From Malacoraja senta (taxonomy: Eukaryota): DNA of 64,000 nt. Position 1 is the stretch's first letter. Each line of letters opens with the position of its first letter. The position numbers were made by a program, and so were the translations under genes. Where the stretch lies: contig CM075990.1 of NCBI GenBank assembly GCA_038087875.1, positions 13,208,001 through 13,272,000 of the forward strand. Reading direction: 5' to 3'. The notes beneath the pieces are model-generated. The model was not told the origin of the DNA. It made no database searches and saw nothing but the letters and a program-made list of their open reading frames with translations. Positions 1-64,000 of this stretch are shown one piece after another.

Positions 1-3000
1 CGTGAAGAATTGATTTGATGTTAACCAAGACTGCAGAAGAACGCTACAGAACTTAATAATAGTTAGGCCCATCATAACTGTGTTGAGTCAATGCTGGTAT
101 TGAGCCAATTGCGGTCAGTATTCCTCAGCTGTTTTGCACCTGGCTTTTTATTTTAAGTTGTTCCCAATTAGGATCATTGTTGCTGACATGAAAGCAAAAT
201 GCATGCTGATGCTGAAAATCTGAAGTTTAAAAAAAGTAGGAAGCAATGAAAAAAAACATGGAAATAACAGTTAACATTTTGGGTTAATGATACCTTCCCT
301 GACTGTTGGTAAAAGATTACAATGCTAAGGTGTTAACATCATTTTTCTCTCTTTGGAGATGCTCAACTGTCTTGAATGCATCCAAGGATTGCTGTTTTAA
401 TGTGATTGCTGTTATCGGAGCTTTGGGTTAAATGTACCCTTTGAGTAAAAACTAAGAAGTTGGCATTGAAGTCATATGCATGGTGTTGGGAGAAAATGCA
501 TCAACATGACTTTGTTCCATTCTCACCTTTGAGTCCAATAGGTACAGGTTCAACCCTAACTCCCAAGAGTTGAGGTGACAATAGTTGAGGCCTTATCTAC
601 AAGGGGTCATTCTGGTTTTGAGTCCTTGTCTGTGTGCATGAATGTTATAGATCCATTTGTATGGTTGGAGGGTTCTTTCGCTTGAATGATATTTGTGCTG
701 TCACCGCAACTGGTTTTCATTTCATTTCCATAATAATGTAGGTTCCCCATTATATTTTAAATATCTGACATGATGCTGGGGAAGTAAAATATGAGAACTA
801 TGCAGCTGCTGAAAGCTTGTCGAGGTGAAAATAGAGAGAGATTCCCAGGCTGCATATTAATGTCATTCTCCTGGCATTGACTTAAATGGTATCATATGAT
901 CAACATAGACTTCAATAGGAAATATCATCTGGCAGATAATTTTGTTAATCAAAATATTTAACGTAAAAATGAAGGAACAGGTCTTTGGTCAATGTGAGTG
1001 TGAATGCTTGAAATGACCTATCTCCTCCAAACCTCATCAGCATTAACTTCTCCAAAATTCATCATCTTCATTTTAAAAGCATAGAACATATAAGAAAGAC
1101 TGGAAAAGCGTCAGAATGTCACAAGGATTATCCAGATTAATTATGTAAAAGAATATGTACAGATTGTTCTGCCATCAATTTGTTTATCCCTCCAACACTG
1201 TGATGGTGGCCACATTTCGTAAATGTGACATTGGGGTGTGAAACATGGTGCCAAATAGTTTAGCTGCAGCAATTTGTTAATTGAGTTCAGTAAATTGAGG
1301 CACTTGGAAAATATAGTTCCCTTGAATTTATATATATATATATATATGTGTGTGTATGACAGCAATATTTAGTGTATAAAGTGCAGACATGAATAATGAC
1401 CAATGCATCCTCTGGGTAATAGATTTGAGCATCCCATCCATCATAATACACTTGCACACTGCATGGCCTATTGTCAGTTTAAGATTTTTCTCCAAATGTT
1501 TTGTCAAATATCTTATTAATTCTCTTTGAAAAAAGGTTGCATATAAGTTTAAGGGCCATGTTTGAAGTCTGAAGATTAAATTTAAGGCTATTTTTGTGGC
1601 AGATAATGAAGTTGACACAGAGCCTGGAGATTTTAACATTGGTCTTAAAGAGGAACAGTCCTATATGTGCTGAGAAATGTAATCTGCTTTTTCTCTTGCC
1701 GGTGACACTTTGCCAATGGAATGAGGTTACTTAAAGGTTGTACTTACTGGGAGAAGAATGAGTGTTTTTTATCAAAGGAAGATTTGCTTTTCAAGCCCTT
1801 GGTATTCTTAATTCCTAAATCCCCAATTTTAATTACCACTGCAGTGTAGTAATTGTTGTAATGTACGAAATGATTTCTACACAGCAGTTTCTCATGAACT
1901 GCAACATAGTGGTGATTGGATAATATATTTTTGGTGGCAATGGAGGGATGATCATTGGTCAGGACACTCCTATGCACGACTTTGTAATAGTATCATGTGA
2001 TTTTTTTTAATTCCATCAGACATCGAACTTTGTGTGAAAGGACCCTTCTGTTGACTTCTACATCATTACTTGAATATTTTTCTCCATAGTTTCACACTAT
2101 ACTAATTAAGATCACTAAGATGCTGCTTAATGAAATGCAGGACAGGAGTTAACTAGTTTCTGCTCTGCAGAAGTGACCACAGAATTCTTGATTAGTACGG
2201 GTGTCAGAGGTTATGGGGAGAAGGCAGGAGAATGGGGTTAGGAGGGAGAGATTGATCAGCCATGATTGAATGGCGGAGTAGACTTGATGGGCCGAATGGC
2301 CTAATTCTGCTCCTATCACATGAACGGAGAGCATAATTGCGTTAAATCACTCGTCTACTTGGGAACGTTCTCCAAGGAGATTCCCACCATAAAATCGCAG
2401 TGCATTTAAGTAAATGGCCATCCATGGGTCATTGTGGTTTGTAATGCAGTATGGTATATTGCATCGAAATGTATAGGAAGGAACTGCAGGTGTGTGCTCT
2501 CTGAAATATAAGCAATATAATCATTTTGATTACAATATTTAGCACCTCTGGTTGATAAACTGAGCTTTAATTTAATAACAGCTTGCTTTAGCGGTTGGTG
2601 GATTGCGTGCTGCATTACGTGTTTAATTGGCATGAAGCTATAGAACGTTGCTGGAGAGATAAAAGAGAAGCACAAAGTTAGCATGATATACCAAGTAATT
2701 AGGGAGATGAATAGAATGTTTTTATTTACGAGAGAATTGGATGCTAAAATAGGAAAGCTTTGCTCCAAATGGTATTAATGAAAGCATGCATAAAGTACTT
2801 TGTAGAGTTTGGATTCCTTTATATGGAAATAAATTGCATCTTCGTCAAGGTAAGAGATTAGAAAAAGTTTCCCCCAACCCCCCACATAAAACAAGCTAAA
2901 AACCACTAAAAACATACACTTAACCCATATTAAAACGCAAAGATGGAAAGGAGAGACAGACCGTTGGCGAGGCACCCATTGTTGGCGCCACCCGGAAGGT

Positions 3001-3189
3001 CCTGCACTGATATGAGCACCTGTGTTTGCTGGTAACCTCTGTGGTTTGCAACATGACATCTTTGGGTATGGGAACAGTCTGTCAAGCTGGGATGTAAGCA
3101 TCAATTGACTACGGCTGGTATTAGTTTGTTGTTGACATGGATACTGACATACAACAAAAAATATTGCTTCAAGTGTATACAGGCAGTTC

Positions 3190-3730
3190 ATGCCATACAT
3201 GCAATCACACCACGTGTTGGTTGTTGCAGCACCTGTTGAACATTAGATCGTGCGACAAGAGAAAGTAAAGAATGCAGATTACAGTGTTACAGTTACAGAG
3301 TAAGTGCAGATTTTTTTTTCAAGTGCATGGGCTACGCAAGGTAGATTGGAGGATTGTGAATAAATCATTATCATATGAGAGATTTGTTCAAGAGTCTGAA
3401 AACAGCGGGTAAGAAGCTGTTCAGGAAATTGGTGGTATGTGCTTTCAAGCTTTTGTATCCTCTGCCTGATAAGAGAGAGAGAGAGAGAGAGAACGACTGG
3501 GACGTGAGTAGTCCTGGATAATGTTTGGCGCTTTACTGAGGCAGCATGGGCATGAAGTGTAGATTGGGTCGATGAGAGGAGGCTGGTTTGCATAACAGAC
3601 TGGGCTGCATTCACAACTCTTCCACGGTTTCATGAAGTCTTGACCAGAGCAGTTGCCACACCAGGTTGTGATGTATCCCAATAAAATGCTTTCTATGGGG
3701 CATCTTGAAATTGTCGTCAGTGCCAACATT
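3190..3730 (-). mobile_element. Rex1/Babar LINE 3' fragment
   Basis: RCPIESILLGYITTWCGNCS resembles the Rex C-terminal (DUF1891-type) region. Confidence 0.7.
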
Positions 3731-4071
3731 AGGGTGAACCATTTACTTGTTCCTTTGCAACTTGCTCTTCATTAGGACTCAACGGAACGGACAGGAAGTG
3801 TGCACTGGGGACATGGAATCTCCCTTGGCCTGCCACCCAATGGATCAAATTGGAGATGTTGCTGTCCTTGCCACCCACTTCCTCAAACCCCTCTCCACTG
3901 TGGCAACACAATACTGCTGAATTTATTCCCTGCCTCTCGGTGTAAATTCTACTGGTAATATGTTATCGAGAGGCTGGGCACCCCCAGAGGCTCCTGCTCT
4001 CGCAAATGTTCATGCAAATGGAAGGCAGCTGCATACTGGTTTGGGCTTAAACCTGGGTATGCAGTCTTCAA

Positions 4072-4258
4072 GGTAGACGCAAATGCTGGAGAAACTCAAC
4101 GGGTGAGGCAGCACCTATGGAGCGAAGGAAATAGGCAACGTTTTGGCCCGAAACGTTGCCTATTTCCTTCGCTCCATAGATGTTGCCTCACCCGCTGAGT
4201 TTCTCCAGCATTTTTGTCTACCTTCGATTTTCCAGCATCTGCAGTTCCTTCTTAAACA
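4072..4258. mobile_element. Penelope pLTR palindromic fragment
   Basis: Inverted arms plus one-sided tail; 14-bp TSD TATGCAGTCTTCAA (4058-71 / 4259-72). Confidence 0.85.
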
Positions 4259-6087
4259 TATGCAGTCTTCAACATGGTTATGCTGCTGAAGATTGGCTAA
4301 GTGCAGTGCAAAGGTGATACTTGGCTCTTGCTCTCTGCCACTACTTCAGGCTGTTATGGTTACTGAGTCCATTGCATTTTCAGTGCTTTCACAATATTGA
4401 TGGAGCTCCATTATGCTGGTATTTAAGAATCGACTGTCAATGTAATGTGGAGTTGCTGCTATCCAGCAACATAGCCTAAAAATGTAGCCAATAAAGGAGG
4501 AAACAGATGGATGATAATTTCTCACGGTTGTTGCCAGAGTTGTAATTTTTGTTTGTTTATTGTTCACAGTACATGGATGTTGTTGGCATTTGCCAGCACT
4601 TATTCCTCTTCACTTGTCACTCATTCTAATTGTTCCTGAATGGAGAAGGAAAATAAATGCTGACCACACTGGTGGTCTGGAGTTGTAATGGTCACAGTCT
4701 CCTTCCTTGAACCAGATGGGTTGAGCAATGATCATAGTGATTTGATGGCTTTTTTTTAAGGAAATGGCTATGATACCAATTGGATGACACCTGTCAATGG
4801 CTCAGATGTGGCAGCTAATCTAGCAATTTAACCAACAGCATTGCATTCCTGTCAAAAGATTTCCGTGCTTGTGCCCTTCTCCTGGGTTGTGCAGCACCAT
4901 AATTAGGAAGTGATAAGGAGTCAACCGCGAGTAGATTTGGAATCATGTCTTGGAGATAACTGAGTATTGCAACTTTGATTCTTAAGTGGCATCATGAGTC
5001 ATAAGAGCATTTAAAATAATCCATCAGTTTCTTTGCCACCATTAGTGGTGATAATTTTTTTAATTCCAGATTTAGTTCATTACTGATTGACTTTCCTCTG
5101 CTGCTATGGTGGGGTTTGAACTCGTTGCTAGATTATTCCAGATCATTAATCTAGAGTTTGCATTATTATATAACCACCTTCCCAAGAACTGATTAGATTG
5201 AGCTGCTTTGACTCACGAAACATGTTCTACACCATCTGCTTCCATCACAAAGGACACGCCTTGCCCACTGGCATAGATAGTTGCATTGAAAATCCATTTG
5301 TCACTAAACTATATGGTGATCATTTTTGAAAGAAATGTACACCTGTAATCTATGGTAAAGGTTAAGCACAGTCTTCACATTCTGAAATCTGTACTGACTG
5401 TGCGTCAGTACAATTCTTGCCTTTTGCCCATTTCCAGTCTTCCTTTCATGTCCTGTCCAAAGAAAGGTGCTGACCTGAAAAGTCACATCTTTATGTTTTC
5501 TCCAGCGATGCTGCCTGAACAACTGGGGTACTCCAGCACTTTGTGTCTATGTTCCTTTCATGAGTGGCTGCCATGCACTCAAAAAGCTGGGATTAAATTT
5601 TCTGGAAATAACCCCTCCAAGCCTCTGCTATTCACATGCTCATTTCAGATACTCTTGAAAAATTATATCTTTGACTATTGACCTGCACTGTTTCCCTCAT
5701 CAAATGTTGTTGATAGCGATCTTTAAAGTGCCCGGAAGAGTTTGCTTTGTTAACTGTGCTACGTAGATGTCATGTCTATGGACAAATTAAGAAATAAAAT
5801 CAAAAGAAGTGGCAGTATTGAAAAGTTGAGCGTCATTAGAGTGCAAGTGAAAACTGATGTTTTCTCATGGTGATGCAAGAGGTTGCAGATGTAGGAGTTT
5901 GCAGTAACAAACTATCTGCTGGAGGAACTCAGTGGGTCGAGCAGTATCTGTGGAGGGAAATGAAGAGTCGAGGCTTCGATCTGACCCAAAACGTCAACTA
6001 TCGTGACTCTTCATTTTTTTCTGATCTTGTAAGTAAGAAACGATGCTGAGCTGCCCAATACTAGAGAATGGATGTATAATTGCTTTA

Positions 6088-6402
6088 TGGGGCTGTCCCA
6101 CTGTACGAGCCAATTCAAGAGTTCTCCCGAGTTTCCCCTGATTCTAACTCGGAGAATTACGGTAATAGCCGCTCGTGGGTACTCGGGGCTCTCGTGGACA
6201 TTTTTCAACGTGTTGAAAAATCTTCACGAGTCTTCCCGAGCTTACCGAGTTTCCCGAGTACCTGCCGTCAGCGTTACGAGCTGCTGAGACGTCCTGAGCT
6301 CCGACATACCCGCTACGTACATTCTACGTGCTTACCACGAGTTTGATTTTTTTTAAAACGCGGGAGAGCTCTTGAATGAGCTCGTACAGTGGGACAGGCC
6401 CT
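6088..6402. mobile_element. MITE subfamily A (PIF/Harbinger-like)
   Basis: TIR ~AGGGCCTGTCCCACTGTACGAG; flanks TTA / TAA; near-identical to 42009-42314. Confidence 0.85.
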
Positions 6403-7431
6403 TAAGTTATCTCCGTAAGGGGATCTAATTTATACCTAAAGGTTTTGATATCCATTTCCACTGAATTACAAAACTATAGTCTCTTCCTTATCGCCACATA
6501 CCATCTGCAAAAGAGTAGTTCTGAATTCTTGGATATTTCCACTGGCTTGGAATATGTTAGAATAAATAGGTGATGGTATTTGTGACATAAATACATTGGT
6601 TTCATGCTGTGGCAGTAGTTGACTCATCAAATTATTTTAAAATACTTTTGTTTTCTCAGGAGACATTTCAGGTACAAATGGTGAACTTGGAACTTTTTTT
6701 AATCCATCTTAAATTAAATTGTGCGTTAAATTGTCATTCTTTGCCCCCAGTAAAATTAATGGTGATGTAAAGTGTGTGTGTTTTGTTTTGTTACCTTGCT
6801 AAAGCCTGTTCAGTTTCTGTGAATTAGTGTTAAATTCCACCTGTTGTTAATTTGTGTTATTGACTTAAATTTAGAACACAAAGGTGGATACAGCTCAGTG
6901 GAGAATGCAAAGAATTTGGAAGGCCCCTAATCCTAAATAAGTTTTTTTTTTTTTAATTTCTACAGCTCACAACTGTGCATTGTATATTTGTGCATTTGCC
7001 CCTGTTAGGAATGGTACTCATGCGGATTGAACAAGTGGGCAAGAAGATGATGGTGGATAATGTAATGTAGCGAAATTAGTTCCACTTTGTAGGAACAATA
7101 GCATAAAATAAGAACAATAGCATGAAATATTTTTTAAGGATACGAATGAAATGTAGAAAAAGTTAACGCAGTTAAAGTAAAGAGTACAATAGGTGCAGGA
7201 GTAGGCCATTCGGCCCTTCGAGCCAGCACCGCCATTCACTGTGATCATGGATGATCATCCACAATCAGTACCCCGTTCCTGCCTTCTCCCCATATCCCCT
7301 GACTCTACTATCTTTAAGAGCTCTATCTAACTCTCTCTTGAAAGCATCCAGAGAATGGCCTCCACTGCCTTCTGAGGCTGAGAATTCCACAGATTCACAA
7401 CCGTCTGTGTGAAAACGTTTTTCCTTATGGA

Positions 7432-8090
7432 ATGCAAACGTCCCCGGGTGTTGTACCTCTTGTGAACAGGTTCACCCACTTAGAAGCTGTCGGGACAGAA
7501 GACGTTTTAACACTGAGCGGCAGACTGGCTTGCGATGCGAATAGGGCTGTTGAGCCCAAACCAAAAAGGCCAAAGTCAGGCAACGCCATTGTAGTGGGAG
7601 ACTCCATTGTGAGAGGTACGGACAGGGGTTTCTGCGGCAACAGACGGGATTCGAGGATGGTGTGCTGCTTCCTGGTGCCAGGATCCAGGATGTCACGGAC
7701 AGAGTGCAGAAAATCATGAAGGGCGAAGGTGAACAGCCGGAAGTGGTAGTGCATGTCGGCACAAACGATGTCGGAAAGAAGGGGATGAATATTCTGCAGC
7801 GTGACTTTAGAGAGCTCGGAAAAATGCTGAAAAGCAGGACCTCCAGGGTTGTTATCTCCGGTTTGCTTCCAGTTCCTCGTGCTGGCGAGAGCAGGAACGG
7901 GGAGATACGGGACCTGAATGTGTGGCTGAGGAACTAGTGCACGGGGAAGGGATTTAGATTCTTAGATCACTGGGATCTGTTTTGGAGTAAAAGGGAAGTG
8001 TACAAAAGGGATGGATTGCATCTTAACAGGTGGGGGACCAGCATTCTGGCAGGCAGGTTTGCCACTGCTACACGGGTGGTTTTAAACTGA
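7432..8090 (+). pseudogene. CR1 ORF1 C-terminal SGNH/GDSL esterase domain (frameshift ~7670, stop 7935-37)
   Basis: Motifs VVGDSIVRG, LPGA, VHVGTND and KRDGLHLN across two frames; ends VVLN* at 8090. Confidence 0.85.
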
Positions 8091-11000
8091 ATAAAGGGGG
8101 TGGGGTGTCGAATGGGATAGTTGAGGATGGAGTTAAAGGGAAAGGGTTTCTTAAATGTGTGAGCGTAGAGACAGAGGGGTGTAAAATGAGGGTAGAAGCA
8201 ATAGGTAGCAAGGTGAAAATTAAAAGTGGCAGGCAGACAAATTCAGGGCAAAAATCAAAAAGGGCCACTTTTCAACATAATTGTATAAGGGGTAAGAGTA
8301 TTGTAAAAACAAGCCTGAAGGCTTTGTGTCTCAATGCAAGGAGCATTCATAATAAGGTGGATGAGTTGAATGTGCAGATAGCTATTAATGACTATGATAT
8401 AGTTGGGATCACGGAGACATGGCTCCAGGGTAACCAAGGCTGGGAGCTGAACATCCAGGGATATTCAATATTCAGGAGGGATAGACAGAAAGGGAAAGGA
8501 GGTGGGGTAGCGTTGCTGGTTAGAGAGCAGATTAACGCAATAGAAAGGAAGGACATTAGCTTGGAGGATGTGGAATCGATATGGGTAGAGCTGCGAAACA
8601 CTAAGGGGCAGAAAACACTAGTGGGAGTTGTGTACAGGCCACCTAACAGTAGTAGTGGAGTTGGGGATGGCATCAAACAGGAAATTAGAAATGCGTGCAA
8701 CAAAGGTAAAATAGTTATAATGGGTGACTTCAATCTACATATAGATTGGGTGAATCAAATTGGCAAGGGTGCTGAGGAAGAGGATTTCTTGGAATGTATG
8801 CGGGATAGTTTTCTAAACCAACATGTAGAGGAACCAACGAGAGAGCAGGCTATTCTAGATTGGCTATTGAGTAATGAGGAAGGGTTAGTTAGCAGTCTTG
8901 TTGTGCGTGGCCCCTTGGGCAAGAGTGACCATAATATGGTTGAGTTCATTAGGATGGAGAGTGACATTGTTAATACAGAAACAAGGGTCCTGAACTTAAA
9001 GAAAGGTAACTTTGAGGGTATGAGAAGTGAATTGGCCAAGATAGACTGGCAATTGATTCTTAATGGGTTGACGGTAGATATGCAATGGAAGGCATTTAAA
9101 GACTGCATGGATGAACTACAACAATTGTTCATCCCAGTTTGGCAAAAGAATAAATCAGGGAAGGTAGTGCATCCATGGATAACAAGGGAAATCGGGGATA
9201 GTATCAAAACAAAAGATGAAGCGTACAAATTATCCAGAAAAAGCAGCCTACCAGAGGACTGGGAAAAATTCAGAGTCAAGCCGAGGAGGACAAAGGGCTT
9301 AATTAGGAAAGGGAAAATAGATTATGAAAGAAAACTGGCAGGGAACATAAAAACTGACTGCAAAAGCTTTTATAGATATGTGAAGAGAAAAAGATTAGTT
9401 AAAACAAATGTAGGTCCCTTGCAGTCAGAAACAGGTGAATTGATCATGGGGAACAAGGACATGGCAGACCAATTGAATAACTACTTTGGTTCTGTCTTCA
9501 CTAAGGAAGACATAAATAATCTGCCGGAAATAGCAGGGGACCGGGGGTCAAATGAGATGGAGGAACTGAGTGAAATCCAGGTTAGCCGGGAAGTGGTGTT
9601 AGGTAAATTGAATGGATTAAAGGCCGATAAATCCCCAGGGCCAGATAGGCTGCATCCCAGAGTACATAAGGAAGTAGCCCCAGAAATAGTGGATGCATTA
9701 GTGATAATTTTTCAAAACTCTTTAGATTCTGTAGTAGTTCCTGAGGATTGGAGCATAGCTAATGTAACCCCACTTTTTAAAAAGGGAGGGAGAGAGAAAA
9801 CGGGGAATTACAGACCAGTTAGTCTAACGTCGGTAGTGGGGAAACTGCTAGAATCAGTTATTAAAGATGGGATGGCAGCACATTTGGAAAGTGGTGAAAT
9901 CATTGGACAAAGTCAGCATGGATTTATGAAAGGTAAATCATGTCTGACGAATCTTATAGAATTTTTCGAGGATGTAACTAGTAGAGTGGATAAGGGAGAA
10001 CCAGTGGATGTGTTATATCTGGACTTTCAGAAGGCTTTCGACAAGGTCCCACATAAGAGATTAGTATACAAACTTAAAGCACACGGTATTGGGGGTTCAG
10101 TATTGATGTGGATAGAGAACTGGCTGGCAGACAGGAAGCAAAGAGTAGGAGTAAACGGGTCCTTTTCACAATGGCAGGCAGTGACTAGTGGGGTACCGCA
10201 AGGCTCAGTGCTGGGACCCCAGCTATTTACGATATATATTAATGATTTGGACGAGGGAATTGAATGCAACATCTCCAAGTTTGCGGATGACACAAAGCTG
10301 GGGGGCAGTGTTAGCTGTGAGGAGGATGCTCGGAGGCTGCAAGGTGACTTGATTAGGCTGAGTGAGTGGGCAAATACATGGCAGATGCAGTATAATGTGG
10401 ATAAATGTGAGGTTATCCACTTTGGTGGCAAAAACAGGAAAGTAGACTATTATCTGAATGGTGGCCGATTTGGAAAAGGGGAGATGCAACGAGACCTGGA
10501 TGTCATGGTACACCAGTCATTAAAAGTAGGCATGCAGGTGCAGCAGGCAGTGAAGAAAGCGAATGGTATGTTAGCATTCATAGCAAAAGGATTTGAGTAT
10601 AGGAGCAGGGAGGTTCTACTGCAATTGTACAGGGTCTTGGTGAGACCACACCTGGAGTATTGCGTACAGTTTTGGTCTCCTAATCTGAGGAAAAACATTC
10701 TTGCCATAGAGGGAGTACAGAGAAGGTTCACCAGACTGATTCCTGGGATGTCAGGACTTTCATATGAAGAAAGACTGGATAGACTCAGTTTGTACTCGCT
10801 AGAATTTAGAAGATTGAGGGGGGGATCTTATAGAAACGTACACAATTCTTAAGGGGTTGGACAGGCTAGATGCAGGAAGATTGTTCCCGATGTTGGGGAA
10901 GTCCAGAACAAGGGGTCACAGTTTAAGGATAAGGGGGAAATCTTTTAGGACCGAGATGAGGAAAACATTTTTCACACACAGAGTGGTGAATCTCTGGAAT

Positions 11001-11120
11001 TCTCTGCCACAGAAGGTAGTTGAGGCCAGTTCATTGGCTATATTTAAGAGGGAGTTAGATGTGGCCCTTGTGGCTAAAGGGATCAGGGGGTATGGAGAGA
11101 AAGCAGGTACAGGATACTGA
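8030..11120 (+). CDS. CR1 ORF2: APE endonuclease + reverse transcriptase (one +1 frameshift in G7 run 10818-10824)
   Basis: LNARSI, ITETWL, VYRPP, GDFN, SDH (APE); KSPGPD, NYRPVSL, LDFQKAFDKV, VPQGSVLGP, KFADD (RT). C-terminus continues in ORF 10857-11120. True start codon uncertain. Confidence 0.92.
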
Positions 11121-12479
11121 GTTGGATGAACAGCCATGATCATATTGAATGGCGGTGCAGGCTCGAAGGGCCGAATGGCCTACTCCTGCACCTATTTTCT
11201 ATGTTTATCTCCGTTCTAAATGGCTTACCCCTTATTCTTAAACTGTGGCCCCTGATTCAGGAGGTAAATAAAACCTTGGGAAATGTTGCTAATGAATAGA
11301 AGAATCGTAAATCGATCAAAATTGCTGGAAATCTGAACTGAAAGCAGAAAATACTGGAAGCAGTGGGATGACGTCTGTCGAACTAGGAACCAAGTTAATG
11401 TTTCAGGTTGGAAACCCTTCTTCAGAAGTGGCAGGAGACAAACCAAGTTAACTTCATTGCCAGTGCATGTTGAGCTGCAACTGCTTTACATCATATTCAG
11501 TGCAGATGAGGAGAGGATTTCTCAGGAAACAAATCATGCTGCAACCTTGAAACGATACCTGAAAAATTGGTACATAAACTTAAGAAGCAGTGCGGTGTAG
11601 TTTCATGAAATTGATTTGTGAATGAGGGTGTCCTTTAAGTTGTGTGTAAGATGAATGTATAGTTTAGAATTAAAGCTAATCTTGTTAAAAGACATGGTTC
11701 TGAATCTGGTTTATGATTCTGGGGGAGATTAACAAAGCTAGATTTCTCAGTCTGAAGAAGGATCTCGACCCAAAACATCACTTGTTCCTTTTCTCCAGAG
11801 ATGCTAGTCTGACCCTCTGAGTTACCCCACTTTTTGTGTCTAAGATTTCGAGGAGCTGGGGAATTCAGCTATTTTAGAAATGAGTTTAAATTTCATTCAT
11901 GATTTTAAAGCTAATAAAAGAAATCATCTATGTTTGCTTAATGCACCATGGTTTAATCTTGCATTGGAAGGACAGTTGTGCAGTAACACTCTTTTAATAC
12001 TGCACGCGAACATCAGTCTATTCTATAAATAAAACAAGACTAAAGTTTTGAATCTGAACGTGAGAATCAAATTAGATTTATTTGCAGACTGAACAGTGAG
12101 GAACAGTTTGTATCCTTCAGCTCAGTGATTGTATACTTGCCATGAAAGCTGAGAAGTGCAGTAATTGCGTTTGGTCTGTGATGCAGTGAGTTCGTGAATT
12201 TGATCACCCATGAAATAATGAGCAATTGGTGCAGATCAATTCATTCCCTTTTCACCAATACAAATAAACGTTTTATCGTGGCAGGAAATCTCAAAGACAG
12301 TCAAGAGCATTTTGATATTTTACAAGATATGTACTAGGCAAGACTGAGCGAGCTCAAACAGACAATTAACCTTTGCCAAGTGGCCTCGGCAAGGGTCATT
12401 GACTTTTCCATTTAGGAATGAGGAAAGCCTTTCTTTGGGAAATTTATTGGTATGTGGTTAACAATTATTGGTATGTGGT

Positions 12480-12852
12480 TCCCTGGAGCGCAGGAGGATG
12501 AGGGGTGATCTGACAGGTGTAGAAAATCATGAGTGGGATAGATCGGTTGGACGCACAGAGTATCTTGCTTAACGAGAACCAGCGGACATAGGCTTGAGGT
12601 GTAGGGGGTAAGATTTTATCGGAATCTGAGGGGTAACTTTTACATGCCTGCTGAAGGATCGAGCTGCTGGAGGAGGTAGTTGAGGCAGGGACTATCGCAA
12701 AGTGGACGAAGCAATTAGACAGGTACATGGATAAGACTGGTTTAAAGGAATATGGGCCAAACACAGGCAAGTGGGACTAGTGTAAATGGGGCATGTTGGT
12801 TGGTATGGGCAAGTTGTGACGAGGGGCCTGTTTCCATACTCTATGACTTTGA
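12480..12852 (+). mobile_element. CR1 (HER1-like) 3' fragment
   Basis: Similar to 14640-15005 and 46320-46605. Confidence 0.75.
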
Positions 12853-13561
12853 CTTCTTTCGCTTGGCCTATCCACAAGCCTTTCCTACTATAACATTACC
12901 TACTAAAACTTGCATCTTAACGGTTTAAAAATAAAAGGCAAAACAATGTTTCTCACTAAATGAGATGAGATTCCATAGCAATAAAATGAACTATTCTTTT
13001 ATCAACCTGGCAGTTTTTCATTTTGAGGACTAATGCATGTTAAATCATTGACAAATTGGTGGATAAACTAACCAAAATAATGTATCCCAGCATGTGCTCA
13101 CCTGGGATTGAGAAGTTGTAAATGTATATTGTAACTCTGGTTAAATTAGACATTCTTCCAGTGCATCTTGATATATTTGTGAAATAAGAGCAGAAAATGC
13201 TGCAAATATTCTTAAGTCCTGCTGCATTCGTGGGAAGAGAAATGGCAATGTTTCGGGTCGGAGGTCTTTAATCAGATTTGATTAGTTTTAAAATGAAATT
13301 TGCAATTTAAGTGTTCAATTTAAATGTTTTGTTGCCATAGTTACAAGTGATTGATTCATCGGCTAATAATAAATGTTTTGGCAAAGTACACAAGGATGCA
13401 CATTTATTCTTCATCCCACCCATTGGGCAGATACAACTTTCTTGTGGCAAAAATATTGGCTGAAGTGTAGATTGTATTGTTTTTTAGCAATCCTGTAAAT
13501 GCATATCAGAATTGTATCTACATCACATACATCCCTGCTTTGTAATTTCCTTTGCTGCAAA

Positions 13562-13858
13562 GGTGACACGGTGGCGCAGCGGTAGAGTTGCTGCCTTGCA
13601 GCACTTACAGCGCCAGAGACCCGGGTTCAATCCCGACTACGGGTGCTGTCTGTATGGAGTTTCTACATTCTCCCCTGTGACTGCATGGGTTTTCTCTGAG
13701 ATCTTTAGTTTCCTCCCCAACTCCAAAGACGTACAGATATGTAGGTTAATTGGCTTTCTATAAATGTAAATTGCCCCTAGTGTGTGTAGGAAAGTGTTAA
13801 TATGTGGGGATCGGTGGGCCAGAAGGGCCTGTTTCCGTGCTGTATCCCGAAAGTAAAC
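13562..13858 (+). mobile_element. HE1-type tRNA-derived V-SINE
   Basis: A box TGGCGCAGCGG, B box GGTTCAATCCC, V-domain GTCTGTATGGAGTTT...CTCCAAAGACGT, CR1-derived tail. Confidence 0.85.
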
Positions 13859-14034
13859 CAACAAATATTAATCGTACTGCTTGAATTTGCTGTGCCTGGT
13901 CCTCAGCTTTCAAACAAACAATATTGCATCGTGCAAATTTGGTCAAGTTGGCATCAATTCCTTCTTGACCATTAGTGATGAGTTTTCTGCACATGCCCAA
14001 TTCTGGCTTGCTAAGTAGCATTGACTTTTCTTGG

Positions 14035-15005
14035 CCTGTGACTAGTGGTGTGCCTCGGGGTTCGGTGCTGGGCCCATTCCTATTTGCCATCTGATTTGGA
14101 TGAGGATGTACACGTTTAGCAAGTTTGCAGATGACACAAAAGTGGGTGATATTGTAGATTGTAAAGATGGTCGTCAAAAATTGCGACAGGATCTTGATTG
14201 GTTGGGCAGGTAGGCTGAGGAATAATTGATGGAATTTAATACAGAGAAATGTGAGGTGTTGCATTTTGGGAAGACTAACGTGACCTACAAGGTGAATGGT
14301 GGAGCTCTGGGAATTGTTGTGGAGCAGAGGGATTCAGGAGTGCAGGTACATAGTTTGTTGAACGTGGCATTACAGGTAGATGGGGTGGTCATAAAGGCTC
14401 TTGGCACATTGACCTTAATCAGTTAGGGAGTCAGAGTATAGTTGGGAGGTCATGTTGCAGTTATATAAGACGTTGATGGGACCGTATTTGGAGTATTGTG
14501 TTCAGTTCTGGGCACCATGTTATAGGATGGATGTTGTCAAGCTGGAAAGGGTGCAGATAAAATTTATGAGGGTGTTGCCAGGACTCGAGGGCCTGAGCTG
14601 TGAGGCGAGGTTGAGCAGACTCGGATTCTATTCCTTGAAGCACAGGTGGATGAGGGGTGATGTTACAGACGTGTACAAAATCGGAATAGATCAGGTAGAT
14701 GCACAGTATCTCGCCAGAGTAGGGGAATCGAGAACCAGAGGACATGGGTTTAAGGTGAAGTGGGTGGGGAGGGGGGTGAGGGGTGGGGAATTTAATAGGA
14801 ACCTGAAGGGGTAACTTTTTCACACAAAGGGTGGTGGGTGCATGGATCAAGCTGCTGAAGGAGGTAGTTGAGGCAGGTACATGGATAATACAGGCTGGGA
14901 GAGATATGGGCCAAACGCAGGCAGGTGGGACATTTGTAGATAGGACATGTGGGTTGGTATGGGCAAGTTGGGCCGAAGGGTCTGTTTCCATGCGTATGAC
15001 TATGA
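14035..15005 (+). mobile_element. Degraded CR1 (HER1-like) 3' portion with RT remnants
   Basis: Remnants VTSGVP, FADD, FNTEKCEVLHFG, LEYCVQFW; tail GGCCGAAGGGTCTGTTTCC shared with the SINE. Confidence 0.85.
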
Positions 15006-15433
15006 CACTACTTGCTATACCATTGTTTGCTTGTGATTGAAGTTCTGCAATTCTGAAAATCCCTCCCTCAATCTCTAAACACTTCTTAAGATTTACTAAG
15101 GTCAACCAGTTAGGCCAGTCTTTTGGCCATTGATGTTTCGTGGCTGGGTGGCCATTTTTTTTTGGTACATTAAAAACTGTACATGAATACAATGTTTCTT
15201 GCTGTTGAACTTCTCTCCGAGCCTTTTTGTTTGCCCTTTGGTACCTAACAGACAGTCCAGTGAGCAGTTCCAGTGTCACCTCCTTGTAGATCAAGCCGTC
15301 AACTAAAATCAAACATCCTTTAAATATCATTGAAAATGTACTTAAACGTGCTTGGAAGTTGTCTCTTGGCCAAATCTACACACTCAGTCCAAACACCAGA
15401 AGTAGATTTATTTGTTTCTTCTGGTAACCGTTT

Positions 15434-15779
15434 AGCCCCTGTCCCACTGTACGAGGTAATTCAAGAGTTATCCCGAGGTTTCCCCTGATTCGAACTCGAG
15501 AATGTCCGTAGCGGGTCCGTAGGAGTTCGTGGATGTCTCGTAGCGGCTCGTACGAGTAAAAAGCAACAATTTTTTTCATCACGGGTATTTTTTTACTCGT
15601 GGACATTTTTTTGCAGGGATGAAAAATCGTCGCGAGTTTACCAGATTTCCCCAGTACCTACCGTTAGCATTACGAGCCGCTACGAGACATCCACGAACTC
15701 CTAAGGACCCGCTACGGACATTCTTCGAGTTTAAATCGGGGAAAACTCGGGAGAACTCTTGAATTACCTCGTACAGTGG
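15434..15779. mobile_element. MITE subfamily B, ~110-bp inverted arms
   Basis: 15444-15552 is roughly the reverse complement of 15671-15779; same TIR core; right tip degraded. Confidence 0.8.
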
Positions 15780-15983
15780 TTCGGGGACTTTTGTTGCAGT
15801 TTTGTTTACTATGTTCAAAATATCTGCCCCTTTGCCTGCCTAACATCTGTTACTCAAATTTAAAAACTGTTTGAAATATTGCATTCGGGCTGCCTCCTGC
15901 ACACATACAGAGCTTGTTGATTTCATTAACTTTACCACTAACTTCCACTCTGCCCACACATTCATTTAGACTTTCTCTGACTC

Positions 15984-16291
15984 GTGGGAGAGTCTGGGAC
16001 CAGAGTTCATAGCCTCAGAATTAAAGGACGTTCCTTTAGGAAGATTAGATGGAATTTATTTAGTCAGAGGGTGATGAATCTGTGGAATTCATTGCTGCAG
16101 AAGGCTGTGGAGGCCAAGTCAATGGATATTTTTAAGGCAGAGATAGATAGCTTCTTGACTAGCACGGGTGTCAGGAGTTATGGGGAGAAGGCAGGAGAAT
16201 GGGGTTATGAGGGAGAGATAGATCAGCCATGGGTGAATGGTGGAGTAGACGTGATGGGCCAAATGGCCTAATTCTGCTCCTATCACTTATG
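15984..16291 (+). mobile_element. CR1 3' fragment (GCCTAATTCTGCTCCTATCAC subfamily; also 2186-2322, 20330-20482, 25221-25505, and 45488-45626 on minus)
   Basis: Translates to the CR1 ORF2 C-terminus (FSQRVMNLWNSL) with the shared 3' UTR. Confidence 0.8.
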
Positions 16292-17421
16292 AGACCTCTT
16301 TCCGGTTATTTGATCTCTCTGTCTCCATCACATGTGTATCCCTGCACTGTTGCATTCTGACAATCAAGTTGTTTTATAGGTGTTTTTCTGGAGTAGACAT
16401 TAATGTTTGATTGAATTCATATGTGTACTAGCAATTATAAAATAGTCTACGGCTTGTACCCACACTGTTGGAGATCTGGTATTGTCTTTAATTAGTCCTC
16501 TGATTTTCAATTGCAAAGTGTGGAACTAAAGAAAAACAATCTCCCATTGTGACATGTTTTGAGACGTTCCTTTAAAGATGAAAGTAAAATATTGCAGATG
16601 CTGAAAATCTGAGATTACTGGAACCCTTTGGCAAACGAGGATGTGTCCTTTTATTGGAACGTTCACGGATGCGTCGCGGAGCTGAACACTGAAGGGCCCA
16701 GGAGGCCACCGCGAAGAAGGACCCGGTGGGCCTTGTCCACAAGGGGGGGGGGGGGAAACTCGGAGACACCGAGCTCGGCCCCGAATACCGGAGAGCCCAG
16801 GAGGAGGGACCCGCTGGCGTCGATAGATGCGAGGAGTGGGCCAGTGAGAGGGACTGGGGAATTGCCTCCGGCACCTTCAAGGTGGGCTGCAGGAGGCACC
16901 CCCGGGACATGTAGGTGGTTAGACGAGGAGAGGGACGTCTATTCACGGGCCGAGTTGTTTGAGGGCGATGGAGGAGGCCCTGCAACGGCCTGAAGGATTT
17001 GGGAGCAGCTCCAGTACTTCAAGCACGTGGACCGGACTTTGGACTTTTGTAAATGCCGCAAAATATGGCCACTCGTGCATGTGTGAGCTGTACAATAAGA
17101 ATTTAACTGTGCAGTGCATAAAAGGACCGTTGTTCATTGTTATTGCTTTCTCTGTGTCTCAGAAAACCTACTCTGGGTTTAATTAAAAAAAAAAAAAAAT
17201 CATTTCTAATAAGCAGAAAGTGATGGAAAAGCCCAACAGGTCAGACAGCCTCAATGAAAGAGAAATAAAGTTATTCTTTCAAATTGTTAGAAACCTGAAG
17301 AGATGTGCATCTCGAAACCTATCTTTTATTTGAGCCACACACTACAAAGAACAGGCTGTTCGGCCCAGCTCATCCATGCTGACCAGCTTGCCCAACTGCT
17401 AATCTGTTCCGATGACAATCT

Positions 17422-17924
17422 TTTAGTTTGGAGATACAGGGGTGGAAACAAGCCCTTCAGCCCACCTTCAGTCCGTGCCGACCAGTGATCACCCAGCGCA
17501 CAAGAACTGTCCTACACACTAGGGACAATTTACGATTTACAGAAGCCAATTAACCTAGATACCTGTGCGTCGTTGGAGTGTGGAGAGGAAACCTGAGCAC
17601 CCCGAGAAAACCCACGCGGTCACATGGTGAACGTACAAACTCCGTACAGATGGCACCCGTAGTCAGGATCGAACCCGGGTCTCTGGCACTGTAAAGAGCC
17701 TGTCCCACTTTCACGACCTAATTCACGACCTCTGCCGAGTTTGCCCTTGACTCGTACTCGCAGCATGGTCGTAGCAGGCCATGATGCTAGTCGTAGGTAC
17801 TTGTGGCATCGAGTAGGTCGGGGCGTTTTTCTAGCATGATGAAAAATGTCCACGAGTAAAAAAGGTTGTGAAAGTGGGACAGGCCCTTGAGGCAGTGACT
17901 CTACTTCTGCCCCACCGTGCTGCC
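17422..17924 (-). mobile_element. HE1-type V-SINE interrupted by a MITE
   Basis: Reverse complement of the SINE consensus; split at GGCACTG-TAA...TGA-GGCAG. Confidence 0.85.
17695..17887. mobile_element. MITE subfamily C inside a SINE
   Basis: AGAGCCTGTCCCACTTTCAC...GTGAAAGTGGGACAGGCCCT; flanks TAA / TGA. Confidence 0.85.
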
Positions 17925-18536
17925 TTAGGCTTTTGCATTCCTTTTTTTATGCTTAGTCTCTCATGTCACAGACCTTTTTCGTTGTCCTCTCCCCCCCCCC
18001 ACCCTTCCATGACGTTAAAGCTTTTTTATATTATCGTCAACTGTTTTCAGTTCTTCTGAAAAGTCATTGACCTGCAGGGTTTCTCATGTTTCTATCTTAG
18101 TGGATGTTGCGTGACACCACTGATGACTAGCTCCAGCTTTTTATTGTTCCGTAATGGATCTCCTCCAGAAGCTTTGCAACCTTGCATTGGGAGAGATTCC
18201 TGGCTGTTTGCCTCGTTCAGCTGTGGACGTCTGCAAAATCCCGCAGAAATAGAAGCCATGCTCTCGAGGTGATACTGCAGAGGGATACTTCATTCAAATT
18301 GTGCTCTGTTCCTGGTTGAATGCTCGCATCGATTGAAAGGGGATCCCACTGCCATTTGAGCTCTGAGCATGAACCTGTGTGGAGAAACTGACTGGAAAAT
18401 GTGAAATAACAGCAGCCTGCTGTATGTTTTCTAACATTTGCTCCCAGTCATCCAAGGAATCGTATCGATCCGGGCAAGGAATCGCCAGTTGCACAGCATC
18501 TATTTCTTTAGGTCGTGTTTAAGATTTTGACAGTTC

Positions 18537-18736
18537 NNNNNNNNNNNNNNNNNNNNNNNNNNNNNNNNNNNNNNNNNNNNNNNNNNNNNNNNNNNNNNNN
18601 NNNNNNNNNNNNNNNNNNNNNNNNNNNNNNNNNNNNNNNNNNNNNNNNNNNNNNNNNNNNNNNNNNNNNNNNNNNNNNNNNNNNNNNNNNNNNNNNNNNN
18701 NNNNNNNNNNNNNNNNNNNNNNNNNNNNNNNNNNNN
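18537..18736. other. Assembly gap (200 N)
   Basis: N run. Confidence 1.
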
Positions 18737-19600
18737 ACCGAGTCCGCACTGACCAGTGATCCCTGCACACCAACACTATCCTACACACACCAACACTATC
18801 CTACACTTATACCAAGTCATTTAACCTACAAACCTGTACATCTTTGGAGTTTCAAAGGTCTTTTAATGTCACATGTACCAATTAAGGTACAGTGATATGC
18901 GAATGACCATACAGCCATACGGAAAAAAAGCAACAAGACACACAACTACATAAAAGTTAACATAAACATCCATCACAGTGGATTCCCGATATTCCTCACT
19001 GTGATGGAAGGCAGGAAAGTCCAAACTTCTTCCTCTTTATTCTCCTGCTGTCGGGGCAGTCGTACCATACATCAGGGCAATCGAAGCTCCCGCAGCTGGC
19101 AGTCGAAGCCCCCGCGTCGGGGCGGTCGAAACTCCCGTGGCTTGGAATTCCCAAAGTTGCTGACCAGAGACCGCGGGCTCCGTGATGTTAACGTGCGCAA
19201 GCATCCACGGTTGGAGCTCCGAGGTCGACCCCAGGCAAAGCGATCGCGTGCTCCGTGATGGTAAGTCCGCAGGCGACCGCGGTGAAGCTCTCAAAACCAG
19301 TCACCAACAAAGGCCGCCAACTCCTCGATGTTAGGCCGCAGTGCGGACGGAGATACGATACGGAGAAAAATTAAAACAAAAGAGGGAAAGGACAGACAGA
19401 CTGCTGGCGAGGCAGCCATTGCTGGCACCACCTGGTGGTAGTGTGGGAGGAAACCGAATATCTCGGAGAAAACCCACATGGTCATGGAGATAATGTACAA
19501 ACACTGTACAGACAGCACCCGTAGTCGGGATCAAACCTGGATCTCTGGCGCTGTAAGCGCTGTAAGGCAGCAGCTCTACAGCTGCGCCACCGTGCCGCCC
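18737..19600 (-). mobile_element. HE1-type V-SINE interrupted by the 18851-19439 insertion; 3' end lost in gap
   Basis: TCTTTGGAGT | GTGGGAGGAAACCG rejoin to the consensus. Confidence 0.85.
18851..19439 (-). mobile_element. Non-coding element with Rex-type 3' end inserted in a SINE
   Basis: Head GGTGGTGCCAGCAATGGCTGCCTCGCCAGCAGTCTGTC (also at ~2950-2996); tail GGTACATGTGACATTAAAAG. Confidence 0.6.
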
Positions 19601-21468
19601 ACAGGCAAATGGCTTATTTTTATGCTTGTTTAAATGTTAATTTTAAATTCTAGATTTTTGTTCACAAAAAAAAAAAGCACGATGCGAAGGAAAAGTAGGT
19701 TTGTGGAGTTGGGTCATATTAGTTGTGATCTCTCAAACAGAGGAACTAAAACCCTTCCGATCAATGTGTGAAGGTTGTTTACAAGAATGAGCCATGATAT
19801 TAATGATTGCATTGCTGCTTAGTTATAGCCTCATAGCCCCCATGCAAAATGGGAAAGGGAACTCCATTCAGTAGTGAATTTTTACCCGGACTGTGTACTC
19901 ACTGTTAACTGACCCCAAATACGTCTGTTGTCAATGGACTGTCATCCAAGTCTTTAGGCTCCCAGTTGCTCTAATCCTGTTAAATAAAACAGATCATGGA
20001 GCAAATTACATGACGAAAGCATTCCTTTCAGTTTTCAATTCCCCTAGTTTGTTCATGTAATCCAACTTTAAACCTTTTAGATGCCTTTTAGAACAGTTTA
20101 GATAGGCTCAGTCAACGTGCTTTAGTTGATGCTGCTGCTTACTGAAGACAAAGAGCTGAGTTGAAGCCTAGCTAGACACAAAATGCTGGAGTAACTCAGC
20201 GGGTGAGGCAGCATCTCTGGAGAGAAGGAATGGGCGACGTTTCGGGTCGAGACTCTTTTTCATGAGTTGAAGCCCAGTTACATGAAGGAAAATAATGGGG
20301 TACTGGACTCCAGTACTGATCAGTACGGTTTGATTAGTGATGGTGTTGGGGGATATGGGGAGAAGGCAGAAGAATGGGGTTAAGAGGGATAGATAGATCA
20401 GCCATAATTGAATGGCGGAGTAGACTTGATGGGCCAAATGGGCTAATTCTGCTCCTATCACTTCTGAACGTATGAACTTATGATCACTGCAGGAAGTTCA
20501 GGGACGTTTAACAGAGATTATTAAATCAAGGCAAGGGTTGGGGCTTGAAACCTAGAAAAGACTTTTAATTAAAAGCATTATTTTACCTGTTGGTTGGGTG
20601 AGGGTGCAAGCACCTGCATCAAGAATCCACGAGTTGTGAACCCAGGCTCTGTAGCTCAGATATACTGCATCGATGTATTATGGAATGAAAAAAAAATCGA
20701 CATCATTCTGGCTGGGAAAGGTTGTTACTTTAACATTTGACGATCCAAATGATTGTTGGAACCCATAAACCATCTTTCAGTGCAGGAAGGAACTGCAGGT
20801 GCTGGTTTAAACCGAAGATAGACACAAAAAGCTGGAGTACCTCAGCAGTTCAGACAGCATCTCTGGAGAAAAGGAATAGGCGACGTTTCTGGTCGAGACC
20901 CTTCTTCAATTATCTTTCGGTTTTTAGTTCAAACTCCAGTATTATCTTTAAAATTAGAGCCTTTGCTTCAAGGCTGGAAGGAACAACCAAGATTATTGCT
21001 GCATTATGTTCTTGATGGATTCCACAGCTAAATGTGATTATTGAGTTACTTTAAGATAAAATAGATAAATAGAGATGATGGGGTGGATGTGATGGGATTT
21101 TGATAGCCAGGAGGGAGAGCTGTTGTGATTTATTGAGATGAATGCGCCAACTTGGAAGAGAGAGAGATGCAAGTAGTTTCAGCAGCATCTCAAACTCGGG
21201 CCATCCAGAGCAGCCAATGCAGTATGTTTCAGTGCTACATTTTTAAGATTTAAACTGATTTATGATCAAAATAAAAAATGTTTTTAGCCTGGTACATTGC
21301 CCATTTTAATCCTTTAAGAATGCTGACAAATAAACATGGTAGCGTGGTGACCATAATTATTCATCGGATGTGGTAGCACTGACAAGGCCAGTATTTATTG
21401 CCCATCCATATTCACCTTCAAGATTATCTATCTCTAAAGTATTATGGTAGAATAGGCTGCTATTTTGA

Positions 21469-21673
21469 AGATGGCCACAAAATGCTGAAGTAACTCAGCA
21501 GGACAGGCAGCATCTCTGGAGATAAGAAATTGGTAACATTTTGGGTCGAGACCCCTCTTCAGACTCAACTCGAAACTTCACTCATTCCTTTAAAGACTCC
21601 CTGCCTGTCCTGCTGAGTTACTCTAGCATTTTGTGTCTATCTTCAGTGTAAGCTGCAGTTCCTTTCTGCACGT
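21469..21673. mobile_element. Penelope pLTR palindromic fragment
   Basis: 13-bp TSD GCTGCTATTTTGA. Confidence 0.8.
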
Positions 21674-23045
21674 GCTGCTATTTTGACTCTGCAGCGATAA
21701 GTAATGGTAGTTCATTTCCAAGTTGGGCTGGTGTGCGTGCTTCGAACTTGTATGTCTGCTGTTTCCCTTTCTCAGTCGTTGAGCTTGGTCGCTTGAGAGA
21801 TGATGTTAAAGAAACCTTGGTGGATAACTGGAGTGCATTTTGTAGATCATATTCCTGCAGCCAAGTGCACAATGGTGGAGAGGCTGCTTTGTCCTGGAAG
21901 AAGTTGTGCTAACTAAAGTTGTAAGAGTTCTACTCTCCCACCAGCATAGGAGTATATCGTCGTGCCTCTGGCATGTATCTTGTGAATGCAGGGAAGGCTT
22001 TCAGGTGTCAGAAGGTGAGTTTGTTTACTACAGGATACACTGCCTCAGATCTTTATTTGCTGCCACAATATTGATCTGGTCAGCTGTGAAGCCAGGATAT
22101 CGATGGTTGGGCATTCAGGTAACGTTATTCAATATCAAGGGGAAGTGCATCAGCTCAATTATCCAAGTTGGTCTTTATGTCCCATTCATGCTACCTGCCA
22201 TTTAACAGCCAATGTCTGAATGGTATCCAGATTTGTTGCATGTGGCAGCCAATATTGCACATTGGCAGCGGGGGCCTTGGTTGATTGTCTCAGCTGATGC
22301 AACCCCATTAGTGACCTCAATTATATTCAGAAAAACTAATTTGCTTTGTAACAAAGCACAAGTCGTGCACCAGAATTGCTATGATCCTGCAGTCCTCAGA
22401 AAATGATCCCCAAAGGCTGAGCATAAACTAGAGGATTTTAGAACTTAAATAGTATTATGTGGGTGGACAATCATTTGGCCCACTGTGCCTGGCATGAAAG
22501 GAAGCAAGTGCTTATCCTCTTCATCCCTTAAGCCTGACCTTCCACTTAATTTGTCTTTTAAATAAAATATGTTCTGCTTAATACTTGTGCGTTCCCTTTC
22601 ATTGGGTGTGTTTTTGTAACTTATCGGGGAGTTGGCTTGTTAACCAATGCTGCATTGTCAATGCAGGAGGCTATAGATTTAAGAGGTGCCTTGCAGTGCA
22701 TGATTGTAATGTTAACTCAAGTGATTGTCAGAGGAGCAAGCAGATCCAAGGTGAGCGATTGCATTTAAAAATGATTTAGTAATGTGTGTTCAAGTTCAAA
22801 GCTGCATGAAGCAATTGACTGGGAGTATAGGAGAATATTCCTCGGTGGCAAATACAATTTAATTTTAAGTGCAGCAATATTTTCACACAAGCAACCATAA
22901 GGTTCAATCAGGAAGGTAGCTTTTATATATTTTTAAAATTCTAACAGGTAAAGCTGTTCTTAGAATTTCAAGCCTTATCCTTGTTTCAAGCCCCAACCCC
23001 ATCATGTGGCCTTGTCTTGCTAATCTCTGTTAAATGTCTCTGGTC

Positions 23046-23380
23046 TTGTTCCCGATGTTGGGGAAGTCCAGGACAAGGGGTCACAGCTTAAGGATAAGGG
23101 GGAAATCCTTTAAGACCGAGATGAGGAAAAACTTTTTCACACAGAGAGTGGTGAATCTCTGGAACTCTCTGCCACAGAGGGTAGTTGAGGCCAGTTCATT
23201 GGCTATATTTAAGAGGGAGTTAGATGTGGCCCTTGTGGCTAAAGGGATCAGGGGGTATGGAGAGAAGGCAGGTACGGGATACTGAGTTGGATGATCAGCC
23301 ATGATCATATTGAATGGCGGTGCAGGCTCGAAGGGCCGAATGGCCTACTCCTGCACCTATTTTCTATGTATCTATGTATC
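23046..23380 (+). mobile_element. CR1 3' fragment near-identical to 10881-11204
   Basis: LFPMLGKSRTRGHSLRIRGK...GTGY plus the same tail. Confidence 0.9.
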
Positions 23381-23424
23381 TTCCTGCAGTGATCAATGCT
23401 GGAGCCCACCACATAGAATCATAA

Positions 23425-23710
23425 AAACATAGAAAATAGGTGCAGGAGTAGGCCAATCGGCCCTTTGAGCCAGCACCGCCATTCAATATGATCTTGGCTG
23501 ATCATCCCAAATCAGTACCCCGTTCCTGCTTTTTCCCCATATCCCTTGATTCCTTTAGAGGTAAATCTAACTCTCTCTTAAACATCCAGTGAATTAGTCA
23601 CCACCACCTTCTGTGGCAGAGAATTCCACCGATTTACAACTCTCTGGGTTAAAAACGTTTTTCCTCATCTCAGTTCTAAATGGCCTACCCCTTATTCTTA
23701 AACCTTGACC
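23425..23710 (-). mobile_element. CR1 3' fragment, inverted relative to its neighbour
   Basis: AACATAGAAAATAGGTGCAGGAGTAGGCC... is the reverse complement of the CR1 tail. Confidence 0.85.
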
Positions 23711-24126
23711 CCCCCTCCCTCCCTCCACCCCTCTGTTCATGAGCTCTCATCATTAATTTGTAAGAAGGGATCAAGTGCAGTTTTTCTCGGCTTATTAATG
23801 ATAAGAGTGCTGGGAGGCAATGTGGATATTGAGAAAGATGTAGAAAGGCATCAGGGAGGATAGATGAATGGCTAAAGACATGGAATATAACTTAGAAAAA
23901 TATCTGGCCATCCACTGGTTGTAAAGCCAGGGTGGTGGGTGTATGGAACAAGTTGCCAGAGGAGATAGTTGAGGCTGGGACTTTCCCAACGTTTGAGAAA
24001 CAGTTAGACAGGTACATGGATAGGACAGGTTTGGGAGGGATATGGATCAAAAGCTGGCATGTGGGACTGGTGTAGCTGGGACATGTGGCTAAAAATACAT
24101 GACTAAAAATACAGAAGGGAAGTATA

Positions 24127-24367
24127 CTGCCCTAATTTGACAAAAGGAAGCAACTGACAATTTTGTCAAAATTGAGTTATTGCTTGTTTTAGGGTATTTG
24201 AGATTTGCTCTACACAATGTTGAACAAAATAAGTCTTCTCTGAGTAAAATTTGAAAATATTTATACCGGAGAAGTAAGAGATTCGATCACGGAGAGCTGA
24301 TAGAAAAACACGTTTTCCTCATTTACAAGAAAACTGACAGTTGCTTCCTTTTGTCAAAGTAGGGCAG
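24127..24367. mobile_element. 241-bp MITE with ~38-bp TIRs flanked by TATA
   Basis: CTGCCCTAATTTGACAAAAGGAAGCAACTG...CAGTTGCTTCCTTTTGTCAAAGTAGGGCAG. Confidence 0.8.
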
Positions 24368-24399
24368 TATATTTAAAATCACTATTTCACAACATGTTG

Positions 24400-26272
24400 C
24401 ATTCTGCTATGTTAATCAAGGGTAGGTCTTGCACAATGATTAGCAGAGCCCTCAAGAGTGTTGTGGGAACCTTGGGCGTATTGACGCCTGGTTCCCGACG
24501 TGGTGTCACAGGTGAATGGGTGGTAAAGATGCCGTTTGGCATGCTTGACTTCATTAGTCAAGGGTTTGACTGCAGGAGTTGAGATGTTATGTTGCAGCAG
24601 TGCGAGTTGTTGGTGGGACCACACTTGGAGTGCGCAGTGTTAGCTGCCCACCTATGTCAATTACTTTTAAGGGGCATGGAAAAGGTTCACATAGATATTG
24701 CCAGGACTGGAGAACTTCAGTTAAAGGAAGAGACTGGATGTGCTGGGGCTTTTTTTTCACTGGCGTTTGTTTAGTTTTTTAGAGATACAGCGCGGAAACA
24801 GGCCCTTCGGCCCACTGAGCCTGAGGCGACCAGATCCCCACATACTAACGCTATCCTGCACACACAATTCTACATTCATACCAAGCCAAATAGCCCACCA
24901 ACCTGTACATCTTTGGAGTGTGGGAGGAAACCGAAGATCTCAGAGAAAACTCACGCAGTCACTGGGAGACTCCGTACAGACAGCACCCGTAGTCGGGATC
25001 GAACCCGGGTCTCTGTCACTGTAAGGCAGCATCTCTACCGCTGCGCCACCGTGCCGCATTGCCACAGGTGCATGGAAGGGGGCTGGAGTGATGAAGACCA
25101 GATTTGGGCAGGTGGGGCTACCTCGAGTGGACATCATGATCTGCATGGAGAGTTGGGTTGTAGGACTTTAAAGGCTAAACCTTTATCCCTTGGACCACAG
25201 GAGGACGAGGAGTGACCAGAGGTCATAGCCACAGAATTAAAGGGTGCTCTTTTAGAAAGGAGGTGAGGAGGCAACTTCTTTAGTCAGCGGGTAGCTAATC
25301 TGTGGAACTCATTGCCACAGACGGCTGTGGAGGCCAAGTCAGTGGATATTTTTAAGGCAGTGATAGACAAATTCTTGATTAGAACGGGTGTCAAGGGTTA
25401 TGGGGAGAAGGTAGGAAAATGGGATTAAGAGGCAGAGATCGGCCTGATTGAGTAGCATAGAAATTCGATGGGCCGAATGGCCTAATTCTACTCCTGCACC
25501 TTGTGAAGATCACGAGGGGAGTAGATAGGGTACATACAATCTTTTACCCAGATTAGGGGAATCAAAAACTACAGAACATGGGTTCAAGGTGGGAGGGGAA
25601 AGATTTAATCGCTACCGTTGGGCTAACTTTCTCACACAGAGGGTGGTTGGGCACATGGAATAAGCTGCCGGCGGAGGTAGTTGAGACAGTAACTATAATA
25701 ACATTTAAAAGAGCTTTGGACAGGTCGACACAAAATGCTGGAGTAACTCTGCGGGACAGGCAGCATCTCTGGGGAGAAGGAAGGGGTGAAGTTTCAAGTT
25801 GAGACCCTTCAGACTGAAAGATGGGAGAGAGAGACTAGAGATATGGAAGGGTAAGGTGTGAAATCGACAGATCAAAGCAGATGATGCTCAAGGAAAACAC
25901 GTGGCTGTGGTAGCGAGTCTGGGTTAAAATGTGATTGTAGAGCAGGAGGAATCGCAGAGGGGCAACTGTGAGAGAGGGTATTGCAGAACTCATGTCGGAG
26001 AGAGGAGGGGGAACTTCTTCATAGTAGCCATACCGTGAGGAGATTTTGCAGTGGAGCCGAAGAAATATGTAGGAAGGAACTGCAGATGCTGGTTTACACC
26101 AAAGATAGACTCAAAATGCTGGAGTAACTCAGCGGGACAGGCAGCATCTTTGGTACGTGGATCGGAAAGGTTTAGAAGGATACGGGTTAAATGTGGGCGG
26201 GTGAAAATGTGGCATCTTGGTCAACATGGCCAAGTTGGGGTGAATGGCCAGTTTCCGTGACTCTCTCTATGA
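24400..26272 (+). mobile_element. Degraded CR1 (HER1-like) carrying nested SINE, CR1 and Penelope insertions
   Basis: Colinear CR1 pieces at ~24400-24765, 25170-25220, 25506-25725 and 26153-26272, separated by younger repeats. Confidence 0.6.
24766..25057 (-). mobile_element. HE1-type V-SINE
   Basis: Near-full-length consensus match. Confidence 0.85.
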
Positions 26273-26959
26273 CGTCTTTTGGACAACGTGGAGGGACCAA
26301 ACAACAAGTTGCTGATCCCCCCCCCCCCCCCCCCCACTTTTATAAGGCCAATCAATTTGAAGACTGTCTCAATCAATAATGAGAAAACCCGCAGATGCAA
26401 ATAGCAGAATGTGAACAGAAAAATGGTCTGCTCTCGTTCATGAACCCGATTTTGGTGGGTGCATTGCAGCAAGGTGTAGATGTGATATATGTGCAAAGTT
26501 TGCATCGTCAGCTGTACAGATGAGGTCTTCAAAAAAGGATTATCAGAAAATCAATAGTTCCACGACACTGTATTAATGGATGAGATGTTCACACAATAGA
26601 AATGTCTGTTCCAGGGAACTCGTTTAAAAACTCTAAAAAAAAATTAACAATCCTCAATGTTCTTTTGGTGCAGTAATCAAGTTGGGGTGGCATGTAGGAT
26701 TGAGTTTCTGGTTCTCAAGTTCCTGAGCTCACAAAGGTTATTTTTTGGAGTGGGCTCGTGGGGAGGAAGAAGTATAATAGAAACTTATTTGTTGAAACTC
26801 TTTGCAGCCCAGATTTAGTTTTGCTTATTTTATTTTAGGGGGGTTTCTCTTTCTCTGTTTTCTCTTTTTTTTCTCTTCTTTTTTTCTTTTGTTTTTATAT
26901 ATACAAGTTCTCTTTTAAACATTTTACTATATGTACCTAGAGACCAGGAGGTCTATACT

Positions 26960-27999
26960 TAGCAATGTTACAAAATTTTGAGATTTAAAAAATAAAGTCT
27001 GCAATTTATCCCATCAGATAAAGCATAAAAAGAAGTTTAATTTGACACTTAATTCACTTTCATATCTTCAGTATTAAAAAAGTTATGGCCATTATCATAC
27101 TCAGAAATTAGCATCTAGTTCCCTATTGCTTTTCCATTGACTTAACACAAAAGCTGTGATCGAGGACAGTTAAAAGCCCATAACTTTCTTAAAAATTATG
27201 GTAACTGAAAGAAATTTTCAGGTATTATAGATTGAAGCATTCTGAAACAAATATGAAACAATCTTACTTCGAAGACATGAAAGTAAAGCATATAATTAGT
27301 TAGTTACCTAATTGTAGCTAATTACAAAATTCAATTACTAGATCTAAACATCTATCAATTTCTTAAGAATAGATTAACATTTTTAAATAGCCTAAGTGTC
27401 CAAATAACATTCACACAATAATTCACAATATAACATAATTTTTAAATCTAATTTTCATGAATTTACAGGCCAAATGGAAGGAATTGAATGTTTAATACCT
27501 GTAAATTAATGGGCATTTAATTCATCTTGTGAGTGAGAATTTCTGGAACGCGATCTTTTGGAACGTTCATTTGCGGTGAATTTAACCCCGTATTGGCATG
27601 AAAAATACTGCCGTTAATTCGGGGAATAAAATCACCGTGTCGCATGACAAAATGTGAATTAAAGGCTTCTTAAGAAGCACTTTTATACATTTAAAGAAAG
27701 CACTTTTGTTTACCTGTCCATTGTGTGAAATCCGTCCCCGTTATTGGCGTTGACGCTTCAGGAGCTGCTTTTAAAATGACTGTAGCGCTGACATTGACGA
27801 TTTAATTTTTTTTAAAAATTCACAAATCGCCGGTAGGAACGATTTTGTCAGCGAAGTTTTGTACTCCAACAAAATATTTCCAGGACAGGGAGGAGAAACC
27901 GCGTTTTAACCCCGCCCCCCCCTTAAAGGCGCCAAAATCGCGCACACGGCCAGTGGCAGAATTACAGTGCGACTGAAGGTAAGTTTTGTAACATACCTA
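26960..27999. mobile_element. 1040-bp non-autonomous DNA transposon-like element, TAG...CTA ends, 7-bp TSD
   Basis: TIR TAGCAATGTTACAAAA / TTTTGTAACATACCTA; CTATACT at 26953-59 and 28000-06. Confidence 0.75.
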
Positions 28000-29173
28000 C
28001 TATACTCAAAGTGTATTTTGACACTGGATTCATACTTAGATTACACTTGTTGTTAATGTCATCCTGATCCCTATGTATCAATATCGCTGTTAAGTTTATA
28101 ATAATAATAATTTTTTTTTGAAAAAAAATTAATAAAAAGATTTGAAAAGAAGAAAGAAAGAAACTCCTGCGTTCTTGATCTTCCTTCTGTACATCTTGAA
28201 GGGTCAACCATGTCGGCAGGAGCCCTTCCTAATGCGCTCTGCAGAGACAAACTAATGAATGCCACAGGGAAGGAAAATGACCTTTTATATAACCAAGGCG
28301 TAAAAATAACTAACGAGTATTGTGAGACCTCTGTTGGAGTGCTTTGTATGATTTTTCATACCCGTGGAAAGAGGCTATTGGAGCCAAGTTGCAACAGGGA
28401 GAATCATTGGCCCAGGATCGAGAGAAGTTCGTGATAATGAAGAAGGGTCTCGACCCGGTACGTCACCCATTCTTTCTCTTCAGAGCTGCTGCCCGTCCCG
28501 CCGAGTTACTCTGGCTTTTTGTGTCAATCTTCATTATAACGAAGGTCATTATTCACCGGAGCAAAGGTCAAGGGGATTGCGGGAAAAAAATATATATTGA
28601 CCGGTTTGACAGTTTTGATGGAGAAAGATATTGGATAACAAAGAGTCAAAAAAAGTTTTGGGAGGAACGGGGAGGGGAGAAAAATATTATTTTGAGTGTG
28701 TTCTGAAAGCATTGCCACAAATCACAGCCAAAGCCAAGTCTGTGCTGACATTTAAGAGAAAGTAAGGTAAATGTTTAAAGAGGAAAGAGAAAGGCCACAC
28801 AGTTGGCAGGGCGAATTTATGCAGGATCAGTGGACTACTCACTGTGTTGAGCAAACAAAACATTAAAATAGTTATTAATGTTGTCCTAAAATATTTAATG
28901 GTACTACCACCAGGAATACAACTTCTGCTTTAAGCACACATTTTCATACTAAAGTATAAGAACTGGTTTGTTGTTGCAAATAGTCTTGGAAAAGTAAGAA
29001 TATTCCGAAGGCACTTTTTCAGTTTTTCACGTTTTTTTTATTCTTTAATGGTTGAGTATGGATTTTCCTTTATCAAAGGTTGTTTTTTTGTTTTTTTTTA
29101 TTTAAATTTTTTTTTTAAATTATTTTTCTGGTCTCAACATTTCCGTTCCATTTGATTTTTGTAGTTCATGTAA

Positions 29174-29495
29174 AGGGCCTGTCCCACTTTCGCGACCTTT
29201 ACATTCGTGAAAATGTTGAAAATTCAGCGGCGACCAGAAAGACACTATGTCTCTTTGGAGACCTCTCACGACCATACAGGCGATATGTCGTGGGGGACCT
29301 CTCACGACCATAGGAGACCTCTCACGACCATACAGCCTGTACGGTCATGAGAGATCTTCTATGGTCGTGAAAGGTCTCCAAAGAGTTGTAGCGTCTTTCT
29401 GGTTGCTGCTGAATTTTGAACATGTTGAAAATTTTGGCGGCCTATCACGGGTGCCGGCAGCCGCCTGTAACGGTCGCGTAAGTGGGACAGGCTCT
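29174..29495. mobile_element. MITE subfamily D
   Basis: Same TIR; three internal GACCTCTCACGACCATA repeats; flanks TAA / TTA. Confidence 0.85.
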
Positions 29496-30812
29496 TTAGT
29501 ATTCAAGCAGAGTGGTGTGTCTGCCACTCCAGCAACACATTGCCTTTCACTCGGGTAATGAATGATATTGCAATGCTGAACGTAACCATTTAGCAGTGAG
29601 ATGTCCTGGGGTGAACTTGTAGTGAGAAGGAACTTCTATATGGTGCTCTTTTTTCCCCCCTTGATTTTCCCAGAAATATTTTTCCCGTGTTGCTCTTCAG
29701 CCAGTGCTGTTGAGAGTTGAAGCATTAACTAGTGGAGCAAATGAGGACTTGGTTTTACTGCGGTGGTAAAGCAGTCTCCCCTCAGTGTTGCAGTGTGTAT
29801 GTCAGCCCGGCTCAACGGAGGGAAACTCGAATCCAAATTTAGTGACTTGGTGAGTCACAAATTTAGTGAGCCACACACTACGATGGGTAATACATACCGA
29901 GATACATGGATAGGATTTAGAAACATAGTAACATAGAAAATAGGTGCAGTTGTAGGCCATTCAGCCCTTCGAGCCAGCACCCCCATTCAATATGATCATG
30001 GCTGATCATCCAGAATCAGTACCCTGTTCCTGCTTTGTCCACATTTGAAAGATCTGGACCAAATGTGGGGAATTGGGGCTGGCTTAGATGGGGCACCTTG
30101 GTTGACATGGATGAGATGGGCTGGCAGGCCTGTTTCTGTGCAGTGTGACTCTGAGTCTGACTCTAAGATGCAAAGGGATTGTATTAAAATATAAAACCTA
30201 GACCATCGCAGCCACTGGTAACAGGAACAATGTTGATGCTTCGTTGTTCCATGTGGGACAGGTTTTTACACCTAATTTAAATTCCGTTTTTGGATAAGAG
30301 AGGGCACAGATCTTCTTGAATCAAAACTCTTGTCTAGTCTTGAATGTAGTTGCAAAGATCATGCTGTTCAATTCTGTTGTTGAAACCATGCCAAAGGTTG
30401 CAGCAGAATTTGATAGCGACTTAAGTCACTGCAGAGCTCTGTTCAATGGTCAAAATATTGTGGATGGCACACTTTATAATGGGTATCTCTCTGAATGTTT
30501 AGGTTTGTAAGGAGGCCTTAAAGTGCAATTAGCACTAACGAGGCAATTTTAGATTGGGAAGACTTCCATAATGTTGCAAATCATCTGTTGCCAGGATCAT
30601 CAAGAACCCACATCACCCTGGCCATACTTTCATTTCACTCCTGCACTGAGTCGCAGGTAGAGGAGGCTGCACACTGTGACGTTCAGGAACACTTCTTCAC
30701 AACAGCCACAGACTATTGATTCTTCACTCTCTTTTTTTCCCAAGGGAGAGCTGTTTTTTCAAACACAATTTCGTTCAAATTTGTTTTTGAATGACAAATA
30801 GAGAAATTCAAT

Positions 30813-30949
30813 GAGATGGTCTGAAGAAGGGTTTCGGCCCGAAACGTTGCCTATTTCCTTCGCTCCATAGATGCTGCCTCACCCGCTGAGTTTCTCCAGC
30901 ACTTTTGTCTACCTTCGATTTTCCAGCATCTGCAGTTCCTTCTTGAACA
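30813..30949 (+). mobile_element. Penelope pLTR fragment with hammerhead core
   Basis: 11-bp TSD AGAAATTCAAT; CTGAAGAAGGGTTTCGGCCCGAAACGTT. Confidence 0.85.
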
Positions 30950-31074
30950 AGAAATTCAATTCAATTTGAGCTTGGTAGATGTGCCTTTTACTCTCACTCC
31001 TGTAGTTAATCATGTAACCTTTTAGATTTTGAGGAATTGAAAATTGCCTGTGATTTTGTACACTAGTATAGAGT

Positions 31075-31920
31075 GGACCTCAATCACCAACAATTTGGCC
31101 TTGATCAGCTACATTGGTGTAACAGCCAAGAGAATACACCAATGCCTATACTTCCTCAGAAGACTAAAGGAAGCTTAGTATCCTACAACGACTCTTGCCG
31201 TTTTGTACAGTTGCACTGTAGGAAGCATTGTTTGGGATGTATCATGCATTATTTGACAACAGTTCTGCTCAAGACCACAAGAAATTGCAGAGAGTTGTGG
31301 AAGTGGCCCAGTCCATCACACAAACCAGCCTTTCACCCCCATTGATTCCATCTACACTTCAAGCTGCCATTGAAAGCAGCAAGCCAACATAATCAAGGAC
31401 CACTTATACCCCTGGAGAAGGAGAATCCCCTCTCCATTCGGGCAGAAGATTAAAAAACGTGGAAAGCATGTGCCACCATATTCGGGAATAGCTTCTTCCC
31501 CGCTGTCATCTGACTACGAAATGGACATCCCATAAGCTTAGAATGTCATTCCGATTTGCCAATCTTCCCCATTGTTGCCCTTGCATTTTTTTTAACCACG
31601 TTTTCTCCATAACTGCAACACTGATGCTGAAACACTATATTCTGCACTCTGGTATTTTCTCTTTGTTATACTTGTACTTGTGTAGGAAGGAACTGCAGAT
31701 GCTGGTTTAAACCGAAGATGGATACAAAATGCTGGAATAACTCAGTGGGACAGGCAGCATCTCTGGAGAGAAGGAATGGGCGGCGTTTTGGGTCGAGACC
31801 CTTCTTCAGACTTCTTGCACTTGTGTTTGGCATGATTGTACTCGTGCGTGGCTTGATCTGACTGGATAGCATGGAAACGCAGCTTTTCAGTGTATCTCTA
31901 CATGTGACAAAATAAAAGTA
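31075..31920 (+). mobile_element. Degraded Rex1/Babar 3' fragment with nested Penelope piece
   Basis: Similar to the 3190-3730 and 35535-35985 family; ends ACATGTGACAAAATAAA. Confidence 0.65.
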
Positions 31921-32362
31921 AATTAGTAACCAATTTAATTTAAAGGAATCTAATAGTAGATTTTACAGAGTGGTTATCCATTGATTTATTTCTACAAAGA
32001 TGCTTGGTGCTAATTGTTAGACGATGATCTTGATTAGTTAATTGCAGACCTTTAAAAATATTACATGATGCACAATTATAACATTATGAATTAAGACTGA
32101 AGTACTGGAAAGGGAATATATTATCAGCAAATTCCCATTTTTAATATTTACTGGTTGCTAAATCTTTCCACAGAAGAAATTTAGATCAAGAGAATGAAAG
32201 TAGAGTTAAATCGAAGGGACGTGTAATTTAGTCCAGTAGAAGCAAGAAACTACAGACGCTGGTTTACAAGAAAAAAAGACACAAAGTGCTGGAATAACTC
32301 CGTGAGTCAGACAGCTCCCCTCGAGATCATGGATAGGTGATGTTTCTGGCTGGGTCCCTTCT

Positions 32363-32766
32363 TAATAATAATAATAATAATAATATCTTTTATTGTCATT
32401 GCACGTTAGTGCAACGAGATTTAATATGCAGCTCCACCGATGTACAAGAAAAGTAAGATAAATAAATAAGCAAGCTGAGTGACGTGACCATCCGAGGGAG
32501 ACTGTCCAGGGGGGTGGGTGGGGGGGCACTCAGCACGGCCGGTTCAGAGCCGCTATAGCTCTTGGAATAAAGCTGTTTCTGAGTCTGGAGGTTCGGGCGT
32601 AGAAGGCCTTGTAACGTCTGCCGGAGGGAAGTAGTTCAAACAGTCCGTTACAAGGGTGTGATGAGTCCTTATGGATGCTGACGGCCTTCCTGAGGCACCG
32701 TGTGTGGTAGATGCCCTCCTAGGCTGGTAGCTCTGTCCCAATGATCCTCTGCGCTCTGTGGACGAC
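32363..32766 (-). mobile_element. Rex1/Babar 3' fragment with (ATT)n tail, inserted at the centre of a Penelope palindrome
   Basis: Minus translation VVHRAQRIIGTELPA*EGIYHTRCLRKAVSIHKDSSHPCNGLFELLPSGRRYKAFYARTSRLRNSFIPRAI. Confidence 0.8.
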
Positions 32767-33307
32767 AGACTGATTCAGACGTTCTTCATGCTGATTGTAG
32801 AGTCTTGACCCAAAACTTCACCCATCCATGTTCTCCAGAGATGCTGAAACGCCACCCGTTCCTTCTCTCCAGAGTTGCTGCCTGACCCGCTGAGTTGCTT
32901 TACCCATTTTGTGTAATTTCATCCTCCTTGTTGTCAACCACTCTGATCTTTGGCTGATACAGAGTTCTGCATGCTGCATTAAAAAACACTTTGGTAATCC
33001 TGGTTTGACATGCTCCAGTAGTTTTTAATAAACAAATTTGTGACTTTAATCCTTTGTACGTTTTGCCTGTTAAGTTTTGTTTTTGTAGTTCCCAACACAG
33101 TGTCTCTTAATTCACAAGCTCTTTATGGACTTGGTGTAGTTTGGGGGAGGAGGGGGGGGGGGGGGGGGGGGGAGTCATTATCTCTCCATTTGTTTCTGTC
33201 CCATGCACTGATAGGAATTAATTGTACTTGAAGTGATTTTGTTGATGCCTGCATGGAAACGCAATGGGTTAGAAGGAACTGCAGATGTTGGGTTACAAGG
33301 TAAATTG

Positions 33308-33768
33308 CAAGGTTAATTCCTGGGATGGCGGGACTGTCATATGCTGAGAGAATGAAGCAGCTGGGCTTGTACACTCTGGTGTTTAGAAGGATGAGAGGAA
33401 ATCTTATTGAAACATATAAGATTGTTAAGGGTTTGGACACGCTGGAGGCAGGAAACATGTTCCCGATGTTGGGGGAGTCCAGAACTAGGGGTCACAGTTT
33501 AAGAAGAAGGAGTAAGCCATTTAGAACGGAGATGAGGAAAAACACTTTTTCTCACAGAGTTGTGAGTGTGTGGAATTCTCTGCCTCAGAGGGTGGTGGAG
33601 GCAGGTTCTCTGGATGCCTTCATGAGAGAGCTGGATATGGCTCTTAAAGATAGCGGAGTCAGGGGATATGGGAAAAAGGCAGGAACGGGGTACTGATTGG
33701 GGATGATCAGCCATGATCACATTGAATGGCTCGAAGGGCCGAATGGCCTACCCCTGCACCTATTGTCT
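33308..33768 (+). mobile_element. CR1 3' fragment (TATTGTC tail subfamily; also 46617-46905 +, 51508-51864 -, 58647-58885 -)
   Basis: ORF 33325-33696 is the CR1 ORF2 C-terminus. Confidence 0.9.
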
Positions 33769-33902
33769 TCTTCTTTCGTGTGGCGTGCACAGCCTAAAGT
33801 TGTTGGACAACTTGTTCTATTTGATCTTCCGTTTGTGCACGTCGAGTTGATTGCATTAGTCGAAACAGGGCGGACCACGTGAAGGTTGCAATCTTCCACC
33901 CC
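33769..33902 (-). mobile_element. Short non-autonomous retroelement with HDV-like ribozyme head and (GAA)n tail
   Basis: Interrupts the CCTATTGTCTATTG tail of a CR1, with GTCT duplicated (33765-68 / 33903-06). Minus strand starts GGGGTGG and ends ...CACACGAAAGAAGA. Confidence 0.75.
33849..33902 (-). ncRNA. Minimal HDV-like (delta) self-cleaving ribozyme, 54 nt
   Basis: GGGGUGG-AA-GAUUGCA-ACC-UUCACGU-GGU-CCGCCCU-G-UUUCGA-CUAA-UGCAAUC. P1 is 7 bp with a G1-U wobble, P2 a perfect 7 bp, P3 3 bp, L3 7 nt, P4 minimal with a UUCG loop, J4/2 CUAA. Confidence 0.8.
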
Positions 33903-35534
33903 GTCTATTGCTCTACACCGATGATAGACACAAAATGTTGGAGGAACTCAGCAGGTCGGGTAGCATCTCTGGAGAAATGGAATAGGCGACGTTTTGGTCG
34001 CGACCCTTCTTCAGACTCCAGCTTTATATCAAGTCATGAATAAAGTGTTCTTCCTCATCTTCAAAGCCTTCACAACAACATCTTGCAATCGCTGTTCAAC
34101 TTCACAATTTGCAAAATAAAACAGGAAGAGCAAAGACGAAGTTAAGAAGAGAAAAGAACATTTGTTGTTGCGTTTCAGTTAATTCATTTTAACCCTTGAT
34201 TAAATAAGTTGACCCCAAAAAGTGCCTGCATGAGCTTTGGCTTTGAAAAGGTAAATTTGCAGAGATGGGTTTGTAGCTACATTTATTAGATTTTCTTCTT
34301 TTAGATTTTATTTGGTTTTCTGGATGATACAGACCATTCCACCCATTGAATCCAGGATGGATTTCAGAGCTTTCTCAAACATATCATCACACCTTTCCTC
34401 ATATGCTGCCTTGTAACCTATTCTCTTTGACATCTATGGAGCGAAGGGAATGGGCAACGTTTCGGGCCGAAACCGAAGGGTTTTGGCCCGAAACGTTGCC
34501 TATTTCCTTCGCTCCATAGATGCTGCCGCACCCGCTGAGTTTCTCCAGCATTTTTGTCTACCTTCGATTTTCCAACATCTGCAGTTCCTTCTTGAACCTT
34601 TGACCAGTCAGTCTGAGGGATAGGTTTAATATTACCGCATAGGTCTAATAATAAGGAGTGGTGCAGCGGTAGAGTTGCTGCCTTACAGCGCCAGAGACCC
34701 GGGTTCAATCCCGACTGCCTGTACGGAGTTTGCACGTGCTCCCTGTGAGCACATATGTTTTCTCTGGGTGTTAGTTTCCTCCCACATTCAAACCTGAAGT
34801 TTGGAGGAAAGCTTTTTAAATTTTGGAACGCAGAAGACAGAATATCTTTGGAAGCCAGGGTTCCGGCTTGTTTTCGCTTCCATATTGTGTAATATGTCCT
34901 AGCTGTTTATTTCTGCATGTGACTAACCCAGGACCAAAGACCCAGGACTGCAGTTCTATGGAACGACTGACAGAGTTATCATGAGAAACAAAATGTCAGT
35001 GTTGGTTCGCAGTAACTCAGCAATGAGCTGCTGGCTGCAGACCTGATTTTTTTTCATGAAATGCTGTTGGAAGGTGAATAAAAGCAGCCTTTATACAGAA
35101 GGACTATGAACATCGCAAAGCTCTGTCATGTCGAATAAAAGAATGCAGCAAGCAAATTATGGCTTGGGCACCAGTAAAGAACTTATTCTATAGATTCATG
35201 TTGATGTACAAGCTTTTAGAATTGGCAGGTTGCATTTTGGTTGAACAATGAAATAATAGCACCCTTAACATCAAGGTTTCACAAGCTTTTACTGCTCTAC
35301 CTCATCTACAATGAGGCAGAGCAATATTATCAGACTCCTCTGTCAGAGCCATTATTCGGACTCCTCTGTTTTCACCCCCTCCCCCCCCCCCCACCCCACC
35401 CCCACCCAAATCACACCATTCTCCATTCCGATCATAAATATGGGATAATTTTTTTTTATAACTGTTCATCTTCAAACTTTTATCATTCTCCATCCTGATC
35501 CAATTTGTAAACTTAATTATACTTCAGCACTAGG

Positions 35535-35985
35535 TACTAGTTTATTGTCACGTGTACCAAGGTACAGTGAAAAGTTTTTGTTGTGTGCTAACCAGTCAGC
35601 AGAAAGACAATACATGATTACAATCGATCCAATTACAGTGTATAGACACGTGATAAGGGAATAACATTTAGAGTAAGGCAAAGCCAGCAAAGTCCAGTCA
35701 AGGATAGTCCGAGGGTCACCAATGAGGTAGATAGTAGTTCAACACTACTCTCTGGTTGTGGTAGGATGATTCAGTTGCCTGATAACAGCTGGGCAGAAAT
35801 TGTCCCCGAATCTGATGGTGTGTGTTTTCACGATTCTATAATTTTTGCCTGATGGGAGAGTGGAGAAGAGGGAGTGGCCAGGGCGCGACCTGTCCTTGAT
35901 TATGCTGCTGGCTTAGCCGAGGCAGCGTGAGGTATAAATGGAATCAATAGAAGGGAGGTTGGTTTGTGTGATGGCCTGGACTGAG
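35535..35985 (-). mobile_element. Rex1/Babar 3' fragment (plus-strand relatives 59112-59275, 61240-61492, 63066-63330)
   Basis: Shared 3' end CTTTTCACTGTACCTYGGTACACGTGACAATAAACT. Confidence 0.75.
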
Positions 35986-37189
35986 GTAGTCTAGAACAGT
36001 CAGGCGAGATGTGAAGCCAAGATCCTGCCTTTCATGACATCGTTTGAAATGGAGAAGGGAGCTCTCCCAGAGTCTCAGCTGAAATCTGCCCCTCACTTCT
36101 TGATTAAATAAATATCATCAGGCTTCGCATTACTGTTTGTGGACTCTTGCTGTTAGGAATTTGGCACTCTGGAGCTCGGAGTGCATGAAATTAGTTGTAC
36201 GGGTGCTTGTTTACTTTTAATGAGTGGCCCCTAACATGGGCAGCGTCAGCTTTGGACACTGTTGTAATTCAGGTGGAGATGAATATAGCATTGAGTGGGT
36301 TTTGTGTGCATGCACTGACTATGCAACCATGCAGCCCTCTGCAGAGACACGGCTGTCGTTGCTGCTGACAGCCCGTCTGCCCTTTAACATACAAAAAAAT
36401 AATTGGCCTGGAGAAATATTGGCAGCCACTGAGGAATGTTGAAGCAGCTGCGAGCATGATCAATGTGGCTACAGTGGGAAGGCAAAGGAACCTCTTGACT
36501 TGTGTAGGAAGGAACTGCAGATGCTGGTTTAAACCGAAGATAGACACAAAATCCTGGAATAAGCCTGTCCCGCTGAGTTCCGCCAGCTTTTTGCGTCTAA
36601 CCTCTTGACTTTGTTTTTTCCCTGAACTGAGATCACTGGAAAATCCAAGTTTATCTCTGTAATCCTAGTTTCCGATGAAGCTTTAACATTTCATTTTGTT
36701 TGCATATCACTGCCTCTTTCCAGCTAGATCAAATGATGCATACCTATTTTTATTTTGTTTTATTGCAGTAATAAGATTGATAACCTCCTTCAAAAGCTTC
36801 CTCAAGTCACTTGTACAATGATCACTGCGCTTCAGCGAATTTATATGGAATAGCTTGAGACATGATGGTGCAGAAGAAGTCAATTGCCTTTCCTTGGCAT
36901 TGATGCGGTGAATGAAAATGAGTTATCATTATTTACAAGAGTTAAATATAATGGTGGTTTTCAATTTGCACAAATCCCACAAACATTTTACAGCAGCACT
37001 TTTATTAAGTTCTCCTTTTTATGGTTTAAATTTTTTTTAAAGCAGAACAAGAACAATAATGCAGAATAATGTTCAAATTGTATTAGAATTTGTCACCTAA
37101 AGGGATCCCAGAGGTTCCGGTAAACGTGATTCCTGTCACAGAATTATGAAGTGAAAAGCCAGTGTTCCAACTGCATCCATTTGTGATTA

Positions 37190-37250
37190 CAGTAAACCCT
37201 TGTTTCAATGGACCCCTTTATAATGGACTTTGGTTATAGCGGACTGACCT
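37190..37250 (+). mobile_element. Possible pogo/Tigger-like transposon end
   Basis: TA-CAGTAAACCCTTGTTTCAATGGAC... with repeated TATAAYGGAC-like units; no partner end found. Confidence 0.35.
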
Positions 37251-37396
37251 GCCAATGCCATCCTTGTTCACACAGTGCACCTGAGAGCCCTTCTTCACTC
37301 ACAGCCTGGTGTGTTGACGATATTATTGTAGCTCAGGATGTAGCCTCCAGGGACAGCGCTTTCTTCAGGCTGCTGCCAACGACAGGACATGCTTGG

Positions 37397-37562
37397 AAAG
37401 AAGGAGTGGGTGACGTTTCGGGTCGAGAGCCTCGGTCTGAAGAAGGGTCTCGACCCGAAACGTCACCCATCCCTTCTATCCAGAGACGCTGCCTGTCCCG
37501 CTGAGTTACTCCAGCATTTTGTGTCTATCTTCGGTTTAAACCAGCATCTGCAGTTCCTTCCT
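37397..37562 (+). mobile_element. Penelope pLTR fragment with hammerhead core
   Basis: 18-bp direct repeat ACGACAGGACATGCTTGG on both flanks. Confidence 0.85.
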
Positions 37563-38805
37563 ACGACAGGACATGCTTGGTCACCATGGGGCTCGCTCCT
37601 CTCTCACCAATTGCCGCTTATCCTCTGTCAATTGTTGCTTTGTCCACTCAGCCTCTTTCAACCCCCCCTCCACCTCCACCTCATTTTCTTGTTGCCTTGT
37701 CCACTCGACCACTTTTTTGTGGGGAGACAAGAGACTGCAGATGCCTCCCCCAAGTATCTGACACCCCTTTAACTCCATTTCACCTCTAGCCTCTATCACC
37801 ATCCCCACCCATCTATTAATCTACTCTGCTTGCCCGTATCCACCGATCACTCACCAGGATTTGGCTCATCTCTCCCTCTCTTTTATAGCTTTCTCCTTCA
37901 GTCTGAATAGGGGTCCTGATCCTAAACTCTTTCTGACAATTTCCTCCCAGCAGTGCTGCCTGACCTGCTGAATCCCGGCAGTAACTTTGTTTTGTTTCGC
38001 TATTAATGCTTTTAGTTCTTTCTCCCTAACCTTCCAAATCTGTGTTTTCTAATATGAAGGCTCCACATTAAAGTGAGTCAAGTGGCTGGGCTAGGCTGAC
38101 TACCTAATCAATTCAGACTTTGCGCCATGCCTAGTCCTTCATCATTGCTATTGTGATCGGCACTCCAAATTGATCTCGGATATCAGAAGAACGGGTATTC
38201 ATTTTGAGATCCATTGGATTGATAAAGAAATAAAAAAAATCCAATAGCTTTAGAGTAGATTAGTAAACACTTGGAGACTGTCACTGGCTCGGAGCAACGT
38301 TTGGCAGAAACCACAAAGGTAATTCATCCCTGTATGACTCTCGTAATGTTAAGACATGAAATACATGCATTCTCTGCTTTTAAGAGCCTGATTTTGCTGA
38401 ACAATTGCCGAATATTCCTGTGTTTCCTTCTAAAAAAGGTATGGAGCTCATGGTGTTCGCAGTTCCTTGTCAATATTTATTGATCTATATTTTTGATCGT
38501 TGCTCGTTGCTATTGGATTCATGCACCTTCATTAGAAGGCAGCGTGTGAATAATACAGCGGGGTGTATTGTCTGTGTACTTTTGCCACCATTATGTGACC
38601 AAGTAAAGGATTCGCAACATTTCCAAGTATTTAATTAAAACAGTTTAACAAAAGCATGTTGAAGGTTTCAAGTTCTCACATGTCATGGGAATGTATTGAT
38701 GGGATGACTCATCCAATGATGACGCCTGTTACACATGCTCTGTTTCACAGTGCTGCCAGTGTAATGGAGGTGGATGCGGCCTACATTTGTGCTCTTGGCA
38801 GTCTG

Positions 38806-39077
38806 TTTAGTTTGGAGATACGGGCGACCGGCGATCCCTTCACACTAGCACTGTCCAACACACACGAGGGACAATTTTACATTTATACCAAGACAATGAA
38901 CCTACAAACCACTGCGTCTTTGGAGTGAGGGAGAAAACCGAAGATCTCTGAGAAAACCCACGCAGGTCACGGGAAGAACGTACAAACTCCGTACAGACAG
39001 CACCCATAGTCTGGATCGGACCCGGGTCTCTGGCGCTGTAAGCGTTGTACGACAGCAACTCTACTGCTGCGCCACCG
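38806..39077 (-). mobile_element. HE1-type V-SINE
   Basis: Consensus match with A and B boxes. Confidence 0.85.
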
Positions 39078-39263
39078 AACAGACAGTCTGTTCTAAAGCA
39101 ACCAAATTAAGTTAACTCAAACAGTACATTTAAAGTGTGGAGGAATTCAAAGTTATCTTAAAACTGCTGCAATCTCAAATGAAAGGGTAACCTCTCTTAG
39201 AAAAATGCAGTGAGTAAGATCAAATTATGTACAAAAAATACAGTTCAATTATTTCAATGCTGT

Positions 39264-39455
39264 CAGCAAGCTGGTAGAATGGTCAAATGTATACGGGCAG
39301 CAAGCTTGGTAGAATGGTCAAATGTATAAGGGCAGCAAGCTTGGTAGAATGGTCAAATGTAAAAGGGCAGCAAGCTTGGTAGAATGGTCAAATGTATAAG
39401 GGCAGCAAGCTTGGTAGAATGGTCAAATGTATAAGGGCCGCAAGCTTGGTAGAAT
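39264..39455 (+). repeat. 35-bp minisatellite, ~5.5 copies
   Basis: Unit CAGCAAGCTTGGTAGAATGGTCAAATGTATAAGGG at 39264, 39298, 39333, 39368, 39403, 39438. Confidence 0.95.
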
Positions 39456-39574
39456 TACCGAATGGTCTGGAATAAGGGTTTGTTCATTCCAGACAGATGA
39501 GGAATTTTCTCTGAGGATTATGAATCTTTGGCCTTTTTCTACCCCAGTGAGCTGTGGAGGCTGAAATGCGAAAT

Positions 39575-39884
39575 GGCGGCACGGTGGAGCAGCGGTAGAG
39601 TTGTTGCCTTACAGCGCTTTCAGCGCCAAAGTCTCTGGTTCGATCCCGACTACGGGTGCTGTCTGTATGGAGTTTGTACGTTCTCCCCGTGACCGCGTGG
39701 GTTTTCTCTGAGATCTTCGGTTTCCTCCTGCACTCCAAAGGTGTACAGGTTTGTAGGTTATTTGGCTTGGTATAAATCATCCCTAGAGTGTGTAGGATAG
39801 TGTTAATGTGCGAGGATGGCTGACCGGTGCGGACTCGGTGGGCCGAAGGGCCTGTTTCCGTGCTGTATCTCTAAACTAAACTAA
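39575..39884 (+). mobile_element. HE1-type V-SINE, full length, inserted in an old CR1 fragment
   Basis: A/B boxes, V-domain, (CTAAA)n tail. Confidence 0.9.
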
Positions 39885-41324
39885 ATGCATTAAAAGTGGA
39901 GATTGACAGACAGTAAACTGCAGGAATCTGGGGTTTGTGAGGAAATTAGAAAGAAATGTGATATTGATATTAGCGTAAGATTGTGGCTAATTGAATCAAA
40001 TGGAGGAGCTGATTGCCCCCTCCTGTTTCTCTTGCTCTCAAGTATCTTTAGTTTAACTTCCTGTGGATAAGGAATTTCTTACGTTTACTGATCAGAGAGG
40101 GTCTTTGTTGGACGTATTTCACGAGTGATATCTAACATGTTCTTTCCTCACTTTCTCAACTTCTGATGTTTGCTGAATGGGCAAACTATTACAGGAGTTA
40201 AAAGAAAGCATGCTGAATTATGATTAGCTTTTTTGGTAATTAATGTGAAGTGTGATATGCGGTATCAAATCCCAGCCTGTAAATTGGGTTTAAAATTACA
40301 CACGGACTGTTTATAGTCCTGCCGCAGGAAGCCACTTTCTTCTCTTCTTCTCTCTGTGGATCTTGCTTTGCTTCCATCGTGTCCGTTGTCAATGTGCACT
40401 GCAGTAGAATCCCTTGCTTTCCCGCACTGTCAGGGTGATCCGACTTTTGCTTTGCACGCTGGAGTGCTCCTGATTCACTGCACGTACCTCCGGCAAATTG
40501 CTGCACTCAGCCGGTTGCTGAGAGTGAGTGAGGAGGCTGTCCTACGCATCCCTTATCAGTGGATCCTGCCTCTCCAGGAAGCAGGGATTCCGAGGTGGTG
40601 CTTTTCCCCCCACTCAGCATTCAGCAGCAGTACTGAGCATGAAGTAATGTAAGGAATAGCCAGCATCAATGGGCATTCGCGCCCCAGTCACGTTACTATG
40701 GCAATGTTCTGAAGGCTACTGACAGACCCATAGCTGCAATCTGCAGTATTGATTAAGCAGCTATGCATATTGGAGGAGATAGTTTCAATTAAGTCGTCTC
40801 TTGGCATGCGATCCTCCGTGCATTATTAAGCAATAAGTTCTTTATTTCTCCTTCCCGTTTGAATTCAACCCAATTAAGAGCTACGACAGGATGCCTGCAC
40901 TATTTGAAAACTGTTTTACAGATGTCTCTGAGGTGTGTTTCAAGTGAATTATAAGCCATATGTCCCCTGAGTTTCAGTGTCTCTGTTTAACTCGCCACAG
41001 GCAAAGACCGGGACATTTCGGATTGAGAAGAAAATAAATGCCTTGGCTCAGATAAATGTTGTCAATCCTCTGAATTGCATCTCATCCCTACAGGGCCATG
41101 GAGCATTTTGTCATGAAAGCTAAGAACAAGGTTGGGGAAAGTTGATTTTGCACAGGTTCAGCTCTGATTGTTTTTGTGTCACAGCAGGCATGAGGGACTA
41201 CATGTCGACTCCCTCGACTATTTCTTCTGCTCTTAAATGGCAGGGCACGTCTCACACAATGCAGCTATGCTCGCCTCATTCAATGTGCTTGATATTTGCT
41301 CCCCAGTTCAATAGCTTTGGAGAA

Positions 41325-41860
41325 TAGTGGTGCCTCGGTCAAAGTACCCGACCGGTAATCCTGAGGCTTGGACCAACATTTCAGGAACCACAGTTCACAT
41401 CGCAACGTGGCAATTGAGGAACTTAAATTAAAAGCAATAACAAACCAGTCTTTAAGTGAAACCATGAAAAGACCATGAAACCATTGGATTATCTTAACCT
41501 GGTTCACTAATGAAGGTAACATTAACTGAATCTGAATTTAACGTAACTGAATATGTGTCTGAAGAAGGGTCCTGACCCGAAACATCACCTATTCCATCTC
41601 TCCAGAGATGCTGTCTGGCCTGCTGAGTTACTCCAGCACTTTGTGTCTATCTTTGGTAAAAAAACAGCACCTGCAGTTCCTTTCTACACACCATAACCTT
41701 AACCCAGTCTGAAGAAGGGTCTCGACCCGAAATGTCACCCATTCCTTCTATCCAGAGATACTGCCTGTCCCGCTGAGTTACTCCAGCATTTTGTGTCTAT
41801 TCCCAGTCTGATTATGTGCCTCTATGCACACGGGAACCTGGTTGGTTCTTAACAACAACC
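41325..41860 (+). mobile_element. Old tRNA-SINE-like repeat interrupted by two Penelope pieces (minus-strand relatives ~4575-4760, 4880-5180, 48170-48260)
   Basis: Diverged shared motifs (GACCATGAAAC...CTGGTTCACTAATG; GGTGGGRTTTRAACTC). Confidence 0.45.
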
Positions 41861-41929
41861 CACTCTAAAGTATAAAAACCAGGTGATGCCCAGAGGTGCT
41901 TTCCTGTTTGAAAATGTGAGATGCTGTGT

Positions 41930-42670
41930 AGTGCCCCGCAAGGCTCGTTCACACCCCTCTACTCTGCACCCTATACGCTCACGTCTGTGCTGTCAAATTC
42001 AGCTCTAAAGGGCCTGTCCCACTGTACGAGCTAATTCAAGAGTTCTCCCGAGTTTCCCCTGATTCGAACTTGGAGAATTACGGTAATAGCCGCTCGTAGG
42101 TACTCGGGGCTCTCGTGGACATTTTTCAACATGTTGAAAAATCTTCACGAGCTTACCGCGTTTCCCGAGTACCTGCCGTTAGCGTAACGAGCCACTAAGA
42201 GACGTCCCGAGCTCCGACGTACCCGCTACGTACATTCTACGTGCTTACCACGAGTTTGATTTTTTTTAAACTCTGGAGAGCTCTTGAATTACCTCGTACA
42301 GTGGGACAGGCCCTTTACAAGTTTGCAGAAGACACCACTGTCATGGGCCCGATCTTAATTGATACTTTATTGTGACGTGTACTTTGTGCAGTGAGATTCA
42401 AGTATGCAAGAGCGCCGACAAAGGTCGTCCCCCCCCCTCCCTGGCCCGCGACCCCCCTCCCTGGCCCACATCTCGGCCCGGTCCTGGTTGAGGGCAGAGA
42501 TGTGGGCCGAGGGCCGGGCCCATACCAGCGTGGTTGAACAATTATGAGACAGAGTACAGGAAAGAGATAGCGAGCTTAGCACGCCACTGCCTCGACTTCC
42601 ACAGAGAACTAGGCAAATCTGGCATGACTCCAGCGACTATTAACAATTTCTACAGAGGCACCATGGAAAG
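41930..42670 (+). mobile_element. Degraded Rex RT remnant with nested insertions
   Basis: PQG..., KFAEDTTVMG, ETEYRKEI and NFYRGTME remnants. Confidence 0.55.
42009..42314. mobile_element. MITE subfamily A (PIF/Harbinger-like)
   Basis: Near-perfect TIRs; flanks TAA / TTA; inserted in a Rex RT remnant. Confidence 0.9.
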
Positions 42671-43183
42671 AATGACATCACATGGCGCACAAGTTTTTCA
42701 CTATCTCAGCACACTTTACAATAATAAACCAATACGTAAGTGGCGCATGACCACTTGCTATATTTTCTCCATACTTGACCTGACCCAGAGATGCTTGCAG
42801 AAAATGGGAGGAGAGAAGCATTGCTACTGTTGCATCAACTGCATGAACACATGCGGCAAATCATTGCTGACCTGGAGTATATTGTAGTTGGCGTTGCCAC
42901 GGTGTGTGCCGATGTGCTTCCCTTTTAAACAATCTTTAACATCAAACAGAAAGGAATCATTAGAGACGAGCCATTTTTCATTTTTGACATTTGTTATAAA
43001 AAACCATGAAGTGGAAAAGATTGATTGATTGATGCCCAGAACTGTTCATTTCATTGCGATTAGGTTTCTGCCTCGATGATCCAGCATTACTTTGAACAGG
43101 TTTAACCATCGTTTGGCCAAGATTTGTAAGCAGGAGAGTGAAGATGCAGCGGGTGATAATCCTGTGAGCTCTTCCTCCACTAT

Positions 43184-43402
43184 TGTATGGAGTTTGTACG
43201 TTTTCCCCGTGACCGCGTGGGTTTTCTCCGAGATCTTCAGTTTCTTCCCACACTCCAAAGACGTACAGGTTTGTAGGTTAATTGGCTTGGTAAATGTAAA
43301 AATTGTCCCCATTGGGTGTTAATGTGCGGGGATCGCTGGTCGGCGCGGACCCGGTGGGCCGAAGGGCCTGTTTCCGTGCTGTGTATCTAAACTAAATTAA
43401 AC
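43184..43402 (+). mobile_element. HE1-type V-SINE, 5'-truncated (partial copy also at 34658-34790)
   Basis: V-domain to tail. Confidence 0.85.
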
Positions 43403-44605
43403 TATTCAAGGGAGACAAAATAGAGATTACTTTTATAATCAACAGAGAAAATGCTTCTGACAGAAGACTTTCTCGTGCAAGTTTTCTGGTGGACGTCCAG
43501 AAATGCTTTATTGTTAATGAATTATTTCTGCAACATGCTTTTTGTTGTAATGAAGACATTTTGTCCATACCAAGCTCCCACAATCACAGTGAATGGTTGA
43601 TGATAGAACTGTTGCAGCATCTCAAGCCAAACAACCCATTGATGCTGGATTCTGATAGAGCAATCCCATCTCCAGAGTTACTCCAGCATTTTGCGCCTAT
43701 CTTCGGTGTCAACCAGCATCTGCAGTTCCTTCCCACACAGTTGTTTTTACGTCCCCTCCAGGACCTTTACTTTCTTCCTGAAGTGTGGTGAACAGAACGG
43801 TCCCACTTGTGGTAAGGCACTCTCCCACTTTAGGCAAGGCACCGTTTTTTTGTTGTTGTACAGTTTCATCTTAACTTCCATGGTACACTTTATGTTTCTA
43901 TATATTTAGCCCAGAATTTGTTTGGGATGATGGTTGAGGAATAACTTTAGAAGGACCATGCGAAAGTGACTTTGCTTTAGAAAAAAAAATGGGAGAGGGG
44001 AAGGCTGAGTTTGAGGTGGCCATGTGGAGGAATTACAGGAGAAGTAGAGGAAGGCAAGCAGCTGGCAAGAGTTTATGGAATGAGGTGTATTGTGACCAGA
44101 GACGTGTAGGTTGCACTGGGTTGGTGTTTGTTGAGTTAAGGGCGAGGCTGTGGATTGATTTTTAAATTTATCACAGATACTCATTCCACTGAAGTTTTGT
44201 GCAACTGAGCACAGTCCTGAATAATGTTATGTTATGAAATTAGAACCAAGATCTTTCGCATCTCTGGGGAATATGACTGTGCATCAGCGAGCAATCACGA
44301 AGAGATTTGCAATGCGAGTTATGTCGAGGTTTAACGTCAATTTTCGTAGAGTGGTTTTCCATCGCACTGTTAACCATGAAGTAAAAAGTAGCTCAAGAAA
44401 TCGAGGCTCGCGGTGAATTAATCCACCAGATTCAAAAAGGGTCGTTCAATTGTGGAGGTGAGTATCCCAGAGTTCATTCCACATTCAGCTGATGGAAAAG
44501 TGAGCCAAGGTTATGGAATGTCGCTTAGAATAAGATTGATTCTGGCTTAGGAACGGTGCCAAAAGATTGTAAAAAAAGGACAGATTGCTGGTTCTGGCTG
44601 AGTAA

Positions 44606-44789
44606 AGGTCCTGTCCCACTTGGGTGTCATTTGCGCGTCACGCAGATGGCGCGCGAAGATTTTGTACATCTCAAAATCCTGAGGCACCGCGCGTCACTAC
44701 CTACATCACCACGCACCATGCACGCGTCGTGATGCGTAAATGATGTCGCATAAATGACGCGCAAATGACGCCCAAGTGGGACCGGCCCT
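44606..44789. mobile_element. MITE subfamily E
   Basis: TIR AGGTCCTGTCCCACTTGGGTGTCATTTGCGCGTCA; TAA / TAA TSD. Confidence 0.85.
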
Positions 44790-45911
44790 TAAGGCTCAAA
44801 TTTTGCTTTGGTGTCGAATGCTTCTGCGTGACGACCAAAACAAAAGTGTCGCTGGGATAGTGTGAGAGATGACCAGTCACGAGCCACCAATGGTCTTCAT
44901 CTACGAGCCTGTCTCTCACTAGTTTGAAGTTGCAACAAGTTCAGTACACGGGGCATCAGTTAGTGGCAGCATTGCTGGCTAATTAGTCTTTCAGGCACAT
45001 TATCGCAATGTCATTTCTACAACGTCTCATAGGTCTACCACTCTCACCACTCAAGACATTTTGTATTAGATGAAAGTCTTGTGCAATAATTCCCTTCTGC
45101 AGCCCCTAATGCAAATAAACCCCCAGGTCTTATCTCGCTATTTAAATACAAATTGTCTTGTAAAAATGTAATTAAAAAAACATGAAAAGCAACTTCTCCT
45201 GAGCACAGCACAGTATAATGTGAGGGCATTAGATTGTAATAAATATTGTATTGTCTGCACGCTTGCAATGAAATTAGCCTAAAAATGTAGCTGGGGTATA
45301 CATAGAATTCCACATCCTCAATGTTCCTTATCACTGTACCTGTGACAATAAAAGACCTTGAACGAACCTTTTAAGAAAATTGGATGCCTTGGAGGCATGG
45401 ACATGGTCATTTTGAGAAGCATTGCACCCAACTTTCACACGGCAGAATTACATTAAGCAGCAAATGATTCTAAGGAACAGGGAACCTAAGGTCATAAGGG
45501 GTAGGAGCAGAATTAGGCCATTCGGCCCATCAAGTCTACTCGGCCATTCAATCATGGCTGATCTATCTCTCCCTCCTGCCCCTGTTCTCCCGTCTTCTCC
45601 CCATAAACTCTGACCCCCGTACTAATCAAATCGATGTAATCACAAGAACTGCAGGTGCTGGTTGAAATCGTAGGCACAAAATGCTGGAGTAACTCAGCGG
45701 GACAGGCAGCGTCTCTGAGAGGAGGAATGGGTTATGTTTCGGGTCGAGACCATATGTTGATGGTTGAGGGTGGAATGATGACCAAGACACTGGGAAAACG
45801 TTTGTTACCGAAAAACCACCTGTATCCTCAACTGAAAAATACTGGATTGTCAATTAAACAAACATTTGAATCACTGAAACTCATAAAGAAGGAAATCAGC
45901 AATATTTAACT

Positions 45912-46134
45912 GTTTAAGAAAGAACTGCAGATGCTGGAAAATCGAAGGTACACAAATATGCTGGAGAAACTCAGCGGGTGCAGCAGCATCTATGGAGCGA
46001 AGGAAATAGGCAACGTTTCGGGCCAAAACCCTTCTTCAGACTGGTGAAGGGTTTCGGCCCGAAACATTGCCTATTTCCTTCGCTCCATAGATGCTGCTGC
46101 ACCTGCTGAGTTTCTCCAGCATTTTTGTGTACCA
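45912..46134. mobile_element. Penelope pLTR palindromic fragment
   Basis: 14-bp TSD AGCAATATTTAACT. Confidence 0.85.
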
Positions 46135-46204
46135 AGCAATATTTAACTAGTGTGACTTTCATGTGACCTCAGACACAGACCAAATGGTTGACTGTTAACT
46201 GTTT

Positions 46205-46605
46205 TTATAGGAGTTTGGTTAGGCCACATTAGGAGTGTGACAATCTGGTCACCCCATTGCAGGTAGGACGTGGAGCCTTCAAGACTGTGCAGAAGAGGTT
46301 TACCAGAATGCTGCCTGGATTAGAGAGGACATGGGTTTAAGGTAGCAGGGGAAAGATTTAATAGGAATCTCGGGGGTAACTTGTTCGCGCAAAGGGTAGT
46401 GAGTGTATGGAACGAGCTGCTAGAGGAGGTAGTTAAGGCAGGGACTATTGCAACGTTTAAGAAACAATTAGACAGGTACATGGATAGGACAGATTTAGAG
46501 GGATATGGGCCAAACGCAGGCAAGTGGGACTAGTGTGGATGGGACTTGTTGGTCAGCGGGGGCAAGTTGGGCCGAAGGGCCTGTTTCCACGTTATATGAC
46601 TCTGT
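46205..46605 (+). mobile_element. CR1 (HER1-like) 3' fragment; inverted relative at 47497-47832
   Basis: Tail GGCCGAAGGGCCTGTTTCCAC...TATGACTCT. Confidence 0.75.
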
Positions 46606-48417
46606 AAGTTATCCCTAGAGGCAGGAAACGTGTTCCCGGTGTTGGGGGAGTCCAGAACCAAGGGCCACAGTTTAAGAATAAGATGTAGGCCATTTTGAAC
46701 GGAGAGTTGTGAATCTGTGGAATCTGTGGAATTCTGTGCCTCAGAAGGCAGTGGTGGCCAATTCTCTGGATGCTTTCAAGAGAGAGTTGGATAGAGCTCT
46801 TAAAGATAGCAGAGTCAAGGGATATGGGGAGAAGGCAGGAATGGGGTACCGATTGTGGATGATCAGCCATGATCACAGTGAATGGCGGTGCCCCTATTGT
46901 CTATAGAACTGGACAAATTCCCTAGATAGTTATATTAGAGGAGTATTGTGTACTAACTTGTGTGACAAACATCCACTAAGAGGTGTGCGAAGGAGTTCCA
47001 TGTAAGATGGCATTCGGAGAGCCTCGGTGCAGTAGTCCGGTGATGAAGTGGTTAATGTGAGTGCTTCTTCCACTGTTTCAATTCCCATATGGTGTATGTG
47101 ATGAAGCAGGTTGCTTGGGGGAAGTCACCCACCTTATGTGTTGCAAGCTGTGTGGCACATGTGTCCTGTACTTGTCACTTGCGGTGTTTAAATCTGCAGT
47201 GTGATGTAGTGAAGCTTAATGACTATATTCTGGATGTAATACTGCCAATACACTAGCTTGAAAATCTTTCTTTAATTTTGCACCTGTTTACAAATGGTGT
47301 TGTGTATTTTGTGGTTATGTTAATTTTAATTTAAATCAATTTAAATCCAAGAACCCTTTTTTTGCTTAAGTCCACCCTCCGCCACCTGCAGTTTAAATTC
47401 CATTTGGAATATTTTGGAGGACCAAGAATTCAGAAAATAATCCCAACCTGTTCTGAGAAAATACAGAATGCACTACAGAGTTATCAGTTGCCATCGAGTC
47501 ATAGAGTGATAAAGAGTGGAAACAGGCCCTTCGGCCCAACTTGCCCACACCGCCCAGCTACACTAGTCCCATCTGCCTGCGTTTGGTCCGTATCCCTCCA
47601 AACCTGTCCTATATCCATGTGTCTGTAGGAAGGAGCTGCAGATGCTGACTTAAATCGAAGATCGACACAAAATGCTGGAGTAACTCAGCGGGACGGGCAG
47701 CATCTCGGGAGGGATTCCTTCTCTCCAGAGATGCTGCCTGTCCCGTTGAGTTACTCCAGCATTGTGTGTCTATCCATGTACCTGTCCAACTGTGTCTAAA
47801 ATGTTGGGATAGTCCCAGCCTCAACTACCTCCTTCCTCTACCAGCTTGTCTTCTACTAAAAGTTGCTTTTGAAAATATATATATTTTTTAAGCAATGGTT
47901 TGCTTCCAAGGAGAGTTTGGTGCAAGTCTTGGTGGATTAGTCTCATTGGAACACCACATGGTAACTTGACTGTAAATGTCTTGGACCTCAGCAACAGATT
48001 GCCTCCCTAAGGAGTTTACAGTCAACTAAGTGCTGGGACAATTGGACTGCATTTAACATTCACATGTCTCCCCTGTTGGAGGATCGTGTACCAGAAGAGT
48101 TTTTATGCCAATTCAGTTGTTCATAGACACTAATAATGCCCAACCTTTTTTCCTGATTACTATTCAATGTTTTTGAATTTTAATACCTCAGCAGCTGTGG
48201 TGGGATTTAAACTCGTGCATCTGGATCAATGATCCAGAACACTAACCAGAAAGCGCTCTTTGTGTGTTTCATGAAAGGCACTGCCACATCTAAATGGTCC
48301 AAAAAATAAACTACTGCAGATGCTGGGAGTCTGAAAATGTCAACTATGCTGGAGAGGTTTTCTGGTGGAAATACAGTGACAGTGGTGAAAAATGTCAACG
48401 TACTGGCCCAGTAGATA

Positions 48418-48710
48418 GATGGCCCAGCGGTAGAGTTTGCTGCCTTCCAGCACCGGAGACCGCTAATCGATTCCCGATTATGGGTGCTGTGTGTATGGAG
48501 TTTGTACATTCTCCCCGTGACCTGCGTGAGTTTCTCCGGGTGTTCTGGCATCTCCCACGCGTACAGGTTTGTAGGCTAATTGGCTTGGTGAAATTGTAAA
48601 TGGTCCTTTGTGTGAGCAGGATAGTGTTAATGTGCAGGGATAGCTGGTCGGCGCGGAGTCCGGTGGGCCGAAGGGGCTGTTTCCGCACTGTATCTCTAAA
48701 CTGAACTGAA
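48418..48710 (+). mobile_element. HE1-type V-SINE
   Basis: Diverged consensus match. Confidence 0.8.
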
Positions 48711-48734
48711 CATGCCAATATCACACATTCTTCG

Positions 48735-49414
48735 TTTCTTGCACAAAACTTCATGGATTTTGGTGTGATATATTTGATATATTTACTAGTTTATTTAAGA
48801 TAAAAATGGAACCTAATATGGAAATGATTATCTTCGGAGTAATAGGAGATGGAAACAAATTAAATATATCCCAAATTTCAATTTTTAATTATGGTTTAAA
48901 ACAGCAAAAAAACTCATACTTAAATTTTGGAAAAATGCTACTATACCAACACTCAAAATGTGGATTGGTAATATGTTGGAAACTGCCCACTTGGAAGAAA
49001 TGAGACTCCTCCTAATAGATAAACAAGACCAATTCTTAACGAGTTGGTCTCCATCTTATTGACCTTGTGGATCATGTGGTGCAATAGTATTGTAAAATTA
49101 AAAAATTCTGGGTTTGGGCGAAAAATGATTAAGAATATAAAAATACATCAACTTGTGGCGAGGGAGAATCTCCTTTCTGCTTCACTTTCTTACTTATTTC
49201 TTTTCTTTACCTCACACTCACTAGACTTTTCTTTACTCTTCACTACTTTTCTTTCTCATTTCTTTCTTTCTAAAAAAAAAAGAAATGAAGTTGTACATAA
49301 AATGTTTTAATAATTCTGGGAACCTGTAAAAAGGTACCATCAAAATGTAATGTACTTCTAATAAATAAAATATATATTTTTTTTAATTAAAAAAAACAAA
49401 AAAAAAACAAAAAA
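48735..49414 (+). mobile_element. L1-clade LINE 3' end
   Basis: FWCDIFDIFTSLF...IIFG.../AKKLILKFWKNATIPTLKMWI...FLTSWSP; T-rich UTR, AATAAA, A-rich tail. Confidence 0.75.
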
Positions 49415-49547
49415 CGGAACTGAACAAAACCTCAGCAGGTGTCTTGGCATCTGTGAAAGCTGCGAGAGCAAAATAAGCTCACTGTTTCCAAAGGGACTTG
49501 GGGTAGTGGTCTGGTTTCACTTGCCTTCCTGATGCACTGGAAGTGAA

Positions 49548-49803
49548 GTTTAGTTTAGTTTAGTGATACAGCGCGGAAAAAGGCCCTTCAGCTCACCGAG
49601 TCCGCGCCAACAGCGATCCCCGCACACTAACTACCCTACACACACTAGGGACAATTTTTACACCAAGCCAATCAACCTGCACGTCTTTGGAGTGTGGGAG
49701 GAAACCGAAGATCTCGGAAAAAAACCCACACTGGTCACCCGTAGTCGGGATCGAACCCGGGTATCCGGCGCTTTAAGCTCCATAAGACAGTAACTCTACC
49801 GCT
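49548..49803 (-). mobile_element. HE1-type V-SINE with internal deletion
   Basis: (TTTAG)n tail and B box; part of the V-domain is missing. Confidence 0.8.
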
Positions 49804-50110
49804 GAAACATGGGCCGCCCGGAAGTGAAGATGACTGTGGGTGTCAAGCAATCTGCTGGAGGAACTCAGCAGGTTGAGCAGTATCTGTGTGGATGGGATGG
49901 GGAGGCGGTAAGGAATTGATCTAATGTAAGTTGCTGACTCGCACCGCTGGGAAATCCTCTCCCCCAACCTTACCCACAGATGTTGCTTGACACACTGAAT
50001 TCCTCCAGCAGATATTGTTCCCCCCGATTCGAGCCTCTGTCATCTCTTGTGTCCATTTGACTATGAGCAGGTTTCCATTCGGTCGTCATCGACCAGCCTT
50101 TCTGCCCTCT

Positions 50111-50346
50111 GTGTAGGAAGGAACTGCAGATGCTGGTTTTAAACCGAAGATAGACACAAAATGCTGGAGTAACTCAGCGGGACAGGCAGCATCTCTGGAG
50201 AGAAGGAACGGGTGACGTTTCGGGTCGAGACCCATCTTCAGACTTGGATCCATCAGACTGAAGACGGGACTCGATCTGAAACGTCACCCATGCCTTCTCT
50301 CCAGAGATGCTGTCTGTCCCGCTGAATTACTCCAGCATTTTGTGTA
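50111..50346. mobile_element. Penelope pLTR palindrome, representative of ~35 further copies (e.g. 11748, 20173, 20781, 28437, 31681, 32240, 34430, 36502, 41557, 41705, 47624, 53085, 55208, 55823, 57255, 60810, 61723, 62291, 63045)
   Basis: Shared GGAACTGCAGATGCTGG...ACACAAAATGCTGGAGTAACTCAGCGGG...GACGTTTCGGGTCGAGACCCTTCTTCAGAC module in both orientations. Confidence 0.8.
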
Positions 50347-53297
50347 GATGTCGTGTAACTCTGCATTCAGCTGGTAACATGATGTACTTCAACTAATGGC
50401 TTTTCATCAAGAGAAAGGTCTTAATCTGAAAGATGAGGATTGCAAGCAATTGGACAAGGATTAATACCCTTTCGGGGGTGCTGTACTTGTGGCTGACAAC
50501 ACAATGTTAGTGATGGATACTATGTGACAGGTATCTTTGTGCTCTTACAAATTAAAACCATGGCTGATTGGCATACAAAACATTTAAAAGAAACTGGATC
50601 CAACAATGTGTAGAGGAATGTTTTTTTTCTTTCTCTTGAGTACAGCAGCCAGAATATACAGTGGCATGATCCATCAGCCTATATTTATTAGAATCCATCT
50701 GTGCCACGATGTTGGGAGTGCATTCATTGCGATATATTATTAATTGAAGAGAATATCACATTGCAGTTGTTAAGTTCACGAAACCATAGTCATGGAGAAT
50801 TTTTTTTTCAGTGAAAACTTTTTTTAATTGGAGTCCTGCAGTTGAACTTCAGTCACCTTGTCTTGCAGGCATAGTGTTTTGTTGCCTGTGAATAGGAGTA
50901 GTCTCTGTAGTCATTGAAAGTGATGCTTTCATTACAAGGTTTTCTTGCAGGCATGTCGCTTCTAATACAATTGGGATGTGGCAGGAAATTGAGCGGCTGG
51001 CGAGAACTGGTGCAGCCACGGGGAGAATGTGGAAACTCCACACAGCACCCGAGATCAAGACCGGACCCTGTGGCGCTGGAGTTAGGAGGCAGCATCCCGA
51101 GTGGTTGCTGCCTCATTGTGCAGTCTGCTAGCAATTTCCTGAATGTTGATGATGGCCAAACCTGATTTATAGTTGCCGTACCAGAATGGTACTGCCACAG
51201 CCGACTTCAGCACTGGGTCAGCACAGTAAGATGGCACATACAATGACCATGTCTGTGCACCGCAGAGGCAGATTTCACACCGTTCAGCAAGAACAAGGAT
51301 ATTATGGTTTTATAATCAAAATGTTCCTAATCTAAACCTAGGAGTTGCTCGCAATGGGACTGGAAGTTTCCTCTGGGTGTTTATTTTCTTCATGTGTCCC
51401 CAAAATTGTGCGGCTTTGTTGGTTAATTGGCCACTGTAAATTCCACCTAATATGTGCGGTTGAGTGGGTGTTCCTGCAAGGGGGCGGTTGGGGAGATCGT
51501 TGGTGGCAATAGACAATAGGTGCAGGAGTAGGCCATTCGGCCCTTCGAGCCAGCACCTCCATTCAATATGATCATGGCTGATCATCCTCAATCAGTACCC
51601 CGTTCCTGCCTTCTCCCCATATCCCCTGACTCCGCTATTTTTAAGAACCCTATCTAGCTCTCTCTTGAAAGCATCCAGAGAACCTGCCTCCACCGCCCTC
51701 TGAGGCAGAGAATTCCACAGATTCACAACTCTCTGTGAGAAAAAGTGTTGCCTCGTCTCCGTTCTAAATGGCTTAATCCTTATCCTTAAACTGTGGCCCC
51801 TGGTTCTGGATTCCCCCAACATCGGGAACATGTTTCCTGCCTCTAGCGTGTCCAAACCCTTAACAAGTGGGGGAGAATAAATTAGGTTAGGGTAGGATTG
51901 GTAGAAAAAGATGCCTGTTGGTCAACGTGGACTTGGTGGATCAAAGGGCCTGATGCCATGAGGTATCTCTCTGTAACTATGACCCTCAAGCTACCGTGAC
52001 CTTCAAAGGGTAAGCTACCCTGGAGGGAGAGTTATATGATATTTATACTGAGGAGAGTAAGGCTTATGTTTCTGGTGAATGTCTGACTAACGGAAGCATG
52101 CATACATGTCTATTTGCATGCAGTGTTTGAGGCCAGTGAAGTCAATTAGACAATCACCACATCCTCTTGAAAACAGTGAGCCTATTTTGCGGACTTCACA
52201 TAACCACTTGATGTGCTGACTTCCAATGTCTTTGATTATTTCACATCACACTTGCATGCTCACTCTCTTGTACTTCTGTTCACCTTCCTACGTCAATCTT
52301 CACCCAAACTTATATTCCCCCGCTATCTAAGAGCTACTTGAATGGTGTAGACTCCATATTAGTCTCGTTTGTGCTCTTATGCTCGTATATTCATCTTGAG
52401 GGTCTGGTTATCACTAGGAAGGCCAGCATTTATTGTCCACCCCTGTCTGCCCTTAAGAAGGAGCTGAGTTCACCTCGTGAATCACTCCAGTTCTTCTGGT
52501 GAAGGATGGTTGGATAAGAAGTTTCAAGATTTGGATATTGCGGAAGGGAAGGGTGAGCAATATATGTCCAAGTCGGGATGATGCATGACCCGTAGCATCT
52601 TTTCCTAGGCTAAGGAGCTTGATAGAATTGCACAGGATGTACCTGACTGAATGAATGTTGAGGTCCTTCAGGCATCTGATACGGAAATCACAGTTAGACT
52701 ATTCACATTCACTCTTTAAATAGAACCGTTCACAGTAAAAAGGAGGAGACAGGGGTTGTAGGCAGGGATGGTTGTGGAGCCAGTTTCTTAGTGGTTTGAT
52801 GTTTTCAGAGGGTTTCCTGATGGCAAGAATTTTCCACCCAGCTTCGCTGGGAGCGGTTCAGATTCTGTTTACTTGTCAAATCAGACCATTTTTACACGAT
52901 GAGTCACAGGGGTTCCCTGGTGATAGCAAATCTTTGCACTAGCAACAGTGCTTGTATTTGACTGGGGTATCCTAGCAACGTTCTGAAGTTTTGCGCTGTG
53001 GTTTGTGTGGTTGGAGCTAGTTCTAAACTATTTACTTTGCTGTTGTGCCCTACTGCTCTCAGCCCAATGGCTTTCAAATGAAGAGAGACACAAAATGCTG
53101 GAGTAACTCAGCGGGACAGACAGCATCTTTGGAGAGAAGGAACGGGTGCCGTTTCGGGTCGAGACCCTTATTCAGACTGAAGAAGGATCTCGACCCGAAA
53201 GGTCACCTGGTCCTTCTCTCCAGAGATGCTGTCGGTCCCGCTGAGTTACTCCAGCATTTTGTCTACCTTCGATTCAAACCAGCATCTGCAGTTCCTT

Positions 53298-54001
53298 GGT
53301 ACACAAAAATGCTGGAGAAACTCAGCGGGTGCAGCAGCATCTATGGAGCGAAGGAAATAGGCAACGTTTCTGGCCGAAACCCTTCTTCAGACTGATAGGG
53401 GGTGGGGAGAAGAAAGGAAAAAGGCGGAGGAGGGGCCCGAGGGCTGAGGGATGGGAGGAGACAACCAGAGGGCTGAGGAAGGGGAGGAGACAGCAAGGGC
53501 TAGCAAAATTGGGAGAATTCAATGTTCATGCCCCCAGGATGTAGACTGCCCAAGCGGAATATGAGGTCCGAAATAACCAACCTGACCTCCCGGTGGCTCA
53601 GCACTTCAACTCCCCCTCCCATTCCGTATCCGACCTCTCTGTCCTGGGTCCCCTCCATGGCCGCAGCGAGCAACACCGGAAATTGGAGGAAATGCACCTC
53701 ATATTCCGCTTGGGCAGTCTACATCCTGGGGGCATGAACATTGAATTCTCCCAATTTTGCTAGCCCTTGCTGTCTCCTCCCCTTCCTCAGCCCTCTGGTT
53801 GTCTCCTCCCATCCCTCAGCCCTCGGGCTCCTCCTCCGCCTTTTTCCTTTCTTCTCCCCACCCCCTATCAGTCTGAAGAAGGGTTTCGGCCCGAAACGTT
53901 GCCTATTTCCTTCGCTCCATAGATGCTGCTGCACCCGCTGAGTTTCTCCAGCATTTTTGTGTACTTTCGATTTTCCAGCATCTGCAGTTCCTTCTTTAAC
54001 A
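53298..54001 (+). mobile_element. Penelope-like element 3' fragment with inverted pLTR arm
   Basis: 53299-53567 is the reverse complement of 53696-53964; extra ~37-nt tail on the right only; 15-bp repeat CATCTGCAGTTCCTT on both flanks. Confidence 0.9.
53572..53763 (+). pseudogene. Penelope ORF C-terminus (end of GIY-YIG endonuclease domain)
   Basis: NNQPDLPVAQHFNSPSHSVSDLSVLGPLHGRSEQHRKLEEMHLIFRLGSLHPGGMNIEFSQFC*. Confidence 0.8.
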
Positions 54002-54391
54002 CATCTGCAGTTCCTTCCTACATGTTTCAAATGAGGGCTGTTATTCATTACTTTTTTTGTGGTTTTAATTGAAGGCAGACAATGCTATTTTTTGGAAGAT
54101 TATATTCATTCTTTGGTTTTATTTTCTCAGGAAAAAAAACATTGCTTTGCTTTCTAACATGAGAATGGGGTCATTGATCAGATGATGCAAAGAAATCTGG
54201 ACTAACAGCCAGCTAAAAAAAAAATGGTCTCTGCATTTAAAAGATAAACCCCAACATAAGCCATTATACATCTTCTATCCCACCCTTGAATTGAGAGTGG
54301 CAACAAAAAGCTTGGGTAATAATATTGTAAAATTCTTCTCTCATCTATCCAGAGAACATAGATAGCAATGTGGTTGACTATTAAATGTCTT

Positions 54392-54591
54392 NNNNNNNNN
54401 NNNNNNNNNNNNNNNNNNNNNNNNNNNNNNNNNNNNNNNNNNNNNNNNNNNNNNNNNNNNNNNNNNNNNNNNNNNNNNNNNNNNNNNNNNNNNNNNNNNN
54501 NNNNNNNNNNNNNNNNNNNNNNNNNNNNNNNNNNNNNNNNNNNNNNNNNNNNNNNNNNNNNNNNNNNNNNNNNNNNNNNNNNNNNNNNNNN
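54392..54591. other. Assembly gap (200 N)
   Basis: N run. Confidence 1.
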
Positions 54592-55173
54592 TGCGGTCAT
54601 TGGCGGCGAAACAGGAAGAATCTACCGCTCCTGGGCCGCCATAAGACCGCGCACTTCGGTCAAACGCACAATTCTGGGGCCGTGCGGCGTTGTTCCCAAC
54701 ACCGCACGGTGCTAAAATAAAACCAACACTGTTCGAAAACCTTTTCCTACCGCACAGCCTCCGCCAGTGAGGCACGAGTGCGGCATGGCCGCCGCCACAG
54801 CCGCCGCCAGTGTGGCACGAGCGCCGTGCGTCGAACTTGCACCGCCACAGCCTCCGCCAGTGAGGCACGACCGCCGCCACAGCCTCCGCCAGTGAGGTAC
54901 GTGTGCGGCACGGCCGCCGCCACAGCGCCACGATCAGCACGGCCGCCACAGCCCCGCAGATCCGAAATGACGTCATCGCAGTCGGCCCGCCCTTTTTTTT
55001 TACTTACCGCAAGCTCGTGGGACCAGCCGTACTTAAATCACTCGGCCCCCGCGCAGCACCCGTGCGGCGCTCCCGTGGCATAGGCTCGGCGCTCTCGCCA
55101 TTGCCGTGCGGTCCCCTCTACCGGCGACGCCGCGCTTCACCGCCGATGACCGCAACACCGTGAGACAGAGCCT
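54592..55173. mobile_element. GC-rich MITE (Harbinger-like); left tip in gap
   Basis: Left TGCGGTCATTGGCGGCGAA matches the reverse complement of the right end ...TTCACCGCCGATGACCGCAACACCGTGAGACAGAGCCT, which is followed by TAA. Internal CCGCCACAGCCTCCGCCAGTGAGG repeats. Confidence 0.75.
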
Positions 55174-56228
55174 TAAAGATTCAGCACAGGATCAATGCTC
55201 CGTTAAGTGTAGGAAGGGAATGTAGATGCTGGTTTACACCAGAGATGGACACAAAATGCAGGCAGCATATCTGGAGGGAAAGAATGGGTGACGTTTCGGG
55301 TCGAGAAGACTGAAGAAGGGTCTCGATCCGAAATGTCACCCATTCCTTCTTTCCAGAGATGCTTTTTGTTTTTATCTTCAATGTTCCGTTACATTAGCCT
55401 CAAATTTTGATCACAAAATTGGGTCTTGAACCTACAATGTTGTGACTCTGAAACAAGAAAAGTACCAGTTGTTTTGGCTTGGTGCAATTACTATTGGAAG
55501 GCTGCTTACATCGGCCATTACATTGTCTCCTGTAGGTTTAGTGGGTGCATTGGTCTTTTATTTGCACATTGTTGCTTTACGACTAATCTGAAAGCATTAG
55601 CATTGGGAGAGCAAGTCAGAGGTCAAAGAGTCTTTGAGGTCAAGTTTGATTGCAGAAGCCACTGACTCAGAGGAAAGAATGCAACTGATGAGCCAAACTC
55701 AATGTGCAATGCCTTTTTAAGTAATGTCATGGCCTGAGTGAATCTGGTGATCATGTAAGGAGTGCACACTGGTACATTGCTGGGATTCTTTGGGTTATAA
55801 TCAAGGATGTTTGCTACTATTGTGCAGGAAAGAACTGCAGATGCTGGTTTAAATCGAAGGTAGGCACAATACGCTGGAGTAGCTCAGCGGGACAGGCAGC
55901 ATCTCTGGAGAGAAGGAATGGGTGATGTTTTGGGTCGAGGCTGAAGAAGGGTCTCGACCCTAAACGTCACCCACTCCTTCTCTCCAGAGATGCTGCCTGG
56001 CCCGCTGTGTTAATCCAGCATTTTGTATCTACCATGTTTGCGACTATTGATGACTTAAGACTTTTGCTGATAACTTTGCTTCAAACTTTGGAGTGAAACG
56101 CTATGATGCACATGCTAAACTGGGATCATTAACCCCAGACTTGGTTAACCTCTTGCTTCTGACCAACAACATGTTGGTAAATGATGTGTAATCAGCAATG
56201 TTCCATGCTGGTTAATGATGCTTGAAGG

Positions 56229-56500
56229 AAGTCAAGTCAAGTCACTTTTATTTATATAGCACATTTAAAAAACAACTCTCGTTGGCCAAAGTGCTTTACA
56301 TTGGTGGAGGTACTAACGTTATACAACAGTGGTTCATAGATTAAATACATACATCACTACATATATATAGCCCTCGCTCAGAGGACGTCAAGAAAGGCTT
56401 GGGAGTAGAGATGAGTTTTTAGTCTCGACTTAAAGGAGTCGATGGAGGGGGCAGTTCTGATGGGAAGAGGGATGCTGTTCACAGTCTAGGAGCTGCAATA
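56229..56500 (-). mobile_element. L2-clade LINE 3' end
   Basis: Minus FKSRLKTHLYSQAF; TGTAAAGCACTTTGG...GTGCTATATAAATAAAA; (GACTT)n tail. Confidence 0.75.
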
Positions 56501-59361
56501 ACGACCGAGCTCTTTGGCTGTTCATCTCATTCTGTAATGTTTCTCTCCTAGCTGGGAATATTTGCAAATGTCTTTGCAGGACTAAAAACAAAATATGCTG
56601 GAAATACTCAACAGGTCAGGCAGCATCTGAGGATAGAAACATTAAAAAAAAATAAGCAGGAGTTGCCATTCAGCCCATCGCCTCTTTTCCAAGATCTTGG
56701 CAGATCTTTCATTCCTGTGCCACTTTCCTGCATTAACCTAATTTTATTAGATTCCTCAATATCTAATAGCTTTTGGTGTTTGTCTTGAATATTCTGAGTG
56801 ACGAACCCTGCACAGCCCTCTTGACTAGCAAATTTCAAAGATTAATAGTCCGCCCTGCCTCCGGTTGACCTGATTGTATTTGAGACGGTGACTGTTGCTT
56901 CCAGAGGTTGTACATAATTGCAAGATGATATATCTATTCAAACTCTCTTGCAATAAAAGCTAATGAATTGCTTGCTGTGCTGCATGTTAACTAGAAGCGA
57001 TATGGGCATAAGTAGACCCAACGCCCTCTGAATAGCGAGAGACTAACACCTTTTAACCTCTCACCATTTATTTTCCTTTCTTCTGAAGTGGATGACTTCA
57101 TAATATTCCATCTGCCATGCCTTTGCCCAGTTACTTTAACAATACTGTGCTTCTTCTTGAAACCTCTGAATCCTCCTCACAGCCTCGATGCCAAACTTTA
57201 TATCAACCCAGCACTCATTGAGCCAAATTGGATATACGTCATCTAATTCCTTCAAAGATAGACACAAAAAGCTGGAGTAACTCAGCGGGACAGGCAGCAT
57301 CTCTGGAGAGAAGGAATGGGTGACGTTTTGGGTCGAGACCCTTCTTCAGACTGTTTCTGATCTGATTCCTTCATCCAGTTATGACCTGCTGAGCCCCCCC
57401 TATACTGATCCCTGCAGTGGCCCTCTGGCCACAGTCTGGTAACCCCCCCCCCCCCAAAAAAATAATCTTTATTCCTGCCCTTTTCTCTCCAGTAGCCATA
57501 GAAACAGCAATCCACAACGTGTTGTCCAGCAAAGAAGTCTGAAGCAGGGTCTCGACCCGAAACGTCACCTATTCCTTTTCTCCAGAGGTGCAGCCTGACC
57601 CGCTGAGTTACTCCAGCATTTTGTGTCCATCAATCCGCAATACCCCAATTAATATGCTCCAATTTTATTTCATCTTTTGGATGTCCAAACACACAGCATC
57701 TACTGCTTTCCCCTTTCATCTACTCAGCTGGTTGCAAATATTCTAACAGTTTTGCCTTGGTCAACCCCATCAGTTTATTACTTTCCAAGTGCCCTACCAC
57801 CATTTCATAATAGACTCCAGCATTTTTCCTACCACTGATATCTGTATAACTGCTCGATCGTTTTGTGTTCGCTTTCCCTCTTTTGTTAAAGAGAAGGTAA
57901 CAAATGTGACCCGCATTATCTGTGGTACTGCTCTAGTATCCGTGTAGTTCTCCTTCAGAGCCTACCTTCAGAGCCGCCTCTTACAAAATCGTTGGAGGCA
58001 GATCATTCGCTCCTGAGGATTTATCAGCTTTCCATCCTGTTAATTTGGATCCAATGCCTGTAGCCCTTCAACAGTATCAGCACCTTAGTCCCATCCATGT
58101 AATGTGTTCCCACATAGACCATGACAACGACAGCTTGATCTTTCCTCTCCAGCCCTGAGGAGATGTCCTTAATCATGTCAGTGGACAGGTGAGATGGCCA
58201 TCCAGAATAGTTTAAAGAAGAAGAAATACTGTCTACCAGTGAAATACTTCACTGCGCTGTTTTCTGTTACCAATTCATTCATTTCTACTACCACAATTTT
58301 GTCTAAAGTGTGTACCATGGTGCAGTGATCATGTTGTTTTCGTTTGTACTCCAGTCTGCCCAGACAGATTGTAAGAATCTAATTCCTGTTGGACTACTGC
58401 AAAGGGTGAGGTTTAATTGCCATCCCCACTCTTATTATAAATCACTATGCTTTTGCTGAAAATTCCCCAGTACTTCATCCGGACATATGATCGTCTAATG
58501 GAGAAAAGTGTCTCTAACTTTCCCTCTCACCAGTGCTATGAAGTTGTGAAATCTTCAGCTACATCTCATCAAACCTTGAGCCAAATTTCCTCCAGCAGCA
58601 GACACCGCAGTAGGTCAGGCAACATCTCTGGAGAACATGGATAGGTGACAATAGACAATAGGTGCAGGAGTAGGCCATTTGGCCCTTCGATCCAGCACCA
58701 CCATTCAATGTGATCATGGCTGATCATCCCCAATCAGTACCCCGTTCCTGCCTTCTCCCCATATCCCATGACTCCGCTATCTTTAAGAGCCCTATCTAGC
58801 TCTCTCTTGAAAGTATCCAGAGAACCGGCCTCTACCACCCACTGAGGCAGAGAATTCCACAGACTCACAACTCTGTGTGAAAAAGTTTGGGTTGGGAAGT
58901 GTAAACAGTTTCTCCCCAGCGGTGTAGGAAGGAACTGCAGATGCTGGTTTACTCCGAAGATAGACACAAAATACCGGAGCAAAATAACATGTAGTGAAAA
59001 GTGTAAAGGGAAAAAGGAGAGGATTTGGATGAAAGGATGAAGCATTTTTGTTCTTGTTTCAGTCGCACAGTTGGTAAACCCGTTGTTATGCTCCAGCATT
59101 TTGTGTTGATCTTCCCAGCTGTAATCAGGCAACTGAACCATCTTCTCAGCAACTAGAGAGCAGGCTTGACCTCCCATCTACCCCATTGGAGACCTTCAAA
59201 CTATCTTAACTTAGATTTTGCTGGTTTTTACCTTGCACTAAACATTATACCGTTTATCCTGTACTTTGTACACTCTGCCATGGTCCCCATCAGCTTCCAT
59301 CTACTCCAACGGCAATGTATCCCCTGCTATACCTGTCTAGGAATATTTATTCAATGAAATA

Positions 59362-59704
59362 GGGCAGTCACGGTGGCGCAGCGGTAGAGTTGCTGCCTTA
59401 CAGCGAATGTAGCGCCGGAGACCCTGGGTTCGATCCCGACTACGGGTGCTGTCTGTATGGAGTTTGTACGTTCTCCCTGTGACCTGCGTGGGTTTTCTCT
59501 GAGCTCTTCGGTTGTCTCCCACTTTCCAAAGACGTACAGGTTTGTAGGTTAATTGGCTTGGTAAATGTAAGAATTGTCCCTAGTGGGTGTAGGATAGTGT
59601 TAATGTGAGGGGATCGCTGGTCTGCACGAACCCGCTGGGCCGAAGGGCCTGTTTCCGTGCTGTATCTCTAAAACTAAAACTTAAAAACTAAAACTAAAAC
59701 TGAA
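59362..59704 (+). mobile_element. HE1-type V-SINE, full length
   Basis: A/B boxes, V-domain, (CTAAAA)n tail. Confidence 0.9.
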
Positions 59705-62700
59705 ATAACTTTATTTAATCACATCACCACAGCTCAAACTTAATTTGGGTACTTCAAAGTCTACATTCTGTATGTAATGTTTTTGAAATAAAGAAACCAT
59801 TAACTTTTCAGGTTGATCATCTTTAATCAGAACTGGTATAAAGTTGGAACTTTAACAATAAAATGTAAGATGCGGAGGAAGTGGGGCAGGGTGGTGAGGG
59901 GTATAAAAGAAAGATATGCAAATTGGGGATATGCAAAAGCAGGAGAGATTAAATTAAATAAGAAACTTTTTGAAAGAACATTTCCTCCTCGAGACGCACT
60001 AATTGACTCTTTAACGATCAGATTTATGGGCTACAATTTGAAGTGTTCCAGGTTGAAGGACCTGGTCTGCTGAGTCCAGGCCTGGAGATTTGACAGGGCT
60101 GGAGATTTGGATCTCAACGCTCGCTGTGCGTGAGGGCTACAATCTTTGGTTCATTCGGATTCACCCGTGCATTTGGGAGTCCTGCCTTATGGGTCCAGTG
60201 TTGCTGCAGTTACAACGATTGTTCCTTTTCTATGGGGGAGTGTTCATTGTACCTAATCTCTATCGCACTAAAACTCCTTTCATTGATTTGCAGGTGTGCC
60301 AGAGGTTTCCAGTGTGGAATAGTCAGCGGGTGTTGTACTGCTCCAATACCTCTCTGCCTGCCAGCGGTGAGTAGCACCAACATCTCTTGTGAATACGGGC
60401 CACGATCTCGCTTCTTGAAAGATCCCCCTGTGATTGTTCGTGTGACTTGCGCAAACAGAGGCGACGGTCGCTGCCTAACGCCATGGCGTTTAGGAAACTG
60501 CTCAGACAGATCAACAACACATAATTACACAGCACCTTTCATGTAGGAAGATATCCCAAGAGCTTAACAGGTAGCATGAACTGAAGCATCACTATGCCTT
60601 GGCAGGGTTAGAAGATAAACTGAGAGTACAGACGTCATTTAAAGATGCACATTAATAAAATAAAATAAAATGGTTTACTTACAATTTGTTCTACAAACTG
60701 ATGCAAAGTAATTGGCCTCTCTCGCCACTAGTTGTACAGCACCTCCAGTGGTGGGAGTGTTTAATTCCATGGGCCACATTTTATGCAGCTGCTATAATCT
60801 ATAACAAATAACAAACTGCTGGAGGAACTCAGTGGGATGGGCAGCAACTGTAGAGGAAAAGGATAAAACGACATATCGAGATAGGGACGCTTCTTCAGAC
60901 TGATGGAGGGGAGATAGGTGAGGGGAAAGGTTGGGACAAGAGCTAGCAAGTGATGGGTGGATTGAGGTGAGGAGATGATAGAGCAGATGTCTGTTGGGAG
61001 GGAGGTAGTGGACAGGAGATGAAGGCTGGAGGGGAGGGAAGACTAAAGCAGGCAAATGGTGGAATCTGATCAGGGAGCCAAACCAGAGGAAGGGTTCCTT
61101 GGCTGAAGGGAACAGTGAGGGGCGAAGGTGGGGGTGCGAGAGGAGCAGGTGGAGGAGGGGGAAGGAGCTGGATGCTGAGGGTGGGAAGAGCGGAATGAAA
61201 GGTGCGTTGCGTGGGAGAGACACTGGGGTAGATAAGAAGAACCATCAAACCATCCTACCAACTAGGGAGGTCCTGAGCTACTATCTACTTCATTGGAGAC
61301 CCACTGACTATGTTTGATTGGACTTCACTGGACTTTATCTTGCATTAAAGTATATTCACGTTATTCCCTTTCTGATGTATCTGTGCACTGTGGATGGCTC
61401 GATTGTAATCATGTATTGTCTTTCTGCTGACTGGTTAGCACGCAGCAAAAGCTTTTCACTGTACCTCGGTACACGTGACAATAAACTAAACTCGAAGGGG
61501 GGGTTGGGAAGTAGCTAAAATTGGGGAAATTCAGTGTTCATGCTGTTAGATTGTCGGGTCAACCCAAGTGGCATTTAGGTGCTATTCTTCTAGTTATTGT
61601 GAATAATACAATAATGTTGACATTGAGACACCTGGAAATAAATGCACAAAGAAAAAAAAAATTGATGGCTCCTAAAATCTACGTTTCAAAATGGCATTAA
61701 TACTTGAAGACACTCTGAAGTCGGTCTGAAGAATGGTCTCGACCTGAAACGTCGCCTATTCCTTCACTCCATAGATGCTGCCTCACCCGCTGAGTTTCTC
61801 CAGCATTTTTGTCTACCTTCTGAAGTCTTGCTCAGTGTCTTTTGATTTTAGCCAGTGGTGATAATGAGGTACTTGTTCTGAAGAAACCCGGAATAATATT
61901 TTCAAATTGCTTTTGAATAAAATGTAACCCATGAAGTACATTATATTAAAACTGAGAATGCTGGAAACACTCACTCTGTGGAAAGAGAGGGGGTGATATT
62001 TTGGGACCCAGACCTATTGGACCCAAAACATTAAACTGTTTTTCCCTCCATGGATGCTGCCAGACCTTCTGGGTGGTTCCACAATTTTGTGTTTTTTTAA
62101 TTATGATTTAAAGCATCTTCAGTTATTTTATTTTTCATATATGCATGGATTATATAAACCCTTACAATATCTCTCATTAGTTAAGTCTAATGGTCTGACC
62201 TCTTCACTTTGGACCATGAGGCTATGAGGAAAGATAGCAGTCTGATGCTCTACCAATCTACATTCCACCCCTGACAATAAGATCCCTGCATGTAGGAAGG
62301 AACTGCAGATGCTGGTTTAAATCGAAGATGGACACAAAAACCTGGAGTAACTCAGCGGGACAGGCAGTGTCTCTGGAGAGAAAGAATGGGTGACGTTTCG
62401 GGTGGAGACCCTTTTTAATAAGATCCAACTTTCGTCTTTGCCATCATCTGGCCCAATAACGTGGTATTAATCTATGCTTGTGCATCTCTGGTTCCTGGAG
62501 TATTCCCTTTTCCCATTATTCCACCCCTTCAGCCTTCCGCCGTCTTTGCTCATCTCTGGAATTCCCTCTCCCTTTTTTAAAGTAGTTCTTAAACCTGACA
62601 TTTCTTGGGTGAACTGGGGCTGGGGACTGGACATTGTGCTTCCCCCACAATGGAAATCACTGTGGGGGGATGATTTTTGTTTGTAATTGTTTGTAATTGT

Positions 62701-62717
62701 ATTTGTTAGTCTGTGTT

Positions 62718-62965
62718 CAAGATGGCGGTCGGAGGGAGAGTGGACGCTGGCGTTAAATTGCCGCTGCTCTCTCCTCAAATTGTGCTTCTGATTTTCTTTT
62801 TTTTGTGTGTTTTTGGAAGGAATTCTGTCCCTGATTTATGTATTGGTCTTTATAACCTATTTTTTTAAAATTCTGATTATATGTTTTCTATAAATCTCTG
62901 TATGGTGTCCTTGAGACCTCGGTATAAGGCGCCCGTAAATAAAATCCATTATTATTATTATTATT
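62718..62965 (+). mobile_element. Short element with CAAGATGGCG head and L2-type 3' end, (ATT)n tail
   Basis: TGTATGGTGTCCTTGAG...AAGGCGCCCGTAAATAAAAT followed by (ATT)6. Confidence 0.55.
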
Positions 62966-64000
62966 GTCTTTTATTGTTTAATTTTGGTTAGCGGCACTAA
63001 TACTTTGTATTGTGGCGTTAATTTGTGAATGTTCTCGTGAAAAAGACACAAATTGCTGGAGTAATTTATCAGGCAACTGAACCATCTTATCACCAACTAG
63101 AGAGCGGTCCTGACCTATCATCTACTTCATTGGAGACCCTTCAACTATCTGTAATCGGACTTTACTGGACTTTGTCTTGCACTAAACGTTATTCTGTTTT
63201 ATCCTGTATCTGTACACTATGGACGGATTGATTGTAATCATGTATTGTCTTCTGACTGGATAGCACGCAACAAAAAAAGCTTTTCACTGTACCTCGGTAC
63301 ACATGACAATACACTGAACTAAACTAATAAATATGCTAAACTAAACTAACTCTGAGTCGGGCAGCATTTCTGGAGACTGTAGATGGGTGATATTTCAGAT
63401 CGGAACCCATCTTCAGACTTGAAACGTCACCTATCAATGTTCTCCATAGATGCTGCCTGACTTGCTGAGTTAATCCAACACTTTGTCTTTTTGTTGTAAA
63501 CTAGCATCTCCAGTTCCTTGTTTCTGCTCTCTTCATGTTCTCTTGAAACATCTTGGAATATTTTGATGATGTTAAATGTGTGATACAAAGTTAATATTTG
63601 TTTGCATGGAGATTCTGCGTTCGGTGTGATAAACAGCCAAGCAATCCCCTTTCATTGAAAACGGTGTGTGGGGGAATAAATGATTTGCGTAGTATTTTCT
63701 TAGCAATCCTTTCACATCAATTTACCAGGTGTATGTACAGAAGGAACTGAAAATAATGAGTTTCCTGCTTTAGAAGTTAAGGTTGGGGAAACTGAAAAAA
63801 TATTCATTTTCCTCCTGACTTGTCAGTTTTATGTTGCCTTCAAAGGGAACTGTGTATCTATTCATATCTCAGTTTATTTAGTCACCATCTGTCATATGCC
63901 ATCAAAGCTACAATATTTACCTTGAACTGTACCTGGGTTCTCTTGCAACCTTCCCTTACCCAGCTGTTGGCTTGTTTCCGTGACCTATCACTATAGGGGG

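Follow-up and report, generated by a model that had tools for sequence, protein, structure and literature searches.

The 134-nt insertion at 33769..33902 (minus strand) of the 64,000-nt stretch of Malacoraja senta DNA analyzed here (the window) is an internally deleted, bipartite non-autonomous derivative (SIDE) of a Vingi-type LINE, retaining ~80 nt from the start of that LINE and ~42 nt from its end. Its head is the parent LINE's own 5' end, and covariation across related families supports the prediction that nt 1-54 form a minimal HDV-like ribozyme that lacks P4 and is of CPEB3 type. An earlier reading of this DNA, which we call the first-pass annotation, had described a ribozyme-headed SINE; with a head 93% identical to a LINE 5' end, the element is instead a SIDE.

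The element interrupts the ATTGTCT-repeat tail of a 3' fragment of a CR1-type LINE (33316..33768, plus strand). The GTCT duplication that the first-pass annotation reported in this split tail is present at 33765..33768 and 33903..33906 (plus strand), and the uninterrupted form CCTATTGTCTATTG is seen in two other CR1 tails of the window. At 4 bp this duplication is unusually short and atypical for the family, in which the mode is 11-12 bp. The host fragment shares 76% identity with 10739-11200, where an element with an esterase-like ORF1 and an EN-RT ORF of 941 aa has its 3' end, and we take the host to be CR1 from this architecture. The copy at 7554-11200 (plus strand) is a CR1-type LINE of nearly full length; its ORF1 fragment is esterase-like and its EN-RT frame is open over 941 aa. 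No host exon was found among 99 ORFs scanned in the window, which contains two assembly gaps, each a 200-base run of N (18537-18736 and 54392-54591).

The 5' and 3' parts of the element match both ends of one LINE, with the coding region deleted. Behind the ribozyme head (33849..33902) lies the rest of the parent 5' UTR (33821..33848, minus strand); element nt 2-72 are 93% identical to LINE copy L130, and an older subfamily matches the LINE as far as about nt 82. Next comes a junction or linker of ~10 nt (33811..33820, minus strand) that matches nothing in the LINE ends we examined. It runs into the 5' arm of an inner hairpin of 7 bp (33807-33813 paired with 33797-33803), whose stem is kept and whose loop varies across the four A-type subfamily consensuses. 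The remainder (33769..33810, minus strand) is the parent 3' end, comprising the last ORF codons, a TAG stop, the 3' UTR and the (GAA)n tail, and shares 38 of 42 nt with LINE copy L122. The LINE ORF ends LDLQL* at the same TAG (33794-33796). In the youngest subfamily, the last bases of the 3' end are changed to CACACGAAAG, and in the window copy the (GAA)n tail may extend to 33766. The motif CGTGCACA at 33834-33841 can pair with TGTGCACG at 33784-33791; in the LINE, end-to-end pairing amounts to an 8-nt complement and is unexceptional, with 85 of 569 windows pairing as well.

Read on the minus strand from 33902, the head contains a nested double pseudoknot with P1, P2, P3 and P1.1 in the right order. 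P1 is GGGGUGG/CCGCCCU (33896-33902/33867-33873) with a G1-U36 wobble, J1/2 is AA (33894-33895), P2 is GAUUGCA/UGCAAUC (33887-33893/33849-33855), P3 is ACC/GGU (33884-33886/33874-33876), and L3 is UUCACGU (33877-33883), with U20 and G25 in place. G37 is followed by the P4 remnant U38-UUCG-A43 (33860-33865), one pair plus a tetraloop, and by J4/2, CUAA (33856-33859), which begins with the predicted catalytic C, C44, at 33859. P1.1 is a single pair, C22 (33881) with G37 (33866), and the predicted cleavage site is 5' of 33902. Every part of the pseudoknot that the first-pass annotation listed is present; its list omitted P1.1.

An HDV descriptor, run on both strands, matched the 64-kb window once, at 33902, and matched none of 30 order-1 Markov windows. 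The head scores below every Rfam cut-off: there was no match at curated cut-offs, and the only match in E-value mode was to HDV-F-prausnitzii (RF02682), covering exactly 33849-33902, at E 0.95 and 16 bits where the cut-off is 44. ViennaRNA, whose folding excludes pseudoknots, found P1 and no unusual stability (z 0.24). The assignment draws on the sequence itself, the descriptor against shuffled windows, the weak Rfam match and the sister-family covariation described below.

Copies of the element are numerous and begin at one place. The 134-nt sequence, which is the majority sequence of the youngest subfamily, has 46 exact copies in the 1.94-Gb assembly; a 28-nt ribozyme core, allowing at most two mismatches, has 8,201 matches (control, 0), and an exact 3' 19-mer has 5,538. 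The element is thus far from single-copy, a status that the first-pass annotation had named as counting against its reading. Among the 30 exact copies examined, 26 have an exact 9-14-bp duplication, many duplications start with AG or GA like the tail, tails are (GAA)n, and flanks are all different barring one duplicated pair. For a sample unbiased toward the head, we took the first 60 of the 5,538 3'-anchored places, all from one contig. Two proved to be LINE ends, 4 were headless, 2 were cut inside the head and 52 reached the start, so that 52 of 58 short copies extend to the predicted cleavage site. Removing two near-duplicates left 50 distinct full-length copies, with G at position 1 in 43. 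Target duplications of 7-13 bp flank 46 of the 50 and abut position 1 directly in 35, against 0 of 50 in mismatched-flank controls. Upstream of position 1 there is a T at -1 in 27 of 50 and no consensus beyond it. The uniform 5' ends at G1 and the coincidence of insertion boundary and cleavage site that the first-pass annotation proposed are therefore borne out, and the common upstream sequence that would have spoken against them does not appear among the 50 copies. With duplications and a repeat tail of its own, the element was amplified as a unit by target-primed reverse transcription (TPRT).

The same boundary, in DNA terms, appears in public sequencing data. All sampled words of the element occur in 16 public runs under six organism codes. 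In contig data, which report a DNA boundary and not RNA ends, depth drops more than tenfold at 33902 in four sequencing runs, two of which have loose ends with heterogeneous sequence there.

We found the parent by searching for the element's 3' end preceded by different upstream bases, which gave 116 matches, of which 100 were listed. In the LINE ends so recovered, the ORF terminates at the element's TAG. At least 150 copies of the family exist, ~90% identical to one another. We inspected the 5' region of eight copies: L130 and L128 open with the head in sense, L132 begins partway through it, L127 carries it in inverted orientation, and the other four are truncated. L130 and L136 together form one insertion of ~2.8 kb with an 11-bp duplication around the whole, and L128 with L135 (~3.1 kb) begins with the same head, in both cases in sense. 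The parent is ~3.1 kb long with a compact single ORF, encoding an APE endonuclease and reverse transcriptase (RT), that starts within ~110 nt of the 5' end. Pfam scans of the parent pieces identified endonuclease, RT and a weak zf-RVT domain; no RNase H was found in those scans or among the listed domains of P0001, an intact relative (1019 aa, 74% identity) in a public assembly.

Vingi has been described as a compact single-ORF sister of Ingi that lacks RNase H (PMC13708176). The parent matches this description, and we label it Vingi-type on that likeness rather than on a tree with named references; none of its protein-search matches is named Vingi. The first-pass annotation had proposed a Vingi- or RTE-type LINE as mobilizer. 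Mobilization by a LINE is supported, and this ~3.1-kb LINE has the same head and ~42-nt end that the annotation suggested seeking in an autonomous partner. Between the two types, the parent's motifs and its 5' likeness to Vingi-2_Gav point to Vingi, in a comparison that used no named RTE reference.

Two other searches did not reach the parent. The 30 top loci of a PF14529 search belong to an unrelated LINE family, with open frames of up to 1277 aa and no match to the element. This family, represented by L044, L046, L048, L049, L055 and L056, is young, has many near-identical frames of ~1277 aa, dominates the PF14529 matches, and is presumably I/Nimb-like. A negated pattern placed after the ribozyme gave 143 matches; nearly all of the 100 listed were indel variants, and the pattern did not lead to the parent, whose next ~25 nt are shared with the element.

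Some parent copies have rearranged ends. In four of ten parent 3' ends (L115, L117, L120 and L124), the head (about nt 5-80) lies inverted where the copy is truncated, and in three of the four a single duplication encloses the composite. The end of the inverted piece varies little among them and lies close to the short element's deletion junction, which suggests that second-strand priming or template jumping favors the A-rich stretch after the 5' stem. The inversion in L127 is an ordinary adjacent one. In L130 and L132, an AUG at nt 47-49 overlaps J4/2 and the 3' strand of P2, in frame with the LINE ORF and ~20 codons before the next AUG. It may be there by chance or may link folding to translation; the N-terminus of P0001 differs from the one this AUG predicts. 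We rejected a 20-codon mini-ORF from the AUG in J4/2-P2 as a feature of the short element, in which it is open in the youngest subfamily only.

The SINE-like size and copy number of the element, together with the ~10-nt linker unmatched in the LINE ends examined, would suit an independent SINE that had a small-RNA-derived head and borrowed only its tail from a LINE. The 93% match of the head to the LINE's own 5' end and the sense-orientation heads on full-length LINE copies contradict this, and the tRNA-, 5S- or 7SL-derived head and internal Pol III promoter of a SINE are missing, the head being LINE-derived. ARAGORN found no tRNA in the window, and the best Pol III A-box and B-box matches within the element have at least two mismatches, in agreement with what the first-pass annotation had said of such boxes. 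We regard an independent SINE origin as extremely improbable.

The genome contains two further Vingi-type families (families 2 and 3, the parent being family 1), whose heads have the same fold. Families 2 and 3 are ~48% and 40% identical, respectively, to the intact relative of family 1, and the family 2 head has a full P4. We aligned the heads by hand on structure, in two comparisons only, with segments gapless outside P4, and counted pairs from this alignment, as MAFFT alignments misplaced P2. Between families 1 and 2, both partners differ in 8 of 17 pairs and one partner in 1, with 7 pairs the same and 1 broken; between families 1 and 3, both partners differ in 8 of 17, with 9 the same and none broken. 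The helices thus covary across families as expected of an HDV-like ribozyme. All three families keep L3 (one base off in family 2), G37-U38 and C-N-A-A. Within the 134-nt family, we found no two-sided covariation among the 50 copies or between subfamilies, so the covariation that the first-pass annotation had suggested looking for among copies exists only against the sister families.

Family 2 (L180-L185) has its own internally deleted derivative of ~500 nt, with a ribozyme head and a (TAAA)n tail; 24 of 40 scored matches in the family 2 search were short and of that kind, and all six that were fetched were this derivative. L187 and L189 (also L124, L176 and L183) have 5' ends with tandem repeats of the ribozyme's first half, which in family 3 are 26-nt units present ~4 to 6 times. 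These repeats probably reflect repeated template jumps at the RNA's 5' end.

Variation of the head within the 134-nt family is of two kinds. Among individual copies, 26 of 50 keep all 18 pairs along with G1 and C44, 47 of 50 keep the catalytic C, and much of the loss falls on CpG sites; this looks like neutral decay after insertion, which is uninformative on selection. At the subfamily level, 84 full-length copies fell into five groups lying 2.1% to 5.0% from their own consensus outside CpG sites, and the window copy is the consensus of the youngest. Between subfamilies, the head differs only at J1/2, at U5-A in P1 (which becomes U5-G) and in J4/2 (CUAA or CGAA), a CpG-site change in one four-copy group being treated as noise. 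All spare the fold, and the lack of helix conservation among copies, against which the first-pass annotation had staked its reading, is not what we observed. Substitutions and indels are more numerous in the 3' 80 nt than in the head, and the terminal stem of the 3' domain is lengthened in the largest subfamily (z -5.1 vs -1.8 in the youngest). There are at least two, perhaps three, different deletion junctions. One locus (L111; G000:C20, ~6.84-6.86 Mb) is a ~3.1-kb tandem repeat of at least five units, each with a short copy of the second-junction subfamily.

These patterns bear on whether the ribozyme matters to the short element at all, as it might work in the parent LINE and be mere inherited baggage in a 134-nt RNA that is simply easy to reverse-transcribe. 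Short templates are seldom truncated in reverse transcription, no two-sided change has occurred within the family, and there are only three subfamily-level changes from which to judge selection. However, short length leaves unexplained why the RNA 5' end lies at G1 with no upstream sequence, 3 of 3 subfamily-level changes leave the fold intact although more has changed in the 3' 80 nt, and the whole head is kept by three differently joined short forms. We therefore consider inherited baggage improbable.

Taken together, the data are most likely explained by a Vingi SIDE with a self-cleaving P4-less head that is mobilized in trans. A transcript running into a copy would fold the head and be cut 5' of G1, freeing a unit-length RNA whose 5'-OH end would be protected by the pseudoknot. 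The Vingi EN-RT protein, acting in trans, would bind this RNA through its 3' motif and insert it by TPRT, with the tail-proximal CAYACG-type motif and the (GAA)n repeat as the likely protein recognition and priming site. Self-cleavage 5' of G1 is most likely by analogy with two precedents: R2 SIDEs self-cleave (PMC3414825), as do the NARTco/SIDER heads, the L1Tc precedent (PMC4035085). By the same analogy, read-through RNA would be the transcription source from which the element is released; for TPRT with a Vingi protein in trans, we infer it from the duplications, the tail and the shared ends.

Predicted cleavage 5' of G1 would account for full-length copies that start at G1 without inherited upstream sequence, and an internal promoter starting at +1 would give an equally precise 5' end. 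The head might thus act mainly as an internal Pol II promoter, with the pseudoknot serving chiefly as a stabilizing or protein-binding fold and cleavage slow or secondary. The first-pass annotation called the element promoter-less; the related L1Tc/ingi head, Pr77, however, combines a ribozyme with a Pol II promoter (PMC4035085), the HDV fold aids R2-based templates through stability and not necessarily activity (PMC11331408), and Kojima 2018 assumed Pol II transcription of bipartite LINEs (PMC5786205); in our head, moreover, P1.1 is weak and P4 is nearly absent. A promoter alone leaves it unexplained that three Vingi-type families retain the catalytic C, the G1 wobble, L3 and J4/2 while helices turn over, and that the element boundary is the cleavage site itself and not a nearby position. 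Promoter and ribozyme roles are also not exclusive. We judge a 5' end set by a promoter to be unlikely, though a serious alternative, and favor self-cleavage.

Among the top candidates scored, one of the scans using a stricter filter, no parent copy was both full-length and stop-free; every parent-family copy found among them is broken, though the assembly might lack an intact parent. In family 3, frames of 1014 and 1008 aa are free of stops, and the 3' pieces are 98% identical. The parent ends in CATACGCAAGAAG, whereas family 3 ends in GACACGAAAAGAAG in 4 of 4 cases. Older short copies have ATACGCA in 48 of 72 and ACACGAA in 1 of 72, whereas young-type copies have ACACGAA in 5 of 7, the other two differing by one base, at a CpG. 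The evidence leaves us evenly divided on whether the youngest subfamily now uses another, intact Vingi family, a case that fits the data while resting on two bases, with one extra A in family 3 and no shared stem. We give an equal chance to the wider proposal that the 134-nt element outlived its parent by changing these two tail-side bases to match a different intact Vingi family. In a fourth related LINE (L192 and L193; G000:C4794), a frame of 986 aa is free of stops and the end is of GAAGAAGA type; no ribozyme head was found upstream of those two loci.

The CPEB3 ribozyme is single-copy and lies in an intron of one gene, whereas the 134-nt element has thousands of copies. Even so, the core of the head equals CPEB3 position for position at U21, C22, A23-CGU26, G37 and U38 (bioRxiv 2022.09.22.508989). 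The window head shares its L3, single C-G P1.1, G37-U38 and numbering with CPEB3 (Rfam RF00622), and older subfamilies also share J4/2 CGAA; unlike CPEB3, the window head has no real P4, differs in its helix sequences and does not match RF00622. The CPEB3 crystal paper ties a weak P1.1 and a palindromic L3 to poor, slow catalysis (bioRxiv 2022.09.22.508989), which weighs against self-cleavage of the head. Heads from family 3 score 64.2, 63.8 and 40.7 bits against Rfam CPEB3 (RF00622), above the cut-off of 35 (L195:57-140, L191:156-239 and L189:69-152), and the family 2 head scores 30.9 bits, below it. By eye, the 5' end of the crocodilian Vingi-2_Gav differs from the Rfam CPEB3 consensus at ~2 of the first 38 positions. 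Because of the family 3 scores and this likeness to the consensus, we think that the mammalian CPEB3 ribozyme is probably a domesticated Vingi 5' end. The full scenario is more tentative, and we rate it as somewhat doubtful: a Vingi clade headed by CPEB3-type ribozymes, domestication of one as CPEB3, and a near-minimal unit (a 54-nt P4-less ribozyme plus ~80 nt) that outlived its parent via a partner switch. We found no CPEB3-Vingi connection in the largely open-access literature covered.

Ribozyme-headed SIDEs and their general mechanism are already known from R2 SIDEs and NARTc/RIME. Drosophila R2 SIDEs and R2/R1 hybrid SIDEs likewise join a 5' HDV-like ribozyme to a LINE 3' end, and the hybrids use another LINE's machinery (PMC3414825). 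R2 SIDEs are rDNA-specific, few and longer (R2Dwi_SIDE, 529 bp), with cleavage demonstrated in vitro (PMC3414825), whereas the 134-nt element is dispersed in thousands of copies, has an APE-type LINE parent, and its cleavage is predicted. The trypanosomatid NARTc, RIME and SIDER (L1Tc/ingi) are likewise short and dispersed with an HDV-like head, and belong to the sister clade Ingi; they are headed by the 77-nt Pr77, a demonstrated promoter (PMC4035085), whereas our head is 54 nt with almost no P4, from a parent in which no RNase H was seen, and in an animal host. Bipartite non-autonomous LINEs have been reported for RTE, Ingi, Vingi and R2 (PMC5786205), and Vingi-1_EE derivatives and Vingi-derived SINEs are, like our element, internal-deletion derivatives of Vingi (Kojima 2018, PMC5786205). 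The 5' end of Vingi-2_Gav has the same L3, CCCUGU and CGAA as the family here (PMC5786205 supplement), and SINE2-1_AMi ends in a similar ACACGAAA motif (PMC5786205). The list of six ribozyme-bearing clades in Kojima 2018 names R1, R2, R4, RTE and Ingi as well as LOA, and not Vingi (PMC5786205). Minimal delta-like and theta ribozymes likewise have the HDV fold without P4; nearly 99% are in phages, the eukaryotes searched being human, mouse and protist genomes (PMC10879173), whereas the minimal form here heads a high-copy animal retroelement. We found no description of the 134-nt family in the same largely open-access literature, and a P4-less CPEB3-type head on a dispersed 134-nt Vingi SIDE with thousands of copies appears to be undescribed. 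The unusual features are the P4-less head, the possible switch of LINE family and the likely Vingi origin of the CPEB3 ribozyme.

Vingi-1 is under development for RNA-only gene insertion (PMC13708176), and a natural 134-nt passenger delimits the minimal cis signals and the latitude with which different families read them. The element also gives a eukaryotic context to the P4-less HDV-like ribozyme, whose minimal forms have so far come almost only from phages. With family 3 heads above the CPEB3 cut-off and the likeness of Vingi-2_Gav to the consensus, the origin of the memory-linked CPEB3 ribozyme is now testable. Finally, Vingi joins the LINE clades that carry ribozymes at their 5' ends, and the three families in one genome offer natural covariation.
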